64,000 nucleotides of DNA, taken from positions 1-64,000 of the IMG/VR virus record IMGVR_UViG_3300039210_000318, one strand, 5' to 3'. The notes under the pieces were generated by a model that made no database searches, had not been told where the DNA came from, and saw only the letters and a program-made list of their open reading frames with translations. A program made the translations under genes and the position numbers. Positions 1 to 64,000 of this stretch are shown here, piece by piece. How positions within the stretch are numbered: the first letter of the stretch is position 1; each line of letters begins with the position of its first letter. This DNA comes from a virus.

Positions 1-70
1 CCCCCGCCGGCTCGGCTGCCGGCGGGGTAGCCCTCGGTGCAACCGTGCAGTAGAAAGCAACCCAAACCCC

Positions 71-487
71 ATGAGCAACATCCATCGCTTTGGCGATCAC
101 ATGTATGTCCATCCCTCCGTCGCCGCGACAATCACGGCAGCGGCCGTCACCGGTACCAGCGTGGATACGCAGGCATTCCGGCGCGGCGCGGCGGTCTTCA
201 CCAGCAAGTGCGTCGGCGTGGCCACGACCAGCGATTGCAAGTTGCAGGAATCGGCCGACAACGTGACGTTTACCGACGTCTCCGGCGGGGCTTTTGCCCA
301 GCAGACCACGGCGGGTGGCCTGACCTCCCAGATCCTGAACATCGATCTGGCGAAGCGCGAGCGCTATCTGCTCCTGCTGCAGACCGGAGCCGGGGCTGCC
401 GCCGCCGGCGCCGCCAGCGCCGTGTTCGTGCTGTTCGGGGACTTCGCCCTCGCGCCCACCCAGGACGTGACGGCCGTCTCCGTCTAG
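71..487 (+). CDS. Hypothetical virion protein (head-associated)
   Basis: 138 aa Ala/Thr-rich ORF at the front of the head-tail gene run, same strand, RBS-like AGAAAG upstream. Confidence 0.5.
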   Translation: MSNIHRFGDHMYVHPSVAATITAAAVTGTSVDTQAFRRGAAVFTSKCVGVATTSDCKLQESADNVTFTDVSGGAFAQQTTAGGLTSQILNIDLAKRERYLLLLQTGAGAAAAGAASAVFVLFGDFALAPTQDVTAVSV

Positions 488-558
488 CCCCCCCCCCACC
501 GTGCTGACCCCGGCGACGTGCCGGGGTTGGCGCACCCAGACCGCCCCAAGGGAGCACC

Positions 559-828
559 ATGGCCGTTGACCGTTTCGCGTCCGCTTCGGCGGGCCTCGGC
601 GGGCCGCATAGCCGAGCCGTCGCCGTCGCGCCCAGCAACACCGTCGATCTCGTCAACGCGACGCGCGGCGTCTACATCGGCGTGGCCGGCGACCTGACCG
701 CTGACCTGGTCGGGGGCAGCACGAACGTGCTCTTCAAGGCCCTCGCAGTCGGCATCGTCCATCCCCTGCGCGTCTCCCGCATCTACGCCACCGGGACCAC
801 CGCCACCTCTATCCTGGCGCTGGACTAA
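559..828 (+). CDS. Head spike base protein, RcGTA Rcc01079-like
   Basis: 89 aa; DRF..GLGGP.SRAVAVAP.N..DL...TRGVYIG..GDL...HPLRV.RIYATGTTA matches my recollection of this family. Confidence 0.7.
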   Translation: MAVDRFASASAGLGGPHSRAVAVAPSNTVDLVNATRGVYIGVAGDLTADLVGGSTNVLFKALAVGIVHPLRVSRIYATGTTATSILALD

Positions 829-831
829 CCC

Positions 832-1425
832 ATGGCTGCCAAGGGCTACTGCGTGCTGGCCGACATAAGCGGCTATCTCGGCATGACGCTCTCCGCTGCC
901 CAGCAGACCGAAGCCACCAACCTCATCCCCCTGGCCGAAGCCTACATTGACCGCTATACCCGGCGGGCATGGCTCTCGCCGGCCATCCTGGCCGAGCAGT
1001 ACAAAATCTATACGCCGACCGTCTACCTCAAGCAGCATCCGGTCGGGAGCATCCAGCGGGTGCAGACGCGCACCACAGCCATCAACGACGTGCTCTACCT
1101 CTGCGTGGCCGGCGTGGATTATGAGCTACAGGACACCGCCACGGGGCGGCTCGTCTTCAGCAAGGGCTACGCCGACTGGCGCGGCAAACTGCTCGCCTAC
1201 GTCGATTACACGCCGTCCCAGCCGGTACCCGGCGACATCAACCTGGTCGCCGCCATGCTCTGCGCTCACTGGCTGGTCTATCAGATCGACCCGCAACGCT
1301 ACGGCCTCAGCGGCTACAACCTCGGCCGCGACGTCGAGGTCAAGGTCGGTCAGTCCTCCCTGCGGGCTATCCCGCTGGACGCCCAGGCCATCCTCGACGG
1401 CTATAGCCTGCCGGTGTTCGCGTGA
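832..1425 (+). CDS. Head-tail adaptor/connector protein
   Basis: YC.LAD..YLG, AEAYIDRYTRR, C-terminal IP.DA.AILDGY; position in the morphogenesis module. Confidence 0.7.
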   Translation: MAAKGYCVLADISGYLGMTLSAAQQTEATNLIPLAEAYIDRYTRRAWLSPAILAEQYKIYTPTVYLKQHPVGSIQRVQTRTTAINDVLYLCVAGVDYELQDTATGRLVFSKGYADWRGKLLAYVDYTPSQPVPGDINLVAAMLCAHWLVYQIDPQRYGLSGYNLGRDVEVKVGQSSLRAIPLDAQAILDGYSLPVFA

Positions 1426-1766
1426 TCCCCACCAACGCCGTGGTGTCGATTAGCCGCATGGTCTATGACGCCACCACCAAACAGAACACCCCGACCGTGG
1501 TAGCGACGCTCGTCCCGGTCTCGTTGATCCCGGTAGAAAGCCTGTTGCGTCCGGAGTTGATTGCCGGGGAAGCCGCCGCGGCGTTCAACTACCGCTTCTT
1601 TTGCGCCGCCTGGGTAGACGTGCGCGACGGCGACACGTTGCAGGGCTACAACCCTACCTCCCTGGCCGTCGCCCCCATCCTGCAGGTGCAGCACGTGGCG
1701 GTGCATAGCCCGGCGACCAACCTCTTTGCGTACCGCAGTGCCATGGTGAAGGTGATGCAGCCATGA
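1422..1766 (+). CDS. Head closure/stopper protein (putative)
   Basis: Overlapping start after the adaptor; DVRDGD motif typical of stoppers; synteny. Confidence 0.5.
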   Translation: MIPTNAVVSISRMVYDATTKQNTPTVVATLVPVSLIPVESLLRPELIAGEAAAAFNYRFFCAAWVDVRDGDTLQGYNPTSLAVAPILQVQHVAVHSPATNLFAYRSAMVKVMQP

Positions 1767-2218
1767 TGACCATGCAACTGCTCACGCACAACTACCGGCT
1801 GCCGGCGATTACCGCCGCGCTGCGCTCGGCCACCATTGCAGACGAGGTCGCCCTGGGTATTGAAGCCCTGCTCCTGCCCAAACTCCAGGCGGCGGCGCCG
1901 CACAAGACCGGCCAACTGGCAGCCGAGACCCGCGTCCATGTGACGCTCGGGGCCGGGAAGGCCACCGTCTCCTTTACCTCGACGCCCTATGCGGCGTTCG
2001 TGGTCTACGGTACCGGCATCTATCACAAGCCCACCGCGCATAGCGGCTGGACCGTCTATGGCCTGCAAGCCTTCGAGGTGAACGGGCAGCAGATCGTCAC
2101 CATGCGGACGGTCCACAAGGGCCAGCAGCCCAACGACTACCCGCAGCGCGTCTGGCGTCAGGCCAGGCCGGAAGTCCGCGCGCTCGTCGCAGCCGCGGCA
2201 CAGGGGTTCATGGTATGA
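1763..2218 (+). CDS. HK97 gp10-like neck/tail-completion protein
   Basis: APHKTGQL, PYAAFVVYGTG, HKGQQPNDY motifs. Confidence 0.7.
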   Translation: MMTMQLLTHNYRLPAITAALRSATIADEVALGIEALLLPKLQAAAPHKTGQLAAETRVHVTLGAGKATVSFTSTPYAAFVVYGTGIYHKPTAHSGWTVYGLQAFEVNGQQIVTMRTVHKGQQPNDYPQRVWRQARPEVRALVAAAAQGFMV

Positions 2219-2676
2219 GCGCTGCCGCTATCCTGACCGCCCTCAAAACCATCCTGCCGGTGGGCACGCCGGTAGCCAGCGCCAGCGTCTTCATCGAAGC
2301 CGGGCCGGATGCCAACACGGCGACCTGGCCGGTGCTCCTGCTGGAAATCCCGTTGGAGAAGCGCAAGCGCACCGCCATCCGGGCCAAGGCGTCTTGCATG
2401 ACCGTCGTGGCCCTCTATCTCGACCGCTGGGAGTCCGGACCCGGCGGCCGCACCGTCGAGCAAATCAAGGCCGACGCCCGGGCCGCACTGACCCAGATGG
2501 TCGCCAACCTCGACGCCAACCCGCAACTGCTGGTCGCCGGTACCGCCAATTGCAACATCGCCGGGGACGAGATCGACGTGCGTATCGACGGCGTGATCAA
2601 AGACCAACTCCTCGGCTTCCCCGTTATCCAGGGTTCGCTCACGATCAAAGTGGACGACCTCTGGCAGGCAGTTTAG
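2215..2676 (+). CDS. Tail terminator protein (putative)
   Basis: 153 aa; synteny between neck and tail tube genes. Confidence 0.5.
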   Translation: MSAAAILTALKTILPVGTPVASASVFIEAGPDANTATWPVLLLEIPLEKRKRTAIRAKASCMTVVALYLDRWESGPGGRTVEQIKADARAALTQMVANLDANPQLLVAGTANCNIAGDEIDVRIDGVIKDQLLGFPVIQGSLTIKVDDLWQAV

Positions 2677-2690
2677 AAAGGCCACACCCC

Positions 2691-2903
2691 ATGCCATTGC
2701 TCGTGTATCTCGGTCAACTCCCGGCAGCGCCTACCGGCATGCCACTCTTTGCGAGCGGCGAGCAGCGCGAGGTAACGGCCGGCGAGGCCGACCTACTGCT
2801 GCGCAATAGCTCCTTCCGGCTGGTCGAGCCGGCCGCGGCCGAGCCTGACCAGGCCCCGGCTGCCGAGCCGGCCGCCAACGGCTCCTTCGTCACCGCCCTG
2901 TAG
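2691..2903 (+). CDS. Small hypothetical protein
   Basis: ATG at 2691 after GAAAGG; MPLLVYLG...; typical small ORF before the tail tube. Confidence 0.5.
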   Translation: MPLLVYLGQLPAAPTGMPLFASGEQREVTAGEADLLLRNSSFRLVEPAAAEPDQAPAAEPAANGSFVTAL

Positions 2904-2938
2904 GCGCCCACCCGCTCCCCTGAAAGGACGCACCCTCC

Positions 2939-4117
2939 GTGTCGAACCCCCTGCAATTTCTGAGCAACTACGGCTTCGTTGCGCTGGCCAAAGAGGCCAT
3001 CGCCGGTACCGCGGTGCCGTCTACCGACTACTTCGAACTGGTGTCGGAGACGCTGATGCGCGACCCCGGTACCAAGCCGGTCGCGGCCATGCGCGGCACG
3101 CGCGCCAGCAACGTGACCTACATCCAGGGCGAAGGCAAGCTGGACGGCAACATCGTCGTGCCGTTCGGTCCGTCGATCGGACTGCGTGCGTTGGCTGCTG
3201 CGCTCGGCATCGACCACGTCGCCGGCAGCACGCCGAGCAACGCCACGACCCTGACCGCCAACTCGGCCGTCGGCGCCAACAGCGTCGCCCTGACCGCAGT
3301 GACCGGCTTTACAGTGGGGGGCTTTATACAGCTCACCAGCGCGACCACGCCGGCGCAGACCGAGGTCCACAAGATTCTCAGCATCGCCGCGCTCGTCGTG
3401 ACCTTCGCTACCGGCGAGACGCTCGCCAGCGCCTTCGCTACCGCCGACGCCGCGGCGGTGGTCGTGGCCCCCTTTACCCACACCATGACCCCGAAAGAAA
3501 CCGGACTGCCGACACTCACCATCGAGAAGAATCTGGGCGGCTTGACCAGCCTCCAGTGGGCCGGCTGCATGGTCAGCAAGGCCGAGTTGAAGCTGTCTAC
3601 GACCAAGGAGGCCGAGGCCACCTACAGCATCATGGGCCAGAAGGAAGCGCAGGTCACCCCGACCACGGCGGCCTATACCAGCGAGACCCCCTACGCGCTC
3701 GCTAACATGAGCGTCTCCAAGGCCGGCGCGGCGGACGTGACGCCCAAGAGCGCCACCCTGACCATCGACAATAAGGGCACCGGCGAGTACACCTTCGGCG
3801 GGGTGAACACGCCGACCATGATCTACACCGGGCAGCGGCTCATCACGGGCACGCTGGCATATCTGCTGCAGAACATGACCGACTACAACGATGCGCTCGC
3901 CGCCACCCCCCGCGACCTGGCGTTTACCCTGTCCCAGAGCGCCAGCGATAGCTGCAAGTTTGACCTGCCCAACGTGGTCTGGGGCAAGCCCAGCATCCCG
4001 CTCAAGCTGGGCGACCTGATTCGGGTCACGATGCCCTTCACCGCCTACTATCTGGCCGGCGCGACCACGGACATTACCGTCACCGCCGTCAACGGCGTCT
4101 GGCTGGGCTACTGCTAA
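2939..4117 (+). CDS. Major tail tube protein with inserted accessory domain
   Basis: 392 aa; YGFVALAKE, FTHTMTP...LPTLTIEK; RBS GAAAGGA; Thr/Ala-rich insert around aa 100-175. Confidence 0.8.
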   Translation: MSNPLQFLSNYGFVALAKEAIAGTAVPSTDYFELVSETLMRDPGTKPVAAMRGTRASNVTYIQGEGKLDGNIVVPFGPSIGLRALAAALGIDHVAGSTPSNATTLTANSAVGANSVALTAVTGFTVGGFIQLTSATTPAQTEVHKILSIAALVVTFATGETLASAFATADAAAVVVAPFTHTMTPKETGLPTLTIEKNLGGLTSLQWAGCMVSKAELKLSTTKEAEATYSIMGQKEAQVTPTTAAYTSETPYALANMSVSKAGAADVTPKSATLTIDNKGTGEYTFGGVNTPTMIYTGQRLITGTLAYLLQNMTDYNDALAATPRDLAFTLSQSASDSCKFDLPNVVWGKPSIPLKLGDLIRVTMPFTAYYLAGATTDITVTAVNGVWLGYC

Positions 4118-4186
4118 ACGCGCCACCCCGCCGGGAGGCCCCCCGCCTCCCGGCTGCCCCTCCCCGTTTGAAAGGACTCCCCCCCC

Positions 4187-4579
4187 ATGGGCTACAAAGC
4201 CAAGACTTCCGGCGCCGAGGTCGTGTCCCTGAGCGCCGGCTATGAAGCAACAATCCGCGTGCTGCGCAAGGCCGACGAGGACGCCTTGCAGGTGGCCCTG
4301 CTCGGCTCGTCCAAGAGCCACCGCCAGTATGTGGTCGAGGACGGCATCAGCAAACTGGTGAGCGACCAGACCATCGACAATAGTGCCTACACGCGCGAAC
4401 TGCTGGTGCGCGGCATCGTGTCCTGGACGCTGGACGATGACAACGGCTCGCCCCTGGCGGTCACACCCGAGACGGTAGAACTGCTGACCGGCACGGATAG
4501 CACGCGCCTGGCCGTCGCCATCAAGGCCCTGTCGGCGCGGCTTGACCTCCCAAAAGAAGCCGTCTCTCCGAGCGTCTAA
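4187..4579 (+). CDS. Tail assembly chaperone (gpG-like)
   Basis: LVRGIVSWTLDDDNG.PL.VTPE motif; lies between tail tube and tape measure genes. Confidence 0.8.
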   Translation: MGYKAKTSGAEVVSLSAGYEATIRVLRKADEDALQVALLGSSKSHRQYVVEDGISKLVSDQTIDNSAYTRELLVRGIVSWTLDDDNGSPLAVTPETVELLTGTDSTRLAVAIKALSARLDLPKEAVSPSV

Positions 4580-4776
4580 GCGACATGCTGCTGGGGGGGG
4601 GCGACCCCTACCCCGGCGACGGCCCAATGCCCCATTTGGAAGCCTGGCAGTTGTGCCGCGACTTTCACTGGACGTACCAGCAGTACATCGAGACGCCTAT
4701 CGACGTGCTCGAAGTGTTCGCCCTCTACAACGCCGTGCGCTCCGGCGTTGAGGCCATCCCCGCCGACCAGCGTTGA
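4549..4776 (+). CDS. Tail chaperone -1 frameshift extension (gpT-like)
   Basis: In-frame slippery heptamer C CCA AAA at 4549-4555; the -1 frame is open to the TGA ending at 4776 (LCRDFHWTYQQYIETP). Confidence 0.7.
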   Translation, partial: PKRSRLSERLSDMLLGGGDPYPGDGPMPHLEAWQLCRDFHWTYQQYIETPIDVLEVFALYNAVRSGVEAIPADQR

Positions 4777-4899
4777 GCGACCAAGGGACGGAGCATGCGC
4801 CACACGCATAGGAATATGCGCCACACGCATATCCGTCCCTTTGCTTGTAGGCGTGGGGCAACCGGCCGCTTATAACAAAAACGTGCTGAAAGGCCCTTC

Positions 4900-7800
4900 G
4901 TGGACTCCGCAACGAACGAACTGCTGAATATCCTGATCCTGGCCGAGGACGGCGCCAGCGCCGTGCTGGATGGCGTCTCCGGCCGGGTACTGGGTCTGAA
5001 GGCCAGCCTCATGGAGGCCGTCGTCCAGTCCGACCTGATGGCCGCCTCGCAATTGAAGCTCGGCACGGCCATGGAGCGGATGGGTATCAACCTCGGCTCC
5101 TGGAGCCGGGAGGCCAATACCGCGGCGACGGACATGGCCACCATGGACGGCGTGGCCCTGGCGAGCACGACGGCGGTCCTGGGCCTTGCCGCCGGCGTCC
5201 TGGCCGCTGGCGTGGCTATGGGAATGAGCATGACGGCTGCCGCGCAGTTCGATCAGCAAATGACCGTCGTCGCAAACAACACCAACATGACCAACGCCCA
5301 GATGCAGCAGATGCACGACACCGTGCTGCGCCTGGGAGCGGATAGCGGCGCCTCCCTGGATAGCCTTTCCCAGGGGTACATGCACATCACCAACTTCGGC
5401 TACTCGGCAGCCGACGCGACGCTCATCCTGACCGCCGCCATGCACAGCGCCGTCTCTACCGGCGCCGACGTGGCACAGACGGCCAACGTCCTCGCCAACG
5501 TGATGCACGAATTCAACGTGCCCGCCATCGCCGCCGCCCAGACCATGGACATGATCCATACCGCCGCCGCCATGGGCAATATGACGCTGCAGCAGTTGAC
5601 CGACGCCTTCGGCCGTACCGCCGCGGCGGCCGCGGCCGTCGGCGCGCCGTTTGACCAGACGCTTGCCATGTTTACGATGATGACGCGCCACGGCTTCGAC
5701 GCCGCGCAGGCAACCACCCAGGTGGCCGACGCCATCCTGCACATCATCAAGCCCAGCGCCGGGGCGACCAAGGAACTCGAAGCGCTGTCCAATCAGACCG
5801 GCATTAACCTCGTCGCGGACTTCAGCCAGGCGGGGTTGCAGGCCAAGGGCTTCTCCGGCATCATCACCGACGTGGCCGCGGCGACCCATGGCAATGTCAA
5901 TGCTCTGGCCGCGCTGCTCAACGTGGCCCCCCCGACCACGGCTGAGTTGAACAATATGACCCAGGCGGCCAACGGCAACGCCGCCGCCCTGGCTGCCATC
6001 GTGCCGAACCAGCGCGGCCTCTACGCCATGATGCTCGCCACCGGCAACGGCGCCAAAGACTACGTCGACATCCTGCACGCTGTTGATGGCTCCATGCAGG
6101 GCGCCGGGGTGACGAACACCAGCTACGAGCGCAGCCTGACCAACGTCGGCCAGCAAATGTCGATCCTCGGTGGGAGCACCAAGTCCATCGAAATCTCCTT
6201 CGGGGAGATATTCCTGCCGCTCATCGCCGGGCTGGCTACCGGCCTGGCCGACGTTGCCAACGGCATCGAGCACGTGGTCGTGCCCGCCTTCTCGCACCTG
6301 TCCCAGGTCACCCGCGGTGTCACCGACGACATAGGAGCGATGCTGGGCAAAATAGGTGAGTTGAACGGCGGTGGCGGCGGCATCGCGGCGAACATCGCGG
6401 CGAACCTGCCGATGGTTGGTAACATCTTTGCCGCCGCCGGCACGGTACGCGACCTCCTGTCCCCCCCCGGTAGCACCGACGCCGCGGCGAAGGCCCACGC
6501 CGACTCGACCGCCGCTGCCATCAAGGCGCTGGTCGGTCCGAGTGGCGACGCCACCCTGGCGAGCGGAGCCGCTACCGCCGCCGAACAATCCAAAGCCGAC
6601 GCCAACCAGAAGGCCATCAATAACCTCGGCGTGGCCGAACTGAATATCAGCGTAAAGGACGTCAAGGCCCAATTTGACCCGACCATCAAAGACCTGCAAG
6701 GGCAACTTTCCGGCGAGCAGCAATCAACCACGGCCGCCGACGCCGCCGACAAAGGGCGCCAGGACGCGGTCAGGTCCGATTACCAGGCTCGCATTGCCCC
6801 GCTGCAAAAGACGCTTGACCTGCAAACCGCCAGTACCCAGCAGGCCGACGCCCTGGACAAAATCACCAAGGACGGCATCAATACCACCTACAACGCCCAG
6901 ATAGACCCGCTCAAGCGCCAACTGGACCTGCTGAACCAGCAGCACGCAACCGCCGGCGAGATAGCCACCGTCGAGGAAGACGGCATCCATGCCACCTACG
7001 ACGGCCAGATACAGAGCCTCCAGACCCAGATCGGGTTGCTCTCGAAGCGCCACCAGTATGCCCAGGAAACGCTAGCCGCCGAGAACCAGATCAAGGATGC
7101 CCAACTCCAACAGGCCTTGTTGGCAGCCGAAGGCGACCCGGTGAAGAAGGCGGCGCTGGCCGGCCACCTGGCCACGCTGAACATCGAGCAGCAAAAGGCC
7201 CAACTGCAGAAGGACATAGACACCCTCACGGCAAAGGATGGCGCCAGCCACTACGGCGGTACCCGCCTGACCAAGTACGGCTACTCCCCGCACAACGGTC
7301 CGCAGGCCCCCACCGCAGACGCCGCCGCGGTCAACGCCCTGCAATTGCAGATTGACCGGGACAAGCTGGCCGCGCTGAACCTGGAAGATCCCAACGCCGT
7401 CGGCGCCGCGACTTCTGCCCTCACCCTGCAGAAGGCCACCGAAGGGGTGCAAGGGCTGACCACGGCGATTGCCAACGGCAAGGACGCTCTGGCGGCTATC
7501 CCGTTGCAGCAGCAGTTGGACGGGCTGCTCAAGCAAGAGAAGGACTTGCTCACCCCTATCGAAGCGCAAAAGACCGCCGACCAGGCCCACTATGACCTCC
7601 TCAAGAGCCAGCTTGGGCCCGAGATCGACATCCTCAAGAACAAGGAAACCGACGCCCTGGCCCCGTTGGATGCGGCCATCAAGAAGCGCGATGCCGAACT
7701 TGCCGTCATGAAGGCCGACATAGAGCCGCAGATCAAGAAGCTCCAGACCGATGAAGCGGCTCGCATAGCGGACCTCCAGCATGCCATAGACCAGCGTAAC

Positions 7801-8823
7801 GCCGAGGCAGCCCTGGACGAAGGCCGCTTGAAGACGGCGATTGACAACCTGAAAACCGCGGAGCAAGAACGCCTGACACCGCTGCAAGCCCAACTGCTGG
7901 CGATCCAGAACCAGAACGCCGCGCTGGACGTCCAAATCCAGAAGGCCGACATACTGAAGAATGGTGGGACGCTACCCGGCGATCCCTCCGTGGGGAAGCC
8001 CAACAGCCCGTATAACGTCATTCCCGACCCGGCTGCGCCCTATATCGCGCCGGGCATGCCGGGGAGCACCCTGGATGGCCCGCCGGCTCCGGCCGTCACC
8101 GCTCCCCCACCGGGGGGCATGTCCGACCCGCCTCCCGGCGGTATGGTCGCCCCGCCTCCTGGCGGTATGACCGACCCCGCGCCGGGGGGCATGGACGCCT
8201 ACCACGCCGCGGCGGTCAACTCAGCCATACACCAACTTGGGCAGCCGATCATTGACAAGTGCGAGCAGTTCCTGGATGACCTGTTCGGCGTGGCGAACCG
8301 CAAGGGGCGAGGTTCGGCTACCGACACCGCCAATATGTTCGCCGGGCAAGGCTTGCTCCATGGCGGCAGCGCCGCCGATGCGCCAGTCGGCGCCCGGCTG
8401 TATTACGGGGATGCCAACGCCAAAGGTCAACTCATTGCCGGGCCCGGGCACGCCGCGCTGAAAACGGCAGCCGACGTCCAGACGGGCAGCGACGATAACG
8501 GCGTGGAGGCCCGCCTGATCAGCACATGGCAGCAGGAGGCCCACCAGGTGTTCCTCGGCTGGTACATGGACCCGACGCGGGCCAACGGGGGCACCCAGGG
8601 TACCGGCGGGGGCGGCGGGGTGACACCCGTAGCAACGCCCACCACCACAACCGTCACGATCAATGTGACGGTCTCAGCCGGCGCCGTCTCGGTAGAGACG
8701 AACGACACCACCGGCCTGGGTGACGTGGTCGGGCAGACCGTCGCCGCTGCCTTGGAGCAGATGGCGCAAAGCCACTCTGCGACGACGCCGGGGGCACGGC
8801 GCAGCCTACCCGGCGCGCACTAA
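4900..8823 (+). CDS. Tape measure protein (TP901-like) with C-terminal Cys/His peptidase-like domain
   Basis: 1307 aa; TP901-type N-terminal region (AAQFDQQM..V..NT), long coiled coil, PPPGGM repeats, KCEQF...GHAAL. Confidence 0.9.
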   Translation: MDSATNELLNILILAEDGASAVLDGVSGRVLGLKASLMEAVVQSDLMAASQLKLGTAMERMGINLGSWSREANTAATDMATMDGVALASTTAVLGLAAGVLAAGVAMGMSMTAAAQFDQQMTVVANNTNMTNAQMQQMHDTVLRLGADSGASLDSLSQGYMHITNFGYSAADATLILTAAMHSAVSTGADVAQTANVLANVMHEFNVPAIAAAQTMDMIHTAAAMGNMTLQQLTDAFGRTAAAAAAVGAPFDQTLAMFTMMTRHGFDAAQATTQVADAILHIIKPSAGATKELEALSNQTGINLVADFSQAGLQAKGFSGIITDVAAATHGNVNALAALLNVAPPTTAELNNMTQAANGNAAALAAIVPNQRGLYAMMLATGNGAKDYVDILHAVDGSMQGAGVTNTSYERSLTNVGQQMSILGGSTKSIEISFGEIFLPLIAGLATGLADVANGIEHVVVPAFSHLSQVTRGVTDDIGAMLGKIGELNGGGGGIAANIAANLPMVGNIFAAAGTVRDLLSPPGSTDAAAKAHADSTAAAIKALVGPSGDATLASGAATAAEQSKADANQKAINNLGVAELNISVKDVKAQFDPTIKDLQGQLSGEQQSTTAADAADKGRQDAVRSDYQARIAPLQKTLDLQTASTQQADALDKITKDGINTTYNAQIDPLKRQLDLLNQQHATAGEIATVEEDGIHATYDGQIQSLQTQIGLLSKRHQYAQETLAAENQIKDAQLQQALLAAEGDPVKKAALAGHLATLNIEQQKAQLQKDIDTLTAKDGASHYGGTRLTKYGYSPHNGPQAPTADAAAVNALQLQIDRDKLAALNLEDPNAVGAATSALTLQKATEGVQGLTTAIANGKDALAAIPLQQQLDGLLKQEKDLLTPIEAQKTADQAHYDLLKSQLGPEIDILKNKETDALAPLDAAIKKRDAELAVMKADIEPQIKKLQTDEAARIADLQHAIDQRNAEAALDEGRLKTAIDNLKTAEQERLTPLQAQLLAIQNQNAALDVQIQKADILKNGGTLPGDPSVGKPNSPYNVIPDPAAPYIAPGMPGSTLDGPPAPAVTAPPPGGMSDPPPGGMVAPPPGGMTDPAPGGMDAYHAAAVNSAIHQLGQPIIDKCEQFLDDLFGVANRKGRGSATDTANMFAGQGLLHGGSAADAPVGARLYYGDANAKGQLIAGPGHAALKTAADVQTGSDDNGVEARLISTWQQEAHQVFLGWYMDPTRANGGTQGTGGGGGVTPVATPTTTTVTINVTVSAGAVSVETNDTTGLGDVVGQTVAAALEQMAQSHSATTPGARRSLPGAH

Positions 8824-8832
8824 AGGGGCAGC

Positions 8833-9195
8833 ATGACCTACGACAGCAGCTTCGCCGGCGCCGGCTTTGATACCCTGGCCGGCTCGCCCGGCAGCGCCGG
8901 AGCGACCACGAACATACCGCGCACGTTGACGGCCAACGTCAACGTGCGCAAGATGCCCGGCGGCGCCGGGGTCTACATCGACGTGGGCGGTGTCGGAGCC
9001 ACCGAACTGGTGCTGACCTGTTTCTTCACCAATCCCTCTGACTACGCCGCGCTCGAAGCGCAGGTCGGCAATACCGGCACGTTGAGCTACTTCGACGGCG
9101 CCTACTCGGCGGTGCTCTCGGCACTGAAGCGCACCTACCTCGGCCTGGGAGCCTCGCCGCCCTGCGCCGGCGAAGCGACGTTCTACCGCCAATGA
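8833..9195 (+). CDS. Distal tail-like protein
   Basis: 120 aa immediately after the tape measure gene; synteny. Confidence 0.5.
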   Translation: MTYDSSFAGAGFDTLAGSPGSAGATTNIPRTLTANVNVRKMPGGAGVYIDVGGVGATELVLTCFFTNPSDYAALEAQVGNTGTLSYFDGAYSAVLSALKRTYLGLGASPPCAGEATFYRQ

Positions 9196-11993
9196 GCGTC
9201 ACCTTTCGCACACCCCTGGTCCGTGTCTACGTGGACAATCAGCAAGTCACGCAGGTGCTGTCGTGTACCGTCAACCTCGGCTACGACCTGGCAACGGCGC
9301 AGGCTGAAGTGCTCTGCCCGGTGCTACCGGCGTGGGCGCAACCATGGAGCACGGTCACTATCTCGCTCGGGGCGACCGCGCACGGCCTGGCGACTCGTTT
9401 CTCCGGCTTCCTCGTGGAATTCGACTACTCGCTCTACCCGCGCGCCGTAAAGCTGGTGTGCCGGGGCATGCTCATCCTGGCCGACCGCGACCAGAACAGT
9501 ACCGTTGGCGGCACCGACATGACCCTCGGCGGAGCCGGCCAGACCGACCAGGCTATGGTCACGTCCATGCTCTCCAATGCCGGGCTGGGGGGAGCCTCCC
9601 AGCAGATCGGCGGCACCGGCAAGACGCTGGGCGCCGTCGCGACCGATCAGTTCTATTGGAATGAAGGGGAGAGCGCGCTGGCGTTCATCCAGCGGCTTGA
9701 GCAGATCTGTCTCGGCTACCGCACCTATGAGGGTCCTGGGGGGACGCTCTACCGCAGCCTGATTACGCCGGTACCGACGGCCAGCGCCGCCCTGTCCTTC
9801 ACCGAAGGCGTCGACATAGAGCGCGGCACGCACCAGGACAGCATCCTGGACGTGGCAAACCGCGCCGTGGTGTCCGGCTATGATCCCGGCGACGGCGGCG
9901 GGCCGTTCGGCTGCGTGAGCAGCGCCCCCAGCCCGTGGGTACCAAACGCCGGTTACATCACTTTTCAGGTCAATAGTTCGCTCATTGAGAAGGGTCTCAT
10001 CGCTGACGCCGGCTCCGGCCTGGCCTGCGAGGACGTGGCCGACTGGCAATTGGCGGTGCGGAACCGGCGCACCTACAAGGTGCAATTCACGACCCCCAGG
10101 GATGACCTGCTGGTCCCCGGCATGACCATCGGCGTGTCGAGCGGGCGCCTCAACGCCCAAACCAACTACTGGCTGCAACACGTGGACGTGTCGGTAGACG
10201 AGCAGGGGCAGTTCAGCCAGGTGGTGACCGGTGTCACCGGGTTGGGCGGCGGCGGTCCTATCACCGTGCCACAGAACCCGCTCGTTGACTTTTCCATGAC
10301 GCTGGAGAGCGAGTCCGTGCTCGTCGCCGGGGTGGCTACCGTGCTCTATCTGGTCTCGTGTACGGCCTTGCCCATGCCCACCTCGGCGCCGATTACGACC
10401 TACGCCTGGACGGCTGCCGGCGGCGGGGTACCGGCGAGCGGCAGCAAGACCACGTTTACCGTCGCGTTTACGTCCCTCGCCAGCGCCAGCATCACGCTCC
10501 TCATCACGGACAGCGGCGGCAATACCGGCACTGTCACGAAGGCCCCCCCGGCGGCAACGGCGGCGGTCTACGCCAACCGCAAGCTCTACACCGCCGAGCC
10601 GACCCAGGCAGCGGAATTCACCGGGACGGCATGGGTAACGACAGCCCTGGCCGGCTGCGACGCCGTGGCGAACGCCCCGTGCTGGGCCAGCGGTGGAAAC
10701 TTCCTGGGCAGCGTTGATGACATGGCGACCACCTTCACCTCTACCGCTCCCTCCACCGTAGGCACCATCAATGCCATCTGGGTAGAGACGGACGTGCTGT
10801 CCAGCCGGGTGCTGATCGGTGGCAGTACCGGCAACCTGGCCCTGAGCGCCGATGGCGGGCAAACCTGGCTGGCCGTCGCCGGCCCGGGTGGCGGCGCCAT
10901 CCTGCGCGTCGTGATCAACCGCTTCCTCACGAGCCAGTGGTTCGTCTTGACGGCGAGCGGCCTCTACCGCACCGACAACGCCGGGGGAGGCTGGCTCACC
11001 ACGCAGGCAGCCCAGGCAGGCGAGACCTTCGTGGAATACTCGGCGGGGGCGAACCGGGGGATGATCGGGATGCGCGGCGGGCGCATGCTGATCGACCGGG
11101 ATAGCGGGACCACGCAGACCTTCAGCGGAGCAACCGGGACCACGGGCATCGTGGCGGTGACAGCCGACATCAAGGAGGATCGCTTCTACGCGCTGAACCA
11201 GGCGGGGCAGGGCTACTATCACAGCGCCGCCGGGGGCAACGCCCTGGCGTCTGGTGCGCTCGCGCCGGCCGTCCCGGTTGACCGCGGCCTCTGGCGGGAC
11301 GGCGCCCTACGCGACCTGCTCTACATGGCGTGCGGTACCGGCGGCCTCTACAAAAGCGTGGACGGCTTGCAAAGTGTCGGCGGCTTCTACTTGCTTCGCA
11401 CGGCAGCCGTCAACGCCGTGGGCATCGACGGGCTGTTGTCCAACGGCCCGACCTGCGCCGCTCTGACTGGCAATCAATACCTCCGTTGCGAGGCGGACAC
11501 CTATAGCAGCGAACCGGCCTCGCAGATCGTCGCGTCAACGACCACCATCCTCCAGGCGTTGTGGAACGGGACCAGCAATAATGCCCCGCCTTCCGGCTGG
11601 CAGACGGTGGGCTTCAACGACTCGGCCTGGGTGACTTTCACCGATGCGACGACGGCTTCCGGCGGCGGCGATACCTGGTGGGGGCCGTTCGGCCCCTACC
11701 CCAGGGGCGTCTGGAATGTGGCAAACAGCGGACCAGCGGCGGCGCAGGTCATATTCCGGCAGCACTTTACGATGACCAAGAAGCCAAACTCCGTGTTGCT
11801 CGGCCTGGACGGGCCGGGAGCCGACGTCTACATCAACGGCCTGTTGGTGTTTAGCAACCTCGCTACCAGCGGCTCGTTCACGGTCCCGGCGTCGGTATTC
11901 AAGTGCGGGGCCAACGTCATTGCCGTTTGGTCAGGGAAGGGAGCCGCTGGCTCGCCGTTCCGTTTCGCCTCTTGGCAACTCAGCTTCTCGTAG
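9192..11993 (+). CDS. Baseplate hub/tail tip protein with BNR-repeat and beta-sandwich C-terminal domains
   Basis: Hub-like N-terminus (GESALAFIQRL), Asp-box S.DGG.TW motifs, C-terminal jelly-roll-like segment (WQTVGFNDSAW, VYING). Confidence 0.7.
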   Translation: MSVTFRTPLVRVYVDNQQVTQVLSCTVNLGYDLATAQAEVLCPVLPAWAQPWSTVTISLGATAHGLATRFSGFLVEFDYSLYPRAVKLVCRGMLILADRDQNSTVGGTDMTLGGAGQTDQAMVTSMLSNAGLGGASQQIGGTGKTLGAVATDQFYWNEGESALAFIQRLEQICLGYRTYEGPGGTLYRSLITPVPTASAALSFTEGVDIERGTHQDSILDVANRAVVSGYDPGDGGGPFGCVSSAPSPWVPNAGYITFQVNSSLIEKGLIADAGSGLACEDVADWQLAVRNRRTYKVQFTTPRDDLLVPGMTIGVSSGRLNAQTNYWLQHVDVSVDEQGQFSQVVTGVTGLGGGGPITVPQNPLVDFSMTLESESVLVAGVATVLYLVSCTALPMPTSAPITTYAWTAAGGGVPASGSKTTFTVAFTSLASASITLLITDSGGNTGTVTKAPPAATAAVYANRKLYTAEPTQAAEFTGTAWVTTALAGCDAVANAPCWASGGNFLGSVDDMATTFTSTAPSTVGTINAIWVETDVLSSRVLIGGSTGNLALSADGGQTWLAVAGPGGGAILRVVINRFLTSQWFVLTASGLYRTDNAGGGWLTTQAAQAGETFVEYSAGANRGMIGMRGGRMLIDRDSGTTQTFSGATGTTGIVAVTADIKEDRFYALNQAGQGYYHSAAGGNALASGALAPAVPVDRGLWRDGALRDLLYMACGTGGLYKSVDGLQSVGGFYLLRTAAVNAVGIDGLLSNGPTCAALTGNQYLRCEADTYSSEPASQIVASTTTILQALWNGTSNNAPPSGWQTVGFNDSAWVTFTDATTASGGGDTWWGPFGPYPRGVWNVANSGPAAAQVIFRQHFTMTKKPNSVLLGLDGPGADVYINGLLVFSNLATSGSFTVPASVFKCGANVIAVWSGKGAAGSPFRFASWQLSFS

Positions 11994-11997
11994 GGGC

Positions 11998-14538
11998 ATG
12001 GACATGGAACCGCAGCAGTCTCAACTCAGTGGAAGCACGCTCACGCCTTCCGGTGGCGGCGGCGGTGGAGCGCCGGCCAGCGCGGCCTCGGCGTTAGGGG
12101 TAATGTGGCGCTCGCTCTATGCCCGCGTGCAGGAGATGATCGACGCCAGCATCCAGGCATACTTCGGCAATAGCTTCCGGGGGGGCAAATTCCAGGCGAG
12201 CGCCCTCACCGGCACGCTGCCTCCTAGTGTGGGTTTCAAGAACCCGATGACGACGTCAGGCGACCTTATCACGGGAGGGACGGCAGGCGTACCGGCGCGC
12301 CTGGGGATTGGCGCCAACACGCAGGTGCTCACGAGTAACGGCACAGCCGCGGCGTGGGCAACCCCGACGCCGCCAGGTATGACCAATCCCATGACCCAGC
12401 CAGGCGACCTGATCGCCGGGGGCACGGCCGGCGCGCCGGGACGGCTGGCGAGCACGGCGATGGGGCGGGAGTTGGGCCTGGTTAGCGGCGCGCCGTACCT
12501 CGGCGCCCCCGCCGCGCCAACCGTCAACACGGCGACCACCGGGGGGACGGTGGGGGCCTTTTCCGGCTACGCCACTGTCACCTACGTCAACGCACAGGGC
12601 GAGACCACGGCATCAGCGAACACCTTGATTAGCCTCTCCGGCTCCACTAACGTCATCACCATCGTCTCTCCCTCTGCCTCTGGCACCGGGAGTCAGGCGG
12701 CGACGGCTTACTACGTCTACATGACCAAAGGCGACGGCAGCGGCTTCCCCTGGTTCCTGCAGCAGGCGGCGGGTAGCCCAACCCCGCTCGGTACCAACTA
12801 CGTGATGAGCGCCCAGCCGAACCAGACCGGCGCGGCGCAACCGGCATCCAATACGGCCGGCTCAGCCATCCCGGCATGGATCGTGCCGCCGACGAGCGGG
12901 CTAGTCGACCCCATGACCACGCGCGGCGACCTGATTGCCCGGTTGGCCGGGGGGACGGGCAGGTTGGCGCTCGGGGCGAGCGGCTACGTCCTGACCAGCA
13001 ACGGCACGGATGCGGTGTGGGCAGCGGCCACCGGCGGCTTCACTAATCCTATGACCACGCTGGGAGACACGATCATCGGCGGCGCGGCCGGCGCAGCCAC
13101 GCGGCTGCCGATCGGCACCACTGGACAGGTGTTGTCGGTGGTGTCCGGTAGCCCGGCCTGGGCGGCGGCCAGCGGTGGGGGAGGTAGCACGTCGGTAGTC
13201 CCGGCAACCTACTCCGTCATCTTGACCGCAGGGGCAGCGGTGACAGATAGCTCGACGGCTTACGACATGCCCGGCTTGTCTATTGCCAACGTGCCGGTCG
13301 GCACCTACCACTTCTCGCTGTCCATTCTGGCCGGGACAAAGAGCGGCGGGTATGGCGTCAATATCACTGATGGGTCCAATACGAACCTCTGGCCCACGGC
13401 GACCGCGGAGCGCTTCGAGACCTTCACCGACAGTGACGGCTTCGTACAAATGGTGCAGTCCGGCATCTTCACAACGACGGCGGCGGGCACGGTGAAGGTG
13501 CGGGCGGCTGCGTCTGCTGCCGTTGGCAACTACACGGTCTATGACCGCCAACTCACGCTGTTGAACCTGTCTGCTGGCGGCGGGGGCACCGGGGGCATGG
13601 TCCCCCTCCAGGAGATTGTGCTGACCGCGGCTCAGGCGACCATCGCCTTTAGCAGCATCCCGGCGACCTACCGCAACCTCCGAGTGACCTGGCAGGCCCG
13701 CACTACATCAACCTCTAACGGGGACGATGACCTGCGCTTGACAGTCAACGGGGACACCGCAGCGCACTACCTTGATATCTACGACGCCGGGAACGGCTCG
13801 TCGGCGCTGTCCGGCTCGGCTGGACCGGTGGCCTTTTCCCGCGTGGGCCATGTGGCGGGCGGCAGCAGCACCGCGGGATACCCCGGCAACGGCTCGTTGC
13901 TCATCCCGAACTACACCTCAACTGTCTTTGACAAGACGTGGGAGGCGCACTCCTACGGTGCGCCCGGTCTGTACTGGCTGGATTTCGGCGGGCTGTGGCA
14001 GAGCACCGTGGCGATTAACGCCCTCACGTTTGCTCTCTCTGCCGGCAACTTCGCCATCGGGACGGTCTTCACGCTATGGGCAGATGCGAGCACGCCCAGT
14101 AGCGGTACCGGCAGCGTCAACAAGGTGCAGTTGGACTATCAGGCCAGCGTCAACAGCACGGTTTCAAGCCTGGTGGCGAATACCTGGACGACCATCTTTC
14201 CCGTCCAGTCGTTCAATGTAGACCTGGCTGGCAGCATCATCGAGGTAGATGTGGGTGGGTTCATCCAGATCGGGAATAACGCCACCTCCACGACTATGTT
14301 TGCTCGCTTGATTGTGGACAGCACCACCTATTCGACGCTCTCTGGCACCTATATCGGCGGCTCGACATGGGGCAACGCGCTCTCCGGTGCGAGCACGAAG
14401 ATATTGACCGGGTTGTCGGTAGGGTCACACACGATCAACGTGCAATTCTTTACCGACCAGAACACCTCCGTTATCGCTGATGTAAGCAGCGGCGTCTATC
14501 GGAGTTTTGCCATCCGGGTCCTGGAGCGAAAGCAGTAG
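11998..14538 (+). CDS. Tail fiber / receptor-binding protein
   Basis: Four repeats of NPMTT.GD.I.GG.AG...RL.IG; Gly/Thr/Ser-rich modular C-terminus; ATG start at 11998 preferred. Confidence 0.8.
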   Translation: MDMEPQQSQLSGSTLTPSGGGGGGAPASAASALGVMWRSLYARVQEMIDASIQAYFGNSFRGGKFQASALTGTLPPSVGFKNPMTTSGDLITGGTAGVPARLGIGANTQVLTSNGTAAAWATPTPPGMTNPMTQPGDLIAGGTAGAPGRLASTAMGRELGLVSGAPYLGAPAAPTVNTATTGGTVGAFSGYATVTYVNAQGETTASANTLISLSGSTNVITIVSPSASGTGSQAATAYYVYMTKGDGSGFPWFLQQAAGSPTPLGTNYVMSAQPNQTGAAQPASNTAGSAIPAWIVPPTSGLVDPMTTRGDLIARLAGGTGRLALGASGYVLTSNGTDAVWAAATGGFTNPMTTLGDTIIGGAAGAATRLPIGTTGQVLSVVSGSPAWAAASGGGGSTSVVPATYSVILTAGAAVTDSSTAYDMPGLSIANVPVGTYHFSLSILAGTKSGGYGVNITDGSNTNLWPTATAERFETFTDSDGFVQMVQSGIFTTTAAGTVKVRAAASAAVGNYTVYDRQLTLLNLSAGGGGTGGMVPLQEIVLTAAQATIAFSSIPATYRNLRVTWQARTTSTSNGDDDLRLTVNGDTAAHYLDIYDAGNGSSALSGSAGPVAFSRVGHVAGGSSTAGYPGNGSLLIPNYTSTVFDKTWEAHSYGAPGLYWLDFGGLWQSTVAINALTFALSAGNFAIGTVFTLWADASTPSSGTGSVNKVQLDYQASVNSTVSSLVANTWTTIFPVQSFNVDLAGSIIEVDVGGFIQIGNNATSTTMFARLIVDSTTYSTLSGTYIGGSTWGNALSGASTKILTGLSVGSHTINVQFFTDQNTSVIADVSSGVYRSFAIRVLERKQ

Positions 14539-14589
14539 CGCGCCCGTCCGCTGACATCTCCGGCAGCGGCGCCCTCCTCCGCTCGTAGG

Positions 14590-14907
14590 GTGAATGACAA
14601 CGAAGGAGGAACGTTTATGACACCCATGCGCTACCCGGAAGACTACGATCTAGAGCCGTCGGACCGTCCGACAACCGACGTGCCGTTGACCCTCATGGAG
14701 GTCATGTGCCTGCAAGACATGACCCGGAACAGTCAGACCTATGACGGCTGGTACGTCGGCGGTCCGCTGAACGACAAGCTGGCCGAGGCCAAGCGGTCGC
14801 TGCAGTACCAACACCACCTACAGCGCCGTCCCGCGCTCGCCGCGGAATTGGCGTCCATCCTGAGCGGCGCGTTCGCCGTCGCGGAGGCGTCTCCTCCCGG
14901 CGACTAG
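14590..14907 (+). CDS. Hypothetical protein
   Basis: Strong RBS AAGGAGG before the ATG at 14617 (likely true start). Confidence 0.6.
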   Translation: MNDNEGGTFMTPMRYPEDYDLEPSDRPTTDVPLTLMEVMCLQDMTRNSQTYDGWYVGGPLNDKLAEAKRSLQYQHHLQRRPALAAELASILSGAFAVAEASPPGD

Positions 14908-15425
14908 TGGCGCGCCGCTCCCCTACGCTGGAGACCCCCCTTGCCATGCCCCCTCTCACCGACTTCAACTTCGCGTTTTCCGGCGTGGCCGGCGTCGCCA
15001 TTGGGGGGGCACTCGCCTTCCTGAACGGACGCGCAACCCGGCGAGCCGACTCCATCGAAGCCATCGTCAAAGAGCGCACCGCCGCCGTCCATAGCGATGC
15101 CCAGGACGCCGCGGAAGTAGCCACCGCCGCCATTACGTCCGCCGATGCGAAAGCGGCCAGGCTGGATAAGGCGTACTGGACGCTCGTAGAGGAAATCCAG
15201 GGGGAGCAGGTCCGGCTACGCGGCGAATTGCTCGCCGTGCGCGCCGAGATCGCCGCGCTGCGCGCCAGCGAAGGCAGCCTCCTTGAACAGAACGCCGCGC
15301 TGCGCAGCGAAAACAACGCCTTGCGGGCCCGGGTGCTCGAGCTGGAGCGCCAGATGAACCTGCGCTCCGATTCCACGACGTCGACCACTACCACAACCGC
15401 GACCGCTACGACGGTCGTGTCCTAA
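14907..15425 (+). CDS. Membrane-anchored coiled-coil protein (lysis-associated, putative)
   Basis: N-terminal TM segment (FAFSGVAGVAIGGALAFL) followed by a heptad coiled coil; upstream of the endolysin. Confidence 0.5.
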   Translation: MARRSPTLETPLAMPPLTDFNFAFSGVAGVAIGGALAFLNGRATRRADSIEAIVKERTAAVHSDAQDAAEVATAAITSADAKAARLDKAYWTLVEEIQGEQVRLRGELLAVRAEIAALRASEGSLLEQNAALRSENNALRARVLELERQMNLRSDSTTSTTTTTATATTVVS

Positions 15426-15442
15426 GAGCGAAAGGACCCGCT

Positions 15443-15649
15443 ATGCCTGACCCGTTGCGCGGTACCTGCGATACCTGCAGGGAGCCGGACCTGGCCGTGT
15501 GGCTCCTCGTGAGTCCCATGGGTAAAACCTACCGGCGCTGCGAGGGGTGCCTCCCCCCGGTGGCCCTGAATATCGTCTCGCGTTCGGCGGCGAGCCTGGC
15601 GGCGAGCCGGGGCTTGCGTTTGCTCCGTGGCGGCCGTGCCGCAGCCTAG
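15443..15649 (+). CDS. Small Zn-finger-like protein
   Basis: CDTC...CEGC; RBS GAAAGGA. Confidence 0.4.
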   Translation: MPDPLRGTCDTCREPDLAVWLLVSPMGKTYRRCEGCLPPVALNIVSRSAASLAASRGLRLLRGGRAAA

Positions 15650-16892
15650 CACCCGCTACCTGCTGAACATCCAGCCAGAAACGCTCGTGTCCGGAGACCC
15701 GGCATTGCTGGCGGCAGCGGTAGACGGCGCCGTCTGGATCGTCCAGCCCTGGACGGAGCAGACGGCGCGTACCCTGCGCGACCGCTGGCCGGGCACGCAT
15801 CTGGTGCGTCCGTACCCGGCGCCGTGGGACGGCTTCGATTGCTCGGGCTGGGACGGCATCATCCTGGGCAACGAGCCGAACCTCCCCCCCGCCGACGAGG
15901 CCGACTCCTGGGGCGCCGACCCCGCCGGCTACGTCACCGCCAGGCTGGCCGTCCTGGCCAGCCTGCGGCGCGCCACCCCCGGCGCGCGCTTCCTCCCCCC
16001 GGCTGTCGCGCCGGTAGGGCGTTGGGAGGATGCCCTGGCCCTGCTCGCGCCGCTGGTACGGGCGTGCGGCGTCGGGAACGTCCATCGTTACCACGGCCAG
16101 GACGGCCTGCCGACCGCCCGCACGGTGCTCCCCGGCATCGCTGAGTGGTGGGTAACAGAGCAAAACTGGCCGGGTGGGGACTGGCTCTGGCAAACGGGAG
16201 ATGCCGCGGGCATCGCCGGTTTCGCCGCACGTTGGAGCGGCCATGCCGCTGCCGGGCTGGACGCTCTCGCCCAGCCATCAGTACTCGCCCGCTTCGCGGC
16301 GGTGCGCCAGGAAAGGGATACTCCCGTGTTGCACGTGCCTACTGCTTTTGATACCCAGATTGGCCCGGATGGTTCCGGACACGACCGCTGCGCCGAAGCC
16401 TGCATGGCGTCCACTTTGCTCGATCCGGGGGGCTGGCAGAGCGACCCCTACCAACTGCTGCTGGCCGTCACGGACAAGAGCAACACGCTGCGGGCTGCTG
16501 CCGGCGACGCCTCGCGCGTCGAGACCAGCGGCACGACCAGCGCGCAATTGATCTCCCTGGCCCAGAGCTACGGCTTCCAGGCGCAGACATGGACGGACTG
16601 GCAGGAAGGCGTGGACGCCCTCGCCGCCGGTAAGGTGGTGCTCTGCCTCAATATGAACGCGCTGCTGCGCCCGACCAACTACCCGGCGACGGCGGGCTGG
16701 TTTGCCGAGCATTGGGTGCGCCTGCGCCAGGTTGTGGACGGCGACTATTGCTTGCTGTTTGACCCGCTAACCTACGTGCCGCAAGCGGACGGCACCGTGT
16801 ATCAGGGTCCGACCATCCAGACCATTGCCAGCCTCCAGGCGGCAATCCAGGCCACTCCGAACGCGGAGGCCGGCATCCTGGTTTGGAGGTAG
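15627..16892 (+). CDS. Endolysin-like protein: GH-A clan glycoside hydrolase-like + C39-like peptidase
   Basis: IILGNEPN and WVTE motifs; C-terminal LHVP...Q...RCAEAC...EHWV...DPL. Confidence 0.6.
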   Translation: MAAVPQPSTRYLLNIQPETLVSGDPALLAAAVDGAVWIVQPWTEQTARTLRDRWPGTHLVRPYPAPWDGFDCSGWDGIILGNEPNLPPADEADSWGADPAGYVTARLAVLASLRRATPGARFLPPAVAPVGRWEDALALLAPLVRACGVGNVHRYHGQDGLPTARTVLPGIAEWWVTEQNWPGGDWLWQTGDAAGIAGFAARWSGHAAAGLDALAQPSVLARFAAVRQERDTPVLHVPTAFDTQIGPDGSGHDRCAEACMASTLLDPGGWQSDPYQLLLAVTDKSNTLRAAAGDASRVETSGTTSAQLISLAQSYGFQAQTWTDWQEGVDALAAGKVVLCLNMNALLRPTNYPATAGWFAEHWVRLRQVVDGDYCLLFDPLTYVPQADGTVYQGPTIQTIASLQAAIQATPNAEAGILVWR

Positions 16893-16895
16893 CCC

Positions 16896-17348
16896 ATGGT
16901 GGCCTGCCTCCCGACCCCACCACGCAGCCGCCTCCTGTGGCTGCTCTGCCTCCTGGCGGTGCTCTGGACGCTCTGGCGCGTTGCGCCGGCGCATGCCGCC
17001 GGCCAGACCAGCGCCGCTCCTAACCCGTTTCCCTGGGGCCAATGCACCTGGTGGGCTGCCCAGGAACGCCCCGACCTGATTGGCGCGGTCTGGGGAGACG
17101 CCGAGGCATGGGCATGGGAGGCCGGCGCCGCCGGGCGGCGCGTGGATACCTCCCCGGCGCCGGGGGCCATCCTGGTGCTACCGGCGTGGTCCTTCGGCGC
17201 CTGGGGCGCCGGGCACGTCGCCTACGTGGTCGCCGTTGGCCGGCTCGGCTGGGTGCTCGTCTCCGAGATGGACTGGCAACCCTGGGGGCCAGGCGTCAAC
17301 GACTACCGCTGGGTCTGGACCGGCTGGGGCGTGTCCTACATCCATTAG
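16896..17348 (+). CDS. CHAP-domain amidase with N-terminal signal/TM segment
   Basis: FPWGQCTWWA, WGDA..W, GHVAYV, VSEM motifs. Confidence 0.85.
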   Translation: MVACLPTPPRSRLLWLLCLLAVLWTLWRVAPAHAAGQTSAAPNPFPWGQCTWWAAQERPDLIGAVWGDAEAWAWEAGAAGRRVDTSPAPGAILVLPAWSFGAWGAGHVAYVVAVGRLGWVLVSEMDWQPWGPGVNDYRWVWTGWGVSYIH

Positions 17349-17379
17349 CATGTGCCCGCCCGGCACAGAAAGTACTAAC

Positions 17380-18162
17380 GTGATCGCCCTCGTGCTCGTG
17401 CCGTCCAGCGGCAACCTCGTCGGCACGCTGATCGCCGCCGGGGGGCGAGATCCCATCGTGCATATCGCCATCGACATGGGCGACGGCACGGTGATCGAGG
17501 AGCGTGGGAACGGCCTCACCAGGTCGCCGGCTACCGTCTACGACTCCTCCTTCCGGCGCTGGGCCTTGTCGCTCACGCCGGAGCAGGAGCAGGAGATGCA
17601 CTCCTACCTGGTGGCTCGGCTGGTGTTGGACGCTGTTGATCGACAGTCGCCCGGGCCGCAGGCGTTGCGCTACGACTACCTCCAGGTGGTCCTGGACGGG
17701 TGGAACCTGCTCACCGGGCAGGAGCGGTGTAGCCCGTTGAAAGGACGAGCCGATTGCAGCGGCATAGCGGCAGAGGCGTGCGCGGCGGTGGGCTACTGGC
17801 CCATGCCGTTCCCGTTGCGTCTGGCGGCGGCGGTGCGTCCCGACCAGTGGCACGACATTGTGGACGGCCGGCCGCTGCGCGGTGGCCGGCTGCCTGATAT
17901 GAGCGGAGTAGTGATGCTGATACCCAGACCGTACCTGTTGCTGGCCGAGAGTGTCGGCGTGGGCGTGCTCGCTGCCGGCGGGGATGCCGTGCAGACTCAT
18001 CTGCTGAACGCGACCAGCGTGCCGACCCTTCAGACGGTGGGCGGCTGGTTCGTGGCCGGCGCGCTGTCCTGGGCGGTGGCAAACCTGCGCTCCACCTATG
18101 CCACGCTGCTGGCCGGGGGCACGAAAACGGCGGGGGCCAGCCCCGTACCAACCCCCCGGTAG
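17380..18162 (+). CDS. Permuted papain-like (YaeF/YiiX, C92-like) protein fused in frame to a holin-like hydrophobic tail
   Basis: VHIAID.GDG.VIE, YDY, DCSGI; last ~83 aa has two hydrophobic helices and a possible own start at 17914. Confidence 0.55.
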   Translation: MIALVLVPSSGNLVGTLIAAGGRDPIVHIAIDMGDGTVIEERGNGLTRSPATVYDSSFRRWALSLTPEQEQEMHSYLVARLVLDAVDRQSPGPQALRYDYLQVVLDGWNLLTGQERCSPLKGRADCSGIAAEACAAVGYWPMPFPLRLAAAVRPDQWHDIVDGRPLRGGRLPDMSGVVMLIPRPYLLLAESVGVGVLAAGGDAVQTHLLNATSVPTLQTVGGWFVAGALSWAVANLRSTYATLLAGGTKTAGASPVPTPR

Positions 18163-18240
18163 GACGGAGCCGGCTCCCCGCCGGCCTCGGTAAAGCGCTG
18201 TGCCCCGCTTGTCAGACGGGGGCCAGGCGCAAGGCCACGC

Positions 18241-18498
18241 TTAGCTGGTGTTCCCTGCCAGCATGGCCTTGGTCTTGACGGCGCGCGTCTGCTGCACTGC
18301 CATTTGCAGTTGCGAGCAGAGGGTGCCGAGGCTCTCCATCTGGGTCATTAGGGGACCCGACTGGAATGCTTCGAAGTCGGGGTGCGTCCGAATGCCGGGA
18401 TCGTTGAGGACGCCAGTTAGCTGGTTCATCCCCGTATCGATCTGCCGGATTGTCCGCTCGACATCTTGCTGCCAGTAGGGACCTAGAGCTTGCGCCAC
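18241..18498 (-). CDS. Hypothetical protein
   Basis: GTG start after AAGGAGG on the minus strand; 85 aa helical protein. Confidence 0.5.
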   Translation of the reverse strand: MAQALGPYWQQDVERTIRQIDTGMNQLTGVLNDPGIRTHPDFEAFQSGPLMTQMESLGTLCSQLQMAVQQTRAVKTKAMLAGNTS

Positions 18499-18617
18499 GA
18501 GGCCTCCTTCCCGTCCGGCCTGGGTGGCCGTCCGTCTGTTGTCTGACCGTCCCCCCCATGAGCACGGTTCTGACACAGGGATCATACCGTACCGGAGCAC
18601 AGTACGGTACCCCCCCG

Positions 18618-18791
18618 TTAAAAGGCAGCAGCCAGGGCCAGGGCGACCAGCGTGCAGAGCATGGCCCAGGCCACCGCCGACGCCCAGACCCACCCCCACA
18701 TTACGCCGGCCAGCCCCAGCAGCACCGTCACTGCCCAATAGAGCGAGAGCCAGGTAGACGCCACCCGGCGCCGGCCGCGCTGGCTGTTCAT
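18618..18791 (-). CDS. Small two-TM membrane protein
   Basis: MNSQRGRRRVASTWLSLYWAVTVLLGLAGVMWGWVWASAVAW...; read by hand. Confidence 0.4.
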   Translation of the reverse strand: MNSQRGRRRVASTWLSLYWAVTVLLGLAGVMWGWVWASAVAWAMLCTLVALALAAAF

Positions 18792-18933
18792 GGCCGATGC
18801 CCGAAGTTCGTACTGTCCTCCGCAACCCCCCCGGCGTGCGGTGCTACGTGCTGCTGCTGGCGGGGTAGCCGGTACCGGGGGGAGTGGGAGGGCAAAAGGC
18901 CGTGTGAGGCAACGTCAAGCGTTTCTGGCGCTT

Positions 18934-19395
18934 TCATGCTGCGCTGTCTGTGGCTGCCGGGGTGGCTACCGGCTGCTTGTGGCGGGTGATGCGCAGGCCC
19001 CCGGCGCGGGTGCTCTCGGTGCGGCAGGCTTCGAGGGAGGCGGCTATCTCGCTCTCGCCGGCAGCAACGAGGGAGTGCATGAGCGCGTCGGTGCGCTTGC
19101 GGTCGTAGGTGGTGGTACGCGCCGGCTGCTGCCAGGCGAACTCGCCGTACCAGGGGAAGTCGTGGTTCTTGCCGGAGGCCTGTAGCAACGCCTCGGCCAG
19201 CTTCCGCATGGTGGCCCGGCAGCGGTCTATCGGCTCGCAGGCGGCGTCCAGGGCGGCTAGCACCACGGCGCAGCGTTCGATGGCTGCGCCGGGATCGATG
19301 AGGCCGTCGCCCCACAATGAGAAGCCGTCGATGGCGTCCAGCTCGAGTGTGTCAACGAGCGCGGCGTTGACGATCGTGTCCTGGTCCTGGGTCAT
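18934..19395 (-). CDS. Hypothetical protein
   Basis: 153 aa, translationally coupled to the upstream paralog; RBS GAAAGGA. Confidence 0.6.
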   Translation of the reverse strand: MTQDQDTIVNAALVDTLELDAIDGFSLWGDGLIDPGAAIERCAVVLAALDAACEPIDRCRATMRKLAEALLQASGKNHDFPWYGEFAWQQPARTTTYDRKRTDALMHSLVAAGESEIAASLEACRTESTRAGGLRITRHKQPVATPAATDSAA

Positions 19396-19829
19396 GGCGT
19401 CGTTCCTTTCTCTATAGGCGACTGTGCGGGGTCAGACCAGGCCCGCCTATTCCAGCCTTTCGGCGCCAGCGTGTTGCTGGCGGCCGCGGCGGCTCGCCAA
19501 CCGAGGAAGTAGTCTGGTATGAACGTGGGAGGTTCGTCGGGGCAATCCTCGGCGCTCGGCTCGGTCTCCACGTCGTCGTGGTCCCAGCCGTTGAGGATGC
19601 CGCAGATGTGGCCGATGGAGGAGTCGAGCGCCGAGGCGTAGTCGGTGGCGTTGTGGTTGATGGTGGCGGTGTCAAGCCCGGCAGCCTGGGCCAGGGCGAC
19701 CAGCGCGCAGCCGCAGGGGATGCGCTCGTCGCCCCGCAGGTGGTGTGCCCATGTGCGCCGGACGGGGGCTAGACCGGTCTGGGCGAAGGCGTCGACAATG
19801 TCCTGCTCGGTGTAGGTGCGGATGCTCAT
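19392..19829 (-). CDS. CxC-family paralog 1
   Basis: EQDIVDAF..TG..PVRRTW...PCGCALVAL...GILNGWD...Y..GW. Confidence 0.7.
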   Translation of the reverse strand: MSIRTYTEQDIVDAFAQTGLAPVRRTWAHHLRGDERIPCGCALVALAQAAGLDTATINHNATDYASALDSSIGHICGILNGWDHDDVETEPSAEDCPDEPPTFIPDYFLGWRAAAAASNTLAPKGWNRRAWSDPAQSPIEKGTTP

Positions 19830-20215
19830 AGCTGCGTCCTGCCGCTAAAGGTTTCCTTGGCCGCGGCGAAGGCGACGCGCCAGCCGCGCAGGTAGTCGTC
19901 GGACTGGTCGGCCGTCGCGACGCGCACGAGCATGGGGTCCGGCAGGGTGACGTGACTAAAGTCGTCCCAGCCGTTGAGGATGCCTGAGGCATGCCACGCC
20001 GGTATCCTCAACGCCACGCTATAGCTGTCGGCCGTGTTTTCGAGCATGAGCGTGTCCACACCGCGGGCGACGGCCAGGGCGACCAGGGCGCAACCGCAGG
20101 GCCGGCGCGCTCCCTCCGGCCCGCGCGACCGGTTCCATGTGCCCTGGATTGGCTCAATGCCGGATTTGGTGAAGGCGTCCAGAATGTCCTGGACGGTGAC
20201 GTAGTTTTCAGCCAT
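19826..20215 (-). CDS. CxC-family paralog 2
   Basis: QDILDAF...PIQGTW...PCGCALVAL...GILNGWD...YLRGW. Confidence 0.7.
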   Translation of the reverse strand: MAENYVTVQDILDAFTKSGIEPIQGTWNRSRGPEGARRPCGCALVALAVARGVDTLMLENTADSYSVALRIPAWHASGILNGWDDFSHVTLPDPMLVRVATADQSDDYLRGWRVAFAAAKETFSGRTQL

Positions 20216-20609
20216 TGATCTGTACCTCCATGATGCGCTTGGCGGCGGCGTGGGCAGCCTCCCAGCCGGCTTTGTAGTGGGCCTTGCCTCTGGCGTCGGC
20301 GTTGGCCGGGTGGTAGCGGAAGCTGTTGTCAAAGGAGCCGAGCACGTCCCAGCCGTTGACGATGCCCAGGGCGTGGTATTCCGTGGTGCCGAGGACCTTG
20401 GCATAGCTACGCTCATCGAGGGGCAGCAAGGCGTTTTCCAGGTCGATACCGGCGTCGACTGCGAGGCAGACCAGGGCGCAACCACAAGGACTGCGGTAGT
20501 CACCGTCGTACCAGACGTGGGACCAGGTGCGGCGTACCGGACGGATACCGGTACGGTCGTAGGCGTCGACAATGTCCTGCTCGCTGAAAAGGCGCAGGCG
20601 CTTGGTCAT
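20208..20609 (-). CDS. CxC-family paralog 3
   Basis: EQDIVDAY..TG..PVRRTW...PCGCALVCL...GIVNGWD...YKAGW. Confidence 0.7.
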   Translation of the reverse strand: MTKRLRLFSEQDIVDAYDRTGIRPVRRTWSHVWYDGDYRSPCGCALVCLAVDAGIDLENALLPLDERSYAKVLGTTEYHALGIVNGWDVLGSFDNSFRYHPANADARGKAHYKAGWEAAHAAAKRIMEVQING

Positions 20610-21094
20610 GGGTGCAACCCTCCATTCTCGTAGACCATTAGATTCTTGCCGTAGTTGAGCTTCAGCGCGCGGTGGATGCCGAAGCCGCAGCGCATGCCGG
20701 CGCGGAAAGAGTGCAGGGTGGCAGCCTCGCTGCGCCGCTCCCCGGCGATCCTGCCAACTCCTTCCTGGTAGAAGACCCCTTCTTCCCCGGTACTGGCGTA
20801 GTCGAAGCCGTGGCCGATCCCCACCGTGTAGGCGACGGAGTAGCCCAGCAGGGATGCTAGGCGGACGTAGTTGCCCTTCCATGGCCGGCCGGTGTCGATG
20901 GCCGAGATAGCGGGGGATTGGCCCTGCTCGTGCCAGACGACGGCGACCAGGGGGCAGGCGCAATCCGGGGGCAGGGGTTGGGGCAGGGGAGCAGTGACGG
21001 TGTGGTACCGACGAAAGTAGAAGCCGCCCGTCAGAGGCAGCATCTCAATGTGGGCATAGGCTTTGAGGACGCGCTTAGGGGTGAACGGGCGCAT
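20606..21094 (-). CDS. CxC-family paralog 4 (divergent)
   Basis: FTPKRVLKAY...DCACPLVAV...GIGHGFD...Y.EG. Confidence 0.6.
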   Translation of the reverse strand: MRPFTPKRVLKAYAHIEMLPLTGGFYFRRYHTVTAPLPQPLPPDCACPLVAVVWHEQGQSPAISAIDTGRPWKGNYVRLASLLGYSVAYTVGIGHGFDYASTGEEGVFYQEGVGRIAGERRSEAATLHSFRAGMRCGFGIHRALKLNYGKNLMVYENGGLHP

Positions 21095-21635
21095 CGGTCT
21101 CCTCCTGCTCTCGTGATACCAGGCCAAAGTAGGCGGCTGGCCATGGGTTGCCGGTAGTCGTTTCCTGCCCGCAGCGGGGACAGGTCCAGGACGTGGACGG
21201 ACCCTCCGGGTCCGCTCGGGTGGGCAGGGGTTGGAAGGGCAGGAGACCGCCGCAGGCGCAGCGCGGTCGGCGCAAGGCCGACGCGACGTGAGCCTGGTAG
21301 CGGTCGGTTTGCCGGATGCTCCTCCGCGCCGCCGGATGCACCATGGGCAGGAAGGGCACCCCCGCGCGCTCCAGCGCGCGCCGGACCCGCTCCCCCAGGG
21401 CCACGATGGTATCTCCGGCCGCGGCGTCGTCGGCAATCATCCAGAGCGCATGGTCGTTTACCTCCCATGGCGTCGTGTCGAGGTAGAGGTTGGTAAAGCG
21501 GCAGCATGCCGGGTCTACCCCGGCGGCGCGCAGCGCGGCGAATAGGGTCTTGGCGGCGAGCCTGCCGTCCGTCCAGGAGACCCCCATGCTGATGGCGCGC
21601 TTGCTGCGGCGCTCGCCTACAAAGAGGTAGGTCAT
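21075..21635 (-). CDS. Uracil-DNA glycosylase-like fold protein with C-terminal Zn ribbon
   Basis: LFVGE (motif A-like), FTNL, IVALG, HPAA (motif B-like); CAC...CPRC tail. Confidence 0.55.
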   Translation of the reverse strand: MTYLFVGERRSKRAISMGVSWTDGRLAAKTLFAALRAAGVDPACCRFTNLYLDTTPWEVNDHALWMIADDAAAGDTIVALGERVRRALERAGVPFLPMVHPAARRSIRQTDRYQAHVASALRRPRCACGGLLPFQPLPTRADPEGPSTSWTCPRCGQETTTGNPWPAAYFGLVSREQEETDAPVHP

Positions 21636-22000
21636 GCTGCCTCCTCCCCAAAGAGCGTGCGGGAGGCGGTGTTGGCGGCTTGCCAGCCGGCGTAATAGAC
21701 GGGGCCGGAGGGAGCGTTGCCGGAGGGGCGCCGGTGCGGGCTATCCCAGCCGTCGAGGATGCCCTGGGCATGCGGCCGGGAGATGCCCAGGGCATGCGCG
21801 TAGGTTGCAGCACCGAAGGGCTCGTTGGCCTGCATGGCGGGGAAGCACCCCGCTGCCTCGGCCAGCGCGACCAGGGCGCAGCCGCAGGGAACGAGGAAGC
21901 CCGCGTGCAGAGTCACCCGGGCCCACGTGTACCGGATTGGCTGGAGTTTGGTCTGCCGGAAAGCGAGGACAATGTCCTCGGCGGTAAAGAACTTGCTCAT
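21632..22000 (-). CDS. CxC-family paralog 5
   Basis: AEDIVLAF..T...PIRYTW...PCGCALVAL...GILDGWD...YYAGW. Confidence 0.7.
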   Translation of the reverse strand: MSKFFTAEDIVLAFRQTKLQPIRYTWARVTLHAGFLVPCGCALVALAEAAGCFPAMQANEPFGAATYAHALGISRPHAQGILDGWDSPHRRPSGNAPSGPVYYAGWQAANTASRTLFGEEAA

Positions 22001-22001
22001 G

Positions 22002-22316
22002 CTAGTCCTCCTCATTGCCCCATACGTCGCCCAGCGGGAGCATGGCTGCACGGGCGTCCGCTTGGCGAGCCGCCAGAGATTGCTTGGCCCGCGTCTCGGC
22101 GTCCAGCAGCAGGAGCGCTGCGTCGGCGCCGTAGGCGGTGGCGAACGCCTTCATCCCCATGACCTTGGCGGTTGCGCCGGTCACCCGGAGGTAGACGGCG
22201 TTAGCCAGTTTCGTCTCGGCGTCCTGCCGGGAGAGTTGGGTGTCCTGGCGGTTGGAGCCGAGGAGAAAGTCTCGCCCCCGCGCCGGGGTGACGACGATGA
22301 CGTGGGGGTCTAGCAT
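22002..22316 (-). CDS. Hypothetical protein
   Basis: MLDPHVIVVTP..., fits the tightly packed leftward operon. Confidence 0.5.
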   Translation of the reverse strand: MLDPHVIVVTPARGRDFLLGSNRQDTQLSRQDAETKLANAVYLRVTGATAKVMGMKAFATAYGADAALLLLDAETRAKQSLAARQADARAAMLPLGDVWGNEED

Positions 22317-22513
22317 GCCGCGCTCCGCTGCTGGTCGCGGCGGGGGGAGGCTTCCTCGACGGCTCGCTCCGTCAAGGTGGCGACGCGCTCCTGCGCGGCG
22401 TCCAGGCGGCGCCGCCAGTAGGCAGCCGAAGGGGAGCCGGGCGGCGCGGCAGCGAGCCGGGAGCGCAGGTGTTGCACCTGGTCGCGATCGCGCACGCGCT
22501 CGTAGCCGAGCAA
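22310..22513 (-). CDS. Small hypothetical protein
   Basis: First ORF after the promoter at ~22600; start uncertain. Confidence 0.4.
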   Translation of the reverse strand: MLGYERVRDRDQVQHLRSRLAAAPPGSPSAAYWRRRLDAAQERVATLTERAVEEASPRRDQQRSAAC

Positions 22514-22593
22514 GTCCAGGATGGGAGGAATGGGTCTGTCCTTTCTGTACCGGCGCGTCCGTCGCGCCGGTACCCGTATAGCATACCGCTACG

Positions 22594-22839
22594 CTACGGT
22601 ATCCAAAAGGGGGTCTGCCGAAGGTACGGGTCAACGGTAGTACCTTCGGCGGGCGGCTCCGGTAGCCGGCCGATCGGCAGCACGGCGGTGAGGCGGTGCG
22701 TGCCGGGCAGGGCGGCGCGGCGCAAATCTGCGGCGCAGCCAGCGGCGGCTTTGGCGCTGCGATGGTCGTGACCGCAGGTGTAGGAGAGCACCCAGGAGCC
22801 GTCCTGCTCCTGGGTGCGCGTCTCAACGTGGTAGGTCAT
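22594..22839 (-). CDS. Small hypothetical protein (CGHDH motif)
   Basis: ATGA overlap with the ArdC-like gene; YTCGHDHRS.KAA..C. Confidence 0.5.
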   Translation of the reverse strand: MTYHVETRTQEQDGSWVLSYTCGHDHRSAKAAAGCAADLRRAALPGTHRLTAVLPIGRLPEPPAEGTTVDPYLRQTPFWIP

Positions 22840-23708
22840 GCCGCCACGTCCTCGGTGGCGTCGGCGGCGGGGGTGCAGGCGTTGATGATATGCGCCGCGG
22901 CCTTGGCGATGCTCGCCAGTTCGCCGCGCAGGGTGTCCGGCGTGCCGTGCCAGGACAAAAGGTAGTCGGCGGCGAAGGGGTTGGCAATGCCGTAGTGGCG
23001 GGCGACCACGTAGGCGGTCGCCTCGGCGTGCCATTCCGCTACCTCGCGGGCGGTCGCTGCCTCGCCCGCCTCGAAGTGCAGCAGGCGGTGCGCCCACTCG
23101 TGCCAGAGGACCAGCAGCCGGTCGTGGCTGCCGAGACCCTCGGCGGTGACGATGCGGCCGTCGCGGGTAGCGTAGCCGCGCGCCGCCCCCGGCATGGGTC
23201 CTTCGCTTACGCGCGCGCCGTCCTTCGCCAGCGCGGCCAGGGTGACGTCGACCTGCTCCTGCGCGTCGTCGCCCAGGGGTGTCCAGTACTCGGGGAGGGG
23301 CTTCGAGTCGTCCAGTTGGGAGGCGTCGAAGACCGCCACGTCGCGGAAGGCCAGACGCTTGCTTTCCTCGCCGGTCTCCGGGTCAACGGTCCCGGATTTC
23401 AGGACGATGGGGGCAAGGATGCGCAGGGCCTTCTGGCCCCTGGCGACCTGGTAGCCCGCCTCCTGCCATGCGCGGTAGGAGGCCACCTGGGTGGCGTGGG
23501 GGCATTGCAGGGCGATCAGGATGCAGTTGCGGAAGCTGTACTTGTGGAAGCGCGCGGCGAAGTCGAGGAAGGACACCAGGCGGTCGCTCTTGCCCGCCGC
23601 CATCTCCTCGGCCAGCGCGGCGAGGGAGGTGTTGAGGTCGGCGTTGAGGCCCGTGCGCCGCTCCTCGGCGGCGGCGCGGGCTGCTGCGTCGGGGGTGTAC
23701 TTGCTCAT
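22836..23708 (-). CDS. ArdC-like ssDNA-binding/antirestriction protein with zincin-like HExxH domain
   Basis: RFHKYSFRNCILI..Q...ATQVASY..W...G.QV..G.KA..I..P; VFD.SQ; HEWAH...E..AEATAY. Confidence 0.85.
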   Translation of the reverse strand: MSKYTPDAAARAAAEERRTGLNADLNTSLAALAEEMAAGKSDRLVSFLDFAARFHKYSFRNCILIALQCPHATQVASYRAWQEAGYQVARGQKALRILAPIVLKSGTVDPETGEESKRLAFRDVAVFDASQLDDSKPLPEYWTPLGDDAQEQVDVTLAALAKDGARVSEGPMPGAARGYATRDGRIVTAEGLGSHDRLLVLWHEWAHRLLHFEAGEAATAREVAEWHAEATAYVVARHYGIANPFAADYLLSWHGTPDTLRGELASIAKAAAHIINACTPAADATEDVAA

Positions 23709-24103
23709 GCCAGCACCGTCCTTTCCTCGTTCGTCCAGGGGTCATAGGTGTCGCCGGTGTCGGGGTCCGGCAGCTCCGGCGCGTCCTCCGCTTCCCGGCG
23801 CAGGAGGAGCATGGCCCCCCCCGTATCGCTACCCGGCGCGTAGAGCGGGGTGCAGGAAACCAGGTCCCACCCCTCGCGGGCGAAGCGGTTGATGTAGTCG
23901 CTTTCGTCCACCCAGAGGAGCAGCTTGTACTCATAGGTGGGCTGCCCCGCCGCGCGGCGCAGGATCAGGTTCATGAGCGCCTGGTTTCCTACGGCGCAGG
24001 AGGTCGCGCTGGCGATCTCCCAGCCGTCGGAGCTGAGCCGGTTCAGACTTTCGTCCAGTTCCATCCCGGCGTACAGGCAAAGGGTCTTGTGCTCGTACTT
24101 CAC
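23705..24103 (-). CDS. DUF4177-like tandem-repeat protein
   Basis: Two copies of YE.K...LN....GW(E/D)L. Confidence 0.6.
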   Translation of the reverse strand: MKYEHKTLCLYAGMELDESLNRLSSDGWEIASATSCAVGNQALMNLILRRAAGQPTYEYKLLLWVDESDYINRFAREGWDLVSCTPLYAPGSDTGGAMLLLRREAEDAPELPDPDTGDTYDPWTNEERTVLA

Positions 24104-24393
24104 GCCACCCCCCCCTCGAGGGCGGCGAGGTCGGCCTTGGCGGTAGCGATCAGCGGCGCGTAGCGGCTGAGGTTTTCCGGGTGAATCGCCAGCTTGCCCT
24201 CGTAGGTGCGGATGAAGTTCCGCAGCCCCTGGGCCTTGTGGTTGCGCTGCTCCTGCGCGCGCAGGGACGTGACGTGCCAGCAGGCGCGGCCGCTGCGTCC
24301 GGCGGCGCAGGTGCATTCGCTCGCGCCGTTGTCATGCAGCAGGGTGTGGTAGGTCGCGTTGCTCGTCCGGCTGGGCATTAAGGCTTGTACCAT
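24100..24393 (-). CDS. SWIM zinc-finger protein
   Basis: ECTC......RACWH motif; RBS GAAGGAAAGGA. Confidence 0.65.
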   Translation of the reverse strand: MVQALMPSRTSNATYHTLLHDNGASECTCAAGRSGRACWHVTSLRAQEQRNHKAQGLRNFIRTYEGKLAIHPENLSRYAPLIATAKADLAALEGGVA

Positions 24394-24551
24394 CGGGGGC
24401 TGGTCCTTTCCTTCGCGGCGCGTCCTGCGCGCCGTGTAAAGGGAGTATACCGCTACGCAACGGTATACGCAAGCGCCACGGCGCCACGCCGGCCAAAGGT
24501 ACCCCTCTGCGGTAGCCCATCTGGCCGGCGCGCGCGCGGAAAACGCACCCC

Positions 24552-24723
24552 GACGTTGCCCCACACGCCGCGTTAGAAACGCGAACGGGTAATACTGGCA
24601 GCCCGCGCCGACTACCCCAGAACCGCGCCACGTTGCCCAAGGCCGGGTGGCCCCCTTTCCGGCCTGCGCCTGACCCCAACGATGCCCCCCAGCGGGGGCC
24701 AACGGGCGACGTGGGGCAACGTC
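24552..24723 (-). repeat. ~170 bp dispersed element with terminal inverted repeats, copy A (inverted)
   Basis: Reverse complement matches 51487-51668, 55563-55734 and 61359-61530. Confidence 0.8.
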
Positions 24724-24870
24724 GGCGCAAAGACGGGGGAGGTGTCCGGGGGTTGCCATCGGCGGCGGTCAGGCGTGCGCGGCGGGTCAGCCGGCCAGGC
24801 AGGCTCCAGAAACGGCGCTACCGCTGTCATGACGCATGACAGCGGTAGCGGGCAGGGCCAGCGCGGGCGG

Positions 24871-25521
24871 TTATGCCCCCTTGCGCTCGGCCAGCCAAAC
24901 CGGCTTCTGGCCACACTTGGCCGAGCAGAACCAGGCGCTGTATGGTCGGCCGTCCCGCGTGGTGCCGCTGCGCAGCAGCATCGGTTCGTCGCAGGAAGGG
25001 CAGGACCGCGCAAGCGCCTCGCCCAATTGCTTCTCCTCGTCGTTGCCGTCCGCCGCCAGGACGCGCGGCCGCTGTTCGTAGTTTGGCTGCTGCTGCCCAC
25101 CCCCGGCGCTCGTCTCCTTCTCGTACAAAGAATTGCCGAAGGCATTACCGAAGGTGCGCAGCGCCCGCTTCAGGGCGTCGGTAACCGCTCCCTTGATGGC
25201 GGTCTCCTGGGCGTCGGGTGAAGCCTGGTCGCTGTCGCGGGGGATCGCCGGAATGCCGACGCCGACGTCCTCACGGTTGATCGGCTCGCCTTCCGGCGGC
25301 AGCACGGTCAGCAGGATGGTGGCGAGCCAGACCCCTTGCTGGTGCTCCAGCTTGGTGACCCGGTAGGACCAGCCGTGATAGCCAAAGACGGAGTTCGCCA
25401 TGCTGATCACGTCATGGCCTTCGAGGTAGCGGAGTTCGATCCCCTGCTTGCGCCGGGTATGCACCCGGCTATCGTCTACCTTCTGGTCGAGTTGGTCCAG
25501 TTGCGCCGGCGCAAAGCCCAT
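24871..25521 (-). CDS. Rad52/Rad22-family single-strand annealing protein (Sak-like) with C-terminal Zn ribbon
   Basis: LRYLEGHDVI..AN.VFGY.GWS; A.KGAVTDALKRALRTFGNAFGNSLY; CPSC...WFCSAKC. Confidence 0.9.
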   Translation of the reverse strand: MGFAPAQLDQLDQKVDDSRVHTRRKQGIELRYLEGHDVISMANSVFGYHGWSYRVTKLEHQQGVWLATILLTVLPPEGEPINREDVGVGIPAIPRDSDQASPDAQETAIKGAVTDALKRALRTFGNAFGNSLYEKETSAGGGQQQPNYEQRPRVLAADGNDEEKQLGEALARSCPSCDEPMLLRSGTTRDGRPYSAWFCSAKCGQKPVWLAERKGA

Positions 25522-25584
25522 GGCCTTTTCCTCTCTCGCCGCTCTCGGCCCGCCGCGCAAGTGCGGCGGGCCATGCCCCTGCCC

Positions 25585-25983
25585 CTAGAAGGGCAGATCG
25601 TCGTCCAGGGAGTCGTTGCTCGGCGCGGCAGCCGCCACTCGCTCTCCGGCATCGGCGCGGCTACCGAGCAGTTGCAGCTGCTGGACAATCACCTCGACGC
25701 GGTAGTGCTTCTGGCCTTCGGTGTCCTCCCAGGAGCGGGTCTGCAGGCGTCCCTCGATGTAGACCTTCCCGCCTTTGACGAGGTACTGGTTGGCGATCTC
25801 CGCTTGGCGGTCAAAGGCCACGATGTTGAACCACTCGGTTTCCTCGCGGCGGTTGCCTTCCTGGCCCACGGTGCGCGAGACCGCTACCGAGAAGTTGGTG
25901 ACCGGCTTGCCGCTGGGCGTGTATCTCATTTCGGGGTCTTTGCCGAGGTTGCCCAAAATGATGACCTTGTTTACTCCTGCCAT
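25585..25983 (-). CDS. ssb: Single-stranded DNA-binding protein
   Basis: VNKVIILGNLGKDPEMRYTPSG...VYIEGRLQTRSW...DDDLPF. Confidence 0.97.
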   Translation of the reverse strand: MAGVNKVIILGNLGKDPEMRYTPSGKPVTNFSVAVSRTVGQEGNRREETEWFNIVAFDRQAEIANQYLVKGGKVYIEGRLQTRSWEDTEGQKHYRVEVIVQQLQLLGSRADAGERVAAAAPSNDSLDDDLPF

Positions 25984-26118
25984 TCCTGGCCTCCTTACCG
26001 CTCGCGCCGCCCCCGGTAGCCATACCGGGCGGCAGCGCGCGCCGGTAGCATTAGTATACCGTACCGCTATGGTATGCTCCGAGAAAGCGGGCTAGCCGGT
26101 TGGGCTAGCCCGCCTGGG

Positions 26119-26391
26119 CTACGCTGCGGTAGAGGTCGCACCTGGCCGGCGCCGGATGGGGTTTCCCTCGGCCGCGCGCCGCCTGGCATAGTCGATCTTC
26201 CAGCAGCGGGGGGAGCAGTAGCGGCGGTGCCGGCCAAGCTCCTCCATAATCTCCGTGCCGCACACGACACAGTTAGTTGGCTGCTTGGCGCGTGGTACCG
26301 CGCGCAGCACGTTGCCCGCCATGGCCCGGTCGGACAATGAGGGCGGCGGCGGCGGCGCGGGCAGCGCCGCCGAGGCAGAACGAACAGGCAT
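26119..26391 (-). CDS. Small Zn-finger protein
   Basis: CVVCG...RRYCSPRC. Confidence 0.5.
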   Translation of the reverse strand: MPVRSASAALPAPPPPPSLSDRAMAGNVLRAVPRAKQPTNCVVCGTEIMEELGRHRRYCSPRCWKIDYARRRAAEGNPIRRRPGATSTAA

Positions 26392-26612
26392 AGCCGGCTC
26401 CTTTTCCTGGGTAGCTTCACCCCTCGCGCCGGACTCGCCCCGTCGCGTCGGGATACTGGTACGGTACAGTATCCGCACCTGCAATATCGTACCATCAATG
26501 CTCCCTTCCCCCTCTACCGCGCTGGTATATGCCGTTACGTTACGGTATGCTCAGGACAGCGCGGGGTATGAGGTTGCGCGCGCAGCCGTCCCGCGCGGAA
26601 AGGAAGGTACCC

Positions 26613-27014
26613 ATGACCTTCGCAGAGGCATTGGCTATGGCGCGGCGCCGGGAAGGCTTAAGCCAGTTAGCCCTGGGGGCGCACGCCGGCGTGGCGGCGT
26701 CCCACCTCAACCGACTGGAGCACGGCTACCGCACCGCACCCGGGCCCGCCTTCGTCGCTGCCCTGGTCGGCGTGCTCGGAGACGAGTATGCGCCGCTGCT
26801 CTACTGGACAGCCGGCCTGCTGCCCCCCGCCTGGCGCCGCTTACACCCCGGCGACCCGACCCTCTCGGCGGTCGCCACCTTCCTCTGCGTGCCGCTACGC
26901 GATGCGGGCGAGTTGCAAGACTTCCGGAGCGTCGTAGAAGCCATGGTCCTGCATTGGGGCAGCGCTCCCGCGGTACCCGTGGAGCAACTCGGCCAGGCGG
27001 CGCTGCCGCTATGA
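26613..27014 (+). CDS. XRE-family HTH regulator (Cro/CI-like)
   Basis: FAEAL..ARRREGLSQ..LG..AGV..SHLNRLEHG.R; at the divergent transcription boundary. Confidence 0.85.
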   Translation: MTFAEALAMARRREGLSQLALGAHAGVAASHLNRLEHGYRTAPGPAFVAALVGVLGDEYAPLLYWTAGLLPPAWRRLHPGDPTLSAVATFLCVPLRDAGELQDFRSVVEAMVLHWGSAPAVPVEQLGQAALPL

Positions 27015-28051
27015 GCGCAGCCGACCAAGATAGCCGACACGGCAGCCGATTGGAGCATAGTCTCGCCCTGCGCCGACTCGGCCAGGGTATGGACGCCCTC
27101 TCCCTCTCTACCGCACCGGCGCGCCAACTCCGGCTCCTGGCCGTGCTGATGCGCGAGACCTGGGCCTGGAATACCGACGACGTCGGCCTCTCCCTCACCG
27201 AGATTGCGGAGCGCACCGCGCTGGGACGGTCGCATATCACCCGGGCCCTGCGCGCCTTAGAGGCGGCCGGCGTGTGTCGGCGCACGGCCGAGGGCAACAC
27301 CAGAGGGCAGAGCCGGCCACGCAATCGCTACACCATGCACCCGCCGGAAGACTGGCTCCCCCCGTTTCTACCCCAGGGTACGAACCGTACCCTGGGGCCA
27401 GGGTACGAACCGGCCACTACCCCAGGGTACGAACCGTACCCAGCCCCAGGGTACGGCAGCACGCCTGACCCAGGGTACGGTTCGTACCCTACACCCATGG
27501 TTAACCATGACACCTTAACCATGAGAGAGAACCATGGGGCCGACCCCGGCGCAGCCCCGGCTGCGCGGCCTCCCCTTTCCGCGCAATTGCGTTTGACGGA
27601 GCACCGGGCGGCGGGAGCAGCCGTCGACCAGGCCCAGGCCCTTGCCCTGGCCCACTGGCTGGCCGAGGAAGTGCAGCACGGCAGCGAGCCGCTGGACGAT
27701 GCTGCGCTGCTGCAGGAAGCCGGGCATGCCGCCGTGCTCATCGCCCGCTTCCACGGCTACCTCGGCGTCGTCGCGCATTGCCAGGAACGCCTCAAGGAAC
27801 GCCGCCGCCGGCCGCTGCGGTTGGCTCACGTCGTTGCGGATCTTGCTCGCGCCGAGCGGCGCGTGGCCCCGGCTCTAGAAAGGGCAACCACCCCCCATGC
27901 AAAATCTCAACAGCCAGTGGCGCCAGATTGGTACGCTGGTACCGCAGCAGACTATGCCCGCGACGTTGAGGAGCGCGAAGCCTACCGCGAACGGCAGCGC
28001 GTCGCCTTCGACGCCAGCATGGCCGACCAGGACGCCCGCGCCACCGGCTGA
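27011..28051 (+). CDS. Replication initiator (lambda O-like, N-terminal winged HTH)
   Basis: LMRETWAWN....LSLTEIAERT.L.RSHI.RALR.L; internal iteron cluster; followed by a DnaC-like gene. Confidence 0.8.
   Translation: MSAADQDSRHGSRLEHSLALRRLGQGMDALSLSTAPARQLRLLAVLMRETWAWNTDDVGLSLTEIAERTALGRSHITRALRALEAAGVCRRTAEGNTRGQSRPRNRYTMHPPEDWLPPFLPQGTNRTLGPGYEPATTPGYEPYPAPGYGSTPDPGYGSYPTPMVNHDTLTMRENHGADPGAAPAARPPLSAQLRLTEHRAAGAAVDQAQALALAHWLAEEVQHGSEPLDDAALLQEAGHAAVLIARFHGYLGVVAHCQERLKERRRRPLRLAHVVADLARAERRVAPALERATTPHAKSQQPVAPDWYAGTAADYARDVEEREAYRERQRVAFDASMADQDARATG
27371..27490 (+). repeat. Iteron cluster / probable replication origin
   Basis: Five direct CCAGGGTACG copies plus inverted CGTACCC copies; palindrome CCCCAGGGTACG-AAC-CGTACCCTGGGG. 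Confidence 0.8.
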
Positions 28052-28790
28052 ACGCTGCTCCGTCTGCCACGAGCCGCTCCAGCCGCGGCAGCACGGCTGG
28101 CTGCGCCGGGGCGGCGCGCCGGGGGAGGAAGGGTTCGGCCTGGCCGTGCCCTGCCCGGCGTGCAGCCCGCCGGTACGCCGGCAGCAGGCATGGGAGCGCG
28201 GCGCCGCGCTGCGCTCCCACTTCCCCCTGCCACCCGAGGCCGTGGCAGCGGGCTGGACCTTCGACTCCTTCCCGAGCACCAACACGACGTCACCCGTCGT
28301 GCGGCGGGTGATTGCCTTCGTCAAGGAGGAGTCCGACTATCGTAATTGCTACGTCCACGGCGACTACGGCGTCGGCAAGAGCGGGCTGGGCATCGCCGCC
28401 GTGCGCTGGGCATGGGAGCAGCGCCGACCGGCGTTGTACACGACGCTGCCGGCGCTGCTCTCCCTCATCCGGCACACCTACGACGAAGGCGGCAGTCTTA
28501 CCGAGGAGCACATTCTGCATAGCCTGGAAGAATGCGACCTGCTGGTCGTGGACGATCTGGGTCCGGCGCGCGGCGGGGGAGCCGCGCGTCCGCTCTCGGC
28601 CTGGACGGAGGAGAAGGTCTTCCAACTGACCAACAGCCGCATGCTCTCCGGCCGGCGCACCCTCTACACCAGCAACCACCGCCCGGAAGCCCTCCGGCCG
28701 CCGACCATCCTGGGCGACCGTATCGTGGAGCGCATCGAGTACCGCTGCCTCACACTCGAGCTCGCCGGGCCGAATTGGCGGCGGCAGTAG
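27897..28790 (+). CDS. DnaC/IstB-like AAA+ helicase loader
   Basis: Walker A GDYGVGKS, Walker B LLVVDDLG, TLYTSN, GDRIVERI, L.GPNWR; start uncertain. Confidence 0.9.
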   Translation: MQNLNSQWRQIGTLVPQQTMPATLRSAKPTANGSASPSTPAWPTRTPAPPAERCSVCHEPLQPRQHGWLRRGGAPGEEGFGLAVPCPACSPPVRRQQAWERGAALRSHFPLPPEAVAAGWTFDSFPSTNTTSPVVRRVIAFVKEESDYRNCYVHGDYGVGKSGLGIAAVRWAWEQRRPALYTTLPALLSLIRHTYDEGGSLTEEHILHSLEECDLLVVDDLGPARGGGAARPLSAWTEEKVFQLTNSRMLSGRRTLYTSNHRPEALRPPTILGDRIVERIEYRCLTLELAGPNWRRQ

Positions 28791-28796
28791 GACCAC

Positions 28797-28825
28797 TTTG
28801 ATATACCGTAACGCTACGGTATGCT
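28797..28825 (+). promoter_or_regulatory. Promoter/operator of the Cas7-like gene
   Basis: TTTGAT-N17-TATGCT overlapping ATACCG-TAACGCTA-CGGTAT, the genome-wide palindrome. Confidence 0.65.
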
Positions 28826-28879
28826 AGCAGCGCCGGGAATTGCCCCGGCGCCAACAATGCCAAAGAAAGGCAACCCCCC

Positions 28880-29584
28880 ATGGCCCTCCCAGACGGTTTC
28901 CCAGCGGTCCCCCTGACCCCGGAGGAGGAGGAAGACGTCGACCTCTACGAGCGGTACGACGTCATGCTCCACATCCGCGAGCGTATCACCGGGGGGGTCC
29001 CGGCGAACCCGGAACTGCTCTCCGGTTTCCTGCGCGGTAAAGGCATCAGCAGCGAGCAGGCCCAGGCCGAACTGGCAGCCAAGATGGCGTCCGATATGGA
29101 CGCAACCTTGACGGAGGAAATCGAAAGCAAGACCTCCGTCTTCTACCGCTCCGGCGGCACCGGTGGCCCGCTATGCACCAAGGAGTTTGCCATCAAGGCA
29201 TGCTTGAAAGAAGCCGGCGTAGCGTCCGGTTACATGAGCGCCGGGGGAATCCGGCAGCCCATGCAGCATGGGGTGTTCATCAAGCCTCTGCACATCTTGC
29301 TGCGACGCGAGGACGGCAGTTTCTACCTGAAGGCTGATGGCACCGACGAGAAGGTGACCCACACCATGGGACCGCGCGGCCCGGTGAGTGGCATCAGCCG
29401 CTTCGAATATGTGCGCGCGCCGTACCTGCGCTTCGAGATCTGGGTCCGCGCGTCCTACAAGCAGAAGCCGACCGAGCAGCAGCTACACATCATGCTGCGC
29501 ACGGCCAAAGAAATTGGCCTGGGAGCCAACCGGACCATGAGCGAGGGGAAGTTTGACCTCCTCCACTTCGCGGCGCTCGCATGA
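28880..29584 (+). CDS. Stand-alone Cas7/RAMP-like protein
   Basis: 234 aa; beta1 YDVMLHIRERITGGVP, FYR..G.P.....IKACLKEA helix, thumb-like hairpin ending SRFEYV, C-terminal G-rich loop IGLGANRTMSEGKF. Confidence 0.75.
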   Translation: MALPDGFPAVPLTPEEEEDVDLYERYDVMLHIRERITGGVPANPELLSGFLRGKGISSEQAQAELAAKMASDMDATLTEEIESKTSVFYRSGGTGGPLCTKEFAIKACLKEAGVASGYMSAGGIRQPMQHGVFIKPLHILLRREDGSFYLKADGTDEKVTHTMGPRGPVSGISRFEYVRAPYLRFEIWVRASYKQKPTEQQLHIMLRTAKEIGLGANRTMSEGKFDLLHFAALA

Positions 29585-31070
29585 GCGCCGCCACCACCCG
29601 CGCCAGCGCGACTAACCTGACCAAACCACCCCGTTCCCAGGCGACTATCCCGTCCAAGTCCTGGCGCACCGGAGCGACTAGCCATCCCTCGCCCTTCCCC
29701 GGCGACCATCCGTTGCATGCCTTACCCTTCCCCGCCAGCGCGACGAGCCAGTCCATTCCACAACCAATCGACCATCCGTTCCACGACCTTGCCATCCTAT
29801 GCGACGTGCCGAGCCTATCCGAATCATTCCCGCGCGACGAACCCAACCATGCCTTCCCGGGCCCGCGCAACGAACCTGGCCGAACCCTCCCTGGCCGCCC
29901 CTGCGCGACTACCCGACCCGGACCCTTCCAATCCGGTGTGACAATCCAGACCTTTGCATTCCCCGGCGACTATCCGTTCCAGACCTTGCTCATCCGTCCC
30001 GCGCGACAATGCCAGCCTATCCTCGACGCCGAGACGAGCCGATCCTATCCCATGCTCATCATTCCCTGCCGGGGCGACTATCCCTCCCTACCCACCTCAC
30101 GCCGGTGCGACTTTCCACGTCATGCCCAATCAGGACTCAGCGACTTTCCGTCCCAAGACAGCCCGACCCCCGGCGACAACCCTAAACCAGCCGGGCCAAT
30201 CCGGGGCGACAACCCAGACCTTGCCCACCCTCGCCGTCGTGACATGCCTACCCTGCCAGGCCCACGCGACATTCCAACCCTTTCCTTATCCGGCCAGCGC
30301 GACACACCTAGCCACCCCCGACCGCCGCGACGATCCGGCCCTTGCCACACCGGCGCGGAGCGACATGCCACGCCTGTAGCACGCCAGTCCATGGCGACTA
30401 TGCCGGCCACTCCCGCCCGATACTTTCCTGGGCGACAGTCCACCCTACGCCTCTCCCTGCCCTGCCCTGGAGACGGCCCAAGCCAGCGCCACCCTCCCCA
30501 TGCCATCGGGACAAGCCAAACCCCCCCTTGCCTGGACAGGGCGACTTCCCAGCCCATCCCCACGCAGACCCAGGCGACGATCCCGACCAACCCCATACCC
30601 GGCGACAAGCCTCATCCATCCGGACCACTCCTTGGCGACTTCCCATTCCACCCCCTCCCAGGCCAACCCGGTGCGACAAGCCCGCCCGGTCTAATCCTCT
30701 CCCCGGCGACAAGCCGCCTCGATCCAAGCCTCCTCGCTACGCACCGGCGCGACAATCCTTATCCCACCTGCCCAACGCGACGCGACTGTCCATCTCACTC
30801 CAACCCCGCTCCCCCCTACGCGACGAGCCAAGCTAGCACCATCCAAGCCACGGCGACTACCCATCCCCATACGAGACACCCCAAGCCCGGCCCGCGCGAC
30901 GAGCCTATGCGAACCCATCCCTGGCGACGAACCCAGCCATGCCTTCCCTACCCTGTCCACGGCGACGAACCCGCACCCGCCTTCCCCAGCCATCGTGACG
31001 ATCCCGTCCAAGCCTTCCCTGACCGGACCTCTGTGACAACCCGCGCCAAGCCACGCACCCCTACCCTGGG
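29585..31070 (+). repeat. Non-CRISPR hierarchical repeat array (GCGAC + n x NNNCC + NNN), candidate guide-RNA array
   Basis: ~43 units, nearly all 28/33/38/43 nt, parsed by hand; begins right at the stop codon of the Cas7-like gene. Confidence 0.85.
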
Positions 31071-31102
31071 GGCCATCAATAGCAAAAGGAAAGGAACCAC
31101 CA

Positions 31103-32155
31103 ATGGGAGACAAGACCTCCATCGCCTGGACAGCCTCCGTAGACGCCAGCGGCGCGACCACGCCGGGCTCAACCTGGAACCCGCTGCGCGGCACGGTGGG
31201 CAATTGGACGTGCGTGCGCTGGTCTGCCGGCTGCGAGCACTGTTACGCCGAGAGCCTTAACAAGCGCTTCGGTGGGCCCGGCTACACCACCGGCGCCGAT
31301 ACCCCGCGCCTGGACGAGCGCATCCTGGAGCAGCCGCTACGCTGGCGGCTGCCGCGCAAGGTCTTCGTCGGCAGCATGACCGACCTGTTTGAGCAGCGCA
31401 TCCCCGACGAGTGGATCGCCCGAGTGTGGGCGGTCATGGCGATGGCGTCCGGTCACACCTTCCAGGTGCTGACCAAACGCCCCGAGCGCATGTGCCTCCT
31501 GCTCGGCAGCAGCACGTTCCAAGCCCTCGTCACCCGGGCCCTGCACGAGCACCGCCACCCCAAGGGGTGGTACCTGGAGGGGGTGGGCGCCTGGCCGCTG
31601 ACCAATGTCTGGTGCGGCACCAGCATCGAGCAGGACCGTTGGACCGGCCGCGCCGACGTCCTTCTGCAGACCCCGGCGGCGGTACGGTTCCTGTCCCTGG
31701 AGCCATTGCTAGAGCCGTTGCCCTCGCTGCGGCTGGGGGGCCTGGACCACCTGGACCGCGAGTACCGCAGCCAGATTGGCAAGGGCATGTTCAATAGCGA
31801 TCAGGTCGATAGCCTGCGCCGACCGGTCATCGATTGGGTGATAGTAGGCGGCGAGTCCGGACACGCCCCGGACTCCCGTTCTCTGGTAGAGGCCTGTGAT
31901 CACACGTTCGGCGTGGTCTTTGTCAACGGCGTGCAGCAAATCAGCATCGCCCCGCCGAAGGACTGCCTAATCTGCTACGGCACCGGTTGGCGTCCGAAGC
32001 CGTGGGCCGAGAAGGAGGCAAAGCGCCTGCGTCTCTTGACACACCTGGCCGATGGGGCGTTCTTTTTTAAGCAGTGGGGGGGACCGCGCAGCCATTCCGG
32101 CGGTCGCATGCTGGTCGGCCGGGAGTGGTTGGAGTTCCCTAAGGGGACGCTATGA
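31103..32155 (+). CDS. Gp37/Gp68 (DUF5131) radical-SAM-like phage protein
   Basis: TSIAWT...TWNP..G..C...SAGCEHCYA, FVGSMTDLF, FQVLTKRPERM, RFLSLEPLL, WVIVGGESG, FFFKQWG. Confidence 0.9.
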   Translation: MGDKTSIAWTASVDASGATTPGSTWNPLRGTVGNWTCVRWSAGCEHCYAESLNKRFGGPGYTTGADTPRLDERILEQPLRWRLPRKVFVGSMTDLFEQRIPDEWIARVWAVMAMASGHTFQVLTKRPERMCLLLGSSTFQALVTRALHEHRHPKGWYLEGVGAWPLTNVWCGTSIEQDRWTGRADVLLQTPAAVRFLSLEPLLEPLPSLRLGGLDHLDREYRSQIGKGMFNSDQVDSLRRPVIDWVIVGGESGHAPDSRSLVEACDHTFGVVFVNGVQQISIAPPKDCLICYGTGWRPKPWAEKEAKRLRLLTHLADGAFFFKQWGGPRSHSGGRMLVGREWLEFPKGTL

Positions 32156-32361
32156 AACGCGCGCGGGCTATTGACCACAACCCTGACCGCCTCCGCTGTG
32201 TCGTCTGCGGGGACAGCGCCGGGCTGGCCAGGCGTCAGGAAACCTTGGTCGGCATCGTCTGCGAGTGCTGTTTCGAGGGAGCGGACGGCGCTCCCTATTG
32301 GGCCAACTGGAAGATTTCGCTGACACCCGGCCAGCGCACGACGTTGAGGAGCATGCGATGA
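32152..32361 (+). CDS. Small Zn-finger protein
   Basis: CVVC...CECC; coupled start and stop. Confidence 0.45.
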   Translation: MKRARAIDHNPDRLRCVVCGDSAGLARRQETLVGIVCECCFEGADGAPYWANWKISLTPGQRTTLRSMR

Positions 32362-32801
32362 GAGCCATCAGCTTTAGCTGGACCAGTGCCGCCCTGGTCG
32401 CCGGCCACAAGACGGTGACCCGGCGCGTCTGGGACGAGCGGTACGCCATCGGTTTCCACCAGGGGGACATGGTAGAAGCGTTCGATCGACAGCCGCGCTA
32501 TGGCGGCACGTGCATCGCCCGCATCCGTGTCCAACGGCTGACCTACGAGGCCATGAGCGTCATGCCGGACTATGACTACGAGGGGGAGGGACACGCCTTC
32601 TACGACGCCCACCCGGAGTTTGCGCCCAAGCAAATCTCCGGGCAGCGCGTCCTGCCCGGCCAGTTCAGCCGCCTGTCCTTCGACTTCTGGCGGCGCAACG
32701 GCACGAGCATGTGGGTGCTGCGCTTCTCGCTGGAGGAGATCGAGACGGACCTGACGCCTGTGCTGCAACGCGCGGTAGAGCTACGCCGGCTACCGGCATG
32801 A
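32358..32801 (+). CDS. ASCH-domain protein
   Basis: ISF......LVAG.KTVTRR.W (GxKTxTxR motif). Confidence 0.75.
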   Translation: MRAISFSWTSAALVAGHKTVTRRVWDERYAIGFHQGDMVEAFDRQPRYGGTCIARIRVQRLTYEAMSVMPDYDYEGEGHAFYDAHPEFAPKQISGQRVLPGQFSRLSFDFWRRNGTSMWVLRFSLEEIETDLTPVLQRAVELRRLPA

Positions 32802-32848
32802 CGCCGTACTACTGCAACCCGGCCGGCGACGTGACGCTCTACCTGGGG
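32798..32848 (+). pseudogene. 17-codon N-terminal stub of a DNA methylase
   Basis: MTPYYCNPAGDVTLYLG resembles the start VKPYYENDDIGVRLFLG of the intact methylase downstream; ends at the LAGLIDADG stop. Confidence 0.5.
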
Positions 32849-33331
32849 CTACTCAATGCGCCGGCGAGTGTCGTTCAACAGGCGCAATCTACGCCAAAGT
32901 TCCAGACGCTCCTCCGTGATTTCCGGGGACAGGCGCGTACCACGCACCCCGACCCGGATCGTCCGTTGCTCGGCACGCGGCCGGTCCTTGGAAGCCCGAA
33001 GGGCCAAAGCGAGATCTGCCCGCTCTCCTTTGACGCGGAGATAGGGGCGGACGGCCGAGAGAAATTCCGCTGCCTTCAGGCAGGACACCCTCCACTCATA
33101 CATTGGACGCCAGTTCGCGGTTCCCCTTTTCCTCAACCGGAATTCGCCGGGCCACAAGGCGGCGAATATCTCTACGGCCGCGCTCTCTGTCTGCCCAACC
33201 TCAGCAGACTCACTGAAGGTGTAAGAGTTCGGCCACCTGATATTGGTAGCTTGCCGACGAATCGTCACCGACCCATCGGCATCAAAGACCCCTGCCAGAT
33301 AGGCCAGGGTCACCTGGTTCTTTTCATACAC
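32849..33331 (-). mobile_element. Free-standing LAGLIDADG homing endonuclease
   Basis: LAYLAGVFDADGSV motif; YEW.V....A..FL..V.PYL.VK; antisense to its neighbours. Confidence 0.85.
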
Positions 33332-33366
33332 GCCCGTCGTTCCTTCCTCTCACATTATACCGGGGT

Positions 33367-34068
33367 ATGGCGGGGTATATCGTGAAGCCTTATTACGAGA
33401 ACGACGACATCGGGGTACGACTGTTCCTCGGAGATGCGCGCAGCGTCCTGGCCGACCTGGCGCCGGTAGACGCCATCATCACCGACCCCCCCTGGCCCGG
33501 CGCCAAACCGACCGCCGAGTGGACGGACGATCCCGCCGGCCTCTTTACCGAGACCGCCGTCCACTTCCCCCGCCTCGTCGGCCCGGGTGGCCGGCTGATC
33601 GTGCAGCTTGGCAGCGGTACCGACCCCCGCATGCTCAACGGCATCCCGCCGAGCTTGCCCTTCGTGCGCGTCTGCTGGCTACGCTTCTCCGTGCCGCGCT
33701 ACCGGGGCACCCTCCTGGACGGCGCCGACGTCGCCTACGTCTACGGTGGCATGTGGCTCGGCGCGCCGGGGAAGCGCGTCATGCCGGGGGAGGCCAACGC
33801 CACCAGCAGCGATGCTGGCCGGCGGCGCCGCTACCTGATCCCCCACCCCTGCCCGCGCCGACTGGAGCACCTGGAATGGTTGGTGTACCACTTCACCAAG
33901 CCGGGCATGACGGTGCTCGATCCCTTCGCCGGCAGCGGGACCACCCTTGACGCCTGCCGCCGTCTCGGCCGGCCTTGCATCGGCGTGGATACCAGCGCCC
34001 CCTACCTCGACAGCATCATCGAGCGCATCGAGCGTCAACCGCTCCTGCCCCTGGATATGACGGGCTAG
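33367..34068 (+). CDS. DNA amino-methyltransferase (N4/N6, beta class)
   Basis: IITDPPW, HPCPR, VLDPFAGSGTT. Confidence 0.9.
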   Translation: MAGYIVKPYYENDDIGVRLFLGDARSVLADLAPVDAIITDPPWPGAKPTAEWTDDPAGLFTETAVHFPRLVGPGGRLIVQLGSGTDPRMLNGIPPSLPFVRVCWLRFSVPRYRGTLLDGADVAYVYGGMWLGAPGKRVMPGEANATSSDAGRRRRYLIPHPCPRRLEHLEWLVYHFTKPGMTVLDPFAGSGTTLDACRRLGRPCIGVDTSAPYLDSIIERIERQPLLPLDMTG

Positions 34069-34078
34069 TACCAACGGC

Positions 34079-34552
34079 ATGGGCCTGACATATACCGTTA
34101 CGCTACGGTATAGTATGGCAGCGGCGCTGGACGCCGCGACGAGGAGGAAGATGGAACTCACCGGGTATCACGGCCTGACGCAGAGCATATATCTTTGCGG
34201 ACCCTGGCGCGGGCGGGCCATGTACGTGTCCTTTGACCGCTCCCTGGCGCTGGCGGTCGCCAAGTACGGCGGCGTCTACGCCGTGCGCTACGAGGCATCC
34301 TGTCCGCTCGTCCTCGACACCCCGGCTCTGTTCCGGCACACCTGGGAGGCTTCCGGCGCGCCGTTCCCGCGCGTTTTCAGCACGCAGCGCCGACGCCTTG
34401 AAGACTACTGCCGCAAGCGGGGGTCAGACGCCATCGTCCTGCCCGCCTCGGCCTTCGGGGGGGAATATGGGTACGCCTGGGTGGCCGGGCTCTTCGGAGA
34501 GCCGCAAGCCATCCTGCTCGCACCGGAGCGGGCGGTGCTCACCCCATGCTGA
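34079..34552 (+). CDS. ADP-ribosyltransferase-like (ART-PolyVal-type) protein, putative
   Basis: YHG...MYVS.D..LA...A.YG.VY.V......PL....G.DAIV...E; true start probably ~34151, after the promoter palindrome. Confidence 0.45.
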   Translation: MGLTYTVTLRYSMAAALDAATRRKMELTGYHGLTQSIYLCGPWRGRAMYVSFDRSLALAVAKYGGVYAVRYEASCPLVLDTPALFRHTWEASGAPFPRVFSTQRRRLEDYCRKRGSDAIVLPASAFGGEYGYAWVAGLFGEPQAILLAPERAVLTPC

Positions 34553-35949
34553 CCTTTGCCGACCTCTGCTGCGGCGGGGGTGGCGCGACCATGGGGGCCA
34601 TGGCCGCGGGCCTCACCCCCATCTGGGCGATTGAACACGACCCGGCGATAGCCGAGGTGTACCGGTCCAACCTGGGCGACCATATCATCGTCGGGGACGT
34701 GGCAACCCAGGACATTGCCGCCCTGGAGCCTCCGGACGTGCTCTGGGGCAGCTTCCCCTGTCAGGCGCACAGCATCGCCCGCTCGAAGCACATGGCCGAG
34801 CGCACGGACGGCGACCTGTCCCTCTGCATCCTCGACTACGCCCGCCTCCTCACCCCCTCCGTGATTGTCCTCGAAAACGTGCCGCCCTGGATGCGCGCAC
34901 CGGTCTATGGCGAGATCGTGGCGGGCCTCTCGGCGCTGGGCTACTTCGTGGACGGACGGCTGGTAGACGCCAGCCACCACGGCGTGCCGCAGTCGCGCCG
35001 GCGCGCCATCCTGCGGGCCACGCGCGGTACCCTGCTGCCGGCGCTGCCCCCCCGGCTACCCGCCCTGGGCTGGTACGACGCCGTAGCCGACCTGCTGCCT
35101 GACCTGCCGGAGACCAGCTTTGCGCCGTGGCAGTTGCAACGGCTGGTCGCCTCCGGCCGCTCCTTCGTGCTCGACGGCGGCTACAGCAGCGCCGACCGGG
35201 GCACCGACGAGGACGGCCTCCCCCTACCGCGCGGGGCTACCCGGCGCGAGCAAGAAGAGCCGCTTTTCACGGTAACGGCGACCCTCACCAAACGGCCCAT
35301 GCGGGCCTTCCTGGTTGAGCAATCCCAGGTTGGACGCGCAGCCACGGTGCGCGAGGTAGCAGAGCCATCCGCGACCATCCAGGCATGGCATGGCCGACGC
35401 CCCGGCAACGCCCCCCGCGCCTATCTCGTGCATAACCAGATCAGCGAGGGAGCCAACGCCCCGGTGGTGCGCGAGGACGACGAACTCGCCCCGGCGGTGA
35501 CGATGCAGAGCGGCGGCCGGGTGCGGGCCATGCTCATGCAGATGAAACATACGAGGAACGAGTGGGGGGACGGTACCCGCGACGAAGCCGACCCGGCCTT
35601 CTCGGTGCTCACGGACGGCAAGCCGTCCCACCAGCCCAAGGCGTTCCTGACGCACCCGACGGCCATGAACCCCCGCTTCACGATCCGGGAGGAAGGGGAG
35701 GCGTCTCATACCCTGACCTGCACGACCAACCCCACGCGGGCCTGGATCGGCCAGGGTAGGGTAGTGGCCCTCTCCCCGCGCTGCCTCGCCCGCTTCCAAA
35801 CGTTCCCGGACAGCTATATGCTGCCCAAGGGCAACGGCCTTGCCGGTCGCATAATCGGCAACGCCGTGCCGGTACGCCTCGCGCAACGCATCCTCGTCGG
35901 CCTGGTCGCCGACTTGGTACAAGGGCCAGAGAAGGAGCACACCGCATGA
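34546..35949 (+). CDS. DNA cytosine-C5 methyltransferase
   Basis: DLCCGGGG, SFPCQ, ENV, GVPQSRRR, ARFQTFPD, IGNAVP; five repeated R..xEP..T(V/I/L) units in the variable region. Confidence 0.93.
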   Translation: MLTFADLCCGGGGATMGAMAAGLTPIWAIEHDPAIAEVYRSNLGDHIIVGDVATQDIAALEPPDVLWGSFPCQAHSIARSKHMAERTDGDLSLCILDYARLLTPSVIVLENVPPWMRAPVYGEIVAGLSALGYFVDGRLVDASHHGVPQSRRRAILRATRGTLLPALPPRLPALGWYDAVADLLPDLPETSFAPWQLQRLVASGRSFVLDGGYSSADRGTDEDGLPLPRGATRREQEEPLFTVTATLTKRPMRAFLVEQSQVGRAATVREVAEPSATIQAWHGRRPGNAPRAYLVHNQISEGANAPVVREDDELAPAVTMQSGGRVRAMLMQMKHTRNEWGDGTRDEADPAFSVLTDGKPSHQPKAFLTHPTAMNPRFTIREEGEASHTLTCTTNPTRAWIGQGRVVALSPRCLARFQTFPDSYMLPKGNGLAGRIIGNAVPVRLAQRILVGLVADLVQGPEKEHTA

Positions 35950-36471
35950 CCGACTACCCTGAGGGGACCAGGGGGCTGATACCGGGTAGGCAGCCCCTGC
36001 CGACGACACCCCCACCGCCCGCCCCCCCCGGCGCGCGGTCTCCACACCGACCCGGCGTTCCGGGTCAAGACACGGGGCCTGCTCAACGCCGACGACGATG
36101 GCACCTGGATGGCGGTCAACTGCGTGGACGCGGTAGCCATGCTAGACGACGTCGACCACCTCGAACGACTCCTGGCGACGCTCAACCGGACGCAACGGAC
36201 CCACAGCGCCGAGTGCTGGCGCTGGCACCAGCAGTGCGCAGTAGAGGAAATCGAGCGTCTCCTTGCATTGGCGCACCCATGACCGTATCAGAACGGCGCG
36301 CGCGTACCGCGCTACACGCCTGCTTTATCGCTGATGGCGGACTGGCCGAAGCCCACCGCTGCCTCGCGGCAGAGCCGCAAGACGTACAGGAAATGCGCGC
36401 CGTGGGCGCCCTGCGCGCCAGCCTGGCCGAGACCGTAAACCGCCTCAACGCCGTGTTGCGAGGCGCCCCCC

Positions 36472-36924
36472 ATGGCTAATACCGTCAAGAATTACTCGAC
36501 CATCATCACGGTCAAGCAGACCATCGGGGAGGTGCTCGACCTCCTGATCGCCCACGGCGCCGACCAGGTGATGCTGCGCCCCGGCAACGCCACAGAACCC
36601 GCTCGGGTGGGCTTCAGCCTCGCCACGGCGCACGGCCCGGTGGGCTACGTCATGGTGGTCGAGGTTGACGCCGTGCTGCGCCGGCTGCAGCAGCAGCGCG
36701 AGAAAAACTCCCGGCTCCCCATCCCCAGCCGGGACCAGGCGGCGCGCGTGGCCTGGCGCACCCTGCAAGATCTTCTCGAAGCCCAATTGGAGATGATCGC
36801 CAACGGGCTGGCGCACGCCGACGAACTATTCCTGCCCTTCCGGCTCGTAGACGCCGCGGGGACCACGGTCTATCAGGCGTGGCAGCAAGGCAACCTGGCG
36901 TTGCCGGAAGGGGGGCACCAGTGA
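36472..36924 (+). CDS. Conserved phage hypothetical protein
   Basis: NYST.I....TIGE...LL..HGA...QA.RVAWR...D..EAQL...FLPF. Confidence 0.65.
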   Translation: MANTVKNYSTIITVKQTIGEVLDLLIAHGADQVMLRPGNATEPARVGFSLATAHGPVGYVMVVEVDAVLRRLQQQREKNSRLPIPSRDQAARVAWRTLQDLLEAQLEMIANGLAHADELFLPFRLVDAAGTTVYQAWQQGNLALPEGGHQ

Positions 36925-37304
36925 GTACAGCGGACGTAGCGGTAGCAACGGAGGAGGCATGGTGCGTAGAGCTCGAGCGCCACGGCGCCATGGCATGGCG
37001 CAAGGGGGGCGACCAGTCTGCCCGTTTCAACCGGGACATATTCGGCCTGTTCGACGTGCTGGCCCTCACTGCGTTCGACACGATCCTGAGCCAGGTCAAA
37101 GCTACCCGCTCCGTGCCGCGCCCCACGCGCGAGTGGTGGGACGTGTTCCTGTCCATGCCGCACCCGCCCAACCTGCGGTGCTTATGGGTCTGGCTCACGC
37201 CGGAAGGCGTGTGGCAGGTCTGGATGCTGCCGCCGCGCATGACCGAGACGCAGCGCAAGGGCATTATGCTGCCGCAGGTCTGGCCCCCGGTGGGTGGCAA
37301 ATGA
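36921..37304 (+). CDS. PD-(D/E)XK nuclease / Holliday junction resolvase-like
   Basis: E....L...G; DIFGLFDVLAL; SQVK. Confidence 0.65.
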   Translation: MSTADVAVATEEAWCVELERHGAMAWRKGGDQSARFNRDIFGLFDVLALTAFDTILSQVKATRSVPRPTREWWDVFLSMPHPPNLRCLWVWLTPEGVWQVWMLPPRMTETQRKGIMLPQVWPPVGGK

Positions 37305-37666
37305 GCCTGCGCGCTGCCGTCCTGGCCGTGCTCCTATGCTGCGCGCTGCCGGCAGAGTCGGCCCGGGCCGACGACTCCTGGCAGCCGGCAGAGCCGACGT
37401 GGGGCAGCGTTACTGCCTACTGCGACCAGGGAGTGACGGCTTCCGGCGCGTGGACGCGCTGGGGCACGGCGGCGGGAGCGGGGTGGCTCCCGCTCGGCTC
37501 TCTGGTATGGGTGCCCGGTTACGGCACCGTGCTCATCACCGACCGGGGGCAGCCAGGCCTGTTTATCGTGGACATAGCAGCCCCCGGCGCCTGCGGCTGG
37601 GCCTGGCAGTGGGGCAGGCAATGGTTGCCGGTGTCCGTAGAAAGGTGGGGATGGGGTTGGCAATGA
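37301..37666 (+). CDS. Secreted 3D-domain protein
   Basis: Signal peptide; VTAYC..G.TASG, PLGS.V.VPGYG...TDRG....VDI. Confidence 0.75.
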   Translation: MSLRAAVLAVLLCCALPAESARADDSWQPAEPTWGSVTAYCDQGVTASGAWTRWGTAAGAGWLPLGSLVWVPGYGTVLITDRGQPGLFIVDIAAPGACGWAWQWGRQWLPVSVERWGWGWQ

Positions 37667-38112
37667 CCGAGGAGGAGACTGACTCTTTTGACCTGACCAC
37701 GCTGCATCGCTACCCGGTAGGCGAGGTACCGGTGACGTTCGGCTTCCTCGTCACGAAGCTACAGGCGGCAGCCTACGGCGTGGGCTACATGCACGGACTG
37801 ATGGCGCGCAAGAAGCGCGAGCCGGGAGCAAGCTATGTCTCCGACCGGTTGCGCCGCGAACTATTCGCGGCGCACGAGCGCGACATGGAGCGCGTCGCCA
37901 AGCTGCGGACGGCTTTGGACAGCCTCGACTCCTTCGTGGACTGGCTGCTGCCGCCGCCGGAGGAGCAGGGCGAGGACGTGCGCCGGCAGCGTGACTACCA
38001 GGCCATGCGCACCGCCGCCGCGCTGGCCGAGCCTACGCCGGTACCGCCACCGCCTCCATTGATACCGGCTCCGGGCCATGAGCCAGGACCCCCGTTGGAT
38101 GGGGCATCGTGA
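37663..38112 (+). CDS. Hypothetical protein
   Basis: ATGA-coupled ORF, 149 aa. Confidence 0.5.
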   Translation: MTEEETDSFDLTTLHRYPVGEVPVTFGFLVTKLQAAAYGVGYMHGLMARKKREPGASYVSDRLRRELFAAHERDMERVAKLRTALDSLDSFVDWLLPPPEEQGEDVRRQRDYQAMRTAAALAEPTPVPPPPPLIPAPGHEPGPPLDGAS

Positions 38113-38449
38113 AGACGCACGTGCCGACCTCGTTTGGCTCGAAGGAGCCTGTCGCCCGGAAGCGTACCGACGTGCCCTTCACCAGGCCATCAAAGGTGAA
38201 TGGCTCCGGTATGTCGCTGACCTCGATCTTGACTTGCTCGCCGCGCACCTGGACGGCCAGCCTGGCCTCCCTCAATGGCGACAGCGTCGGACCGTGGAGC
38301 GTGACGGCGGCAACATACCGCCTGCCTGCGCACCGGAACGACACATCCGGGTCATCGCTACACCATTCTGCTCCCATGGGCATACCCCTCTCAACGTGCG
38401 CCGCCGACATGAGGCGGCTAGCAGCGCCAGTATACAGAAAGGCATTGGC

Positions 38450-38821
38450 ATGGCGAAAGCCAGGAAGGTAGGAGGCTGGATCGTGTTGGAGAAGGACTTC
38501 GCGCCACGCGGCGCCTGGATTAACTACCGCAATTGGAAGGGGAGGTTGGCGCGCCGATACATCCAGCCGCACACGCTCATCTTCGGCAAGTCGCGCTGGC
38601 ACAACGAGGAGCAATGGCTGCTGGTCGCCCGCGACCTGGAGGAGCACAAGGTGAAGACCTTCGCTATGTCCGGCATCCTCTGCTGGTCCACGACGCCGGA
38701 AGGGCTGCCGCCCCTGCCGGAGGAGCCCGCGCCGCCCTGGGAGGAAACCCGAGCAGTCGTGATAGAGGAAAACGTTGGCGATCCCTTGGTGCCGCTCGTC
38801 GCCGAAGGGGAGCCGTCGTGA
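38450..38821 (+). CDS. Stand-alone WYL-like domain protein
   Basis: INYRNWKG....R.I.P....FG...WH...QWLL.A.DL.....KTFAM..I. Confidence 0.65.
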   Translation: MAKARKVGGWIVLEKDFAPRGAWINYRNWKGRLARRYIQPHTLIFGKSRWHNEEQWLLVARDLEEHKVKTFAMSGILCWSTTPEGLPPLPEEPAPPWEETRAVVIEENVGDPLVPLVAEGEPS

Positions 38822-39186
38822 CCGTCTACGTCGATCCAATCTTCCTGGCCGTGCCCCGTACCGCCCAGGCCCGGCGCCACGGAGAGGCCTGGTGCCACTT
38901 AACTGCCGATACCCCGGAGGAGTTGCACGCCTTCGCGGCGCGCCTGGGTATGAAGCGACTCTGGGCGCAGCGCGAGGAGCGCGGCTACGGGTTGCATTAC
39001 GACATCATTCCGAGCAAGAGAGCGCTGGCGGTGCGCCTGGGGCGCAGGAGCAGACCGCCCTGGAGGCTGCCGATCGGCTCATGGCCGATGCCCGCGCCTG
39101 GCGCGCGGGGCAGGCCGTCGTGTCACCGGCTGAGCAGGACGGCGTGCTCGCCGGGCAAATGCCCGCGCCAGCGCCGTGCGCAATAG
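38818..39186 (+). CDS. DUF4031 protein
   Basis: VYVD...WCHL.ADT.EELHAFA.RLG......Q......HYD; probable frameshift in a G run near 39040. Confidence 0.75.
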   Translation: MTVYVDPIFLAVPRTAQARRHGEAWCHLTADTPEELHAFAARLGMKRLWAQREERGYGLHYDIIPSKRALAVRLGRRSRPPWRLPIGSWPMPAPGARGRPSCHRLSRTACSPGKCPRQRRAQ

Positions 39187-39623
39187 AGGCTACAGAATGT
39201 GGACCCCGGCGTGCGCCGCTCTGCTAGGTGGCGCCCGCAGCCCATGCAGCAGACCGACTCGCCGGGGTGCTCCCGGTAATAGCGGCGCCGGTGGGAGATG
39301 CAGCACCAGTCCTGGTAGAGCGCCGAGCAGAGAAACCCCTGCTCGCACAATTGGCAACGCCCGACCTCGGCAATGCGTAGCACCGCTTCGGCCCATGCCT
39401 GGCCGTTCTCGCCGCCCGGCTGCAATTTGGCCGCGGCCAGCGCCGGCCAGGCATGCCGGTGGCCGCAGAGATGGGCCAGGACGCGCGCGTAGCGGCGCAA
39501 GAGCACGTCCGGAGCATCGTCGGTAGGGGGCAAGTAGGGGAGGAGCAGCGCCGGTACCCGCAGCCTGGTGACGTCGACCAGGATTGGCCCGAACTCCCGC
39601 CATGGCGGTAACACCGTAGACAC
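39123..39623 (-). CDS. Cys-rich hypothetical protein
   Basis: CQLC, CC, CMGC...FCS..C; RBS GGAGGGAG. Confidence 0.4.
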   Translation of the reverse strand: MSTVLPPWREFGPILVDVTRLRVPALLLPYLPPTDDAPDVLLRRYARVLAHLCGHRHAWPALAAAKLQPGGENGQAWAEAVLRIAEVGRCQLCEQGFLCSALYQDWCCISHRRRYYREHPGESVCCMGCGRHLAERRTPGSTFCSLYCARRWRGHLPGEHAVLLSR

Positions 39624-39762
39624 TCCCTCCGCTCCGGGCCAGCATAACCCCGCACTCCGCTTTCTTGCTTACTGAAACGGCTAGCCAATATGGACGTAAC
39701 CCGCCCTGCGGTTAGGCTGCTGCTATCGTGACCTTGGCAACAATCTAGAGGGAGGCTTAACA

Positions 39763-40353
39763 ATGCAACTGGTCGCAGCGCCTACGTACTCTCCTCGCAC
39801 GGAGACCCTGAGCGTCGAGCAAAGGGACGAGGTGCGGCGCCAGTTGCGGCGGTACCTCGGCTACCCCTTCACCGCTGGCAAGGAGGAGAGCGAGCCGCTC
39901 TTGCTGCCCCTATTCTGGGACGTGGAACTGACGCTGCCGGCAGCGGCGGTAGCCGACGACGCCAGCCTGGCATACCGGCGCGGTCTGGGACCGAATGGCA
40001 GCCTGGACGAGCAACCGGTGGTGCGGGCCATGCGCCGCGCCGGGGACGAAGCCAGCCTGGTGACGATTTGCCGACCTGCGCACGTCTCGGTGCCCTACCA
40101 CGAGGTGGCGCGCATGCTGGACAGCATGCCGACGCACCTGGCGTCGTCTTTGCGCGCGTCGGTGGTCCGACGCAAGGGCGATACCTGGCTGTCCGTGCGC
40201 TGGCATACCAGCCGCCAACAGATCAACGGCTGGGTACAGGAAGGTCTTGACGTCCTGGCCGACATGGTGTACGGCGACCGCTGGCTCGACCGCTCCCAGG
40301 TGGCTTCGCTGCGCGTGCTGAACGGTGGCCGGCGCGACGAGCGCGCCGCTTGA
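39763..40353 (+). CDS. Hypothetical protein, possible C-terminal sigma-region-4-like HTH
   Basis: RBS GGGAGG; C-terminal LS.RWHTSRQQI..W...GL..L. Confidence 0.5.
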   Translation: MQLVAAPTYSPRTETLSVEQRDEVRRQLRRYLGYPFTAGKEESEPLLLPLFWDVELTLPAAAVADDASLAYRRGLGPNGSLDEQPVVRAMRRAGDEASLVTICRPAHVSVPYHEVARMLDSMPTHLASSLRASVVRRKGDTWLSVRWHTSRQQINGWVQEGLDVLADMVYGDRWLDRSQVASLRVLNGGRRDERAA

Positions 40354-40442
40354 CCGCCTTCCTGCTGGCGTATATCCTGACGCAACGGTATACTACCAAC
40401 CCCGGTAGCGATGCGGCGAGCGCCGTATCCGGACCCGGAGGC

Positions 40443-40940
40443 ATGGAGGACACCGTTGTGCAGACCCTACGCGACCACGAGCGCCCTGGGGCAGACGACC
40501 TATTGCTCGCCGTGGGCGCAGCCGAGACGGCAGGCCAGGACACCGGCCTGGACGAGTTTGCCCAGAGCGATCTGGGTCACTACCGGATGCTGATCGCCGC
40601 CGACCTCTACAAGCTGCGCGGGCACGCCGAGGAACTCCCCCACTCGCCCCGGCTCGCGGCTATACACAGCGCGCTCGCACCCATCATCGCCCGCTCCCCG
40701 TCCTCGCTGATTATGCAGGGCACGTCGGTGACGCTCATGCCGACCCGGCAGTTCCGGGAGGAGGTTGACCGCGTCCTGGCCTGCTGGGCCGACGCCCTCT
40801 GGCTCACCATCGACTGGCCGGCGCGCGACCGTCTGTCCCACCTCGGGCCGGACCTCATGCGCCTGCACGTCCATCTGGACGACCTGCACCTCATCATCCT
40901 CGGCCCCCGGCCGCTCCCCGAAGGGGCTATGCCAGCCTAG
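40443..40940 (+). CDS. Hypothetical protein
   Basis: RBS GGAGG; 165 aa. Confidence 0.5.
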   Translation: MEDTVVQTLRDHERPGADDLLLAVGAAETAGQDTGLDEFAQSDLGHYRMLIAADLYKLRGHAEELPHSPRLAAIHSALAPIIARSPSSLIMQGTSVTLMPTRQFREEVDRVLACWADALWLTIDWPARDRLSHLGPDLMRLHVHLDDLHLIILGPRPLPEGAMPA

Positions 40941-41037
40941 TACCTTCGGCGCCCTGGCCCGCCGTACTGGCGTATACCGTAGCGTAGCGGTATAGTGCTG
41001 GTACGGCGTTTTGGCCGTAGGAACAAAGGAGAGAGAC

Positions 41038-41244
41038 ATGGCGCTCAACCCAACCCTGACCCCGGAGGAGCGAGAGGCAGCCGATACCCGCATTGTGGCA
41101 GCCTACGACCGCTATGACGTGGCGTTCCGCGCCGCCAAGAAGCGGGGCGACTATCGCACCGCCAGCGTCAACAAGGTCCTACGCGACGATCTGGCTCCGG
41201 CCATGGAAGCCATCATGCGCCGACGCGCCGGTAAGGGGGCATAG
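41038..41244 (+). CDS. Small hypothetical protein
   Basis: Follows the promoter palindrome at 40974, a hairpin and AAAGGAG. Confidence 0.6.
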   Translation: MALNPTLTPEEREAADTRIVAAYDRYDVAFRAAKKRGDYRTASVNKVLRDDLAPAMEAIMRRRAGKGA

Positions 41245-41245
41245 G

Positions 41246-41641
41246 ATGCTGCAGACGAACGACCTCCTGGTGCAGTCCCGCGCCGCGCTCATTGGCAAGC
41301 AGCGCACCCTCCACGAGCGGCGCGCGGAATACCGGCAGCAGGTGGCCGACCTGATTGCCGAGCTACGCCTGCACTACGACGCCGTTGAGGCGTCGGAGCG
41401 CCGGAACAACGCCCTCAACACGCCCCTACATTGCCTGCCATCCTTAACCGGCACGCTCGCCACCATTCCTTCCCTGGTGGTGGCTCAAATGCAGTGGAAC
41501 TGCATGGCCGACGCCCAGAACGGCGAGCGAGGCTCCCTCAGGCTGCTCCAGGACACCGTGAACGAGGACCAGCGCGTCCTGGAGCGCCAAGCCAATGCTC
41601 GCGCCGAGCGCATGATCGCCATCAGCAGAAAGGCAGACTGA
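41246..41641 (+). CDS. Hypothetical coiled-coil protein
   Basis: Packed operon, 131 aa. Confidence 0.5.
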   Translation: MLQTNDLLVQSRAALIGKQRTLHERRAEYRQQVADLIAELRLHYDAVEASERRNNALNTPLHCLPSLTGTLATIPSLVVAQMQWNCMADAQNGERGSLRLLQDTVNEDQRVLERQANARAERMIAISRKAD

Positions 41642-42192
41642 TGCCCGACGTAACCGTGAAGTTTGTCAAGACCATCAGCACCGGCGTGCGCCGCCTGAAA
41701 ATGCTCTCGCCCTATAACCCGGACCTGCCCGCGCGGGCCCGGGAGTTGGGTGGCTCCTGGGACTCCACGGCCCAGGCCTGGTACTTCGACCCCCGCGACG
41801 AGGAGCGCGTCCGCGCGCTCGCCCTCGCCATCTACGGCAGTGACGGCTCCGGCGCGCCGGTCGCCACCATGGATCTCCGCGTCGACCTGGACGCCCTGCC
41901 GCGCACCGACTACCCGCGCTACCAGCCGCTCTGGCTCGGCGGCCGCTGCGTCGTAGAGCGCAGGGACCGGGACCGCCACGTCATCCTGGGCGATGGCGTG
42001 GTGACCATCAGCGGTGGCTTCACCCCGCGCGGTGGTAGCCGCGCCAACCCCTCCTGGGACGCCGATACCGGCACGGTGTTGGAGGTCCGCGACGTGCCGG
42101 TACCGCTGGGCGAGGCAGCCATTGCCGCCTGCCCCGCCGCCATTACCCGCGTGCTGCCGGCAGCGGCCGGCGCGACCACCGAGGAGGAGTGA
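41641..42192 (+). CDS. Conserved phage hypothetical protein
   Basis: SPYNPD....ARELGG.WD....AW.F..RDEE.VR.L...IYG.DG. Confidence 0.65.
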   Translation: MPDVTVKFVKTISTGVRRLKMLSPYNPDLPARARELGGSWDSTAQAWYFDPRDEERVRALALAIYGSDGSGAPVATMDLRVDLDALPRTDYPRYQPLWLGGRCVVERRDRDRHVILGDGVVTISGGFTPRGGSRANPSWDADTGTVLEVRDVPVPLGEAAIAACPAAITRVLPAAAGATTEEE

Positions 42193-42194
42193 CC

Positions 42195-42395
42195 CTACCG
42201 GGTGCGCTCCTTTGCCGCCTGGCGTTCTCGCTCCCGCTCCTCGATGTAGGCGTCGATCGACGCCACCGGGATCAGGACGGCGCGCCCGGCGCGCTCCGAC
42301 GCCAGCGCCCCGCTGGCGACTAACTCATAGGTCCGGCTCGCTGAACGCCCCAGGCGCACCGCCGCCTCTGTGACCGTCAGATAGCCTGGTATCAC
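42195..42395 (-). CDS. Excisionase-like HTH (HTH_17) protein
   Basis: YLTV.EAA.RLG.S....YELV..G.L...R.GR...I....IDAYI. Confidence 0.8.
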   Translation of the reverse strand: MIPGYLTVTEAAVRLGRSASRTYELVASGALASERAGRAVLIPVASIDAYIEERERERQAAKERTR

Positions 42396-42536
42396 CCGCC
42401 GCCTCCTCTCAACCTCAACAGGACGAGTGTACGTTGCTCCCCCCGGCCCGCGTCACGCTTGCCGGAATATGGTACGGTATTACGGTAAAGGACGCTCGCG
42501 CGCTGGACGCGCAGCAAGCAACGAAAGGGGAAGGAC

Positions 42537-42779
42537 ATGGCATCTATCGGCTCTACCGGCTGGCTACCGGCAGAGGGAGCAACCCGCCCGTTTTGTGAGA
42601 AGCACCTGCCTGGCCGGCCGGTGACTCGCTTCGAGGAGGACGCCATCTTGACTCGGTACACCTGCCAGCGCTGCGGCGCCGGGTTCACCATGTGGTCGCC
42701 GTTGCCGACCTACGAGGAGCGCCGGCCACGGGCGCCCAGGGGCAGCCGGCGCGCGCCGGTAGGCAGCGGGGTGCGCTGA
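42537..42779 (+). CDS. Small Zn-ribbon protein
   Basis: FCEKH...CQRC; RBS GGAAGGA. Confidence 0.45.
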   Translation: MASIGSTGWLPAEGATRPFCEKHLPGRPVTRFEEDAILTRYTCQRCGAGFTMWSPLPTYEERRPRAPRGSRRAPVGSGVR

Positions 42780-43084
42780 TGGCGGTGTCCATTTATACCG
42801 AGGTCTTGCGCGAGCAGGAACGCCTGCGACCGCAGATGGGCCCGAGCCACCTCCCGTCCCAGTTCTGGCTCGGCGTGCTGACCGAGGACCTCGGCCGCGC
42901 CGGCGTGGCGGCCGGTGGGGGCAATTGGCAGCACTACCGCTCGGAGTTGCTCTCGGTGGCCGCCCTGGCGGTCATGGCCCTGGAGCAGCATGACACCGCC
43001 GTCAGGGTAGAGCACGAGGCAAAGCGCCGGACAGGCGCGCTGCCGGCCAAACGGCCGTCGGTGCCGGCCATCAAGGGACAATAG
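42779..43084 (+). CDS. MazG-like nucleotide pyrophosphohydrolase (degenerate)
   Basis: EV..EQ.R.......W..VL.ED.G......YR.EL..VAA.AV...E. Confidence 0.55.
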   Translation: MAVSIYTEVLREQERLRPQMGPSHLPSQFWLGVLTEDLGRAGVAAGGGNWQHYRSELLSVAALAVMALEQHDTAVRVEHEAKRRTGALPAKRPSVPAIKGQ

Positions 43085-43227
43085 GCTCCGGACACGACGA
43101 AGGATGGTCGGCGTGTACCTGGCGCACGGGAAACGGCGCCAGCCGACCATCCTTCGTCGCGCAGGCCCGGACGTACAAGACACACCGAGCCGTGCTCGGG
43201 GCAAGGATAGCACGAAAGGCACACCTC

Positions 43228-43578
43228 ATGAGCTTTGACGTCGACCTGCATTGCAAGACCTGCCAACGGCCCTTCACGGTTGACCTTCACACCGAAGGAG
43301 GAACCTATGCCGTTGGCGGCATCACCGAGTCCTCCCTGAATATCACCTACAACTACTCGCCCCACTTCTATGCGATGCTGGGTCCGAAGGGGCTGAGTGA
43401 GTTGCAGGACCGCACCGGAGCCGACACCGACGCCGTGCTGACCCAGGCCGTCGTGCGGCTGGGCACCGAGCGCTCGCGCGACTATTGGGAGCCGACCCCC
43501 GGCAACGCCGGCCACGCCCTCAATATCCTGCTGGGCTGGGCCAGACAGCACCCTGATGGCGTCTGGGACGTGCGGTAG
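43228..43578 (+). CDS. Conserved phage hypothetical protein
   Basis: MS.DV.L...NITYNYS..FY...YW..T.GNA..AL..LL.WA..HPDGVW. Confidence 0.65.
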   Translation: MSFDVDLHCKTCQRPFTVDLHTEGGTYAVGGITESSLNITYNYSPHFYAMLGPKGLSELQDRTGADTDAVLTQAVVRLGTERSRDYWEPTPGNAGHALNILLGWARQHPDGVWDVR

Positions 43579-43597
43579 TCGGAGGACGGGCTTGAGC

Positions 43598-43924
43598 ATG
43601 CAAGACGCATATGAAACGCTGGTGGCCGAGCACGCCCACCAGTGGTCCCTGTGCTACGCCAGCGGCGGCTGGCGAGCCGTGTGCTTCTGCGGTCTCGGCG
43701 TGACGGTGTTGGAGTTCGGCGCCGGCCGTAGCCACTGGGAATGGTTCATGGACGGGGGTGCTCCCCCGCACCCCAATATCATCCTCGCCGCCCTCTCCGG
43801 CGTGGCGACCGCCCGACGCCAGCAGGTGGAGACCGAGGCTCGCGCCGAGGTGCGCCTGTGTGAAATGGCGGCGCGGGCTGCCGCGGCCGAAATGGCAGCC
43901 AGGCGGGCGAGACGCGGCGGCTAG
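43598..43924 (+). CDS. Hypothetical protein
   Basis: RBS GGAGG; 108 aa. Confidence 0.45.
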   Translation: MQDAYETLVAEHAHQWSLCYASGGWRAVCFCGLGVTVLEFGAGRSHWEWFMDGGAPPHPNIILAALSGVATARRQQVETEARAEVRLCEMAARAAAAEMAARRARRGG

Positions 43925-44028
43925 TACCGCTGCCCCCTACCATTGGCGGTGCGCTGGCGTATACCGTTGCGTAGCGGTATAGTGCTGGTACCGGCATGCG
44001 CCGGTAGCAAGAGAGAGGACCGACCGCC

Positions 44029-44388
44029 ATGGCCGACATCCTGGGGACACCCCCCTTCGCGCGCTCCAAGCACAGCATCACCGACCTGCCATATAGCCGG
44101 GAGAGCTTCGATCCGCAGCTTGACCACGCCCCCCGCTTCGACCTGCTCACCGTGCCGGGGGTGGGCTATACCTCCCTTTCCCTGCTGCCGACCGGCAGCG
44201 ATAGCGCCTACCCCGACGCCCAGATCCTGGCCGAGGTGCGGCTCTACGAGAGCGACGCCTTCGGCAAGCCGGTCGTGAGCATCTTCCTGAAAAGCCAGGG
44301 CTTTATGCACGCCAGGGACGCGCGCATGCTGGCCTCCTTGCTCAACCGCGCGGCGACCATGGCCGAACTGGCAGAGGGGGGAGCATAG
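44029..44388 (+). CDS. Hypothetical protein
   Basis: Follows the promoter palindrome at 43961; RBS GAGG. Confidence 0.6.
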   Translation: MADILGTPPFARSKHSITDLPYSRESFDPQLDHAPRFDLLTVPGVGYTSLSLLPTGSDSAYPDAQILAEVRLYESDAFGKPVVSIFLKSQGFMHARDARMLASLLNRAATMAELAEGGA

Positions 44389-44389
44389 G

Positions 44390-45172
44390 ATGGCCCTCTA
44401 CCACTGCCGCTTCAGCAACCGGCGCGACGCGACGCTGCCGCGCCGGGTGGCCGTCAGTACCGACGGTGACAGCCGGGGCAAGCTCAAGGTAGCGATCCTG
44501 GCGGGCTGTGCGCTACCGGCCTCCATGCTGCGCGCCGTGCTCGCCGCCACCGCCTTGACCGACCCGGCCTGGTTGCCGACCTGCCTGCGCGCGCACCAGC
44601 AGCGCGTCCATCCATACGAGGTTGAGCGGTACAACGGCCGCAGCGGCAACTACGACCTGCGCATCCGCTACGCCCGCGACCCGACCATGGGCGACTACCC
44701 GGTAGGGGGCAGCTTGCACGTCTCCATGTACGGCAAGCTGAACGAAGGCGTCGACCTCGCCAACTGCGACGTGCCGCCGCTCCTGGCGTCCCTCTACGCC
44801 GCGGTACCGCAGGAGGAAGCGAGCCTCGAACTCATGGACGCCTACGTGGCGGGGACCATGCACGACGCCGCGACGGAGGATGCGGCAGCCCTGACCGCCC
44901 TCGTCGTCGGCGCCCCGGCTGCTCCGCTGGAGGAGCAGGTGCGGATTGACGCCGCGCTGCTGCACCGGTTGGGTGCCTGCGAGGACGGTATCACCGTCTT
45001 TTCCAGCCTCTACCCCTCCGGCGTCCTCGTCACGCCGGACAGCATCGCGGCGGACCTCCTGCACGCCCGCCTCTACCTGCCGGAGTCGTTGCTGCTCTGG
45101 GCAGGCATTCCCCGCCAGATGGCACCCGAGGGAGCCTACGCCGCGCTGATCCATCTGGCGGGGCTGCGCTGA
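44390..45172 (+). CDS. Hypothetical protein
   Basis: 260 aa; C-terminal L..LGAC.DG...F...YP.G motif. Confidence 0.55.
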   Translation: MALYHCRFSNRRDATLPRRVAVSTDGDSRGKLKVAILAGCALPASMLRAVLAATALTDPAWLPTCLRAHQQRVHPYEVERYNGRSGNYDLRIRYARDPTMGDYPVGGSLHVSMYGKLNEGVDLANCDVPPLLASLYAAVPQEEASLELMDAYVAGTMHDAATEDAAALTALVVGAPAAPLEEQVRIDAALLHRLGACEDGITVFSSLYPSGVLVTPDSIAADLLHARLYLPESLLLWAGIPRQMAPEGAYAALIHLAGLR

Positions 45173-45244
45173 CGTTATACCGTTACGTAGCGGTATACTA
45201 TAGGAGAGCGGCGGGCGACTCGCCAGCCCGCCGCCGGAGGAGAC

Positions 45245-45946
45245 ATGGATAGCCCTTTACTGCTGGTCGTTGACCCTTCTCCCCTGCGCCGAGCCGGTAT
45301 GGCGGGCCTGCTGGCGCCGCTGGCCGAGTCGTGCGCGGTCCCCACCGTGCATCACCTGACTCCGGACACGCCGGAGCCGGACGCCCTCCTCTACACGCAT
45401 GCCCCCGGCGTGCTCTCGCCCTTGACCGCGCTGGCGACGCTGCGCAACCGCTGGCACGGCCTGCCCGCCATCCTCGTCTACGCCGAGCCGCTCTCCGAGG
45501 AGCAGGCTTTCGCCGCGCTGCGCGTCGGCTACAACGGTGGCCTGGACGTCGCAGCCCCGGCCGACGCCTGGCTGGGTACCGCCGCCACCGTCATGCGCGG
45601 CGGCTATGCCTGGACGGAGCCGGCGGTCTGGCTCATAGAGCCGGCCGTGTCCCCGGAAACGGTCTTCCGGCACACCCCTGCCCGCCAGGAAGTGCAACGC
45701 TACTGCCCCCTGTCCAGGTCTGAATTGCGCGTCATGGACCTGATAGCCCGCGGCTACGACCATGCCGAGGTCGCCCGTCATATCGGGATCACCGTGCATA
45801 CGATAAAGAACCAGGTCAACCGGGTGCTCCGCGTCCTCCATTGTGGCAATGCCGTCCACGCCGTGGCGTATTGCCTCGAACGCGGCTGGCTCGTGGACTG
45901 CACGTGGGAGGAGCCGCTCCGCATGCTCACCGAGAAAGGAGCCTAG
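45245..45946 (+). CDS. Orphan LuxR-family regulator with degenerate receiver domain
   Basis: LLVVDP..L.R.G...LL; C-terminal PLS..E..V..LIA.G....EVA..IGI...TIKNQV..VLR.L. Confidence 0.85.
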   Translation: MDSPLLLVVDPSPLRRAGMAGLLAPLAESCAVPTVHHLTPDTPEPDALLYTHAPGVLSPLTALATLRNRWHGLPAILVYAEPLSEEQAFAALRVGYNGGLDVAAPADAWLGTAATVMRGGYAWTEPAVWLIEPAVSPETVFRHTPARQEVQRYCPLSRSELRVMDLIARGYDHAEVARHIGITVHTIKNQVNRVLRVLHCGNAVHAVAYCLERGWLVDCTWEEPLRMLTEKGA

Positions 45947-45948
45947 CC

Positions 45949-46242
45949 ATGACTATCTGCGACCTCTGCGGCGAGCCGATGGACGGCCGGCCCTGCCCGG
46001 CCATGGTGCTGCCGATCGGCCGCTACATCTACCGGCGCCTGTCCTTTGGCGAGGAGGAATGGTCCCGCGAGCACTACGCGGCTACCGGCCACCCCGACCA
46101 CTGCCACGACTGCCTTACTCCGTGGGGAGGCACGCACCATTGGGGTTGTGATTTAGAACAATGCCCCCACTGCCTGGGCCAACTGCTCTCCTGCGACTGC
46201 GACGTGCTGCAGCCCGCAGACGACGAGGAAGCGGTTGGCTGA
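45949..46242 (+). CDS. Cys-rich Zn-binding protein
   Basis: CHDC....G..HH.GCD.E.CP.C.GQLLSCDC. Confidence 0.65.
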   Translation: MTICDLCGEPMDGRPCPAMVLPIGRYIYRRLSFGEEEWSREHYAATGHPDHCHDCLTPWGGTHHWGCDLEQCPHCLGQLLSCDCDVLQPADDEEAVG

Positions 46243-47269
46243 ACCGGCGGTGCGCCTCTACGTCGGAGGACACGCGACCAGCGTCCAGGGGGAGCGCCAA
46301 ACGCTCACCGGAGACCGCATGTTCACTGCCGCCAACCGCCCGCACGTCGTGCCCTTCTCCACCGCCGCGCTGGCCGGTATGCACGCCATCCTCGACTCGG
46401 GCGCCTTCTCCGATGCCCCCGCCGACCGCCTGACGCCGGCAGCGGCCCTGGAGCGCCAGTTAGCCTGGGAGCTGAAAGCCTCGGCGCAATGGGGCGGCGC
46501 GTGGCGCGCCGAGGTGCTCGTCACCTACGACCTGCTCATCGATGAGACCTGGTCGGGCAGGGAGCGCCGGAAGCGCCGCTGGACGGCGGCCGATGCCGAG
46601 GACGCCGTCGACGTGACCATCGCCGCCGCTGCCTACCTGGCCGGCGCGCGCGCGCGTCTGGCCCCCCGCCGCTTGCTGCTGTCCTGCCAGGGGGTCAACG
46701 CTGTACAGTACCGGCGCTGCCTGGATGGCGTCCTGGCCGTCGCCCAGCCCGTTGACTGGCTGGGTCTGGGCGGCTGGTGTGTGCTGGGACGCTTCCAGCG
46801 GCTGTTGCCGGAGTTCTGGGCGACCCTGCGCCTCTGCCTGCCGGCCGCGGCCGCAGCCGGGCTGCGCCACGTCCATATCTTCGGCGTGCTCTGGCAGCCC
46901 GCACTGGCCGGCCTCTGCTGGCTAGCCGACCAGGTGGGCATGACGGTCAGCACCGATAGCACGGCGCCGGTGCTCGCCTGCACCCGGCGAGACCCCAAGA
47001 AAGCCGGCGTGCGCGCGCCGTACTGGCGTGATAACGTCGAGCATTGGCGCGCCACCCTGGCTACCCTGCGCGACTCTCCCCTCTACCGGGAGCCGGCCCT
47101 ACCGGCGCACCAATGGAGCCTGTTCGAGGCTCCGGAAAGGAACGACCCTTGTCCTTCCCCGACACCAAGCCCTGGCAACGCTACGCGCTTGACCACCCCA
47201 TTGCCCGGGCCGACGTTGACGTTTCTCCCTACATCCACCTGGTCCCTCCCCGCCTCGTCGCCGGCCTGA
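46235..47269 (+). CDS. tRNA-guanine transglycosylase (TGT/DpdA)-like protein
   Basis: ILDSGAFSD, SCQG....QY..C, GLGG, HVHIFGV, STDST motifs. Confidence 0.7.
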   Translation: MAEPAVRLYVGGHATSVQGERQTLTGDRMFTAANRPHVVPFSTAALAGMHAILDSGAFSDAPADRLTPAAALERQLAWELKASAQWGGAWRAEVLVTYDLLIDETWSGRERRKRRWTAADAEDAVDVTIAAAAYLAGARARLAPRRLLLSCQGVNAVQYRRCLDGVLAVAQPVDWLGLGGWCVLGRFQRLLPEFWATLRLCLPAAAAAGLRHVHIFGVLWQPALAGLCWLADQVGMTVSTDSTAPVLACTRRDPKKAGVRAPYWRDNVEHWRATLATLRDSPLYREPALPAHQWSLFEAPERNDPCPSPTPSPGNATRLTTPLPGPTLTFLPTSTWSLPASSPA

Positions 47270-47283
47270 CGGTCAACTATTGA

Positions 47284-47718
47284 ATGGATGCGATGGACGG
47301 CAAGCCGGTCTGGCTTGCCTCGCTCAGTCGGCGCGACCGCGCCGGCCAGCCGCGCCCTTCCCAGGAGTGGACGCCGGAGGAACGCCGGGAAGGACTGCGA
47401 CTGATGGGACGCATGCTCGCCGGCGTCGGTGACGACACTCACGAGCGGGCCTTCCGCATGCCGCTCACCCTATGCACGCATCGGGTGCTCACCCCCTCCG
47501 AACGGGCATGGCTCCCGGTACGGACGCCGGTCCATCTGGCCGGCGGTCCCCTGGAAATCCTCTACGAGTATGGCTGCGCGGCCACGCCGTCTACTCGTCC
47601 CTGCTCCCACCCCCGGCCGCACTACCTGACCCCTGGCAGCACGAAGCACTATCTGCTGCGCGACTGCGGCGAGTGCGAGCCGTGCCTGGCCCGCAGAGCA
47701 TTGGAGTTTGCGTCATGA
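47284..47718 (+). CDS. Hypothetical protein (may start at 47149 across an in-frame TGA)
   Basis: WLASLS...ERAFRM..TLC.HR; C-terminal DCGEC.PC.AR. Confidence 0.5.
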   Translation: MDAMDGKPVWLASLSRRDRAGQPRPSQEWTPEERREGLRLMGRMLAGVGDDTHERAFRMPLTLCTHRVLTPSERAWLPVRTPVHLAGGPLEILYEYGCAATPSTRPCSHPRPHYLTPGSTKHYLLRDCGECEPCLARRALEFAS

Positions 47719-48197
47719 CCGACTATGGGACGAAGGGCCAAGCGCTGGCCCAGGCGAGCGCCGTGGCGGGACCGCCCCCCGACAAAGGGGACGGCCGCGC
47801 GGTACCGCCGCCGGCCGCCCTGCTGCGGCCGAGCGGCGACCCCTTGCAGGACGTGAAGGGCTGCGTCTACCGCCTAGCCGCGGCCCACGAGCACTACGGC
47901 GCCGGGGTGGTGACCAGCCGCCTGACCCGGCAGCGTACCGCCGAGTTCCATGAGGCCTGGGCCCGGCTCGCAGCGCATGTAGAAGGGCTGCAGCGCACGG
48001 TCCTTTCCGCGCAGAGCCGAGCGGCGGTGCTCGGCCTGGCCGCGCTGCATGCTGCAGCGTCGGTGTCGTTCCTCTGCGACACGCTCGAAGGGGACGGGGA
48101 TAGCAAAACCGAACGCATGTTGGAAATGATCGGCAGCGCGCTCTCCGACAATCTCAACGCCGACGCCGCGGCGGTAGCGGAGGAGCGGGGGCTATGA
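47715..48197 (+). CDS. Hypothetical protein
   Basis: ATGA-coupled, 160 aa. Confidence 0.5.
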   Translation: MTDYGTKGQALAQASAVAGPPPDKGDGRAVPPPAALLRPSGDPLQDVKGCVYRLAAAHEHYGAGVVTSRLTRQRTAEFHEAWARLAAHVEGLQRTVLSAQSRAAVLGLAALHAAASVSFLCDTLEGDGDSKTERMLEMIGSALSDNLNADAAAVAEERGL

Positions 48198-48415
48198 CCT
48201 ACGGCATAGTGGTCGGCGCGCGCGTTGAGCAGCGCGTCGGCCCGACGACGTACTACGGGACGGTGGTCGCCCCCGACCCGAACAGGGAGGAGAGCGTCTG
48301 GGTGCGCTGGGACGTACCGCGCGAGGCGGCGGGCATCGGCGTGCGCCGGCGCACGACCTGCCGGATGCAGGACCTGGCGCCCTTCCCCGGAACCGTCCGG
48401 CCCGATGCTGTTTGA
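48194..48415 (+). CDS. Small SH3-like hypothetical protein
   Basis: VGARV.......GTVV......VWVRWD pattern. Confidence 0.45.
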   Translation: MTYGIVVGARVEQRVGPTTYYGTVVAPDPNREESVWVRWDVPREAAGIGVRRRTTCRMQDLAPFPGTVRPDAV

Positions 48416-48713
48416 AGCCCTCTATGCCAGCGTCCAGCGCGGCGAAGTGCTGCTCATCGATGGTGGCTTCTGTCATTGGCATTTGCGCCGCGACGGCCAG
48501 GTGACGATCCGGGAGATACTCAGCACGCGCCCCGGAGCGGGCCAGGAAATGCTCGCCTGCCTGCGCCGCACGCCGGGCATGCGCTGCCTGCTGGCCCGTT
48601 GCCCGGCGGACCTGGCGTCGAACGACTGGTACCGGCGTCGGGGCTTCGTCCTGGCGGCAACCGAGACGACGGCACGCGGCAGGCTCCTCAACGTCTGGCG
48701 CTGGGAGCCGTAG
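48405..48713 (+). CDS. GNAT-like acetyltransferase
   Basis: GFCHWH.RRDG..TI.EI....PGAG..ML; ARCP.DL.SN.WY.R.GF. Confidence 0.7.
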   Translation: MLFEALYASVQRGEVLLIDGGFCHWHLRRDGQVTIREILSTRPGAGQEMLACLRRTPGMRCLLARCPADLASNDWYRRRGFVLAATETTARGRLLNVWRWEP

Positions 48714-48714
48714 G

Positions 48715-49422
48715 GTGGAACTGGTCTATTGCGCCGCGGGCAACCGGGCCCTGGCCCAGGCCGCCATCAGCGCCGGCTTCCGCTACGGCGCCTGTCTGCC
48801 GGCGACGTTCTATCCGGACGTGGCGCCGCTCTGGTTTGCCGACCAGCGCTATAAGAAGCCGGACCGCCCCGCCTACATGGCCGGCCTGGAGCGCCACCGG
48901 CCGGCCATGGCGACGGTGCTCGACCTGGAGCGCGTCGACCAGCGCGCCGAGGTCATATCCTGGGCTGAGGAAGCGGCACAGTATGTCCAGTATGTGGTGC
49001 TCATCCCAAAGCTTGATGGGCTGATAGCCGACCTACCGCGCTGCATCGGAGGAAAGCCGGTGGTGCTCGGGTATAGCGTGCCGACCTCCTATGGTGGTAC
49101 GGCGGTGCCGCTCTGGGAGTTCGCCGGTTGGCCGGTGCATCTCCTCGGCGGCTCGCCCCGGGCCCAGCAACGACTCTGGCACCACATGAGCGCGATAGCC
49201 GATGTCGTGTCGGCAGACAGCAACTATAGCCAGAAGTTGGCGATACGCCATTGCCAGACGTGGGTGCCAGGCACCGCCCACGGTGCGCGCAACCGTTGGT
49301 GGCCGACGTTGACCGAATTGGACGGAGAGCGCTGGCCAGCAGAGAACGCGCACGTCGAAGCATTCCGGCGTTCCTGCGCCACGATCATGGCGTCGTGGCG
49401 GTCGCTGGGCGCCCTTGCCTGA
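48715..49422 (+). CDS. DUF6610-like TIM-barrel protein (distantly TGT-like)
   Basis: AG..YGA, F.D.....P, ATVLD, IPK, LGYSVPT.YGG, VHLLGGSP, SADSN. Confidence 0.6.
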   Translation: MELVYCAAGNRALAQAAISAGFRYGACLPATFYPDVAPLWFADQRYKKPDRPAYMAGLERHRPAMATVLDLERVDQRAEVISWAEEAAQYVQYVVLIPKLDGLIADLPRCIGGKPVVLGYSVPTSYGGTAVPLWEFAGWPVHLLGGSPRAQQRLWHHMSAIADVVSADSNYSQKLAIRHCQTWVPGTAHGARNRWWPTLTELDGERWPAENAHVEAFRRSCATIMASWRSLGALA

Positions 49423-49696
49423 CAGCCGTAGCAGCGCCGACCGGCTGCGGCTGTAGTCTCTCCGGGAGCAGGAGCGCACCCGCCACCCCCCCCTCGCTGG
49501 CGTCCCGGTCCTCCTACGGCGCGCGCAGCCTTTGTGCGGCGGCGCTCCTGCCCCCCCCCAACCGAGAGAGGACACCAGGTGCTACTCGCCGTTTTCCTCT
49601 GCTTGCTCCTGTTCCTGGGCATCTATCTGCTTATCGGCAGCATCGCTTTACTGGCCATGCTGTTCACGTCCTGGGCCTGGGGTCTACCAGAAGCGA

Positions 49697-49724
49697 GAGT
49701 GGCATAAGTGACGTTATCCCACAC
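49697..49724. other. dif/Xer-like 28 bp recombination site
   Basis: GAGTGGCATAA-GTGACG-TTATCCCACAC: 11-6-11 architecture, arms inverted at 9/11 positions, just upstream of the recombinase. Confidence 0.6.
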
Positions 49725-49758
49725 TCCCCCAGCATGGCATAAGTCGGCCGGCGACACC

Positions 49759-50706
49759 ATGCTCACCCCCGCCGCCGACCCCCCCACGACGCCCCAGGCT
49801 GCCCCCCAGGGCAGCGCAACCCTCGCCATTTATCACCCAGGAGAGGACGGCGCGCTGGCGCGCTCTGACGCCAACCTGGGGGTGGGCGCCCCGGACGCCG
49901 CCCTGCTGAGGCTCTGGCTACACGGCCGGCCGGCGACCACGGTAGACGCCTACCGGCGCGACGTGGCCCGCTGCCTCGGATATACCGGCAAACCGCTGGG
50001 CCTGCTCACCCTGGCCGACCTCCAAGACTTTGCCGATAGCCTGGCGGGCATGGCGCCGTCCAGCCAGAGCCGTACCCTCTCCTCGGTCAAGAGCCTGCTG
50101 TCCTTCGGGCACCGGCTCGGTTTGCTGCCGGTCAACGCCGGCGCGGCGTTATTGTTACCGGCACAGAAAGACGCGCTGGCCGAACGCATTTTGGAGGAGC
50201 CGGACGTCCAGCGCATGCTGGCCCTCGAGCGGCAGCCGCGCAACCGCGCGTTGCTCGCCGTCCTCTACGCCGGTGGTCTCCGCGTGTCTGAAGCGTGCTC
50301 GCTGTGCTGGCGAGATGTCAAGAGCCGTGGTAAGGAATGCCAAATTACAGTTTTCGGAAAAGGCGGTAAAACTCGCGCGGTGCTGCTCTCGGCGGGAGTG
50401 TGGAAGCTGCTGCGCCCGCTGAAGGGCAAGGACGAGGAGCCGGTCTTCCGCAGCCGCCAGCAGGACGGACGGGCCATCGACACCGAGACAGCGCGCCGCA
50501 TCGTGCGCCTGGCAGCGCGCCGCGCCAGTATCACCCTCGACGTGTCGCCGCACTGGCTACGCCATGCCCACGCCAGCCACGCACTTGATCGAGGAGCGCC
50601 GATCCACCTGGTACAACAGACCCTTGGGCATGCGAGCCTCGGCACGACCAGCCGCTATACCCACGCGCGACCGAACGAGAGTAGCGGTAAGTACCTTGCG
50701 GTATGA
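49759..50706 (+). CDS. Tyrosine recombinase (XerC/D-like)
   Basis: LYAGGLRVSE, GKGGKTR, SPHWLRHAHASH, LGHASLGTTSRY catalytic motifs. Confidence 0.95.
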   Translation: MLTPAADPPTTPQAAPQGSATLAIYHPGEDGALARSDANLGVGAPDAALLRLWLHGRPATTVDAYRRDVARCLGYTGKPLGLLTLADLQDFADSLAGMAPSSQSRTLSSVKSLLSFGHRLGLLPVNAGAALLLPAQKDALAERILEEPDVQRMLALERQPRNRALLAVLYAGGLRVSEACSLCWRDVKSRGKECQITVFGKGGKTRAVLLSAGVWKLLRPLKGKDEEPVFRSRQQDGRAIDTETARRIVRLAARRASITLDVSPHWLRHAHASHALDRGAPIHLVQQTLGHASLGTTSRYTHARPNESSGKYLAV

Positions 50707-51099
50707 GGACATGCACCTGGTCGGATGGCAGTACCGGCTGCTCTCCGAAACCGTCGCCTGCGCCGACGACGGCCAGTCCTATATCCGGACGCGCACCTAC
50801 CCCTCGGTGGTCCTCGGTGGCCGCTACGACCGTCCCGACGTCCAGACCGCTCGCGTGCTCCATACCACGCTCGTAGCCGAGGACGTTGCAGTCCGCACCC
50901 AAAGGCCCCCCTGGCGCTGAGCCTCGCTCGCGCGGGAGCCCCCCTTCAGGTTTTGGAGAAAACGGGGGCTTTTGGCGAGGCCGGCTTTTACGGCTGGGAA
51001 ACGAGGCAAAACCTTTTCAGCCGCATGTGGCTCATTTTCACCAGAAAGTTTCACTACAGTTTGGCCTGCCCAAAAAGCCCCCCACAGCAAGCATCGCCG

Positions 51100-51315
51100 C
51101 GCTTGCTCGCTCCTCTCGCCGGACGCTCCCTCGGTCTGGCGCTCGCTCCCTCCCCTCTCGCCGGACGCTCCCTCGCTCCCTCGGCTGGACGCTTGCTCGG
51201 TCGGCGCTCGCTCCCTCGGCTCTCCGCTCGCCGCTCGCTGGCTGCTCTCCGGTAGCTCCCTCGGCTCTCCGCTCGCCGGCTCGGCTCTCGGCTGGCTCGC
51301 TGCTCTCCGCTCGCT
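51100..51315 (+). repeat. Pyrimidine-rich low-complexity repeat (CTCGCT/CTCTCC/CTCGG units)
   Basis: Repeated ctctcgccggacgctccctcg and ctcggctctccgctcgcc; almost no A. Confidence 0.7.
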
Positions 51316-51486
51316 GTCTGGCGTCCCTTGGTCGCTGGCCAGCGCGGCGTAGGGCACGCGCCGGCCATCTCGCTCCGACCGAGGACGGCAGACGCGCCGC
51401 CCCGGCGCGCCGGAAGGAGGAGCACTTTATCGGCTCGTGCTCCTGACCGCCGTCCATGGCAACCTCCTCGGAAACCCTCCCAGAAT

Positions 51487-51668
51487 CGCGCCACGTTACC
51501 CGACGCCGCCCGGTCTCCGCCACTCGGAGGCATCGTTGGGGTCAGGCGCATGCCGGAAAACGGCGCAGCCGGCCTTGGGCATCGTGGCGCGGTTGTGGGG
51601 GTTTGATCGGAGGGTGCCAGTTCTACCCGTTCGCATTTCTAACGCGGCGTGTGGGGCAACGTGGCGCG
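51487..51668 (+). repeat. ~170 bp dispersed element, copy B
   Basis: GGCATCGTTGGGGTCAGGCGC...TGCCAGTTCTACCCGTTCGC...TCTAACGCGGCGTGTGGGGCAACGT. Confidence 0.8.
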
Positions 51669-51852
51669 CCGTTTTCGCGCTCGCTCGCTCGCCTGGCCGG
51701 CGTACCGCGCGCCGGGGGAGCGAGCCGGCCAGATGGGCTACCGGCGCTGGTACTAACGGCGGCGGGCGCAAAAGGACTGGCGCATACCGCTACGCGCCGG
51801 TATCCTGCTGGTACGGGGATTTACCCGTAGCCCGCGAAGGAGACGAACCGCC

Positions 51853-52236
51853 ATGGATACTACCGGTACGACAATGTTCCTGCCCGCCGAAGACAACGAA
51901 TGCTTGCTGGCCCTTATCAACGACCGCCGCGGCCGCATCTTGGGCATGGCGTCGGACGCCACGGCGCGCCAGCGCGCCGTGGCCTTCCAGGCTACCGCCA
52001 TCGCCCAAGCGTTGCTCGCCTACGCCGCGGAATTGCGCGACCTGCCGCTCATCGGCAACGTCGCGCCGGTAAGCCCCCTTGCCGACCCCCGCGTCGGGCA
52101 AGACCTAGTGGACGCCGACGAGGACGCGCGCGCCAGCCGCCGCGCCTACAATTGGGAAACGGCCGAACTCAACAGCCTCATCGGTAGCTTGCGGTACGAT
52201 GCCGACCGGCGCGCCGAGCGAGCCGCGAGCCGGTAG
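51853..52236 (+). CDS. Cassette ORF, hypothetical
   Basis: Promoter at 51784, RBS GAAGGAG, hairpin after the stop. Confidence 0.7.
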   Translation: MDTTGTTMFLPAEDNECLLALINDRRGRILGMASDATARQRAVAFQATAIAQALLAYAAELRDLPLIGNVAPVSPLADPRVGQDLVDADEDARASRRAYNWETAELNSLIGSLRYDADRRAERAASR

Positions 52237-52444
52237 ACGCGCCGCCCCCATGCCCCCGGTACCGCGCGGTACCGGGGGCATGCTCGTTTTGGGCGATGCT
52301 GCCGCCTGGCCGGCGCGCCGGCCAGATGGGCTACCGCTCCCCCTTACCTTCGGCCACCGGGCGCAAAAGGGCTGGCGCATACTGGTACGTAGCGGTATCC
52401 TGCTGGTACGGCGTTTTGGCCGTAGCACGAGAAGGAGCCGAACC

Positions 52445-52732
52445 ATGTTTGACCAGGAATTCCTCAACGACGCGGGTACCCCGGCGCAATGCGCCACCGA
52501 CCTTGAATTCTTCCAGAACGCCAAGGCCGGCGGCTTGCTCAACAAGGGCTGGGTGCGCATCAACCGCTTCGCTTTCCGGCGCGATGCCATTCTGGTAGCT
52601 TGCATCGGCAACACCTGGTACCTCATCGCCGGTACCGCGCAGGTGCGCCTTGAGTACCGGGTGCAAATCTGGCTCTACTGCGCGCAAGCGGACCGCCTAG
52701 CAATCGAGCTTACGCCGTTCATTGGCCGGTAG
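52445..52732 (+). CDS. Cassette ORF, hypothetical
   Basis: MFDQEF...; RBS GAAGGAG. Confidence 0.7.
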   Translation: MFDQEFLNDAGTPAQCATDLEFFQNAKAGGLLNKGWVRINRFAFRRDAILVACIGNTWYLIAGTAQVRLEYRVQIWLYCAQADRLAIELTPFIGR

Positions 52733-52943
52733 CTTCATTCCCCCTTGCCCCCGGTACGCGCGTACCGGGGGCATCGCCGTTTCCGGCGCTCGCCTGGCCG
52801 GCGCGCGCGTTGGGGGAGCCGGCCAGATGGGCTACCGAGGGTGGTACCTTCGGCGGCCGGGCGCAAAAGGGCTTGCGTATGCCGGTACGTACCGGTATCT
52901 TGCCAGTACGGGGATTTACCCGTAGGAGCCGAAAGGGACACCA

Positions 52944-53372
52944 ATGAGCACAAGGCAAGAGCGCGTACTAGCATCCTACGAGAAGGCCAACAAGGCAGCG
53001 GTGCTGCGCGCCGAGGTCGAAGCCGACGCCGCGCGCCAGCGCGCCGCCAAGGAAGCCGCCAAAACCCCCGCCGAGCGTTTGGCCGACCTGCAGCAGCAGC
53101 GCAGCTACATGCTCGACTTCAACACGCAGCGCGCGGACGGCAACCGGGCAGACCTTGCCACCCAGGCCCGCCGGATGGCCGAACGCCTCACCTACTATGC
53201 CGAGCACCTGGACGTCCTCAGCGCGGCGGCCGACGAAGGCTACATGCCGGAATGCCCCGTGCTCAGCAGCGCCGTAACGAGCATGCTGCAGGACCACACC
53301 CGGCTGGCGGTAGCCCTGGAAAACGTGCGCTCGGAGCGCCACCTCCTCCGAGACCTGCAAGCGATCCTTTAG
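52944..53372 (+). CDS. Cassette ORF, hypothetical coiled-coil
   Basis: RBS GAAAGGG; hairpin after the stop. Confidence 0.7.
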   Translation: MSTRQERVLASYEKANKAAVLRAEVEADAARQRAAKEAAKTPAERLADLQQQRSYMLDFNTQRADGNRADLATQARRMAERLTYYAEHLDVLSAAADEGYMPECPVLSSAVTSMLQDHTRLAVALENVRSERHLLRDLQAIL

Positions 53373-53521
53373 GACGCCTACGGCGCGCCGCCCCCGGTAG
53401 GGTACCGGGGGCGGCGCGTACCGGTTTCTGGGCCTGCCTGGCCGTCGCGCGCGGTAGCCGGCGCTCCGGCCATCTGGGCTACGGGGGGGGTGGTACCAAT
53501 GGCCGGCGCGCGCAAAAGGGC

Positions 53522-53573
53522 TTGCGTATACCGCTACGTAGCGGTATCTTGCAGGTACGGGGATTTACCCGTA
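53522..53573 (+). promoter_or_regulatory. Representative cassette promoter with perfect 20 bp operator palindrome and 5' hairpin
   Basis: TTGCGT-N17-TATCTT; ATACCGCTACGTAGCGGTAT; TACGGGGATTTACCCGTA. Confidence 0.85.
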
Positions 53574-53592
53574 GCCCGCGAAAGGAACCGCA

Positions 53593-53985
53593 ATGTTCAG
53601 CCAGCCGACCGCCGCCGAGTACGAAGCCGCCATCGCCACGTACGAGACCCTGGGCACGGACGCCCGGAAGGCCATCCACGCCAACCTGACGAGCATCGCC
53701 AACGGCATGGTCGGTAGCCCCAAGGTCGGCGCGGCGGTAGCCCGCGCCTACGTGGACATGGTTGCCAAGCTCGCCCCGGCCGCCGCCATGGAAAACGCGC
53801 GCCGCGACGTTTGGTACTACACCTACGCGACCTGGATGTGGGTCAAGGACAGCACCCACCCCGACGAGCACAGCGCAGCGCGGCGCGCCAGCGCCATCTC
53901 CTTCATGTACCCCGGCGGCACCAAGGTAACGGCCGCGACCCCCTACGATCGGGGGACCCAAAGCACGGTAGCGGGCGAGCGGTAG
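53593..53985 (+). CDS. Cassette ORF, hypothetical
   Basis: RBS GAAAGGA; hairpin at ~54001. Confidence 0.7.
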   Translation: MFSQPTAAEYEAAIATYETLGTDARKAIHANLTSIANGMVGSPKVGAAVARAYVDMVAKLAPAAAMENARRDVWYYTYATWMWVKDSTHPDEHSAARRASAISFMYPGGTKVTAATPYDRGTQSTVAGER

Positions 53986-54376
53986 CCGCGCCACCCACGC
54001 CCCCCGGTACCGGGTACCGGGGGGCGTTTCCGTTTCCGGCGCGCCGACGGCCTGGCCTTTCCGGCGCGCCGTAGGCGCAAAGTAGCCACAACCGCGCGAC
54101 GTTGGGCCACGTCGGCGCGCCGTAGGCGAGGCTGCCAGTATCTACCGGCTGCCGTCCCCTACGGCGCGCGTCGGCAAACGTGGCGCGCCGGAACGGCCGG
54201 AAACGGCCAGCGCGCGCGGCCGCGCCGGTAGACGCCGAACGGCGCGCCGGCCATCCTGGCTACCGCAGGCTAGTACCTTCGGCACGGCGCGCGCATGGCG
54301 CTTGCAGGATACCGCTACGTACCGGTATCTTTCAGGTACGGCGCTTTGGCCGTAGGACGCGAAGGAGACGAACCGC

Positions 54377-54580
54377 ATGCAACCCGTGATCAAGTACCCC
54401 AAGGACATCAACCCCCTTGACGCCAAGGCTGGCCGGACCCGTCGCTGCGTCTGGCGCGCGTACCGCAACGACGCCGACCGCAAGCGCGCCATCGCCCAAC
54501 TCCGCAAGCGAGGGTTTAGCTACTTCGCTTGCTACACCGACGTAAAGGGCTTGGCCGTACACGCCTACCAGGAGCGGTAG
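54377..54580 (+). CDS. Cassette ORF, small basic protein
   Basis: RBS GAAGGAG; hairpin at ~54596. Confidence 0.65.
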   Translation: MQPVIKYPKDINPLDAKAGRTRRCVWRAYRNDADRKRAIAQLRKRGFSYFACYTDVKGLAVHAYQER

Positions 54581-54821
54581 CCCGAGCGATCCTAGCCCCC
54601 CGGTACCGGGTACCGGGGGGCTTTGCTGTTTCCGGCGCGGCGCCGGGGTGGCCTGGCCGGCGCGCCGGGGGCGGCGCGTGCCCTACGGCGCAGCGCCGGC
54701 CAGATGGGCTACTCCCCCCCCTTACCTTCGGCCAGCGCGCCGGAAAGGGCTTGCGTATGCCGGTACGTACCGGTATCTTGCAGGTACGGGGCTTTACCCG
54801 TAGGACGCGAAAGGAACACCA

Positions 54822-55148
54822 ATGACCGAGACCACAACCCGCGAAGCCCTACAGGACGGTACGGACCTGCTGACCGTTGACCGCGGCTTCATCGTTGACC
54901 TATTCATCGTCACCGCTGGCTCGCTGGACCGCGAGGACGTCAAGGCGACGGTACAGATCCTGGACGACATGCTCGGCGGCGAGCGCGAGATCAGAATTTC
55001 GCATTACTCCTCCTCCTCCTCGACGCACACCCCCGCGGAAGAAAGCGTCAGCAACGCCTTCTACATGGGTACCTTGCTGGTACGCGCCGTCGCCATCGCC
55101 AACGCGCGGTACGCGCAGCCCTACAACGACGGGTATGGCAACCTCTAG
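54822..55148 (+). CDS. Cassette ORF, hypothetical
   Basis: RBS GAAAGGA; hairpin at ~55167. Confidence 0.7.
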   Translation: MTETTTREALQDGTDLLTVDRGFIVDLFIVTAGSLDREDVKATVQILDDMLGGEREIRISHYSSSSSTHTPAEESVSNAFYMGTLLVRAVAIANARYAQPYNDGYGNL

Positions 55149-55239
55149 ACCGCTCGCCCCCTTCCTCCCCCCGGTACCGCGCGGTACCGGGGGGAGCCTC
55201 GTTTCAGCCCCATGCGCGCCGGCCGCGGCCGGCGCGCAG

Positions 55240-55440
55240 CCGAGCGACCTACCGGTGCGACCGGACCAGCGAGCCAGCGCCGGCCAGGCGAGCGTCCGGC
55301 GAGAGCGACCTACCGGAGAGCCAGGGAGCGACCAGCGCCAGCGACCTACCGGCGCGACCGTCCGGCCCAGCGAGCTACCAGCGGGAGCGACCGTGCATCG
55401 AGAGCGAGCTACCGGCATGCCAGGGAGCTACCGGCGCGGC
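55240..55440 (+). repeat. Degenerate tandem repeat (GAGCGACC / CTACCGG units)
   Basis: Several copies of gcgacctaccgg and gagctaccgg. Confidence 0.6.
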
Positions 55441-55562
55441 CGGCGCCGGAAAACGCGCCGCCCCCCGGCGCGCCGTACCCGGCCGTCCTCCCTCGGAAAA
55501 GGGCGTTTCGGAAATGACCGTGGTCGGTTACAACCCCCGGAAAACTACCCGGTCTTTGCGGT

Positions 55563-55734
55563 CACGTTGCCCCACACGCCGCCGACGGCCCTTTCGGGAG
55601 GCATCGTTGGGGTCAGGCGCAAGGGGGAATTGGGATGAGCCGGCCTTGGGCATCGTGGCGCGTTTCTGGGGGGGTTTCAGAAGGCTGCCAGTTCTACCCG
55701 TTCGCAAATCTAACGCGGCGTGTGGGGCATCGTC
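55563..55734 (+). repeat. ~170 bp dispersed element, copy C
   Basis: ACGTTGCCCCACACGCCGC ... GCGGCGTGTGGGGCATCGT terminal inverted repeats. Confidence 0.8.
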
Positions 55735-55886
55735 GGGGTGCGTTTTTCGCCCCCACGGCGCGCCAGATGGGGGATGCCAGGCTAGTACCAATGGCCGGCG
55801 CGCCGGAAAGGGCTGGCGCATACCGCTACGTAGCGGTATCCTGCTGGTACGGGGATTTACCCGTAGCGACCGAAGGGATACGAACG

Positions 55887-56249
55887 ATGCGCTACTTCAC
55901 CTACCTGCGCGAGACCTTGAGCGACGAAGGATATGACCTGGTGATTACCGAGCAAGGGACGTCCGAGCTTGGGGGCAAGAGCACGGCGACGACATTTGAG
56001 GTCGTACCGAGCGACCGCTTGACGCCGACCGGCCCGCACGACGACGTGCTCCGCTTCTGGCTCTACTCCTACCCCGCGCCGGGGGCTTGCGACGACCTGA
56101 CCTTCTCCGGCTCGGTATCCATGCCGGTAGCCAAGGCTGCCTTGCTGGCCGCGGCCATCACCCGAGCGAGCGAGTACGCCGCGGCGATGCGGTCGCTACC
56201 GCTCGGTAGCCGCATGGGCGCCAAGGGCTACCCGGAAAGCGCGTCCTAG
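55887..56249 (+). CDS. Cassette ORF, hypothetical
   Basis: MRYFTYL...; RBS GAAGGGA. Confidence 0.7.
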   Translation: MRYFTYLRETLSDEGYDLVITEQGTSELGGKSTATTFEVVPSDRLTPTGPHDDVLRFWLYSYPAPGACDDLTFSGSVSMPVAKAALLAAAITRASEYAAAMRSLPLGSRMGAKGYPESAS

Positions 56250-56380
56250 CCGAGCCGCCGAAGGTACCACCGACCGGGTAGTACCTTCGGCGCTTTGCGT
56301 CCCAGGCACTTGCGTATACCGTAGCGTACCGGTATCATCCTTGTACCGGGAGCGCCGGTAGCGAGCGAAAGGATACACGC

Positions 56381-56797
56381 ATGAACGGCGAGCGGAACGC
56401 GACCTGGAAGGGCATGAACTGGATACGCCAGGACGCCCGCCTTGCCATCTACCTCCGGGACCGCTTCACCTGCCTGTACTGCGGCAGCGACCTAACGGCG
56501 CACCTGCCGGGGCAGCTGACCCTGGACCACCTCGACTCCTGCGAGGAGCGAGCGGTCCGGGGCGAGAAGCCAGACAACCGACCGGCCAACCTCGTCACCG
56601 CCTGCGCGCGGTGCAACTACAGCCGCGGCGCGAAGCCATGGCGCGACTTCGCGCCGGGGGGAGCAATCGACCGGATTGAGATGACGGTAGCCGAGCCGCT
56701 CAACCGCGCGCTCGCCCGCGCCATCCTGGCCGGGGAGGTCAACCTTGACGCCGAATCCCTCCGGGGCGGCGCGGGCGAAGGTACCACGGCTGGCTAG
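56381..56797 (+). CDS. HNH endonuclease
   Basis: RLAIY.RD.F.C.YCG...LTLDHL...N...NLVTAC.RCN..RG. Confidence 0.85.
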   Translation: MNGERNATWKGMNWIRQDARLAIYLRDRFTCLYCGSDLTAHLPGQLTLDHLDSCEERAVRGEKPDNRPANLVTACARCNYSRGAKPWRDFAPGGAIDRIEMTVAEPLNRALARAILAGEVNLDAESLRGGAGEGTTAG

Positions 56798-56896
56798 TAC
56801 CAACGGCGGCCGGGCGCAAAAGGGCTTGCGTATACCGCAACGTCCCGGTACCATCTGAGTACGGGGATTTACCCGTAGGACGCGAAAGGAACACCA

Positions 56897-57196
56897 ATGA
56901 CCACCACGACCGCCACGATGACCCCCAGCGAGCGCATGGACGCCGCGAACGCCGCGGCCTTCAAGGCGACGGTAGAGACGCTCAACTACCGGCGCGCGGA
57001 GCTGGCGACCAGCATCTACCACCTCGCCATCGCCGCCACGACCATGCATGCGGCCCTGAACCTCGACCACGCGCCTTGCTCGGTCACGGATACGGCGCTG
57101 GCCATCGCCACCGTCGAAGGCATCCGCGACGCCCTACGCGCCGAGGACCGCGCATGCGCCGCCAAGCTCGCCTACCTCGGCCAGCAAGAGGTCTAG
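56897..57196 (+). CDS. Cassette ORF, hypothetical
   Basis: RBS GAAAGGA; hairpin at ~57211. Confidence 0.7.
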   Translation: MTTTTATMTPSERMDAANAAAFKATVETLNYRRAELATSIYHLAIAATTMHAALNLDHAPCSVTDTALAIATVEGIRDALRAEDRACAAKLAYLGQQEV

Positions 57197-57413
57197 CCGC
57201 CAACGCGCAGCCCCCGGTACCGCGCGGTACCGGGGGCTGCCTCGTTTTGGGCGATGCTGCTGCCTGGCCGGCGTACCGCGCGGTACGCCGGCCAGATGGG
57301 CTACCGGTGGGTAGTACCAACGGCGGCCGCGCCATCAGCCGCTTGCGTATACCGTAGCGTACCGGTATGATCCTGGTACGGGGATTTACCCGTAGGAGTC
57401 GAAGGGACGAACG

Positions 57414-57608
57414 ATGAACGCCAGCAAGCTAATGTGGGAAATCCTCGAAGACGAGAGCCTTTCCGGCGCGCACCTCGAAACAATCGCCCGCTGCATCAAC
57501 GAGCGAGCCGCGCGCAAGACGCGAGCCGAGCGCATCGCCGCCTTGGGCGGGCCCGCGAGCAAGCTAAGCCTCCGGCAGCGCCTTGCTTGCTGGTTGATCG
57601 GGGCATAG
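57414..57608 (+). CDS. Cassette ORF, hypothetical
   Basis: RBS GAAGGGA. Confidence 0.6.
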   Translation: MNASKLMWEILEDESLSGAHLETIARCINERAARKTRAERIAALGGPASKLSLRQRLACWLIGA

Positions 57609-57609
57609 G

Positions 57610-57846
57610 ATGCAAGCAAGCAACAGCCTACCGCTGATGACCGGCGCGGCGCTGGCGCGCAAGGCCAAGCGCGTAGCCGCCTACGCCGTAGAGCGAGCGA
57701 CCGAGCAAGTAGCGGCGCGCGAGCGTTGGTACGGCGAGGAGCCGTGCGCCTACCGCGCGGCGGCGTTGGCCGATGCGCGCGGGGAGCTGGAGCGAGCCAG
57801 CGCCGCCGCGGCCGGGTGCGGCGTGCGCCTACCGCGCAGCGCGTAA
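57610..57846 (+). CDS. Hypothetical protein
   Basis: Directly follows the previous ORF. Confidence 0.5.
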   Translation: MQASNSLPLMTGAALARKAKRVAAYAVERATEQVAARERWYGEEPCAYRAAALADARGELERASAAAAGCGVRLPRSA

Positions 57847-58110
57847 CGGCGGTACGCGCCAACGTGACCCCAAAGACCGGCGCCCTTTGGGGTCACGCCC
57901 GTCCCGGTAGGCGCCCCCCGGCATGGCCGGCGCGCCGCCCCGGTACGCCTGGCCGTTGCGCAGCCTGCACGCTATAAAAGGGCGCGCCGGCCAGATGGGC
58001 TACCCGGCCTAGTACCATCGGCTACCGCGCCGGAAAGGGCTTGCGTATACCGTTGCGCGCCGGTATCTTGAAGTACGGGGAGTTACCCGTAGGAGCCGAA
58101 AGGGAAACAA

Positions 58111-58353
58111 ATGAAGCTGACGATCAAGACCCAGGTAGCGAGCCTCCAGACCCGCCGCGACGCGAACGCCGCGCGCTTGGTAGCCATCTCGGAGCTAATC
58201 GCTCGCCTACCGTATATGCAGGAAAACAACTTCAACGCCGGTCCGGCCGGGATCGCGCGCATCGCCACCCTCAACGCCGAAGCCTCTACCCTTACCGCCG
58301 AGAACGCCGGGATCGGCTCCGCGCTACGCGCCATGGCTACCGGCGCACGGTAG
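58111..58353 (+). CDS. Cassette ORF, hypothetical
   Basis: RBS GAAAGGG; hairpin at ~58371. Confidence 0.7.
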   Translation: MKLTIKTQVASLQTRRDANAARLVAISELIARLPYMQENNFNAGPAGIARIATLNAEASTLTAENAGIGSALRAMATGAR

Positions 58354-58756
58354 ACGCGCCTTCCCCCAAGCCCCCCGGTACGCGGTACCGGGGGGCTTTT
58401 CCGTTTCCGGCGCTCGCCTGGCCGGCGCGCCGTAGGGTACACGCCGCCCCGGCGCCGCGCCGGCTACCCGGAACGGCGCGCCACGTCCCCCGGTACGCCG
58501 CGTTCGTTCTCGGCAACGGTAGGAAGTGGCAGGCCGGCGGGGTCTTGGCCGTGTGCGCCAACGTGGCGCGGTTGTGGGGGTTGCGCGCCGGGGCGGCGCG
58601 GTACCGGCGCGCTGGCCGGCGGCCGCGCCGGCCATCTGGGCTATGCCAGGCTGGTACCTCCGGCGCGCCGGCGCACGGGGTTTGCAGGATACCGCTACGT
58701 AGCGGTATCATCCGGCTACGGGGTTTTCCCGTAGGAGCCGAAAGGAAGCTACCGCC

Positions 58757-58954
58757 ATGGACCACTACAACCGCCTATACCAACCGAGCAATCCAGCGCC
58801 GACGCTCCGGCGCACCAGCCTCGTGCAGGAAGCGGCCAACTTCGCCGCTTACGACGCCTACGGCGACGCCTTGCGCCGGTACGGCCGCACCGATCAGCGC
58901 ACGCTCGACGCCCACGCCGATTGGGTGCGCATCGCCACAGGTACTAGCCGCTGA
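58757..58954 (+). CDS. Cassette ORF, hypothetical
   Basis: RBS GAAAGGA. Confidence 0.6.
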   Translation: MDHYNRLYQPSNPAPTLRRTSLVQEAANFAAYDAYGDALRRYGRTDQRTLDAHADWVRIATGTSR

Positions 58955-59067
58955 TGGTACCTCCGGGGGACGGCGCGCCGTGCCGCCCCCTGGCCCTTGC
59001 GTATACCGGTACGTGCCGGTATCATCCTGTTACGGGGATTTACCCGTAGCAGCCGAAAGGAACCCAC

Positions 59068-59652
59068 ATGTACCAGCCCTCCCCCGAAATGCAAGCCAGC
59101 ATCGCCGGCATCCGCGAGCGCAGCGCCTACGGCGACGAGAACCGCGCCGCCGCCGCTAAGGCCCGCGCCGCGGACCGAGCGGCCGACGCGCTGGTCGCCA
59201 GCCGCATGGCGGCGCGCCGCCGCCCTCAGTCGGTCCTGGCCACCGAAGCCGACTGGCAGGCGTTCAGCGCCGCCGTGGACGCCGCCCTCGCCGCCGACAA
59301 GGCGCGCGACCTGCAAGCAAGCCTCGACCGCTTGGTAGCGGACGAATGGAACCCCCAGCAAGGCGCGCGCGTCCTCCGCGTATGCGGGCTGGGCGAAACC
59401 CCCCTGTACGTGGTACACGGCGCGTCCGGCGCGCAGCGCGGCGGCTTCGCTACCCGCGAGGAAGCGACCGAATGGATGCTCGCTCGCTACATCAAGGATC
59501 AAGGCGCGCTGTACGCGGACGATCCCCGCGGCGCGGCCGAGGAGGAGGAGCACCTCGCGGAGATGGTCGAAGGCCGAGCGAGCAACCCCGCGTACCAGAG
59601 CAACGACCTGGAGGAGGAGCTTGCCGACGCGATGCTGGGCGAGCGCCGGTAG
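59068..59652 (+). CDS. Cassette ORF, hypothetical with acidic C-terminus
   Basis: RBS GAAAGGA; hairpin at ~59667. Confidence 0.7.
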   Translation: MYQPSPEMQASIAGIRERSAYGDENRAAAAKARAADRAADALVASRMAARRRPQSVLATEADWQAFSAAVDAALAADKARDLQASLDRLVADEWNPQQGARVLRVCGLGETPLYVVHGASGAQRGGFATREEATEWMLARYIKDQGALYADDPRGAAEEEEHLAEMVEGRASNPAYQSNDLEEELADAMLGERR

Positions 59653-59851
59653 CCGCGCCGCCCCAGCCCCCGGTACCGCGCGTACCGGGGGCTTTCGCGT
59701 CCCCGGCGCTGGCCGGGGCGGCGCGCCGGCCGAAGGTACCAGCGCCGACTAGCCCAGATGGCCGGCGCGCCGACCAGCCCTTGCGTATACTGGTACGTAG
59801 CGGTATCATCCAGGTACGGGGCTTTACCCGTAGGAGCGAAAGGATACACGC

Positions 59852-60112
59852 ATGGCCCTTACCCGCGACACCTACTCCACCTACAAGCGCGCATGGAACC
59901 GCGCCGCCGCCGCGCGCGCCGAGCGGGCGCACCCGACCAATACCCCCGGCTCGCTGCTTCTGCAGGAGGAGTGGAACGCGCGCCAGAAGGTCCGCTCGCT
60001 TGAATACCTGCTCGCCCACCTACCAAGCGACCCGGCGTTCGACACCTTCCGCGCCGACTACCAAGCGGAGCGCGAGACCCTACTCGCCCTGCTCCTCGAA
60101 GTGCTGGCCTAG
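59852..60112 (+). CDS. Cassette ORF, hypothetical
   Basis: RBS GAAAGGA; hairpin at ~60128. Confidence 0.7.
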   Translation: MALTRDTYSTYKRAWNRAAAARAERAHPTNTPGSLLLQEEWNARQKVRSLEYLLAHLPSDPAFDTFRADYQAERETLLALLLEVLA

Positions 60113-60337
60113 CCCCCCGCCGCCACGCCCCCCGGTATGCCCTACCGGGGGGCTTTGCCGTTTCCGGCGCGCCGGGGCGGCGCGTGCCAGGCGCACCCGG
60201 TAGCCGGCCATCTGGGCTACGCCGGCGTGGTACCAACGGCGGTACCACCGGCCAGCGCTCCGTGGCGCTTGCGTATACCGTTGCGTAGCGGTATCATCCG
60301 AGTACGGCGCGTAGCCGCGAAGCGAAAGGGGACCGAC

Positions 60338-60493
60338 ATGACGATGATGATTATGCTGGGGATGGTCGCCGCGGCCATGCTCCTCGCCGCCATGGCCCAC
60401 ACCTGGGTCAGCGAAGCCGCCAGCCGCGACGAGGTACGCCGGGTTGACGCGCGGATCGCCGCGCGCCGCCAGCGCGCCAGCGCGCGGTACTAG
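60338..60493 (+). CDS. Cassette ORF, small membrane protein
   Basis: MTMMIMLGMVAAAMLLAAMA TM segment; RBS GAAAGGG. Confidence 0.55.
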   Translation: MTMMIMLGMVAAAMLLAAMAHTWVSEAASRDEVRRVDARIAARRQRASARY

Positions 60494-60549
60494 CCACCGA
60501 GCGACGCCGCCGGTACCGTACCGGCGCGAGAGGAAAGGAAGCAACCACC

Positions 60550-60927
60550 ATGGCCCGCGAAACCACCAGCCAACTCCTGGAGCAAGCCACCGCCCTCGAA
60601 GCGACCATCTACCGCATCGGGTATGACGCCTACCCCGGCGCGCCGACCGGCATCGCCGCCGACCACCTTGCCTGCGCCGAGCGTGAGGTTGCCGACCTGC
60701 ACGCCCGCATCCGCGCCAACGGCGACGGCATCATCCTGGGCGACGCTCCCTCGCTCGGGCCCAACGGCAACCTGGGCTATGCCCAGATGGTCTCGCTCAT
60801 GACCGGCACGCCTCCCTCCGAGGTACCCCCCTACATCCTGACCGCCGCCGAGCAAGCCAGCCTCGACGCGCAGGAGCAGCAGCTCATTGACGACGAGCAG
60901 GCGCGAAGCGCGCCGCGCCCTTGGTAG
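60550..60927 (+). CDS. Hypothetical protein
   Basis: RBS GGAAAGGAAG. Confidence 0.6.
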   Translation: MARETTSQLLEQATALEATIYRIGYDAYPGAPTGIAADHLACAEREVADLHARIRANGDGIILGDAPSLGPNGNLGYAQMVSLMTGTPPSEVPPYILTAAEQASLDAQEQQLIDDEQARSAPRPW

Positions 60928-60952
60928 CCGGATAGGAAAGGGAGCAACCGCC

Positions 60953-61156
60953 ATGACCGACGCCGACCGCGACCGCTGCCGACTCGAACAAGACCGCTTG
61001 ATCGCTCTCTGCGAGGAGCTTGGCTTCGACCTCTCCTTGCCCTTCTGTAGCCTCCCCGGCGCGCCAACGGTAGCACGCCTGCTCGTCGCCATCTACCCGG
61101 AATGGCTCGGAGCCATCGTGGCTACGGCCAACTCCCTCGCCTACCGCGCCGACTAG
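60953..61156 (+). CDS. Hypothetical protein
   Basis: RBS GGAAAGGGAG. Confidence 0.55.
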   Translation: MTDADRDRCRLEQDRLIALCEELGFDLSLPFCSLPGAPTVARLLVAIYPEWLGAIVATANSLAYRAD

Positions 61157-61358
61157 GAAAGGAAGCGCCGCTCGCTACCCTCGCCCTTGCTCCCTGTGGG
61201 GTCAGGGAGCAAGGGCTATTGGCGGTTTCACCCCTCGCCTGGCCGGCTACCGCGCCGGCCGGAAGCACGCCGGTCCCTCCCTCAGCAAGCGTGACACGCC
61301 CGTTCCAAAACGACCGTCGCCGGTTACAACCTCGCGCCGGGGCGGCGCGCTGTCGCGC

Positions 61359-61530
61359 GACGTTGCCCCACACGCCCCCGCTGCCGGCAGCGCGAGGCAT
61401 CGTTGGCCTGACGCCCCTGCCCAAATGTCGCCCAACCGGCCTGGGGCATCGTGGCGCGTTTCTGGGCGGCTTCCAAAAGCCTGCCAGTATAGGCCAAAGC
61501 GAAATCTAACGCGGCGTGTCGGGCAACGTC
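61359..61530 (+). repeat. ~170 bp dispersed element, copy D
   Basis: GACGTTGCCCCACACGCC ... GGCGTGTCGGGCAACGTC. Confidence 0.75.
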
Positions 61531-62529
61531 GGGGTGCGTTTTTCGCCGGTTTCCGCGCCGGAAACGGCTCCCCGGCGAGGCCGCGCGGCCGACATTCCTA
61601 GCACGCCCTCCGCTCCCTCGCCCGACACTTATGCCATACCCGCCGGCCGGGTGCGCGCTCGCGTGCCTCGCCGCTCGCTCCCCCCCCTTGCTCTCGCAAC
61701 GAAGGACGCTCGCTTGGACTCGGCCTGGACCATGTACCTCGGTAACGCCCTGACCTTGCTCCCGGACCTCGCGCCGGCCAGCATCGGCTGCGTCGTCACC
61801 TCTCCCCCGTATGCCATGCAACGCAAAGACTTCTATGCCAGCATCGAGGAAGCGGACTACCCGGCGTGGACGGTCGCCTGGCTGGACGCCCTACGCCCAG
61901 CCCTTGCTCCCGGAGCAAGCGTCCTCATCAACATCCGCGAGCACATCCGCGACGGCGTCATGGCCGACTACGTGCACCGTACCCGGCTCGCCGTCCGCGA
62001 AGCCGGCTGGTTCGAGCACGAGGAACTCGTCTGGTGCAAGCCCGACGCTCCCCCGCTCGGCCCTAATGCCTTCCCCCGGCGCGCCTGGGAACGGGTGCTC
62101 TGGTTCAGCCAGAGCCGCCGGCCCTACTCCGACCCGAAGGCCAACGGCACGCCGAGCAAGCTCATCGGCATGCGGCCGGCCAACCCCGGTATCGAGCGAG
62201 TAGGCGGTCACTCGGACGGCTACCGCGACGGCATCGCCCGTTGCACGAACGTCATCACCATCCCCGTTGGCGGCAACACCAGCCGCCTGCGCTCTCCCGG
62301 CCATACCGCCGCTTTCCCCCCGGCGCTCGCCGCCTGGCTCATACGCCTGGCATGCCCCCCCGGCGCCACCGTCCTTGACCCCTTCGCCGGCTCCGGCTCG
62401 TCCGGCCTGGCCGCCATGGGCGAAGGACGGTCCTTCGTCGGCATCGAACTGGATGCCCCGACCTTCTGGCAAGCGAGCGAACGCCTGCACGCCTACGTCG
62501 TCGCCAAGGAGACCCCTCTTGCCTCTTGA
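61516..62529 (+). CDS. DNA methyltransferase (beta class, SPPY, likely N4-cytosine)
   Basis: VVTSPPY, H.AAFP..L, VLDPFAGSGS; true start is likely downstream of 61516. Confidence 0.9.
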   Translation: MSGNVGVRFSPVSAPETAPRRGRAADIPSTPSAPSPDTYAIPAGRVRARVPRRSLPPLALATKDARLDSAWTMYLGNALTLLPDLAPASIGCVVTSPPYAMQRKDFYASIEEADYPAWTVAWLDALRPALAPGASVLINIREHIRDGVMADYVHRTRLAVREAGWFEHEELVWCKPDAPPLGPNAFPRRAWERVLWFSQSRRPYSDPKANGTPSKLIGMRPANPGIERVGGHSDGYRDGIARCTNVITIPVGGNTSRLRSPGHTAAFPPALAAWLIRLACPPGATVLDPFAGSGSSGLAAMGEGRSFVGIELDAPTFWQASERLHAYVVAKETPLAS

Positions 62530-64000
62530 CCCCAACCTCGCCGTCCTCGTCCCCATCGAGCGGCTCCACGCCCACCCGGAAAACCCCCGGCGCATCGATC
62601 AGGGTAAGCTCCAAGCGTTGCAACACGCGCTGGCAAGCGACCCGACCATGCTTTGGCAGCGACCGCTCGGCGCCCGCTACGACGGCACCGTCTACATGGG
62701 CAACATGCGGCTGCAAGCAGCCGCCGCCCTCGGTTGGACCGAGCTACCGGTGGTTTACGAAGACCTGGACCCCATCGAGGAGATGCAGCGCATGGTGCGC
62801 GACAATCGCGAGTACGGCGAGGACGACGACGACAAGCTGGCAACGCTGCTTGCTACCCTCGACGCCGCCGACGCCGACCTCTCGCTCACCGGTTTGGACG
62901 AGCAGCGCGTGGCTGACTTGCTCGCTTCCGTAGCCGGCGAAGGCCAGGGCGGCGCAGCCGGCGACCCCGCCGATGCCTTCCTTTCCCTCTCCGACCGCTT
63001 CGGCATCGTGCCCTTCTCCGTGCTCGACGCCCGCCAGGGGCCATGGCTGCAGCGCAAGCGAGCCTGGCTCGGCATCGGCCTAGTCTCCGAGATCGGCCGC
63101 GGCAATGACAACGACAAGACGGCCAAGGGCCTGACCTACTCCGTTAGCTCGCAGCCCATTAGCGCCTACAAGGAGAAGGAAGCGTACCAAGCGAAGCTCG
63201 GCCGCGAAGTCTCCTGGCCGGAATTCCTGACCGCTCACCCCGGCGCCGCCAAGCAAAGCGGTACCTCCATCTTCGATCCCGTCGTCTGCGAACTCGCCTA
63301 CCGGTGGTTTTCCGCGCCGGGGGCCATCGTCCTTGACCCCTTCGCCGGTGGCTCGGTACGCGGCGTCGTGGCCGCCTTGCTCGGCCGCCAGTACGTCGGC
63401 ATCGACCTCAGCGAGCGTCAGGTGCAAGCGAACCGCGACCAATGGGACGCTATCCTCGCCCGGCTACCGCAGGACGCCACGCCGGCCAGCGCCGTCCCGG
63501 CGCTGGCCGCGCCTCCCCCGGTAGGCGTCGCCCCCGACGCCCTCACCCCCGTTGAGGAGCATCGCCTACCGAACGGCGGCGCCGTCTGGCTGAAGCGCGA
63601 CGATACCTGCACCATCGCCGGGGTGACCGGAGGTAAGGTCCGTTCCTGCTGGGCATTGGCTCAGGGAGCAACCGGCCTCACCACCGCCGGCAGCAAGGAA
63701 TCCCTGCAAGTCAACATCGTCGCCCACATCGCCAAGGAGCTCGGTATCCCGTGCCGGGTGCATGTCCCCTCCGGCACCCTCACGCCGGAACTACGGAGCG
63801 CTCAAGCAGCCGGCGCCGAGATCGTCCAGCACGTCCCCGGCCATAATGTCGTCATCAGCGCCCGCGCGCGGGAAGACGCCGCGGCGCGCGGCTGGCGCGA
63901 GATCCCGTTCGGCATGGAGCACGAGGTCGCCGTCGAGCAGACGAGCAGCCAGATAGTCAACCTCCCCGGCAACGCTACCCGCCTCGTCGTACCCGTTGGC
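62519..64000 (+). CDS. ParB-like + DNA methyltransferase + PLP-dependent (TrpB/cysteine synthase fold) fusion, truncated by the window end
   Basis: Hand-translated from TTG at 62519 (RBS AAGGAG): HPENPRRI...GNMRL.AA; TSIFDPV.CE..YRWF...VLDPFAGGSVRG; LTPVE....VWLKRDD.....GGKVR. Confidence 0.8.
   Translation, partial: MPLDPNLAVLVPIERLHAHPENPRRIDQGKLQALQHALASDPTMLWQRPLGARYDGTVYMGNMRLQAAAALGWTELPVVYEDLDPIEEMQRMVRDNREYGEDDDDKLATLLATLDAADADLSLTGLDEQRVADLLASVAGEGQGGAAGDPADAFLSLSDRFGIVPFSVLDARQGPWLQRKRAWLGIGLVSEIGRGNDNDKTAKGLTYSVSSQPISAYKEKEAYQAKLGREVSWPEFLTAHPGAAKQSGTSIFDPVVCELAYRWFSAPGAIVLDPFAGGSVRGVVAALLGRQYVGIDLSERQVQANRDQWDAILARLPQDATPASAVPALAAPPPVGVAPDALTPVEEHRLPNGGAVWLKRDDTCTIAGVTGGKVRSCWALAQGATGLTTAGSKESLQVNIVAHIAKELGIPCRVHVPSGTLTPELRSAQAAGAEIVQHVPGHNVVISARAREDAAARGWREIPFGMEHEVAVEQTSSQIVNLPGNATRLVVPVG

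What the first reader, a model, noticed from the sequence alone, without database searches (positions are those of the whole stretch)
29608..31070. Array grammar: unit lengths quantised in steps of 5 nt, every unit different
Examples: 29608 GCGAC TAACC TGACC AAACC ACCCC GTTCC CAG (33); 29641 GCGAC TATCC CGTCC AAGTC CTGGC GCACC GGA (33); 29674 GCGAC TAGCC ATCCC TCGCC CTTCC CCG (28); 29702 GCGAC CATCC GTTGC ATGCC TTACC CTTCC CCGCC AGC (38). There are about 43 units of 4-7 pentamers, with only ~3 off by one base. Delimiter variants are GTGAC/GAGAC/TCGAC/GCAAC/GGGAC. Position 5 is almost always C, position 4 usually C, and positions 1-3 vary. The 8-nt NNN-GCGAC junction could be a processing handle. 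Preserved phase with unique variable triplets argues for information storage rather than slippage.
Basis: partly seen in the sequence, partly recalled or inferred. Interest (0 to 1): 0.9.

Follow-up and report, generated by a model that had tools for sequence, protein, structure and literature searches.

The report
Phage VIPR guide array, C-C type
The five-base-periodic array is real and is most likely the guide-RNA array of a VIPR system, a CRISPR-like phage system first described in 2026, sitting next to its small Cas7-like protein; this copy uses unusual fixed letters and very short, sharply delimited guides.

Summary
Window 29608-31070 (+) has 43 different units of GCGAC + (NNNCC)n + NNN. 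39 of 43 are 28, 33, 38 or 43 nt long.

It is not a new kind of system. The gene just upstream (28880-29584) folds as a lone Cas7-type RAMP. Its family matches the family of the Escherichia phage SUSP1 Vipr protein profile-to-profile (96.3%, E 2e-9).

A DNA pattern search alone found the same grammar in other viral contigs. In 14 of 35 fetched loci the array lies beside a homologue of this protein, always on the gene's strand.

This fits VIPR: a Vipr filament on pentamer-repeat guide RNAs whose variable letters specify DNA targets (bioRxiv 10.64898/2026.04.26.720920 and .720927).

This clade differs from the tested type II system in four ways:
- two fixed letters, not three;
- C-C, not G-G, on the gene's sense strand;
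- 4-7 pentamers per unit;
- a 5-nt GCGAC delimiter instead of a structured tail.

Not shown here: RNA strand, processing, decoding rule and targets. A local target search was null.

This scan has noted VIPR arrays many times on other DNA.

The parts
28798..28825 (+). Promoter-like site (TTGATA, 16 nt, TATGCT) just upstream of the Vipr-like gene. It is a possible start of a sense transcript covering the gene and the array.
   Evidence: one of 2 consensus matches in 26000-34500 (shuffles average 0.9). This is a consensus match only, not evidence of function.
28880..29584 (+). Vipr-like gene: a lone 234-aa Cas7-type RAMP. It has an RRM core, a long beta-hairpin at 154-179 (thumb-like) and a C-terminal glycine-rich loop, G213-L-G-A-N-R-T-M-S-E-G-K-F225.
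   Evidence: - No Pfam, PHROG, NCBIfam or PADLOC family.
- AF2 model, mean pLDDT 78.1, pTM 0.74.
- Foldseek PDB top hits are Cmr4, Csm3 and type VII Cas7, E 5e-7 to 4e-5.
- VIA-align Z 12.5 (6s6b_I) and 12.3 (9g9a_D).
- BFVD top hits include a phage protein named 'Cas system-associated RAMP superfamily protein', E 1e-11.
- hhalign of its family against the SUSP1 Vipr family: 96.3%, E 2e-9, 138 columns.
- 1756 representatives at E <= 0.001 in 1.84 billion proteins.
29585..29607 (+). Leader: a delimiter-less partial unit (four pentamer-like words ending in C, plus AGC) running from the stop codon of the Vipr-like gene to the first GCGAC.
   Evidence: Read directly.
29608..31070 (+). Array of 43 candidate guide units, each GCGAC + (NNNCC)4-7 + NNN. 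This is the putative vrRNA array.
   Evidence: No Rfam family at E <= 1. The sense RNA folds no better than shuffles: -32.1 against -33.3 kcal/mol per 150 nt.
29581..31260 (+). 559-codon open frame across the whole array. Its ATG overlaps the stop of the Vipr-like gene, and it runs into the next gene. Probably not a gene.
   Evidence: Listed.
- Stops by frame in the array are 0, 5 and 8.
- 488 of 20000 unit-order permutations give a stop-free frame.
- 6 of the 16 arrays examined have stops in all three sense frames, for example L032 with 6, 5 and 4.
- No Pfam or PHROG match.
31103..32155 (+). Downstream DUF5131 gene. Its ribosome-binding site lies 33 nt after the array. It is a neighbour and is not shown to be part of the system.
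   Evidence: - Pfam PF07505, E 1.3e-59.
- PADLOC PDC-M41B, E 7e-59.
- Not conserved next to the Vipr-like gene in the other loci.

Best explanation
The array is the guide-RNA (vrRNA) array of a VIPR system, and 28880-29584 is its Vipr protein.

Inferred mechanism, by analogy with the tested SUSP1 system:
1. The locus is transcribed on the + strand from upstream of the vipr-like gene.
2. The C-rich, weakly structured transcript is cut or bounded at the GCGAC words into RNAs of about 28-43 nt.
3. Vipr protomers polymerise along each RNA, one per pentamer. They grip the fixed C-C pair and present the variable letters.
4. The variable letters of the 4-7 pentamers, plus the last triplet, together specify a DNA target in a competing phage or other mobile element, which is then bound and silenced.

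The unit-length step of 5 nt is then the footprint of one protomer. This resembles the 6-nt steps of type III crRNAs (recalled, from no call).

Shown here:
- the grammar of the array;
- the RAMP fold of the neighbouring protein;
- its profile-level homology to the SUSP1 Vipr family;
- the conserved pairing and co-orientation of protein and array in other viral contigs;
- the rapid turnover of units between related phages.

Inferred only: the transcribed strand, the processing sites, one protomer per pentamer, how many of the three variable letters are read, and the targets.
For: **1. The protein.**
- AF2 model with pLDDT 78.
- Best structural matches are Cas7-type backbone subunits: Foldseek E 5e-7 for 6s6b_I, 112 PDB hits at E <= 0.001; VIA-align Z 12.5 and 12.3.
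- Profile-profile match of 143 relatives (A3) to 36 relatives of the SUSP1 ORF 28474-29061 (A4): 96.3%, E 2e-9, 138 columns.
- That SUSP1 ORF carries D177, W178, R179 and R138 at exactly the numbers given in the structure paper. It is flanked by YNNGG repeats on its own strand.

**2. Association found without using the protein.**
- A DNA pattern of two delimiters 33 nt apart gave 35 viral loci.
- An HMM of the family finds a Vipr-like ORF in 14 of these 35.
- In all 14, plus this genome, the C-rich periodic array abuts the gene on the same strand. It lies downstream in 8, upstream in 6 and on both sides in 1.

**3. Same grammar elsewhere.** L018 has 45 units, 39 of them 5n+3. Pooled junction logo from 166 junctions.

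**4. Hypervariable content on a fixed scaffold.**
- 43 of 43 units here are distinct.
- L024 and L033 have flanks about 80% identical, but only one shared unit was found among their in-register units.

**5. Sense transcription is the simplest reading.**
- There is no room for signals between the flanking + strand genes.
- A promoter-like site lies at 28798-28825.
- A 16-bp-stem terminator follows the L026 array on the sense strand.
- SUSP1 vrRNAs are also co-oriented with vipr.

**6. Published mechanism.** Read. It includes alternative NNNGG, YNNNG and NNNNG repeats and contiguous 'staggered' arrays.

**7. No self-match.** No match above shuffled controls in the phage's own 73-kb record, as the paper reports for its systems.
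Against: - No RNA evidence. No RNA run is listed for this DNA, so strand, ends and expression are untested.
- The canonical GGY/NN consensus is not met. On the gene's sense strand the fixed letters are C-C. On the other strand they read GGN, and the third letter shows no pyrimidine rule. In sense letters, position 3 is A 0.18, C 0.29, G 0.25, T 0.29.
- There is no structured 3' tail like the SUSP1 pseudoknot. Units have 4-7 pentamers against the published 9-16.
- No accessory (vap) gene is conserved among the 15 loci.
- A single-sequence comparison with the SUSP1 protein was not significant. The homology rests on profiles only.
- No target was found under any of five decoding rules in 0.41 Mb of local sequence.
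- The 14 loci are related phages, and L024 and L031 carry the same array. The 15 of 15 co-orientation is therefore not 15 independent events.
Confidence: 0.88

Rival explanations
1. Same system, opposite strand. The guides are transcribed antisense to the vipr-like gene as (NNNGG)n RNAs ending in GTCGC. That makes this the published 'NNNGG' variant with a minimal 5-nt 3' tail.
For: - The VIPR paper lists NNNGG among alternative repeats.
- In SUSP1 the fixed letters are G-G and the invariant part lies 3' of the repeats. Read antisense, each unit here would also end in an invariant word.
Against: - In 15 of 15 loci the C-rich strand is the gene's sense strand, whereas SUSP1 guides are co-oriented with vipr.
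- Here the array is wedged between two + strand genes, with 23 nt and 32 nt to spare.
- No antisense promoter-like site was found near 31070-31200.
- The strong terminator after the L026 array faces the sense direction.
- The two G-loop residues that read the guanines in SUSP1 Vipr (D177, W178) align with A216 and N217 here. A216 is invariant in 11 of 11 family members.
Confidence: 0.28
2. The array encodes a proline-rich, disordered 559-aa protein (29581-31260) translationally coupled to the upstream gene. The periodicity would be a by-product.
For: - One frame is stop-free across the whole array, and its ATG overlaps the upstream stop.
- Only 488 of 20000 unit-order permutations keep a frame open.
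Against: - A 5-nt period with units of 28, 33, 38 and 43 nt shifts the frame between units, so no protein repeat results.
- 6 of the 16 arrays examined have stops in all three sense frames: L032, L014, L042, L041, L026a and L022.
- The frame runs 158 nt into the DUF5131 gene.
- No family match.
Confidence: 0.03
3. A structural or decoy element with no guide function. Candidates: a C-rich RNA sponge or Rho-loading tract, i-motif or G-quadruplex-forming DNA, replication-origin iterons, or a slippage-made microsatellite.
For: - Strong C over G skew and weak predicted structure.
- Each unit has at least four C-C tracts.
- The array lies in the replication module, with O-like and DnaC-like genes upstream.
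Against: - Slippage gives near-identical units, but 43 of 43 differ.
- A sponge or origin does not explain the sharp 5n+3 lengths or the invariant GCGAC.
- It also does not explain the strict pairing with a Vipr-family RAMP in 14 other loci.
- A separate iteron-like 24-nt repeat already lies inside the O-like gene at 27368-27501.
Confidence: 0.04

Closest known systems
VIPR systems (Vipr protein + vrRNA). Reference: type II of Escherichia phage SUSP1. Papers: bioRxiv 10.64898/2026.04.26.720920 (Results, Discussion and four Methods sections read) and 10.64898/2026.04.26.720927 (abstract and two Results sections read).
   Same: - A lone small RAMP with a G-loop and a thumb-like hairpin, encoded by a phage.
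- Next to it, on the same strand, non-coding tandem pentamers with fixed and hypervariable positions.
- No CRISPR repeats and no other cas genes.
- Family-level homology to SUSP1 Vipr.
- No self-match.
   Different: | Feature | This array | SUSP1 |
|---|---|---|
| Fixed letters per pentamer | two | three |
| Fixed letters on the gene's sense strand | C-C | G-G |
| Pentamers per unit | 4-7 | 9-16 (paper), 12 seen |
| Unit boundary | invariant 5-nt GCGAC | about 35-nt pseudoknot tail |
| Number of units | 43 contiguous | 4 separate vrRNAs |

- No conserved accessory gene.
- G-loop residues D177 and W178 are replaced.
'Staggered' vrRNA arrays and NNNGG-type repeats of other VIPR types (same paper; Methods text and the legend of fig. 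S18 only).
   Same: Contiguous guides in which the end of one marks the start of the next, and a two-letter fixed core.
   Different: I could not see the figures or data tables, so I cannot say whether this GCGAC-delimited, sense-strand C-C clade is among them. By the main text, staggered arrays were not confirmed by RNA sequencing.
Non-canonical VIPR arrays found by a genomic language model (bioRxiv 10.64898/2026.10.21.760802; passages read).
   Same: 5-nt entropy period next to a Vipr-like fold. Fixed letters other than GGY occur (GAC, CAC, WGT, TGH).
   Different: The passages I read describe three fixed letters plus NN, repeated about 10 times. No C-C plus NNN type or GCGAC delimiter is mentioned in them.
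Type III CRISPR-Cas backbone (Csm3/Cmr4) with crRNA.
   Same: - Closest solved folds.
- A filament on a guide RNA, with a thumb that breaks pairing periodically.
- crRNA lengths stepped by the protomer footprint (recalled, from no call).
   Different: - No CRISPR repeat-spacer array.
- No Cas10, Cas5, Cas6 or Cas11 seen among the genes checked within about 3 kb.
- 5-nt rather than 6-nt period.
- Fixed letters inside the guide.

Membership tests
VIPR | Lone Vipr protein: a small single-RRM RAMP with G-loop and thumb, homologous to described Vipr proteins. | tested here: met
   - Fold.
- G-loop G-L-G-A-x-R-x-x-G-x-G-K-F.
- hhalign to the SUSP1 Vipr family: 96.3%, E 2e-9.
- The single-sequence comparison was not significant.
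VIPR | Adjacent non-coding tandem pentanucleotide repeats with conserved and hypervariable positions. | tested here: met
   203 pentamers: position 5 is C in 200, CC in 161, positions 1-3 free. Lag-5 z 9.4.
VIPR | Canonical GGY/NN (YNNGG) consensus on the vrRNA strand. | tested here: not met
   The sense strand reads NNNCC. The antisense strand reads GGNNN with no pyrimidine rule at the third letter. The paper allows 'a related consensus', including NNNGG.
VIPR | Conserved structured 3' tail capping each vrRNA (a pseudoknot in the SUSP1 clade). | tested here: not met
   Only a 5-nt GCGAC, extended weakly to GCGAC-D-A, separates units. Folding energy equals shuffles. No Rfam hit. The feature was described for type II and may not define all types.
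VIPR | Accessory vap gene next to vipr ('typically' two genes). | tested here: inconclusive
   No neighbour family apart from the Vipr-like gene is shared across the array-bearing loci. The only other clusters spanning 3 or 4 of them are overlapping or array-derived frames. The neighbours here are a DnaC-like loader and DUF5131.
VIPR | Viral or proviral context. | tested here: met
   The window is an IMG/VR virus record of 73 kb. Phage replication genes, DUF5131 and a LAGLIDADG ORF lie nearby.
VIPR | vrRNAs expressed and bound by Vipr. | not testable with these tools
   No RNA holder is listed for this DNA. The complex tool takes proteins only.
VIPR | Variable letters match DNA targets by a gapped rule (1-nt skip), with no self-target. 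| tested here: inconclusive
   Five rules were tested on 0.41 Mb, both strands. The best-site mismatch distributions equal those of shuffled triplets. No self-match was found. Large collections could not be searched with joined strings.
CRISPR-Cas type III | CRISPR array of direct repeats of about 25-40 nt with unrelated spacers, plus Cas10, Cas5 and Cas11 partners. | tested here: not met
   The only repeated word is 5 nt. No cas gene was found among the neighbours checked. Only the fold is shared.

The most novel reading that the evidence does not exclude
This clade runs a different version of the VIPR code. The guides would be sense-strand, tail-less RNAs of 28-43 nt, bounded by GCGAC. The protein would grip a C-C pair instead of G-G-Y, and all three remaining letters of each pentamer would be read. 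A 33-nt unit would then specify about 18 nt of contiguous, codon-phased target, with one protomer per pentamer setting the 5-nt length quantum. That would be a second, denser RNA-to-DNA recognition code in the same protein family, with 43 guides in one phage.
Probability: 0.35. Interest if true: 0.6.

Novelty: new member of a known kind. Interest (0 to 1): 0.4.

Why it matters
VIPR is a months-old class of RNA-guided DNA binders, and its experiments so far rest on type II systems of E. coli and Pseudomonas phages.

This locus and its about 14 relatives give a compact natural series in which the scaffold letters, guide length and guide boundary all differ from the tested system:
- two fixed letters;
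- C-C on the sense strand;
- 4-8 pentamers per guide;
- a 5-nt delimiter and no tail.

If the sense-strand reading holds, three things follow:
- The protein family can be retuned to other fixed letters.
- A filament of only 4-7 protomers would suffice.
- Unit length would be set by a protomer ruler.

All three are useful for understanding and engineering the code.

If the antisense reading holds, this is an ordinary NNNGG-type member.

Tried and rejected
**Coding reading.** The long ORF is open here but not in other arrays, so I rejected it as the main explanation.

**Known RNA families.** Rfam at E <= 1 gave only two chance miRNA matches outside the array.

**Tandem Repeats Finder.** It does not report the array. 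It found only a 15-nt CCCTG run at 30455-30469, because the units are too unlike.

**Protein families.** Pfam, PHROGs, NCBIfam and PADLOC gave no family for the 234-aa protein. Cas_Cas6_C was hit by 2 of 11 relatives, best E 0.0028. PDB by sequence gave nothing below E 0.2.

**Relatives by protein.**
- tblastn against 50,697 phage records: no match.
- The search for related loci in viral contigs and genome contigs: no confirmed relative.
- The word-indexed protein search gave only 2 homologues.
- The exhaustive profile search gave 1756.

**Target search.**
- Window units: 39 in-register units under rules NNN contiguous, NNx, xNN, NNN+1 skip and NNN+2 skip.
- All arrays: 196 units under NNN contiguous and NNx.
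- Database: the phage's own 73 kb plus 35 viral loci with arrays masked, 407,962 bases, both strands.
- Result: no excess over shuffled-triplet controls. The one perfect 16/16 hit was an unmasked piece of a related array.

**Codon-like signals in the triplets.**
- GC by position rises at position 3 in 9 of 12 arrays.
- Stop triplets were 20 observed against 38.8 expected (my sum rows, leaving out L031). Reverse-complement stop triplets were 16 against 22.4.
- I judged this too weak to use as evidence.

**Similar unit pairs inside the window array.** Pairs seen by eye did not stand out in the all-pairs comparison.

**Sequencing runs.** No RNA holder is listed. 4 DNA runs of one soil-metagenome study hold the stretch and may be its source.

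**Not used.** Complex prediction and the protein-atlas search.

**Literature limits.** Figs S16-S18 and data S3-S4 of the VIPR paper may already show this clade, its type and its strand. Print searches for prior description.
Full report
**What is there.**
Window 29608-31070 (+ strand) is a contiguous array of 43 units. Each unit is GCGAC (or a one-letter variant), then 4 to 7 pentamers of the form NNNCC, then three more letters.
- Unit lengths are 33 (20 units), 38 (9), 28 (7) and 43 (3), plus four off by one base: 27, 34, 37 and 39.
- So 39 of 43 lengths equal 5n+3 (binomial p about 3e-23).
- In the 203 pentamers of the in-register units, the last letter is C in 200 and the last two are CC in 161. 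The first three positions carry no fixed letter.
- All 43 units differ.
- Exact GCGAC occurs 35 times on the + strand of the array, and its complement never.
- Autocorrelation peaks at lags 5, 10, 23, 28, 33, 38 and 43. Lag 5 is 9.4 sd and lag 33 is 16.1 sd above shuffles, and no other tile of the window comes close.

**It is not a gene and not a known RNA family.**
- One frame is open across the whole array and starts at an ATG overlapping the stop of the upstream gene.
- Only 488 of 20000 permutations of unit order keep a frame open, so this is mildly unusual.
- But 6 of the 16 arrays of the same grammar in other contigs have stops in all three sense frames.
- A 5-nt period with 5n+3 units cannot encode a repeating protein.
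- Rfam has no match in the array.
- The sense RNA is predicted to be weakly structured and no more stable than shuffles.

**The neighbour is a lone Cas7-type RAMP.**
The 234-aa product of 28880-29584 has no Pfam, PHROG, NCBIfam or PADLOC family.
- An AlphaFold2 model from 11 relatives has mean pLDDT 78.
- It matches Cmr4, Csm3, type VII Cas7 and Cas7-11 domains: Foldseek E from 5e-7, VIA-align Z 12.5 and 12.3.
- Among viral models it matches a phage protein annotated as a RAMP.
- The C-terminus carries a glycine-rich loop, G-L-G-A-x-R-x-x-G-x-G-K-F, conserved in the family.
- The family is large: 1756 representatives at E <= 0.001 among 1.84 billion proteins.

**The pair is conserved.**
- A DNA pattern made only of two delimiters 33 nt apart, with two C-C positions each, found 35 viral loci.
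- An HMM of the protein family finds a homologue in 14 of these 35. Those 14 include the loci with clear arrays.
- In all 14, and in this genome, the C-rich periodic tract abuts the gene on the gene's own strand. It lies downstream in 8, upstream in 6 and on both sides in 1.
- L018 has 45 units, 39 of them 5n+3.
- These contigs are related to each other, and L024 and L031 carry the same array, so the 15 cases are not independent.
- No other gene family is shared across these loci.
- Between related phages the scaffold stays and the content changes. L024 and L033 have flanks about 80% identical, but the in-register unit comparison found only one shared unit.

**What it is.**
A literature search led to bioRxiv 10.64898/2026.04.26.720920. 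I read its Results, Discussion and Methods sections 18, 20, 24 and 27.
- VIPR systems are a lone ancestral RAMP (Vipr, about 20 kD) plus vrRNAs made of tandem pentamers (9-16 YNNGG) followed by a 3' tail.
- The variable letters pair with double-stranded DNA, skipping every third target base.
- The systems are mostly viral and are aimed at competing mobile elements.
- Seven types exist. Alternative repeats are NNNGG, YNNNG and NNNNG. Array forms include contiguous 'staggered' arrays.
- The companion structure paper (10.64898/2026.04.26.720927; abstract and two Results sections) shows one protomer per repeat. G1 is read by H17 and D177, G2 by R138 and W178, and Y3 by a pocket that includes R179.

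I tested membership directly.
- In the SUSP1 record (accession recalled, confirmed), ORF 28474-29061 is flanked on its own strand by YNNGG runs.
- Its relatives carry R138, D177, W178 and R179 at those numbers.
- A profile of 143 relatives of the window's protein matches a profile of 36 relatives of that ORF at 96.3% probability, E 2e-9, over 138 columns including the G-loop.
- A single-sequence comparison was not significant.

I therefore file the locus as a VIPR system.

**How this copy differs.**
1. Only two letters per pentamer are fixed.
2. On the strand of the gene they are C-C, whereas in SUSP1 the co-oriented strand reads G-G.
3. Units have 4-7 pentamers, not 9-16.
4. Units are bounded by an invariant 5-nt word, extended weakly to GCGAC-D-A-N-CC, not by a structured tail.
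5. There are 43 contiguous units.
6. D177 and W178 of SUSP1 Vipr align with A216 (invariant in 11 of 11 relatives) and N217, while R179 aligns with conserved R218.

**Which strand.**
This is open. I favour sense C-rich RNA, at about 0.6-0.7 within the VIPR reading, for these reasons:
- The array is packed between + strand genes with 23 and 32 nt to spare.
- A promoter-like site lies upstream of the gene.
- A strong sense-facing terminator follows the L026 array.
- Co-orientation is universal in the clade, as in SUSP1.
- The guanine-reading G-loop residues are replaced.

The antisense reading, (NNNGG)n followed by GTCGC, would match a published repeat variant and the 'invariant part at the 3' end' layout. 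No RNA run is available to decide.

**Targets.**
I built the decoded strings only inside scripts and searched 407,962 bases, both strands: the phage's own 73 kb plus the 35 first-pattern loci, with arrays masked.
- I tested five rules for the 39 in-register window units and two rules for 196 units of all arrays.
- The distributions of best-site mismatches equal those of shuffled triplets.
- This shows no self-targeting. It says nothing more, because the database is tiny.
- Weak codon-like signals in the triplets were not strong enough to use.

**Verdict.**
- The 'information storage' reading is right in kind, but by homology, not by demonstration.
- The system is a member of a class published in 2026 that this scan has already met often: 687 notes in at least 466 genomes hold the search words.
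- What remains of interest is the variant grammar and the possibility of a denser, C-C-anchored version of the code.
- The supplementary figures and tables of the VIPR paper, which I could not see, may already cover this clade.

Noticed in passing
window 27368-27501: About five copies of a 24-nt repeat (TRF consensus CCCCAGGGTACGAACCGTACCCTG) containing a GGTAC..GTACC palindrome. They lie inside the ORF whose product has a phage replication protein O N-terminal domain. This looks like origin iterons embedded in the initiator gene, as in lambda (the comparison is recalled).
   Followed up: no
window 29581-31260: One frame stays open through the whole array and is ATG-TGA coupled to the Vipr-like gene. 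Only 488 of 20000 unit-order permutations do this, yet other arrays of the clade lack an open frame. Translation through the C-rich, G-poor RNA might protect it from Rho-dependent termination so that the downstream gene is expressed. This is speculation.
   Followed up: partly
window 31103-32155: The DUF5131 gene right after the array matches the PADLOC candidate-defence models PDC-M41B and PDC-M30B (E 7e-59 and 2e-55). It also matches, weakly, the radical SAM mobile pair protein A model. It is not conserved beside the Vipr-like gene elsewhere.
   Followed up: partly
window 32849-33331 (- strand): A 160-aa ORF with a LAGLIDADG-like motif (LAGVFDADGSV), set antisense between + strand genes and just before a DNA methylase-like ORF at 33367-34068. 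It is probably a free-standing homing endonuclease (both the motif name and the methylase-like label are recalled, not tested).
   Followed up: no
L026 6017-6842 and 7470-8499: In this viral contig the Vipr-like gene (6830-7537) has C-C periodic arrays on both sides. These arrays are more degenerate (many units not 5n+3), and the second ends in a 16-bp-stem terminator.
   Followed up: partly
L024 and L033 arrays: Two related phages, with flanks about 80% identical, keep the array scaffold and the last delimiter plus ribosome-binding site. The in-register unit comparison found only one shared unit, nearly unchanged (25 of 27 variable letters). That unit may be under selection for a common target.
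   Followed up: partly
window 51100-51320: A degenerate C/T-rich tandem repeat region (periods 4, 20, 22, 38 and 66 reported by TRF). It lies just before the cassette array that other first-stage notes describe at about 51.7-61 kb.
   Followed up: no
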